A stretch of DNA of 11,738 nt from Candidatus Nanohaloarchaea archaeon (GTDB lineage Archaea; Nanohalarchaeota; Nanosalinia; Nanosalinales; Nanosalinaceae). The DNA lies in assembly GCA_046497485.1 (NCBI GenBank), contig JAWOFP010000059.1, positions 1-11,738 on the forward strand, given 5' to 3'. Below are positions 1 to 11,738 of the stretch, one piece after another. The notes below the pieces were generated by a model. That model saw nothing but the letters and a program-made list of their open reading frames with translations. It was not told the origin of the DNA and ran no database searches. Positions within the stretch are counted from its first letter, which is position 1. Each line of letters starts with the position of its first letter. Position numbers and translations under genes: made by a program.

Positions 1-311
1 CCTGCATGAAAAAACCTGATTTCAGGCCTAGAGTATTTTCTTCTGAGATAGTTGCGAAAAGACTTGAAATCCTCCTGACGTTCTAAGTCGATTCTTAAGA
101 CTTCTTCAGGCCTTTTTCCGGGCGAGATCCGCCATTCCTCAAACTGCGAAGCATAAGTTTTGGAAGCCGTTTCTGCACGGATCTTCTTCAATAAACTTTT
201 CTCTCCAGCAATGTAGAGTGTAGGCCTGTAAACTCTTTCTTCTCTGAATAGCTCTCCATTTTTGCGGCTCCACTCAATCGCTTTGTCTCCCTGAAAATCT
301 ATCTTGAACAT
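1..311 (-). CDS. polB2: Family B DNA polymerase, PolB2 group, N-terminal ~103 aa (runs off the window edge)
   Basis: Not in the ORF track. Hand translation from ATG at 311 is open to base 1: MFKIDFQGDKAIEWSRKNGELFREERVYRPTLYIAGEK...EEWRISPGKRPEEVLRIDLE...PEIRFFHAG. The FKIDF..EW..YRPTLY..EEW..VLRID pattern resembles haloarchaeal PolB2 N-termini. The start overlaps the stop of the arCOG07300-type gene, the known neighbour of polB2. The catalytic domain is outside the window. Confidence 0.75.
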   Translation of the reverse strand, partial: MFKIDFQGDKAIEWSRKNGELFREERVYRPTLYIAGEKSLLKKIRAETASKTYASQFEEWRISPGKRPEEVLRIDLERQEDFKSFRNYLRRKYSRPEIRFFHA

Positions 312-571
312 TCTATCTCTTCTTCCAGTTCATCCATTCTTTTCTCTAACCTATGGATTTCCTTTTCCTGTTCAACCTGTATAGAAATTAATGCGGTTTC
401 TGCAGGATTCCTGGGATTCATGTAGCTTGACGCGGACGCATGGTAGAAGGCCTTCTCCCACAGCGAATCTAGGTGTTTCTTATCTTCCTTCCTGAGCGCT
501 CTCTTGAATGGTTTGAAGCTTTCCTTCAGTTTTTCTAGCCTGTTTCTGTAAGTTTGATTGGTTCTTCCCAC
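299..571 (-). CDS. Small PolB2-associated helical protein (arCOG07300-type)
   Basis: 90 aa, MGRTNQTYRNRL...FKRALRKEDKKHLDSLWEKA..HASASSYMN...LISIQVEQE, the characteristic MGRTxxTYR/FRRALR signature. GTG start with a strong SD (GGAGGTGA, complement at 579-586). Overlaps both flanking genes. Confidence 0.82.
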   Translation of the reverse strand: MGRTNQTYRNRLEKLKESFKPFKRALRKEDKKHLDSLWEKAFYHASASSYMNPRNPAETALISIQVEQEKEIHRLEKRMDELEEEIECSR

Positions 572-1128
572 TTTTCTCTCACCTCCTCGTAGAACGGTAC
601 AGTAGTCTGGACACCTGTATTATCAGTATAAACCTGAGTCTGGCGATCTTTCTGAGAAAATTTCAGGCCTTGACCGGTCTCTTCAACTTTGATACTGTTA
701 TTCGATTTTTCTTCTGCTTTGAACCCGATTTCTCCGGAAATAGAGTACAGAATTTTTCCTTTCAGGCCTTCCAACATGTCCTCAAATAATTCTACTGCTT
801 CAGTTCTGTAAAGCGAACTTTCCTCGTAAAGCCTGTCGATTTCTGGGGCCACAATCAGATCATATTCTCCAATATTTTTGCACAATTGTTGATGCTGAAG
901 CGCTGTAAAGGCTCTTGCGATATAGATTTTATCCAGTAGTTCAGGCCTTGACTCAAAGTAATGTGTATTCGCTTGGTTAGATGAGTCGATCCACAGAATT
1001 TTCTCATGTTTTGCTGCTAGATGCTTTATGAGTGCTGGAAAGGCTAGAGCTGTGTCTGTCTCGACAAAGTTCCATCCATCTACTACTTTCGGCGTCTGAA
1101 TATCTCTGACTTTTTGAGAAATAGGCAT
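535..1128 (-). CDS. Inactivated RadA/RecA-fold (P-loop-less) protein of the polB2 operon
   Basis: ILWIDS..., LLDKIYIARAFTALQHQQL and DLIVAPEIDRLY resemble RadA core strands, but there is no GxxxxGKT Walker A. ATG at 1128 (MPISQK) follows GGGGGAGGGG and is preferred over the track's TTG at 1140. Confidence 0.75.
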   Translation of the reverse strand: MPISQKVRDIQTPKVVDGWNFVETDTALAFPALIKHLAAKHEKILWIDSSNQANTHYFESRPELLDKIYIARAFTALQHQQLCKNIGEYDLIVAPEIDRLYEESSLYRTEAVELFEDMLEGLKGKILYSISGEIGFKAEEKSNNSIKVEETGQGLKFSQKDRQTQVYTDNTGVQTTVPFYEEVREKWEEPIKLTETG

Positions 1129-1175
1129 CCCCTCCCCCAAGGTTAGGCCTCCGGGAAATCTTTCAAGCTATAATT

Positions 1176-1200
1176 GTCGCTGCAGGGTATTTAAGGCGAC
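1176..1200 (-). promoter_or_regulatory. Candidate polB2-operon promoter: TATA box TTAAATA (1194-1188) inside a GTCGC-N15-GCGAC inverted repeat
   Basis: Seen directly in the intergenic gap upstream of the operon; function inferred. Confidence 0.4.
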
Positions 1201-1223
1201 TCGCAGCTTTCCGGATGTCCGAA

Positions 1224-1949
1224 TCAACCAAATAATATCCTAAGACCCGCTACCAAAATTAAAGCTAAAGTAAAGCTCTCAAGCATTTTCTCCGGCACAA
1301 GATATCTGAATCTTGATGCGATTTTTACCATAATTAATCCAAAAATCGATGCAATAATTGAGATTTCAATTAGCTGCAAAGTATAGAGGCCTGTGAGATA
1401 TGATGCTGAAGCCCTAATAGTTGTAGCTGAAAGGATTATTAAACTTAAAAGGCCTGTAAAAGTCGCTTTATCTACTTCCAGTCTTTCTAGATAGGTTACG
1501 AATAGAAGGCCTAATCCTGTGGATCCGAAAGAGATTCCAGAAAACCCTCCAATCAATGACTGGTTGTACCATTTTGCTGTGAAGCATTTTGAAACCAAGT
1601 TTTCAGGTCGCGGAACTAAATCCTGTCTGCTATAAACATAGAGAACTGCTGCAACTCCAATAATGTAAGATATAATTTGAACTGGAAAGAGGTCTATGAC
1701 AAGAATGCCAATTAATGAACCAGCGAGGCCTGTCAAAATGAAGTAGATGTAATTCTCAACGCAGCTCCTGAGTTCGGAGGTTTCAGCTTCCAGAATCAAT
1801 GGAATATTAACCGCAAGCAATGGAAAAATCATAACTGCAACAGCATCCTGAGCCGGAATAAAGTTGGCAAGCAACGCCGTGCCAAGAATACCGAAGCCGA
1901 ATCCTGCAAGGCCTTTCACCAAAGCACCTATAGAAACAAATAAAACCAC
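1224..1949 (-). CDS. Sulfite exporter TauE/SafE (TSUP/DUF81) family membrane protein
   Basis: GALVKGLAGFGFGIL N-terminal motif and second-repeat GGFSGISFGSTGLG; about 8 hydrophobic segments. The frame stays open upstream to an ATT at 1973 (see findings). Confidence 0.85.
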   Translation of the reverse strand: MVLFVSIGALVKGLAGFGFGILGTALLANFIPAQDAVAVMIFPLLAVNIPLILEAETSELRSCVENYIYFILTGLAGSLIGILVIDLFPVQIISYIIGVAAVLYVYSRQDLVPRPENLVSKCFTAKWYNQSLIGGFSGISFGSTGLGLLFVTYLERLEVDKATFTGLLSLIILSATTIRASASYLTGLYTLQLIEISIIASIFGLIMVKIASRFRYLVPEKMLESFTLALILVAGLRILFG

Positions 1950-2003
1950 TAGGCCTAGAACTGTAAAATCAATAGTTTAGTTTACCAGTTCTCAGTAAAG
2001 AAT

Positions 2004-3014
2004 CTATTGCTTCAAACTATATTTTCTATCCCGGGTAGAACCTTTAGGTTCTACCAACCCATAGGCCTCCATCTTCTTCATATAACGCCTTAAAGTCCTG
2101 TCAGTAGGCCCTTCTTCTACTTTCTCTCTGTAGGCCTCGAAAAGGTCTCTAGACTTAAGCTCTTTCTCCTCTTTCAATATATCGTAGAGCTTTCTCTGAT
2201 CTTCATTCAGTTTTTGAAGAGATACTGAACGATTGTCTTTGACTGCGTCAGAAAAGCTTTCCTTGACTACCTCTCTTTCTATTTTTTCGAGGCCTTCTCT
2301 TTCCGCTTGCTGGGCTGCTTTTCTCAAAGTAGAGATAGCAACTCTTGCATCGCCCCCAGACTTAGAGGCTATAAGCTTCAAAACCGAATCTTCAATTACA
2401 TTATCTCTTAGACCATACTCTACACGGTCCTTCAAGATATCCAGTATCTCATTGTCATTGTAGGCCTTAAATCTTATTTCATTGATTGAAGAAAACGAGG
2501 ACCTTATCCTATCATCCATATCCGCAAAAATATCATCTCTATTCGCTATCAGTATGATCGCCGCATTTTGAAAACGGGACAAATCGTATAGAACTTTCTC
2601 ATCTTTTATCTGGTCTACTTCATCGATCACTATAACCATAGGGCTTTTGTAGGCCTTCTCTTCGAACTTATCAACTAATTCTTCCGTACTTGTGCCTCCA
2701 CGAGTGACGAACTCATTCATATCCCTCAGAAGCTTGTAGTATACTTCAAAACGGCTTGGTTGTCCGAATCCATCGACAAAACCTGATAGAACCTCTGGAG
2801 AATGTTTCTCTAGTTCATCGACGACATACTCTGCCATCGCAGTCTTTCCTGTTCCTGGAGGCCCGTAGATCAGCATATCTATAGGCGGTTGATCCTGAAG
2901 TATAGGCCTTAAGTTAGAAGCAATGACTTCGCGTTCGTTGTCCCGATGCACCATTCTATTAGGCAGATAGTCTGCTGTAAGAACTCTGGCATCGTCTATT
3001 ACAGTATTCTCCAT
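2004..3014 (-). CDS. cdc6: Orc1/Cdc6 family AAA+ protein (short 336-aa paralog)
   Basis: DARVL..DYLP..MVHRD N-terminus, Walker A GPPGTGKT, Walker B VIDEVD, RIRSS arginine finger, GDARVAI sensor 2, C-terminal winged helix (RTLRRYMKKMEAYGLV). Confidence 0.95.
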   Translation of the reverse strand: MENTVIDDARVLTADYLPNRMVHRDNEREVIASNLRPILQDQPPIDMLIYGPPGTGKTAMAEYVVDELEKHSPEVLSGFVDGFGQPSRFEVYYKLLRDMNEFVTRGGTSTEELVDKFEEKAYKSPMVIVIDEVDQIKDEKVLYDLSRFQNAAIILIANRDDIFADMDDRIRSSFSSINEIRFKAYNDNEILDILKDRVEYGLRDNVIEDSVLKLIASKSGGDARVAISTLRKAAQQAEREGLEKIEREVVKESFSDAVKDNRSVSLQKLNEDQRKLYDILKEEKELKSRDLFEAYREKVEEGPTDRTLRRYMKKMEAYGLVEPKGSTRDRKYSLKQ

Positions 3015-3055
3015 CCCCCGAATAACTGTTAGAAAATAAGAGTTAAATCAGTTTT

Positions 3056-3397
3056 TCAACCTATATAATCCTGAGAATCCTCGACCTCTGAGGCCTCAGC
3101 ATCTTCCGATGGATCGGATTTACTCCGGTCAGGCAGCTCGATTTCCCCAAATTTTTCCTCGTAATTCTCAATATTTTTCTCTAGTAACTGTTTGAACATT
3201 TTTGCTTTTTCAGGTCTCATAACTACCGGATTGTGTTCTGAGACTACTGTCTGGATCTTGTCGCTTGAGGACTGGTCCAGTCTTGGAGCTGTTTTTCTAA
3301 AATCCATTACAAGCTGGCCTTCTCGGAAGATAACTGCTAGAGAATCAGGTTTGAAGCTTTCACCCGTACGAGACTCAAAGTTTGTTGAATCAGTCAT
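3056..3397 (-). CDS. DUF3467 family protein
   Basis: LVMDF...VVMRPEKAKMFKQLLEKNIENYEEKFGEI matches the DUF3467 C-terminal pattern; acidic tail. Confidence 0.75.
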   Translation of the reverse strand: MTDSTNFESRTGESFKPDSLAVIFREGQLVMDFRKTAPRLDQSSSDKIQTVVSEHNPVVMRPEKAKMFKQLLEKNIENYEEKFGEIELPDRSKSDPSEDAEASEVEDSQDYIG

Positions 3398-3421
3398 AAT
3401 TATTATTTCTTCCAGAGTTTT

Positions 3422-3832
3422 TTATCTTTCAATTGCTTCCCGGATCGGAGATTCATCTCTTATCGGTCCAGGCCTTCCAGGTGCGAAGACAGCCAGTCCT
3501 ACAGTTTCAGCGTCTTCTATCTCGAAGCTATGTTCAAATAACCGGGTTTCTCCCGGCACCATGTACACTGTTTGGGCTCTGGAATCAAGCACATTATTTT
3601 CAGAATCTAGAGTTCTAAATTCTATTCTTACTTCTCCTTCACCACCATTGTTTCTAATAGATGCGTTAAGATTCGCGATTAATTGATCGCCTGTATCGTT
3701 TGAGCTTACTGAGAATGATTCGGACTCTGGGTTTGGGAATCCGGAAAACAGGTAGATAAACGCTCCGGCTGCTGAAGCCACAAGTGTAAATGTCATGATG
3801 ATTCCAAGAGTTATTCCCCGGATAACACTCAT
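3422..3832 (-). CDS. Membrane-anchored protein with a small Ig-like (FxLYD-like) extracellular domain
   Basis: N-terminal TM helix, then IRNNG..VRIEFRTLDSENNVLD...VPGETRLF; several N-x-S/T sequons. Confidence 0.6.
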   Translation of the reverse strand: MSVIRGITLGIIMTFTLVASAAGAFIYLFSGFPNPESESFSVSSNDTGDQLIANLNASIRNNGGEGEVRIEFRTLDSENNVLDSRAQTVYMVPGETRLFEHSFEIEDAETVGLAVFAPGRPGPIRDESPIREAIER

Positions 3833-3857
3833 AGTAAATAATCCGATAAGTTAGAAT

Positions 3858-3870
3858 AAAAAAGAAAAAA
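3858..3870 (-). terminator. Oligo-T archaeal terminator after the nitroreductase gene
   Basis: TTTTTTCTTTTTT on the minus strand, 2 nt after the stop codon. Confidence 0.55.
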
Positions 3871-3872
3871 GT

Positions 3873-4478
3873 TTAGAAGTCGAAGCTCCCTTGGCTTACT
3901 ACTTCATCCATAGCTTTTCTGCCGTTAGGCTCGACTCTAGCATCCTCAGGAAGACTCTCTTCATCTTCTTTGCTTCCTACAGCAATCATAGCTTCTACTT
4001 CAAACTCTTCAGGAATATCTAGGACTTCTTTCGCTTTCTCATAGTCGAATCCCTGCATACCGTGAGCTACAAGGCCTCTACGGGCTGCTTCTAATGCCAG
4101 GTTTTCCCATGCCGCCCCGGTATCAAAGCTGTGGGTCACTGAAGGCTCGTCATTGTGATCAAATGTTGTCTTTGAAGCGAGTACTATCAGCGCGTATCCG
4201 GATTCTGCCCAAATCTCATTGAACTCATCCAGTAGGCCTACAAAGTCCTCGAATTCTTCGTCTTCATAAGTCGAGTAGATGAATCTCCAGGACTGGTTGT
4301 TGTAACTTGAAGGCGCCCAGCGAGCGGCTTCAAACAAGGCCTTTAATTCGTCTTCTTCCATGTCTCGGCCTAATGCTCTTGGACTCCATCGATGGATGAA
4401 CATCGGGCTTATGTCATAGTCCGGTTCTCGGTTTTCTTCAGCTTCTCTCTGTAATTCATTCAACTCATCTGATTTCAT
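3873..4478 (-). CDS. Nitroreductase family protein (FMN-dependent NAD(P)H oxidoreductase)
   Basis: RWSPRA, LFEAARWAPSSYNNQSWRF, FDTGAAWENLALEA..GLVAHGMQGFD motifs. Confidence 0.93.
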   Translation of the reverse strand: MKSDELNELQREAEENREPDYDISPMFIHRWSPRALGRDMEEDELKALFEAARWAPSSYNNQSWRFIYSTYEDEEFEDFVGLLDEFNEIWAESGYALIVLASKTTFDHNDEPSVTHSFDTGAAWENLALEAARRGLVAHGMQGFDYEKAKEVLDIPEEFEVEAMIAVGSKEDEESLPEDARVEPNGRKAMDEVVSQGSFDF

Positions 4479-4488
4479 AATGTTATCA

Positions 4489-4535
4489 GGTTCATAAACG
4501 AACCATTATATAAGAGGAAGGTACAGAAGTGTAAC
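4489..4535. promoter_or_regulatory. Bidirectional promoter: palindromic TATA (TTATATAA, 4506-4513) flanked by two imperfect 16-bp palindromes, candidate HxlR operators
   Basis: GGTTCATAAACGAACC (4489-4504) and GGTACAGAAGTGTAAC (4520-4535). The TATA box lies 27 and 24 nt from the two divergent ATGs. Confidence 0.65.
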
Positions 4536-4537
4536 CT

Positions 4538-4840
4538 ATGGAACCAGGCCCGTGCTCAGTAATAGAAAGCTTCGATATGATCGGAAGCAAATGGAAACTA
4601 ATCATAATCAACGATTTACAGAACGGTGAGAAAAGATTCAACGAGCTTAAGAGAAGTACAGAGGCCTCATCAAGAACCCTATCCAGAGTCCTGCAGGACC
4701 TTCAGGAAGATGGAATAGTTGAGAAGAGAGTGGAAAATGAGAGCCCTGTCGCAAGTTACTATTCTTTAACTGAGAAAGGTCTTGGGCTCTTTCCTGTTTT
4801 CGAGGAGATAAATGAATGGGCGGAAGAATGGCTCGAGTAA
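4538..4840 (+). CDS. HxlR/DUF24 family winged-helix transcriptional regulator (probable thiol/quinone sensor)
   Basis: C6 in CSVIESFDMIGSKWKLIII, then RFNELKR..SSRTLSRVLQDLQEDGIV..YSLTEKG; divergent from the nitroreductase. Confidence 0.92.
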   Translation: MEPGPCSVIESFDMIGSKWKLIIINDLQNGEKRFNELKRSTEASSRTLSRVLQDLQEDGIVEKRVENESPVASYYSLTEKGLGLFPVFEEINEWAEEWLE

Positions 4841-4889
4841 CCGGAATGTGTTTCAGGTTTAATTAATTTCCCTTCTAAATTCCTAGTTA

Positions 4890-5573
4890 ATGAGTTCTGT
4901 CGCGATAGTGATGCCTGCGTTGAATGAACGCGAAGCAATTGTCCAGCTTCTTGAAGAGATGCCTGAGACAGTCTGCGGCAGAGATACCGAGACCTACATA
5001 ATCGATGGCGGATCAACAGATGGAACTCAAGAAGCAGTCAAAGAATCAAGAGCAGAGTTAATCCATCAAAATTACAGCGGAGGGAAAGGCGCTGCAATGA
5101 GAGAAAGCCTAGACAAAATAGAATCCGATATCTATGTATTCATGGATGCAGACATGACTTATCCTCCTGGAGAACTCGAAAAACTGGTGAGACCTATAGA
5201 GAACGGAGAAGCAAAACATGTAATGGGTTCTAGGCTTGAAAGAAGAGAAGAAGGAGCCTTCATGTACAGAAACTTCTACGCCAACAAAATGCTTGGATGG
5301 CTTTACAGAAAACTTACAGACTCAGAAATCAAAGACTTCCTCACAGGCTATAGAGCGATCAGCAACGACTTAGCGGAAAAATTGGAGCTAAACTCAGAAG
5401 GCTTCGAAATCGAAACTGAAATAACCTTCAAGACACTGAAACTAGGAGAAAAAGTGAAAGAAGTAGAAATAAAATACAGGCCTAGAGTAGGCGAATCCAA
5501 GCTTGATTTCAAGAAAGAAGGCCTAAAAATTCCATTGTACGGATTGAAGCTTTCCTTATTTGAGCTCAGATAG
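4890..5573 (+). CDS. GT2 glycosyltransferase, dolichol/polyprenol-phosphate glycosyltransferase (DPM1/GtrB-like)
   Basis: IVMPALNE, IDGGSTDGT, GKGAA, FMDADMTYPP (DxD), GSR, TGYRA, FEIETE, YRPRVGESKL. Confidence 0.92.
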   Translation: MSSVAIVMPALNEREAIVQLLEEMPETVCGRDTETYIIDGGSTDGTQEAVKESRAELIHQNYSGGKGAAMRESLDKIESDIYVFMDADMTYPPGELEKLVRPIENGEAKHVMGSRLERREEGAFMYRNFYANKMLGWLYRKLTDSEIKDFLTGYRAISNDLAEKLELNSEGFEIETEITFKTLKLGEKVKEVEIKYRPRVGESKLDFKKEGLKIPLYGLKLSLFELR

Positions 5574-5958
5574 AGTTCCAAGTCTTCAAACGCTCAAAAT
5601 AATAATTGAACATCGACCCCAGTCCTACACCTATAGTATTTGCGATCATGTAATGAAGACCTAACTCAACCCCGACATACAGACCTACAAAGGAGATTAA
5701 TGTTCCTCCTGCCCTAACAATGTTTGATCTTAAAATCGCATAAGTTTTCTTATCGTATTCCTCAAACGCAAAATGATCGTTGATGAAGAAAACTGTGATT
5801 ATAGCGGCTTCCAGAGCCACCAACTTCGAAATATAGAGGTTTACAGAGCCATAATCGAACATAAGGAAAAGCACGCCGTTCTCAACCACAAGGCCTACAA
5901 CTCCCGCCAGTAGAAACTTAGTCAAACTCATGTAATCCTTGAAAACTTCTAATTTCAT
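5566..5958 (-). CDS. GtrA family lipid-linked sugar translocase
   Basis: 130 aa with 4 TM segments; KFLLAGVVG..., FFINDHFAF, NYYFERLKTW patterns. ATGA overlap with the upstream GT-C gene. Confidence 0.85.
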   Translation of the reverse strand: MKLEVFKDYMSLTKFLLAGVVGLVVENGVLFLMFDYGSVNLYISKLVALEAAIITVFFINDHFAFEEYDKKTYAILRSNIVRAGGTLISFVGLYVGVELGLHYMIANTIGVGLGSMFNYYFERLKTWNSI

Positions 5959-7313
5959 TGGGCTAGGCCTCCAATTCTGTCCTCAATTTTACAGGTCGAG
6001 ACAGGGATGTAATCACATATTCTGGTGTCCTGATAAATATCATTAAGGCGATCAATATAACTCGAATTAAATGATTCTCGTACACATTCATCGCCTTCTA
6101 CTGAATATGTGCCGTTCTCAAACCTGACAATCTTGTAACCTTCTTCCAAGTACTGTTCCTCTGATTTTAGATGGGTTTCAAGAGGGCCTGTAGGCGTGCC
6201 AGCATATGAAAGCATAGGCCATTCATTGGAAACAGTCTTACAGAAACCAATCTCGTCCGAGGCCTGTTCAAACCTGCCCGGACTCGCCAAAGAACCGGTA
6301 TCAGTAATTAAGAACCCGCTCCCGATCAGATAAATCCCTAAGACTATGTAGAAAATTCTCTCCGGGTTCTCCAATAAATTCAGGCCTTTAAACGCGAGAA
6401 AAGCAATAGGCAGAGACAAATCATAGAGGTACCGCCTGACCTTCACTTTTGTAGTAAGCTGCCGGGAAACAATAATCAGAGAAGTGAAGATCATCAACGC
6501 ATCCGTTAAATTAAAATCCATTTCCTTCACATACAGTAATGCAAAAGGAATTCCAAGGCCTGTCATCAAAAACAAGTCCTGAGGTTTGAAAGGAGTGGTT
6601 AGGCCTCTTTCCACAACATCTAACGTGTAGCTGTCGGCCATACTTGCGAAAGGATGTCCAAGCACAATGTAATTGAAGATCAGCCATGGAAGAACCACAA
6701 GGCCTGAAATGAAGACTGTCTTTACGATTTTCTTGATATTTTTCTGGAAAAGGATAAGCAGAACAAATAAAGCACCAGTATATCTAGTTAGGAACGCTAG
6801 TCCGAACCATGCTCCTGCTCTAGGCCTGTGAATCTCAGCCAGCATCAAAGCCAGGAAAGATAAAAAGAGGAGCTCCGTTCCTTCCAAGGCGCCGTAAAAT
6901 ACTGCGTACGGCGACATAACTAACACATATAGATACAGAGGATTCAAGTCATAGACTCTGGAAAATTTCAAACTGCTGAAAAGGAAAAACGCAGAGTTCA
7001 AGACTATGAATAAGTATTCCGAGGCCTTCATCGAGAAGATAAACTGGAAAAACCCAAGTATAACAGGAAGTAGAGGAGGTCTTTTCCACTCCATATAAAC
7101 CTGTTCATGGAAAAGATATTGGCCATTCAATGAGTATACGCTGAAATCCCACGCCCAGCCCTGAGAATGCTGATAAACCATCAGTAAAGTAACAAACGCA
7201 AAATATCCCAGCAAGATCTTTCGGCCTTTCAAATCTTCAAACCCAGGTTTCAGGCCTGACAGTTTTTTATTGAAAAATTCTTCCAGTTTTTGATCTCTCA
7301 TAGGCCTAATCAA
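5955..7313 (-). CDS. GT-C fold membrane glycosyltransferase (PMT_2/ArnT-like)
   Basis: WD after TM1, RPPLLP, TE in GTELLF, LAFLTRY, PWLIFNY..G.PF, RRYL; about 11 TM segments plus a C-terminal external domain. The start may be ATG at 7301 rather than TTG at 7313. Confidence 0.85.
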   Translation of the reverse strand: MIRPMRDQKLEEFFNKKLSGLKPGFEDLKGRKILLGYFAFVTLLMVYQHSQGWAWDFSVYSLNGQYLFHEQVYMEWKRPPLLPVILGFFQFIFSMKASEYLFIVLNSAFFLFSSLKFSRVYDLNPLYLYVLVMSPYAVFYGALEGTELLFLSFLALMLAEIHRPRAGAWFGLAFLTRYTGALFVLLILFQKNIKKIVKTVFISGLVVLPWLIFNYIVLGHPFASMADSYTLDVVERGLTTPFKPQDLFLMTGLGIPFALLYVKEMDFNLTDALMIFTSLIIVSRQLTTKVKVRRYLYDLSLPIAFLAFKGLNLLENPERIFYIVLGIYLIGSGFLITDTGSLASPGRFEQASDEIGFCKTVSNEWPMLSYAGTPTGPLETHLKSEEQYLEEGYKIVRFENGTYSVEGDECVRESFNSSYIDRLNDIYQDTRICDYIPVSTCKIEDRIGGLAQ

Positions 7314-7388
7314 TTCCCTTTAATTATTATATCATAGGAGCAGGTGCTTACAAATAAATTCAGAAAGTAGTATTCAATGTGATAAATT

Positions 7389-7652
7389 ATGGTAGAGTTT
7401 GAGACAATCGAGAAAGAAAGACGAGATTACGGAAACTTCCCAGGAGAAAAATTTGTAGAGGTAAGCCGAAACAAGGCAATTCAAGACGACGGCAGCGAAA
7501 ATTCATTTATTCAGATCGCCACGGGTTATTATCAGGACGAGGAGCCTAAGTACAAGAAACGGTTCACAGTCCCAACCGACAAAAAAGCAGTCGAACACAT
7601 CAAAGAGAAACTGCCAGAAATGTTTGAAAAAGAACAAGAATCCGAGGAGTAA
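7389..7652 (+). CDS. Small conserved-looking hypothetical protein, possibly PC4/PUR-like single-stranded nucleic-acid-binding fold
   Basis: 87 aa; beta-rich pattern FVEVSR...FIQIATGYY...KKRFTVP followed by a C-terminal helix; T-tract after the stop. The fold assignment is inference. Confidence 0.6.
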   Translation: MVEFETIEKERRDYGNFPGEKFVEVSRNKAIQDDGSENSFIQIATGYYQDEEPKYKKRFTVPTDKKAVEHIKEKLPEMFEKEQESEE

Positions 7653-7706
7653 AATCCTCTTCTTTTTTCAAAAAATATTTGAACATTAAATAAAAAAATC
7701 TTCATT

Positions 7707-8054
7707 ATGAAAGCTGTAGGCGCATTAGGAACTATAAAGTACGGATTCAGCATAATTCTAACCGTCTTACTGATTATCTTATTTGGAGTAATGCCTGCAG
7801 CAGTTGGCGTCCAAATGGTCTTAGAAGAAGCACAAGAAGGAGTAATCCTAGTAGCGCTTGGAGCTCTTGTAATCTACGCAGGAAGTTTAGGCCTCCTCTA
7901 CAAAGTAATTGCTGACGCTGTAGCTACAGGGAATAAAGCAGCTCCTACAGAAGAAGATCTTTCAACAGTAGAAAGTTATCTTGGGAAAATTGAAAAGAAG
8001 CTTGATGAACTGGCAGAAGACTCTGAAAAAGAGAATGAGACCTCAAAAGAGTAA
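7707..8054 (+). CDS. Hypothetical membrane protein (2 TM segments plus acidic coiled-coil tail)
   Basis: IKYGF..TM..YAGSLGLLYKVIADAV, then a heptad-like acidic tail. Confidence 0.75.
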   Translation: MKAVGALGTIKYGFSIILTVLLIILFGVMPAAVGVQMVLEEAQEGVILVALGALVIYAGSLGLLYKVIADAVATGNKAAPTEEDLSTVESYLGKIEKKLDELAEDSEKENETSKE

Positions 8055-8060
8055 AGGCCT

Positions 8061-8321
8061 TTAATTTATCTCTACATCTCCTGACTTGCCTTTTCCAGAC
8101 CATTCTACTTCCACTTCAATAGAGATATCCCCATCTTGTTCTTCCTCTACCTCAAGTTCAAAATCTACTCTTGCAGAAGGCCTCAACTCAATTGAATCAT
8201 TCTGTGTTTTCAGTTCTACTCTGCCTTCAGCTATTTTATCAGCTAAATCCCTCATTTTATCGGCAGCTTCCTCCCTACTCATAGAGGATTCCGTACTCAA
8301 CAGTTTTTCTGTCATAATCAT
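8061..8321 (-). CDS. Amphi-Trp domain-containing protein
   Basis: SREEAADKMRDLADKI..G.V.L....L.P..V.FELEVEE..ISIEVEVEW signature. The start could be 8315. Confidence 0.88.
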   Translation of the reverse strand: MIMTEKLLSTESSMSREEAADKMRDLADKIAEGRVELKTQNDSIELRPSARVDFELEVEEEQDGDISIEVEVEWSGKGKSGDVEIN

Positions 8322-8358
8322 TAATTAAAAAACAAAGATATATCTCTTACTAATACAC

Positions 8359-8781
8359 TCAATAAGTCAGGTAGGCCTCAATCTCATCCTTTAACTCGTG
8401 TATATCATCCGGTAAGTCCTCTGGATCGATAAATACTATGTCTTCTATTGCGCGGCCGAAATCAGTTTCTGGATCTAGGTAACGCTTTAACTTGCTTCTC
8501 CTAGTTTTCTTGGTCAGACCTGTCTCAATCTCATAGATTAAGGCGGTTTCTGCGTCAAGCACATCAACCTTGTAGCCTTCGTGAATCTCTACTTCTGTCA
8601 AGATTTCATGGCCTTGATCGCTCAAGAACTGGAAGACTGCTGCCTTAACAAGGAAATGTTTCCATCTGTCGCCGTGTCTCTTAACTCCTCGCTGTTCTCG
8701 CCAATAACCGTTTCCACGATTTTCTGGGCTTACAGCTGATTTGATCTTCTGCCTTCTTCTCTCTATGTCTTTCTTGTTCAA
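8359..8781 (-). CDS. Small PD-(D/E)XK (restriction-endonuclease-like) nuclease with a basic N-terminal extension
   Basis: KHFLVK..(helix)..GHEILTEV..GYKVDVLD....IYEIET gives an H...E...D...ExE arrangement typical of CoiA-like/REase-fold domains. TTG start with SD GAGGT (8794-8790) 8 nt upstream. Confidence 0.65.
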   Translation of the reverse strand: MNKKDIERRRQKIKSAVSPENRGNGYWREQRGVKRHGDRWKHFLVKAAVFQFLSDQGHEILTEVEIHEGYKVDVLDAETALIYEIETGLTKKTRRSKLKRYLDPETDFGRAIEDIVFIDPEDLPDDIHELKDEIEAYLTY

Positions 8782-8803
8782 GTTAAATTACCTCAGATAA
8801 AGT

Positions 8804-8912
8804 AAAAATTAGACTCATTAGGAGCCAGGATCAACAGTCCCGGGTCTCCGAGGAGAAGTAAATCTCCTTGAGCAGGCCTTCCCGTACATCTCACAAATGC
8901 ACCGGCAGCCTA
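8804..8912 (-). ncRNA. Unassigned structured RNA (three hairpins), leader of or sRNA upstream of the nuclease gene
   Basis: 58% GC over 8821-8910 (52/90) within AT-rich flanks. Three back-to-back stems at 8873-8912, 8851-8868 and 8821-8849. Most non-Watson-Crick pairs are G-U on the minus strand. TATA box ~25 nt upstream; U-tract at the 3' end. Confidence 0.55.
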
Positions 8913-8927
8913 TAATTCAAGATTTAG

Positions 8928-9231
8928 ATGGAAGAGTTAAATAACAGGCCTGAAAATAAAAACAACCAGCTTCAATCTTAACATCTCGGCAGACAGAAAA
9001 TCAAGGCCTACTTCGACCACTTCCTGTCTGGGGAGATTATAGGGCCAGTTATCATCGTGTTCTCACTTGAAGTAGTCATAAGCGGATTATTCGCAATGTA
9101 CGTACCTCAAGCCTTTGAAACAGTTGCATGGCTGATCATCTTTCTACTTTCAGTAGCACTGATAGCGCACGGGGGGAACCACAGGAGAGACCTCAGAAGA
9201 GCTAGAGGAGAAAATAAAAAAGCTGGAATAA
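8928..9231 (+). pseudogene. Disrupted small 2-TM membrane protein gene
   Basis: ATG at 8928 is in frame with the 9057 ORF but interrupted by TAA at 8979. A shift at the G6 run (9171-9176) would give the acidic ending GTTGETSEELEEKIKKLE* (stop 9229-9231) instead of the atypical basic tail. Confidence 0.55.
8937..8944 (-). promoter_or_regulatory. TATA box for the structured RNA/nuclease transcript
   Basis: TTATTTAA on the minus strand ends 24 nt before the first paired base (8912). It also reads TTAAATAA on the plus strand. Confidence 0.5.
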
Positions 9232-9276
9232 AATATAGTTGTATGAATGTAGAAAGTCTTAGAATAGCCTTATAGA

Positions 9277-9531
9277 TTAAATTTCCTGGACTTCCCAGTT
9301 AGCAGTCTGTTCATTCTCTACAACTGCCTGGGCCTCGTACTCTCTTCCAGAGTTCTTATCGTGAACGTAGAACTGGTACTTTTTGAAGCCCTCATCCGTG
9401 ATACTGACATCTGTAACTTCGCATCTCCATCTAGAGCCGCTTCTCGACATATCAAGGCTCTTAGCCGTCTCACGACAGATAGAAGTGATATCAGTTCTTG
9501 AGGTCTTTCCGGCAAGATTGTCCTGTTCCAT
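9277..9531 (-). CDS. Hypothetical protein (84 aa)
   Basis: ATG start, acidic host-like composition, AT-rich promoter-like sequence upstream; no family recognised. Confidence 0.7.
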   Translation of the reverse strand: MEQDNLAGKTSRTDITSICRETAKSLDMSRSGSRWRCEVTDVSITDEGFKKYQFYVHDKNSGREYEAQAVVENEQTANWEVQEI

Positions 9532-9600
9532 AATTACTACATGATAGTAAATTTTATATCTGTTCGGATTATCTGTAGAACATTTTAGAACTGAAAACCT

Positions 9601-10323
9601 TTAGTTCAGTAAATTTTTCTTCATAGCGCCCGCTTTATTTCTCGTTGCCCTAACTGTCAGACGACTATATCCTAAGAATTTATTTTTCAACCAGTGAATT
9701 GTCAGATAAGCAACCATATAGGCAAGTATCCCACCTTGGACGCCTGAAAAATGAGTCAAGTAAAACTCTGACTGAGTTATATAACCATACGAGCTGAGAA
9801 TTGCGAAAACTCCTGTAAGGAGTGAAACTGCCTCTTCCGCGTTTAACAAAGGCGCTTTGATATCAAAAAGCCCATCTTTGTAAAATCCTTCTACCAAAAA
9901 GATTAGGCCTCCAGCACCCATCACAATCCCTATGAAAATTTCTCCAAATATTGGATCGATAAACTTCCAAGTCTGAAGCAGAGCCAGTAACAAAAAGAGA
10001 TTCATCAATGCTAGGCTCATATTAAATGGGTTAAAGACTTTCCGTGAATTACCTACAGAGATCCCTGATTCTCTCAGTAATTCATCAGTTTTAGTATGCG
10101 ACTTCCTCCAATCAAAAGCAAAAGACCTTGCCTTCTTCTTGGTATCAGTCTCAATAATATTCTTGTTATATTTTTCAGGCAGTGTAGGGCTAGAAAGACT
10201 TAATACCCATTTACCTTCCTGATTCTTGTCAGCATGAAGCTTGAAATCAAAGCCACCATCATGAAGCCAGACCATCTCATCGCTACTTTCAGACTCTTTA
10301 CGCCAGTTATTAGCCCTTCCCAG
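9601..10323 (-). CDS. Hypothetical protein: soluble N-terminal domain plus 4 TM segments; probable CTG start
   Basis: The track ORF begins at ATG 10275, but the frame is open to CTG at 10323, which lies 8 nt after SD GTGAGGTG (10339-10332). This adds MGRANNWRKESESSDE. Confidence 0.7.
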   Translation of the reverse strand: MGRANNWRKESESSDEMVWLHDGGFDFKLHADKNQEGKWVLSLSSPTLPEKYNKNIIETDTKKKARSFAFDWRKSHTKTDELLRESGISVGNSRKVFNPFNMSLALMNLFLLLALLQTWKFIDPIFGEIFIGIVMGAGGLIFLVEGFYKDGLFDIKAPLLNAEEAVSLLTGVFAILSSYGYITQSEFYLTHFSGVQGGILAYMVAYLTIHWLKNKFLGYSRLTVRATRNKAGAMKKNLLN

Positions 10324-10449
10324 AACTAGAACACCTCACTAAAATCAGGTTTTAAGGCCTCCATAAACCTGAAATTATACGTCTTTACGGCCTTCATTAA
10401 TTATACTTTACTCAATCAAAAATATAAAATCCACAACATATCTACTGAA

Positions 10450-10528
10450 AAACCGCCAAATTACAGAAAAGCTCAATAAAATCATACTTTGCTCTTCTTT
10501 ATAACCGATAAACCGCAAAATTCTAGAA
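10450..10528 (+). repeat. Imperfect 19-bp direct repeat with a 60-bp period
   Basis: AAACCGCCAAATTACAGAA (10450-10468) versus AAACCGCAAAATTCTAGAA (10510-10528), 16/19 identical. Confidence 0.5.
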
Positions 10529-10599
10529 GATGAGAAGTCAAGAAGAGAATGCGGCTATTTATGGCAGTTAATATGCGGGATTGCGGACAGAAAATCGAA

Positions 10600-10687
10600 A
10601 GCCCCGAGAGGGATTTGAACCCTCGACCTGCTCCTATCTTGCTTTTTGATACAAGGGAGCTGCTCTGGCCAGCTGAGCTATCGAGGC
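10600..10687 (-). tRNA. tRNA-Thr(UGU) with a 14-nt intron at 37/38; CCA not encoded
   Basis: Acceptor GCCTCGA/TCGGGGC plus U73; D arm GCTC/GAGC; anticodon stem GCTCC/GGAGC with CT-TGT-A (anticodon at 10653-10651); T arm GAGGG-TTCAAAT-CCCTC. Confidence 0.96.
10636..10649 (-). other. Archaeal BHB tRNA intron (UCAAAAAGCAAGAU)
   Basis: Exon C32-U33-U34-G35 pairs with intron CAAG as the 4-bp central helix. The 3-nt bulges are U36-A37-U and A-U-A38. A single C-G pair closes an A5 loop. Confidence 0.9.
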
Positions 10688-10715
10688 CTAGTTAAAAACC
10701 AATTTGAGACTAACA

Positions 10716-10721
10716 TTTATA
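10716..10721 (-). promoter_or_regulatory. TATA box of the tRNA gene (TATAAA), directly abutting the endonuclease stop codon
   Basis: Ends 28 nt upstream of tRNA G1. Confidence 0.55.
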
Positions 10722-11159
10722 TTAGAGGTTATCCCCCATCTTATAATCCTCTGCCCAATTTATCCCTTTCTTTTGTCCGTTTCCAGGAGGCTCTATTCTA
10801 AGCTTCATTTCGCTATTAGAAGCATCTTCAATCGGGACACTATATAATTCTTCATTATCCGGACAATATACAACAAATTTGTCTATCTCGCCATCGTACC
10901 CATTACCAGATGTTTCAGAGTAATTAGATGTTGTGCTTACTGTGTTGAAAACTACAACACCATTTTTTAGAGAGCCTGTTTTACATTGAATTTTTTGTAG
11001 CTTATCTCCATTATCTAGAATTAAATCATAACGTGTATTTTCTCCAAAAGGCAAAGAAACATTTAACCCCTTCTTCATCAGCTCAGAAATGATAACTGCC
11101 TCCGAAATCTCACCCTTACGCTTGGGATTTAGGGTCTTCATAGGTTTATACATCGACAT
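10722..11159 (-). CDS. Group I intron-associated type PD-(D/E)XK endonuclease (PDDEXK_5, I-Ssp6803I-like), free-standing
   Basis: KGEISEA....L...G..VSLPFGENTRYDLI......KIQCKTG...Y...ID.F.VY.P......VP motif set. The most likely start is ATG at 11141 (MKTLNPK), 4 nt after the upstream stop. Confidence 0.88.
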   Translation of the reverse strand: MSMYKPMKTLNPKRKGEISEAVIISELMKKGLNVSLPFGENTRYDLILDNGDKLQKIQCKTGSLKNGVVVFNTVSTTSNYSETSGNGYDGEIDKFVVYCPDNEELYSVPIEDASNSEMKLRIEPPGNGQKKGINWAEDYKMGDNL

Positions 11160-11484
11160 CTGCGTCGTCGGGTACGTCTGGGCCTCTGTTTTTGACCTTT
11201 TTCTCGGCCTTGTCTTTGATTCTGTAGATGTTGCTTGAACGGCTGCATTCTGGGCATTCGATCCACCAAGGCCTGTTCCCTAGTTCGCCTTCGCCTTTGA
11301 ATGTGTGTCCGCAGTATGGGCATTTGATGACATACATGAAGTTTTCCATGTCGTAACTTGCGACCTTTGCGAAGCCTGTCTTTTCTCCTTCGTCGTTTTC
11401 CATTTCCCTGTTGGTTGCGTATTCGATTCTGTCGTAGTCAAGGTCTAATGTTACTTCTGGTTCGTTTTCTGATTCCTTTGTCAT
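11146..11484 (-). CDS. Hypothetical zinc-ribbon protein
   Basis: CPYC...CPEC pair; acidic; about 49% GC with host-like codons. Confidence 0.8.
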   Translation of the reverse strand: MTKESENEPEVTLDLDYDRIEYATNREMENDEGEKTGFAKVASYDMENFMYVIKCPYCGHTFKGEGELGNRPWWIECPECSRSSNIYRIKDKAEKKVKNRGPDVPDDADVDV

Positions 11485-11554
11485 CTGTTTAACCCTTACT
11501 AACTGTATAGGCCTGTAGCTTTTTTAACTATTAACAAGGTTCTCTTCCAGGTAT

Positions 11555-11738
11555 TTATTTGAATACCTGTCTGTAGATGATGTCAACGTCTTCTTCGTCC
11601 ACTTCGATCTCCACATCGTCGTAACCTTCAACGTTAACTGATTTCTCTATTTCGAACACTTCGTTTGGCTGTGAGACTTCTTTGATCGATGGATTGAATT
11701 TTTTCAATAATTTGAGATCCCATTCTCTCTTGTTCTCC
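11555..11738 (-). CDS. C-terminal 60 aa of an unidentified acidic protein (partial)
   Basis: Open from the window edge: ENKREWDLKLLKKFNPSIKEVSQPNEVFEIEKSVNVEGYDDVEIEVDEEDVDIIYRQVFK*, with TAA at 11557-11555. Not in the ORF track. Confidence 0.75.
   Translation of the reverse strand, partial: ENKREWDLKLLKKFNPSIKEVSQPNEVFEIEKSVNVEGYDDVEIEVDEEDVDIIYRQVFK

Follow-up and report, generated by a model that had tools for sequence, protein, structure and literature searches.

The takeover of a genome by one short palindrome has been an open question for three decades in the case of HIP1 of cyanobacteria, and a nanohaloarchaeal locus now raises it again: why does the hexamer AGGCCT recur 51 times in a window of 11,738 nucleotides (the whole stretch of DNA analysed, contig JAWOFP010000059.1)? 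The leading HIP1 model requires a methylase and MutS/L, and the same phenomenon is met here in 1-Mb archaeal genomes in which neither methylase nor MutS/L was found. A literature search returned no paper on AGGCCT iteration in nanohaloarchaea.

Abundance and placement of AGGCCT

The sites and features of the window to which we refer are as follows.

24..11514, no strand: AGGCCT copies, 51 dispersed, closest start-to-start distance 41 bases
2004..3014, minus strand: Cdc6/Orc1-like gene with 6 AGGCCT sites, anchor for related loci
5955..7313, minus strand: membrane-protein gene with 10 AGGCCT sites
8874..8879, no strand: AGGCCT in a conserved structured non-coding element (about 8805-8912)
10684..10689, no strand: AGGCCT over the 5' end of a tRNA gene (10600-10687, minus strand)
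10722..11159, minus strand: PD-(D/E)XK endonuclease gene (PF11645) without AGGCCT, a variable insertion, since the contigs of three runs skip it

The exact count (4.3 per kb) agrees with the approximate one of the initial annotation, and the roughly 30-fold excess given there corresponds to 28-fold over base composition (about 1.8 copies expected at 41.1% G+C) and to 19-fold over 200 dinucleotide shuffles of the window (mean 2.71, largest 8). Its estimate of about 19 other GGCC contexts, about 13 of them one base off the hexamer, was matched on recounting: 19 of the 70 GGCC do not lie within AGGCCT, and 13 of these 19 are one base off. Nor is the excess limited to one contig, a case that the annotation had considered; the genome holds 3,249 copies in 967,558 bases (about one per 300 bases), and every one of its 66 contigs carries the motif, at 1.8-5.8 per kb, which rules out a contig or bin artefact. 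Genome-wide, the excess is 21-fold over base composition, beyond the bound of about 15-fold set for a highly iterated palindrome, 14.8-fold over a first-order model, where the next palindromic hexamer reaches 1.9, and 6.4-fold over a second-order model, which itself absorbs part of the excess.

A codon or peptide cause, which had already been doubted, is ruled out by synonymous shuffles within 764 long ORFs (2,640 copies observed versus 349, i.e. 7.6-fold), by codon-order shuffles and by the density of intergenic sites. All three frames and the spaces between genes are occupied, as claimed earlier, both in the window (Gly-Leu 20, Arg-Pro 11, [Glu/Lys/Gln]-Ala 11, and 9 outside genes or over a gene edge) and in the genome (537, 1,009 and 1,423 by frame, and 265 within 74,189 intergenic bases). 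The sites reported inside the structured RNA and over the tRNA 5' end were likewise seen, at 8874 and 10684; at the former the genomes G018 and G034 have AGGTCT, and at the latter the palindrome is completed by two free bases upstream of the tRNA gene. By genome-wide flank counts, neither of the contexts described as recurrent, TAGGCCT and TTCAGGCCT, is an extended motif: T is the rarest base preceding AGGCCT (0.69 of expectation), and an excess of A at +3/+4 is also found in the motif-poor G018. That this nanohaloarchaeon carries a HIP1-like palindrome, genome-wide and at the level of DNA, is confirmed.

Spread, conservation and filling of the sites

The notion of a HIP1-like palindrome in an archaeon is upheld across the genome, and relatives share the motif. 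Thirteen of the 50 family genomes are motif-rich, spread over four lineages that are not a single clade, and 12 of these 13 carry 2-4.8 AGGCCT per kb; one genus is motif-rich in two of its six genomes, G004 is intermediate between the two states, and sister lineages lack the excess and retain no trace of it. Since motif-rich and motif-poor genomes occur within one genus, with G004 between the two states, the cause can be searched for by comparing about 1,000 genes.

AGGCCT sites were shown to turn over more slowly than neutral positions. Indeed, the stratified odds ratios for AGGCCT being kept are 1.9-3.5 in three motif-rich pairs, versus 1.6-1.8 for neutral positions (0.77 for the pair G000-G004), and in 14 closer, non-independent pairs 165 of 185 sites are kept, versus four-fold identities mostly of 0.36-0.56. 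Most loci related to the Cdc6/Orc1-like gene carry AGGCCT at the same aligned places. Synonymous identity is constant with distance from shared sites (0.544, 0.544, 0.549, 0.539, 0.550), and there is therefore no halo of better or worse fidelity around them. One 94%-identical gene pair gave a hint of extra variation near the motif, and among the 40 best-supported of 2,134 variants 16 lay within 25 bases of it; this excess was not repeated in the complete list for one run, where of 18 strain variants in the membrane-protein gene 4 lie within 25 bases of AGGCCT, versus about 35% expected, and none falls inside it.

The motif is present at 65-78% of the places that the protein permits in this genome, as against 3-12% in a motif-poor relative, and in the same set of proteins the number of permitted places is about 60% higher in motif-rich genomes (14.6 versus 9.1 per 1,000 residues). 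Where five positions already match, the sixth agrees as well in 84-95% of the G000 cases (Arg-Pro 471/497; xxN-Gly-Leu 1270/1339; GGN 1270/1520; GCN 899/1022) and in 15-41% of those in G018. This bias touches all six positions and all substitution types, transversion neighbours being drained at least as much as transition neighbours. Fill is 0.66-0.75 across all gene conservation classes and 0.56 where neither G018 nor G034 has a homolog of the gene, so that AGGCCT is core-enriched and poor in newly acquired DNA; site-free stretches in G034 reach 9.8 kb. Peptide conservation is no higher at filled than at unfilled places. There is a mild preference for half-sites, which likewise keep clear of full sites, and in G034, whose replication origin was not located, their orientation tracks the gene strand, AGGCCT itself being a palindrome. 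Codon use and peptide content are both biased by the motif, a point to bear in mind in binning, in codon studies and in the building of trees for nanohaloarchaea.

With these features, AGGCCT is likely an archaeal counterpart of the unexplained HIP1 word. Cyanobacterial HIP1 (GCGATCGC) and its alternates among the highly iterated palindromes, as treated in excerpts of PMC4390886, PMC5861425 and PMC13756078, share several traits with it: a single G+C-rich palindrome greatly outnumbers every other, occupies every frame as well as intergenic DNA, arises by substitution, is conserved beyond neutral expectation, has mildly favoured one-off variants and is patchily spread. Unlike HIP1, AGGCCT belongs to an archaeon, is a hexamer with free flanks rather than GCGATCGC, reaches the densities given above as opposed to 0.2-2.73 per kb, and comes without any cognate methylase, MutS or ComEC that we could find. 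HIP1 also shows periodic spacing of 10-90 kb, whereas in one complete genome, G034, no AGGCCT period of 5-150 kb rose above the 95% null by a method simpler than the published one. The main text of PMC4390886 contains no AGGCCT, and among the alternates described in the available part of PMC5861425 the hexamer overlaps only one, CAGGCCTG, which occurs at 0.37 per kb in Synechococcus sp. PCC 6312 and is an octamer built on a GGCC core and containing AGGCCT; CAGGCCTG makes up only 176 of the 3,249 sites of our genome. The GGCC core is a known methylation target in cyanobacteria, according to an excerpt of PMC13756078. Chi-like sites are non-palindromic and oriented with replication; AGGCCT is a palindrome, and its half-sites, as noted, follow the gene strand in G034.

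Short-range avoidance, a proposed repair drive and a possible chromatin site

Close pairs of sites are rare. Under random placement about 7 of the 50 gaps in the window would, by arithmetic, be shorter than 41 bases, and none is. Permitted places within 20 bases of an AGGCCT are filled in 26% of cases versus 65% expected, and filled pairs rise from 0.27 of the permutation mean at 6-20 bases (z -8.5) to 0.69 at 20-40 bases, 0.81-0.90 at 40-100 bases and about 1 beyond 100 bases. The value at 6-20 bases is 0.41 in G034 and 0.50 in the first 400 kb of G005, and 13 further loci hold 10 close pairs versus 28 expected. At 6-10 bases the counts fall to about 0.1 of expectation, which is the neutral level. 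The recovery is smooth, with a scale of 25, 15 and 11 bases in three genomes and a tail to about 100 bases; in G000 the gain in log-likelihood is 104-108 units for a smooth curve and 38 for a hard step, while in G034 a partial step (19.1) and a smooth curve (17.7) fit equally well. None of 11 control hexamers shows a graded deficit, four being low in the 8-20 bin on small counts. Avoidance of hairpins or slippage was rejected as the cause, generic G+C-rich inverted and direct 6-mer repeats not being depleted at short range. The 11-25 bases of avoidance are a physical length that any mechanism must explain, and one that is measurable for HIP1 and uptake sequences too; Elhai's HIP1 model assumes about 1,000 bases, as opposed to the tens of bases seen here. 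This mutual avoidance and the on/off pattern among relatives go beyond what the initial annotation had claimed.

As an explanation we tentatively favour a short-patch drive that is free of methylase and keyed to intact AGGCCT. During short-patch repair or recombination, a factor that recognises the sequence would favour whichever strand or allele carries the site, and DNA methylation would not be needed. The trigger may be a strand or allele with AGGCCT whose partner is one base off, the outcome being steered to AGGCCT by a putative dimeric protein that requires the whole palindrome. A second AGGCCT inside the same short patch would bring nothing extra, so that close pairs would stay near the neutral level. 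The motif would then be a by-product, a molecular drive that might also push tolerated changes from Gly-Ile/Val to Gly-Leu and from Lys-Pro to Arg-Pro, and loss of the factor would lead to decay of the motif, a state in which G004 apparently is. With somewhat greater reserve, we suggest that nanohaloarchaea may possess a methylase-free, sequence-specific drive with patches of about 10-25 bases, strong enough to rewrite codons and proteins across the genome and turned on in some members of a genus but off in others. If such a drive is true, AGGCCT would be the first highly iterated palindrome from an archaeon, and neither methylation nor a function of the word itself would be required for its iteration.

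The likely basis for the drive lies in what was observed: the excess, its frame independence, slow turnover, smooth saturation, patchy spread, the bias at all six positions and for all substitution types, and searches that gave no shared methylase, Vsr or MutS. As supporting context, the family uses NucS (46 of 50 genomes), and MutS was found in none of five. NucS acts on some mismatch types only. The bias toward AGGCCT ignores mismatch type, which speaks against a drive of NucS type; against a drive in general stand also the absence of a fidelity halo, the failure of seven candidate factors to track the motif, ComEC in none of five genomes, and the spacing in G034, which suits a partial step as well as a smooth curve. 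NucS repair patches measure about 5-6 bases in mycobacteria (excerpt of PMC11551744), and HIP1 boosts homologous integration up to 7-fold without methylation (10.1101/2024.09.10.611283, in excerpt); against the drive, gene conversion in Haloferax involves much longer tracts, from 600 bases up to 5 kb (part of PMC8223754).

Drive and weak selection yield the same equilibrium, and the tests made here do not separate them directly. Selection would enter if a chromatin or nucleoid protein bound AGGCCT, with a small benefit from every occupied copy and with redundancy of two copies that share a footprint or wrap, which we regard as a possible but rather unlikely account. Archaeal histone wraps come in 30-base steps. 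An avoidance scale of 11-25 bases with a tail of about 100 has the size of a footprint or of such wraps, histone-fold matches number 3-5 per genome, and the slow turnover, the log-odds gains of 3-5, typical of weak selection, and the behaviour of half-sites would all suit a bound site. However, a hard footprint fits much worse than the smooth curve in G000, and neither significant helical phasing nor an A/T pattern in the flanks nor, in the complete G034, a 5-150 kb period was found; isolated permitted places show lower, not higher, fill; the motif-poor G018 has histones and Alba too; and sister lineages are without the motif and traceless.

Uptake, methylation and other candidate factors

Less probable still is a self-tag for incoming DNA, that is, an uptake or transfer sequence accrued by drive like neisserial DUS and pasteurellacean USS. 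Those words resemble AGGCCT in their thousands of copies, core enrichment, scarcity in islands, permissive and protein-altering positions and a spacing tied to tract length (excerpt of PMC2397512), and HIP1 is now tied to DNA transfer (part of PMC13756078). They are, by contrast, non-palindromic words of about 10 bases with known competence machinery, and their spacing fits conversion fragments of 1-2 kb (same excerpt of PMC2397512), whereas AGGCCT is a 6-base palindrome redundant over 11-25 bases only. ComEC was found in none of five motif-rich genomes, the control search being positive in 10 of 14, and an identical word in four lineages would be unfit to tell species apart. Of the uptake or recombination signal proposed earlier, classical uptake is thus weakened, while recombination would keep a place in the preferred drive.

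Quite improbable is a methylase specific for GGCC or AGGCCT (the cell's own, one dropped from the assemblies, or one provided by the host) that directs mismatch or very-short-patch repair, as proposed by Elhai for HIP1. Elhai's ratchet does foresee that the surroundings of a site become saturated (PMC4390886), a methylase has been suggested to pass between a nanohaloarchaeon and its host (excerpt of PMC11001535), and G000 has one C5 methylase. Yet this copy adjoins McrB/C-like genes on the contig with the fewest AGGCCT, and a search of 10 further motif-rich genomes, of which four consist of a single contig, gave no member of the C5 family. The search covered PF00145, PF02086, PF01555 and PF02384 plus a motif scan of the complete G034, and none of these families (C5, N4/N6, D12, N6) co-occurred with AGGCCT richness among the genomes searched. 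D12 methylases were found in 0 of 11 motif-rich genomes, and in G034 PF01555 and PF02384 matched only a tRNA-methylase-like protein, with no DNA-methylase motif pair. Vsr was found in none of the 50 family genomes. Neither the methyl-directed repair nor the co-distributed methyltransferase or Vsr-like nuclease envisaged in the initial annotation is therefore in evidence, and the HIP1 methylation model does not fit, since the searches turned up neither a common DNA methyltransferase nor a common Vsr, MutS or ComEC. Dcm/Vsr repair, which is site-specific, acts on short patches and reshapes word frequencies as the proposed drive would, requires a C5 methylase and Vsr and mends T:G only. Neither gene tracks AGGCCT, and all substitution types are affected; repair limited to T:G could not drain transversion neighbours, which counts against the methylase.

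A context-dependent mutation bias that makes AGGCCT faster than it is lost, for example by an error-prone polymerase, is barely credible: DinB occurs in some motif-rich genomes but is absent from 5/5 g1 and 3/3 g7 genomes and present in 19 motif-poor ones (24/50 overall), a gain-only process predicts faster turnover where slower was observed, and it gives no reason for the mutual avoidance of sites, generic 6-mer repeats not being avoided.

Seven candidate genes, drawn from hypothesis or from the comparison of G000 and G034 minus G018, were searched for, and none tracks the motif. NucS occurs with and without it, DnaG is found in 36/50 genomes, an ART-like protein in only 3/5 and a ParB-like one in only 2/5. 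A HhH/OGG-like glycosylase is present in 13/13 motif-rich but also in 12/26 motif-poor family genomes (3/3 in a second search), and strong matches to a winged-helix-like protein occur in 10/13 motif-rich and 4/37 motif-poor genomes, with none in g2. In the ESM Atlas the former matched clusters without a name and received a weak OGG label, and the latter gave nothing. DndC was rejected, its PAPS-reductase-family matches reading instead as FAD-synthase/PAPS-reductase-like and tRNA-thiolase-like proteins; gyrase, MutL and DprA, sought with short motifs only, were not seen, which is weak evidence. Gene content was compared among the complete G034 (motif-rich) and G018 (motif-poor) and parts of G004 (327 kb), G005 (400 of 1,046 kb) and G021 (120 of 1,028 kb), and with this coverage the comparison would miss a factor whose gene is absent from G000 or one that is an altered core gene. 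For viruses, three protein scans gave nothing useful, and in a triple-site scan none of 80 loci among the matches listed exceeded 2.7 AGGCCT per kb. Among the 25 most enriched of at least 80 triple-site loci, one had a match to nanohaloarchaeal proteins, namely a methylase.

Excess of AGGCCT and filling of permitted places

The excess of AGGCCT is real and strong. The window holds 51 copies between positions 24 and 11514, whereas dinucleotide shuffles gave a mean of 2.71 and a maximum of 8. The side counts of the initial annotation were correct (19 other GGCC, of which 13 lie one base from AGGCCT), and mapping of the window sites to genes bore out its claim that the motif occurs in three frames and outside genes. 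The genome G000 (967,558 bases in 66 contigs), of which the window is contig C25, belongs to a nanohaloarchaeon, judging by how its protein relatives are named. It contains 3,249 copies, with densities of 1.8-5.8 per kb across all contigs. Under a first-order model AGGCCT is 14.8-fold in excess in G000, compared with 1.9 for the runner-up palindromic hexamer. Split by frame, the 764 long ORFs delivered by a simple ORF caller hold 471, 899 and 1,270 sites, compared with 85, 106 and 157 after synonymous within-gene codon shuffling, and intergenic DNA, with a G+C content of 35.6%, still carries 3.6 per kb. The flanks of the motif are almost unconstrained.

Permitted places, i.e. positions where the protein allows AGGCCT, were divided into three peptide classes and scored as filled when the motif was present.

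Fraction of permitted places filled, by peptide class
Genome; Arg-Pro; x-Gly-Leu; [EKQ]-Ala-[FYCW]
G005 (motif-rich, first 400 kb); 0.85; 0.73; 0.83
G000 (motif-rich); 0.78; 0.65; 0.74
G034 (complete, motif-rich); 0.52; 0.51; 0.73
G004 (intermediate, 327 kb); 0.32; 0.23; 0.19
G018 (complete, motif-poor); 0.03; 0.06; 0.12

Where five positions of AGGCCT are matched, the sixth is matched in 84-95% of cases in G000 versus 15-41% in G018; since this holds at each synonymous position, transversions included, the bias acts on the whole AGGCCT and not on one mismatch type. Fixation is biased towards the intact palindrome, whatever the substitution type or gene class. This bias extends into protein sequence: in G000 Arg-Pro reaches 1.61 and Gly-Leu 1.43 times expectation, versus 0.93 and 1.00 in G018, and in one orthologous region the number of permitted places per 1,000 residues is 14.6 in five motif-rich loci versus 9.1 in 26 motif-poor loci. 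The residue differences from G018 that recur most often at sites (Gly-Ile, Gly-Val, Asp-Leu and Lys-Pro) are conservative.

Distribution and turnover of the motif

Thirteen of the 50 family genomes are motif-rich, namely those of the groups g1 (5/5), g7 (3/3) and g19 (3/3) and two of six in the genus g2. By densities that rest on rounded genome sizes, G004 (g1) is intermediate at about 1 AGGCCT per kb and 36 others have at most 0.6 per kb; G063, at 0.7 per kb, combines two winged-helix-like genes of different types with many methylase matches and is probably a mixed bin. In 20 genomes from the order's other families the density never rises above 0.4 per kb. The opposite state occurs within the same family in G021 (L140-L145): whatever its context, GGCC is strongly depleted there, at 0.04-0.24 of expectation, the pattern that a GGCC-cutting restriction system would be expected to leave. 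Among 35 named SRP54-region records, which overlap the genome set so that the two tallies are not additive, Ca. Nanosalina sp. J07AB43 has 0.19 AGGCCT per kb and five are rich at 1.9-4.6 per kb:

L307, strain M3_22
L310
L318, Ca. Nanosalina sp. VS9-1
L327, SG9
L337

In a tree of 13 neighbouring proteins and 36 rows, with the gappy outgroups L335, L336 and L338 left out, one 17-row clade (SH-aLRT 100) contains all seven rich rows, interleaved with ten poor rows. At least four changes of motif state are required, and a single clade of rich rows is rejected (p-AU 0.0016); one gain with several losses and four gains both fit. Taken together, the poor members of the clade bear no trace of the motif (28 of 325 permitted places filled versus 41 of 561 outside the clade). 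The motif-poor trio L319, L321 and L339 within it has 15 of 82 filled (18% versus 7% outside); these three close kin may retain a remnant of a former motif-rich state. L311, a record titled Colwellia polaris, sits firmly within the nanohaloarchaeal tree and is likely mislabelled. In G004 the motif looks to be decaying, because its peptide excess is kept (Arg-Pro 1.32, Gly-Leu 1.24) despite low fill, which is uncorrelated with that of G000 (odds ratio 0.77).

Fill states agree between rich genomes with odds ratios of 1.9-3.5, versus 1.6-1.8 for neutral third positions, and against G018 with 1.05-1.3. Among 14 pairs of closer relatives, which are not independent of one another, 165 of 185 permitted sites persist at four-fold identities of mostly 0.36-0.56; retention above neutral identity implies that loss of AGGCCT is slowed. 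Peptides are conserved no better at filled than at unfilled places, synonymous identity neither rises nor falls with distance from shared sites, and the complete list of strain variants reveals no clustering near sites. Position 8518 of the window reads AGACCT here and AGGCCT in contigs of two runs, so that single sites segregate.

Mutual avoidance of sites and possible mechanisms

Permitted places whose nearest other site lies less than 20 bases away are 26% filled, versus 65% expected; fill is 51% at 20-40 bases and 62% at 40-60, climbing to 78% at 130-200. When filled labels were shuffled 200 times within peptide class and 5-kb blocks, observed/expected ratios of filled pairs were 0.27 (z -8.5) at 6-20 bases, 0.69 (z -5.5) at 20-40, 0.81-0.90 at 40-100 and about 1 beyond. 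Avoidance recurs over a shorter range in G034 and G005, and half-sites avoid full sites as well. Thirteen further loci, from whose pair count two loci duplicating already counted DNA were excluded, have 10 filled pairs versus 28 expected at 6-20 bases and 25 versus 41 at 20-40. Generic repeats show no short-range avoidance.

A logistic fit, with the log-odds gain on each side scaled by 1-exp(-d/lambda), gave lambda of 25 (G000), 15 (G034) and 11 (part of G005) and gains mostly of 3-5; it is a pseudo-likelihood counting pairs twice, with neutral baselines taken from G018 for three of five and estimated for two of five. Smooth shapes scored 104-108 units in G000 versus 38 for a hard step, an advantage that is smaller in G005 and absent in G034. 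Over tens of bases the bias saturates smoothly; between lineages it comes and goes. We found no significant 10.5-base phasing of sites, no A/T pattern in the flanks and, in G034, no period of 5-150 kb.

Saturation near existing sites is predicted by Elhai's ratchet for the cyanobacterial palindrome HIP1, which requires a methylase and MutS/L and a range of about 1,000 bases (PMC4390886). We tentatively favour a methylase-free version with short patches, in which a factor requiring the whole AGGCCT would tilt repair or recombination toward the site-bearing partner, and a neighbouring site inside the patch would pre-empt it. Weak selection for a chromatin-protein site would account for the same equilibrium, but it matches the smooth shape of avoidance and the absent phasing less well and seems to us somewhat less likely. 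An uptake tag fits worse and is improbable; ComEC was found in none of five motif-rich genomes. The methylase route, also a worse fit, is less probable again: unlike for HIP1, no cognate methylase was found for AGGCCT in the families searched. The C5 family appears only in G000 among 11 rich genomes searched; the gene neighbours McrB/C-like genes, and its contig (C53, L001) is the one that carries the fewest AGGCCT. D12 methylases appear in none of the 11; PF01555 gives a clear match in G022 alone among six rich genomes tested, PF02384 matches strongly in two of 13, and a motif scan of the complete genome G034 returned protein- and tRNA-methylase-like motifs only. Mutation bias also fits worse and is hardly credible.

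Vsr was found in none of the 50 family genomes and MutS in none of five motif-rich ones; NucS is present in 46 of 50. Comparison of G000 and G034 with G018 leaves 107 genes, and a Pfam scan covered 48 G034 proteins out of 99 in a comparable list; the DNA-related candidates tested were rejected, as their occurrence does not follow the motif. Because gene content was compared between one complete motif-rich (G034) and one complete motif-poor genome (G018), the favoured whole-palindrome factor may have escaped notice, or it may be a core protein in variant form.

AGGCCT is an apparently unpublished archaeal counterpart of HIP1. No report of it in Nanohaloarchaeota, or of its over-representation in archaea, was found in a search outside which lay most subscription papers, supplements and Delaye and Moya 2011, reportedly a survey of HIP1 among prokaryotes. 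Two methylome papers that the search brought up for nanohaloarchaeal methylation do not mention GGCC. New here are the family-wide motif map with a single clade rejected, the exclusion curve with its scale, and the negative enzyme search.

Further features of G000 and the window

On C53 the C5 methylase gene is divergent from a McrB-like AAA gene, whose product we read as EVE/PUA-like in its N-terminal part, and from a McrC-like gene; G034 carries this McrB/C pair at 71-76% identity and lacks a C5 methylase. A 175-residue HhH-type glycosylase-like protein with a weak PF21790 match (G000 C14:30478-31005; L033:15676-16197) is 62-85% identical across many nanohaloarchaea; it was rejected as the motif factor, being present in 13 of 13 motif-rich genomes yet in many others too. 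Another product is a small acidic, possibly winged-helix protein (G000 C14:31002-31616; L038:14898-15386), whose family occurs in g1, g7, g19 and g21 and has no Pfam or Atlas match. A reverse transcriptase (G000 C56:361-1365), probably of DGR type, is 60% identical in G034, with no counterpart found in G018.

Three features of the window are:

8805-8912, minus strand, structured non-coding element (fold z -3.6) that is conserved and stops short of a T run
10600-11159, tRNA gene and preceding PD-(D/E)XK endonuclease gene (PF11645)
3-1140, minus strand, overlapping genes of 201 aa and 90 aa plus the start of a third, PolB-like one cut by the contig end

The non-coding element has similar copies in L176, L177, L124 and L033 and no Rfam match; its internal AGGCCT pairs with its 5' end, and the G018 version seems to compensate with a GGTC/GACC pair. 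The tRNA gene, with a variable-length insertion at 10642, is detected by Rfam and missed by ARAGORN, and contigs of three runs skip the endonuclease gene, the joint lying at the tRNA 5' end. The three overlapping genes are conserved as a unit in g1 relatives and presumably resemble PolB2-associated operons.

Follow-up and report, generated by a model that had tools for sequence, protein, structure and literature searches.

The nucleases IscB, TnpB and Cas12f carry a RuvC or HNH domain and are accompanied by an RNA in which a variable unpaired guide lies beside a conserved scaffold. Type III toxin-antitoxin loci, as set out in PMC3401426, combine tandem RNA repeats, a pseudoknotted antitoxin RNA and linkage between that RNA and its toxin. 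Among nanohaloarchaea, which include cultivated members with transcriptomes, the orphan ncRNAs SVXNc_nc0001 and SVXNc_nc0003-0005 of Ca. Nanohalococcus are highly expressed (PMC10266531), and a conserved 266-nt intergenic RNA is mentioned in PMC7002113, two small supplementary files of which held no match to the RNA described below. Our analysis concerns an 11,738-nt stretch of DNA (contig JAWOFP010000059.1, hereafter the window) from a nanohaloarchaeal genome of 0.97 Mb. An earlier note had read part of it as a candidate system made up of a structured RNA and the small PD-(D/E)XK nuclease gene that follows. To judge from sequence comparison, the RNA is a new and well-supported family of small structured RNAs, and the idea that it forms a fixed system with the nuclease is not supported, although a stable RNA-plus-nuclease cassette is retained in one lineage.

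On re-reading the sequence, the positions that had been assigned in the earlier note all proved correct (Table 1). H1 starts at 8912, 24 nt past the TATA-like box on the minus strand, and the stretch 8915-8800 folds on that strand at -43.8 kcal/mol (z = -3.7, a value that none of 200 shuffled sequences equalled) compared with a weaker fold on the plus strand (z = -1.8), which, together with G-U pairs that are invariant in the homologues, upholds the claim of a structured minus-strand RNA. The three hairpins of the earlier note are present, but H2 and H3 are not free: GCUCA (8873-8869) pairs with UGAGU (8817-8813) at pair probabilities of 0.63-0.96, and this helix, P2, is 100% paired across the 14 known copies, so that H2 and H3 are predicted to form the two arms of a three-way junction whose closing helix is abutted by H1. 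A switch or pseudoknot between AGAUUUA and UGAGUCU had also been suggested; the complementarity exists, but the pairing has a probability of 0.000 and costs 8.5 kcal/mol, and among the homologues native partners (mean -4.17 kcal/mol) pair no better than crossed ones (-4.15 kcal/mol; permutation p = 0.46). The H1 loop, four of the P2 pairs and portions of the H3 loop are invariant, no tandem repeats were found in 8700-9300, and the source genome holds the RNA in single copy.

Table 1. Features of the RNA locus and its surroundings, in window coordinates.
Feature	Position	Strand	Basis or comment
TATA-like box TTATTTAA of the RNA gene	8937..8944	-	Sequence; similar box in 14/14 copies
Structured ncRNA, about 100-110 nt	8811..8912	-	Folding and conservation; probable ends
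5' hairpin H1	8874..8911	-	5-bp base, asymmetric internal loop, 11-bp stem
H1 apical UUUGUGAG	8897-8890	-	Invariant except for one extra U in 2/14 copies
Three-way junction, junction strand UAA	8813..8873	-	Closed by helix P2
Helix P2	8873-8869 with 8817-8813	-	Four pairs never vary
Middle hairpin H2	8851..8868	-	Length and sequence vary, stays paired, compensatory changes
3' hairpin H3	8821..8849	-	GUUGA loop nearly conserved
Oligo-T tract T5	8804..8808	-	Likely archaeal-type terminator
Shine-Dalgarno-like GAGGT	8790..8794	-	Complementary to 16S 3' tail of source genome; kept in 4 linked copies
140-aa protein, restriction-endonuclease-like (PD-(D/E)XK) fold	8359..8781	-	TTG start; predicted fold
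Conserved 87-aa gene	7389..7652	+	One hot-spot border, convergent with the RNA
tRNA-Thr(UGU), 14-nt intron	10599..10688	-	Other hot-spot border

A DNA search recovered true copies of the RNA in nine further genomes, and a covariance model built from these ten copies, when run on 70 genomes of the phylum, recovered exactly those 10, in seven genera of one family; by a second covariance model the RNA is present in 8 of the 23 high-quality genomes of that family. Pattern scans added four metagenome loci (five of 37 matches score, one being a duplicate), bringing the total to 14 copies; among genome contigs, 7 of 19 matches score, all inside the nanohaloarchaeal group, with a pattern strict enough to return 7 of the 10 known genome copies. 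The other matches (12 of the 19 and 32 of the 37) were rejected, as the best of them reached 13.3 bits against at least 80 for true copies. Identity among the 14 copies is 58-97%, L158 and L135 being near-duplicates, and covariation, which the earlier note had named as a check, supports a conserved structure: 93% of cells are paired and 15 of 37 pairs change on both sides (n = 14, counts that ignore kinship), 0 of 500 shuffles matched the covariation score, slid structures did not come close either, and an alignment not fitted to the model still gave 13 of 37 pairs with two-sided change. The RNA strand has the lower folding energy in 14/14 copies and the lower z in 12/14. In sequence and predicted fold the RNA is thus conserved across seven genera. 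Model scores are all-or-nothing (at least 74 bits or at most 17), suggesting that the absences are real; the closed genomes G005, G010, G014 and G024, together with G004, gave no copy, a filter-free search of their syntenic 11-kb stretches gave none either, and 18 short and nine long syntenic stretches searched in the same way held no diverged copy at the usual locus (best 11.7 bits). Absence calls rest partly on incomplete genomes, and the searches score 52-150 candidates per genome. Two exact patterns returned no viral copy, and phage records gave merely a 27-nt chance match to the RNA and no match to the protein.

By a lenient pattern, 14/14 copies have a TATA-like box at a distance of 24-30 nt from the first helix, on its upstream side, and a T run follows just after the last helix (at least four T in 12 copies, three T in two); one terminator-like site was found in the window against 0.8 expected. 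Archaeal RNAs that are transcribed independently have this anatomy of a TATA box and an oligo-T end, and the RNA is probably transcribed separately, on the minus strand, from its own TATA to its own U-tract. The AUG in the 3' strand starts reading frames 5-66 codons long that encode no conserved product, and a micro-ORF from the invariant AUG was rejected, its frame not being conserved.

The earlier note had not been able to assign the RNA to a known family, and when Rfam models (4227 families) were run against the window and 10 copies the best E value was 0.94; known self-cleaving ribozymes and C/D and H/ACA guides were among the families that gave no match. The literature searched, which covers few subscription papers, yielded no description of it. 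Several specific identities were considered and set aside. Full-length 23S and 16S rRNAs in 4/4 closed genomes exclude a split rRNA, a canonical 5S in 5/5 genomes excludes a permuted or diverged 5S, and an SRP match in 10/10 genomes excludes a diverged SRP RNA. A stand-in for RNase P RNA was rejected because the RNA occurs in genomes with an RNase P RNA match (G021, G022, G034) and without one (G000, G018), and a Y RNA because Ro60/TROVE was found in 0/50 genomes (a control was detected in 2/14). As regards RNase P RNA itself, G000 and G018 gave no convincing match, and G021, G022 and G034 match below the family cut-off.

The stretch from tRNA-Thr(UGU) to the 87-aa gene differs in gene content between nearly all genomes and is thus an insertion hot spot. 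The 87-aa gene lies at most 2.1 kb downstream of the RNA in 11 of the 14 copies (ten by motif, that of G022 by coordinates), a twelfth copy has tRNA-Thr(UGU) immediately downstream of it, and the remaining two lie elsewhere. The RNA has been gained or lost between close relatives. Its copy in G023 is 86% identical to that of G001, with a promoter common to both, compared with 60% identity between their SRP RNAs; G000 and G001 group together in the SRP tree with 100/100 support, and the proteins flanking the G023 copy (read as L119) share 31-69% identity with those of the source genome, against 55-87% for those flanking the G001 copy. A clade of the four nuclease-linked copies was rejected (p-AU 0.03), in a test chosen after the tree had been seen. 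One horizontal transfer of the RNA and its promoter between genera, without the nuclease, is likely, a 110-nt tree being weak evidence, and the RNA is probably accessory and mobile.

The hot spot is also rich in further nuclease-like genes. A PDDEXK_5 protein is encoded just upstream of tRNA-Thr (window 10722-11159), and VRR-NUC-like, Mrr-like and GIY-YIG-like ORFs lie near the RNA in L116, L125, L075 and L114 (translations, by eye). In relatives, the intron of tRNA-Thr(UGU) is absent or measures 14, 63, 84, 93, 98 or 137 nt. The 87-aa protein, 75-90% identical and present in 25 of 50 family genomes, has no Pfam match; a weak PC4-like Atlas lead (score 0.87) hints that it is possibly a single-strand nucleic-acid-binding protein. 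A second GC-rich hairpin element of roughly 36 nt, almost identical in four genera and single copy (G004:C22:37461-37481, G026:C29:6954-6974, G034:C1:150798-150818, G005:C1:706785-706805; also L135:4143), always lies in the tRNA-Thr hot spot in the RNA's orientation; it was found in 4 of 50 family genomes, is absent from the source genome and may represent a cassette, a site of recombination or a further tiny RNA. Two related intergenic elements of roughly 90 nt in G019 (L179:4864-5183 and 7215-7335) are unrelated to the RNA by model score. L119 is titled a gammaproteobacterium, but its contig carries an Orc1/Cdc6 homologue and other genes that find their best matches in the source archaeal genome, and it is probably mislabelled.

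The 140-aa protein is, by structure prediction (pLDDT 90), of restriction-endonuclease-like fold and a putative nuclease. It belongs to a family with 79 relatives at the 50% cluster level, in which H42, E63, D73 and E84 are invariant in 43/43 aligned rows and K97 is kept in at least 90%; position 86 is E rather than K, giving E-x-E in place of E-x-K. Its fold matches reach Z 6.6-8.2 (for the best, at Z 7.0-8.2, rmsd 2.7-4.8 over 85-125 aligned residues; no Foldseek E < 0.001) and include, within about 1.5 Z, RAP-type domains (Z 8.2 and 7.3), AF1548, Can2, I-Bth0305I and VRR-NUC, a RAP-type RNA-binding domain coming first (Z 8.2, rmsd 2.8, 92 aligned). FASTK proteins are reported to be RNA-binding and to have a PD-(D/E)XK-like C-terminus (PMC12687428). 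The protein shares its fold and the conserved E63, D73 and E84 with RAP domains, AF1548, I-Bth0305I and VRR-NUC, but differs from all of them as an unannotated family of its own with E-x-E and conserved K97 and H42. None of the fold matches listed is a ToxN, RuvC or HNH fold, the query had no Pfam, PHROGs or PADLOC match, and a sequence search of solved structures returned nothing significant. The basic N-terminus noticed earlier is confirmed, with 13 K/R and 5 D/E among residues 1-40; across the family the median net charge is +3, with 4 of 43 rows reaching +8, but relatives without the RNA have a basic N-terminus too. Likewise, the absence of an adjacent methyltransferase was borne out among the 12 window proteins scanned. 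The nearest Atlas clusters consist mostly of viral hypothetical proteins, and a partial homologue from Ca. Haloredivivus is 95% identical; a match to the first 26 residues in L001 was dismissed as chance. In other genera, genes of the close subfamily are found in the vicinity of tRNA-Gln, -Arg or -Ser genes; they start with ATG or GTG, and the regions upstream of them are short and unstructured.

An undescribed conserved RNA followed by a PD-(D/E)XK-like gene is thus what the window contains, as had been proposed, but the two are not a fixed pair. The nuclease gene stands behind the RNA in 4 of 14 loci, all of one lineage and with proteins 91-95% identical, and is not adjacent in the other 10; conversely, the RNA is present at 2 of 17 nuclease loci (two weak rows, L197 and L198, E > 1e-4, were dropped before this count), the upstream structure is missing from the other 15, and none was found upstream of two viral homologues of the protein. 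The upstream regions of L010, L194 and L195 fold at z about -2.4 yet do not match the model, and in this comparison the starts of L192 and L199 are misplaced. The RNA is present, with no match to the nuclease family profile, in the closed genomes G021, G022 and G034 and in G023 and G026; G018, G020 and G032 have both, at separate places, and G009, G028, G031 and G073 (79-97% complete) have the close nuclease subfamily and no RNA match. Next downstream of the 10 nuclease-less copies come a convergent gene (8), a tRNA (1) or an unrelated same-strand gene (1), which argues against any constant cis target. Within the window's lineage the cassette is kept in 4/4 copies, with a gap of 29-34 nt, the SD and the UUG, as both flanks change, and the linked proteins are under purifying selection, with 49-69 of 139 codons differing synonymously.

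The reading we favour, to which we give a probability of about 60% as a whole, is that of a stand-alone RNA gene whose product works in trans, as a scaffold or decoy for a protein, and which in one lineage has a nuclease gene as its neighbour, likely expressed by read-through; that it is a stand-alone RNA gene we consider very probable in its own right. A TATA promoter of its own would drive transcription of the RNA, which would end at its own U-tract and be bound in trans by a protein for which it serves as scaffold or decoy; the RNA behaves as accessory cargo of the tRNA-Thr(UGU) hot spot. In the one lineage the nuclease gene would be expressed at a low level by read-through past the T-tract, as suggested by a gap of 29-34 nt into which no separate TATA fits and by the SD and the UUG start (TTG at 8781, downstream of GAGGT). 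On the simplest reading of the stable cassette, the nuclease gene would have lost the promoter it once had and would now rely on read-through. That the RNA acts in trans and is recognised by a protein is suggested by the lack of a constant downstream gene, of a guide-like segment, of repeats and of a known catalytic core, and by selection holding fixed the shape, the two loops and the junction; two apical loops and the junction helix stay fixed, and the sole variable part is paired. A protein-binding scaffold is likely on anatomy and by exclusion. The comparison itself shows the conservation and covariation of the RNA, its promoter-like and terminator-like signals, its patchy occurrence in single copy and the absence of a fixed link to the nuclease; its transcription, its ends, its action in trans, protein binding and read-through we infer.

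The RNA could alternatively bind, restrain or steer the 140-aa nuclease, as a cis operon in one lineage and in trans elsewhere, and such an arrangement, unlikely in our view, would work like a type III toxin-antitoxin without being one. The 4/4 cassettes and the purifying selection on the protein speak for it, as do the top fold match to a RAP-type RNA-binding domain and the basic N-terminus, the promoter-RNA-terminator-gene order known from type III loci (PMC3401426) and co-occurrence of the close nuclease subfamily, which 5 of the 10 genomes with the RNA hold, compared with 4 of the 40 without it (p = 0.01 by genome). By genus, however, the co-occurrence is no longer significant (p = 0.35), p rises to 0.12 when all strong family members are counted, the RNA alone was apparently transferred, 5 of the 10 RNA genomes, three of them closed, lack a detectable nuclease, four genomes have the reverse, and DNA nucleases score within about 1 Z unit of the RAP match. 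Somewhat less probable still is an action on other RNA or on the translation machinery, by a loop that imitates the anticodon loop of a tRNA or forms base pairs with a target. An invariant apical loop on a long stem, tRNA-like promoter spacing and a place beside tRNA-Thr would suit it; UU-GUG-AG of the H1 loop presumably fits the 7-nt anticodon-loop pattern for His, and by inspection we take the loop to fit the UGNRA T-loop pattern as well. The extra U in 2 of 14 copies argues against strict mimicry, there is no cloverleaf, the exact loop complement is absent from the 8/8 rRNAs examined, and a wobble-allowing pattern matches several rRNA sites, none shown above chance; both loops are short and U/G-rich and therefore offer little specificity.

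Control of the downstream gene in cis, by a riboswitch, an attenuator or a self-cleaving ribozyme, is very unlikely. The RNA does sit between promoter and ORF in the window, and three-way junctions are common in RNAs of these types, but the downstream gene is not constant and 8 of 10 other copies face a convergent gene, the alternative pairing fails without covariation to support it, none of 10 copies matches Rfam and the AUG frames encode no conserved product. It would be more improbable yet that the element is a DNA feature, such as a transposon end or recombination site, or a decayed coding remnant. Its place in an insertion hot spot, its patchy distribution and its apparent mobility speak for this, but it is single copy per genome, has invariant G-U pairs, folds strand-specifically, keeps a TATA-like box and T-tract at fixed distance, and shows indels that are not in threes and no conserved frame. 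Least credible is the proposed RNA-guided nuclease with the RNA as its guide scaffold: in one lineage a small putative nuclease does adjoin a structured RNA, but there is no unpaired variable segment, the variable hairpin H2 being paired and covarying through compensatory changes, the fold ends only some 5 nt short of the T-tract, the single 140-aa domain of the protein matches neither RuvC nor HNH in Pfam (nor do 42 relatives), and the linkage is not fixed.

Little is retained in genomes below 1.2 Mb, and a structured RNA that selection maintains in seven genera, although it can be dispensed with and apparently moves together with its promoter, therefore points to an accessory function so far unrecognised in DPANN symbionts. 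With alignment, fold and gene borders defined, it is ready as a new Rfam family, and genera that include both carriers and non-carriers of the RNA offer natural pairs in which its partner can be sought. The bolder possibility, again an unlikely one, is that the three-way-junction RNA of a horizontally mobile gene binds a virus-type PD-(D/E)XK nuclease and controls it, acting in trans in several genera and from within a fused operon in one; if true, this would be a new type of RNA-nuclease module, outside type III and CRISPR/OMEGA, in a DPANN symbiont.

In comparison with the type III loci ToxIN, CptIN and TenpIN (PMC3401426), the window shares the order promoter, ncRNA, terminator, nuclease gene, and in both cases read-through would be expected to set a low protein level. 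It differs in that its RNA has neither tandem repeats nor a supported pseudoknot and ends in oligo-U, not in a hairpin terminator, in that the protein is restriction-endonuclease-like by predicted fold where ToxN is Kid/MazF-related, and in that RNA and nuclease occur apart (4/14 RNA loci and 2/17 nuclease loci linked). The type III layout seen in the earlier note therefore survives in its gene order and terminator-like T-tract and falls short in repeats, pseudoknot and linkage. The orphan ncRNAs of Ca. Nanohalococcus (SVXNc_nc0001, 0003-0005; 115-322 nt; PMC10266531) are, like our RNA, small, unassigned and lineage-restricted, but neither strand of the five ncRNAs printed in Table S3 of that paper carries the RNA's invariant motifs (by eye). 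Unlike 5S rRNA (RF00001), SRP RNA (RF01857) and RNase P RNA (RF00373), the RNA is dispensable (8 of 23 high-quality family genomes) and has no sequence or model match to them, but it resembles these archaeal RNAs in its TATA-like box about 25 nt upstream, its oligo-T end, its single copy and its three-way junction.
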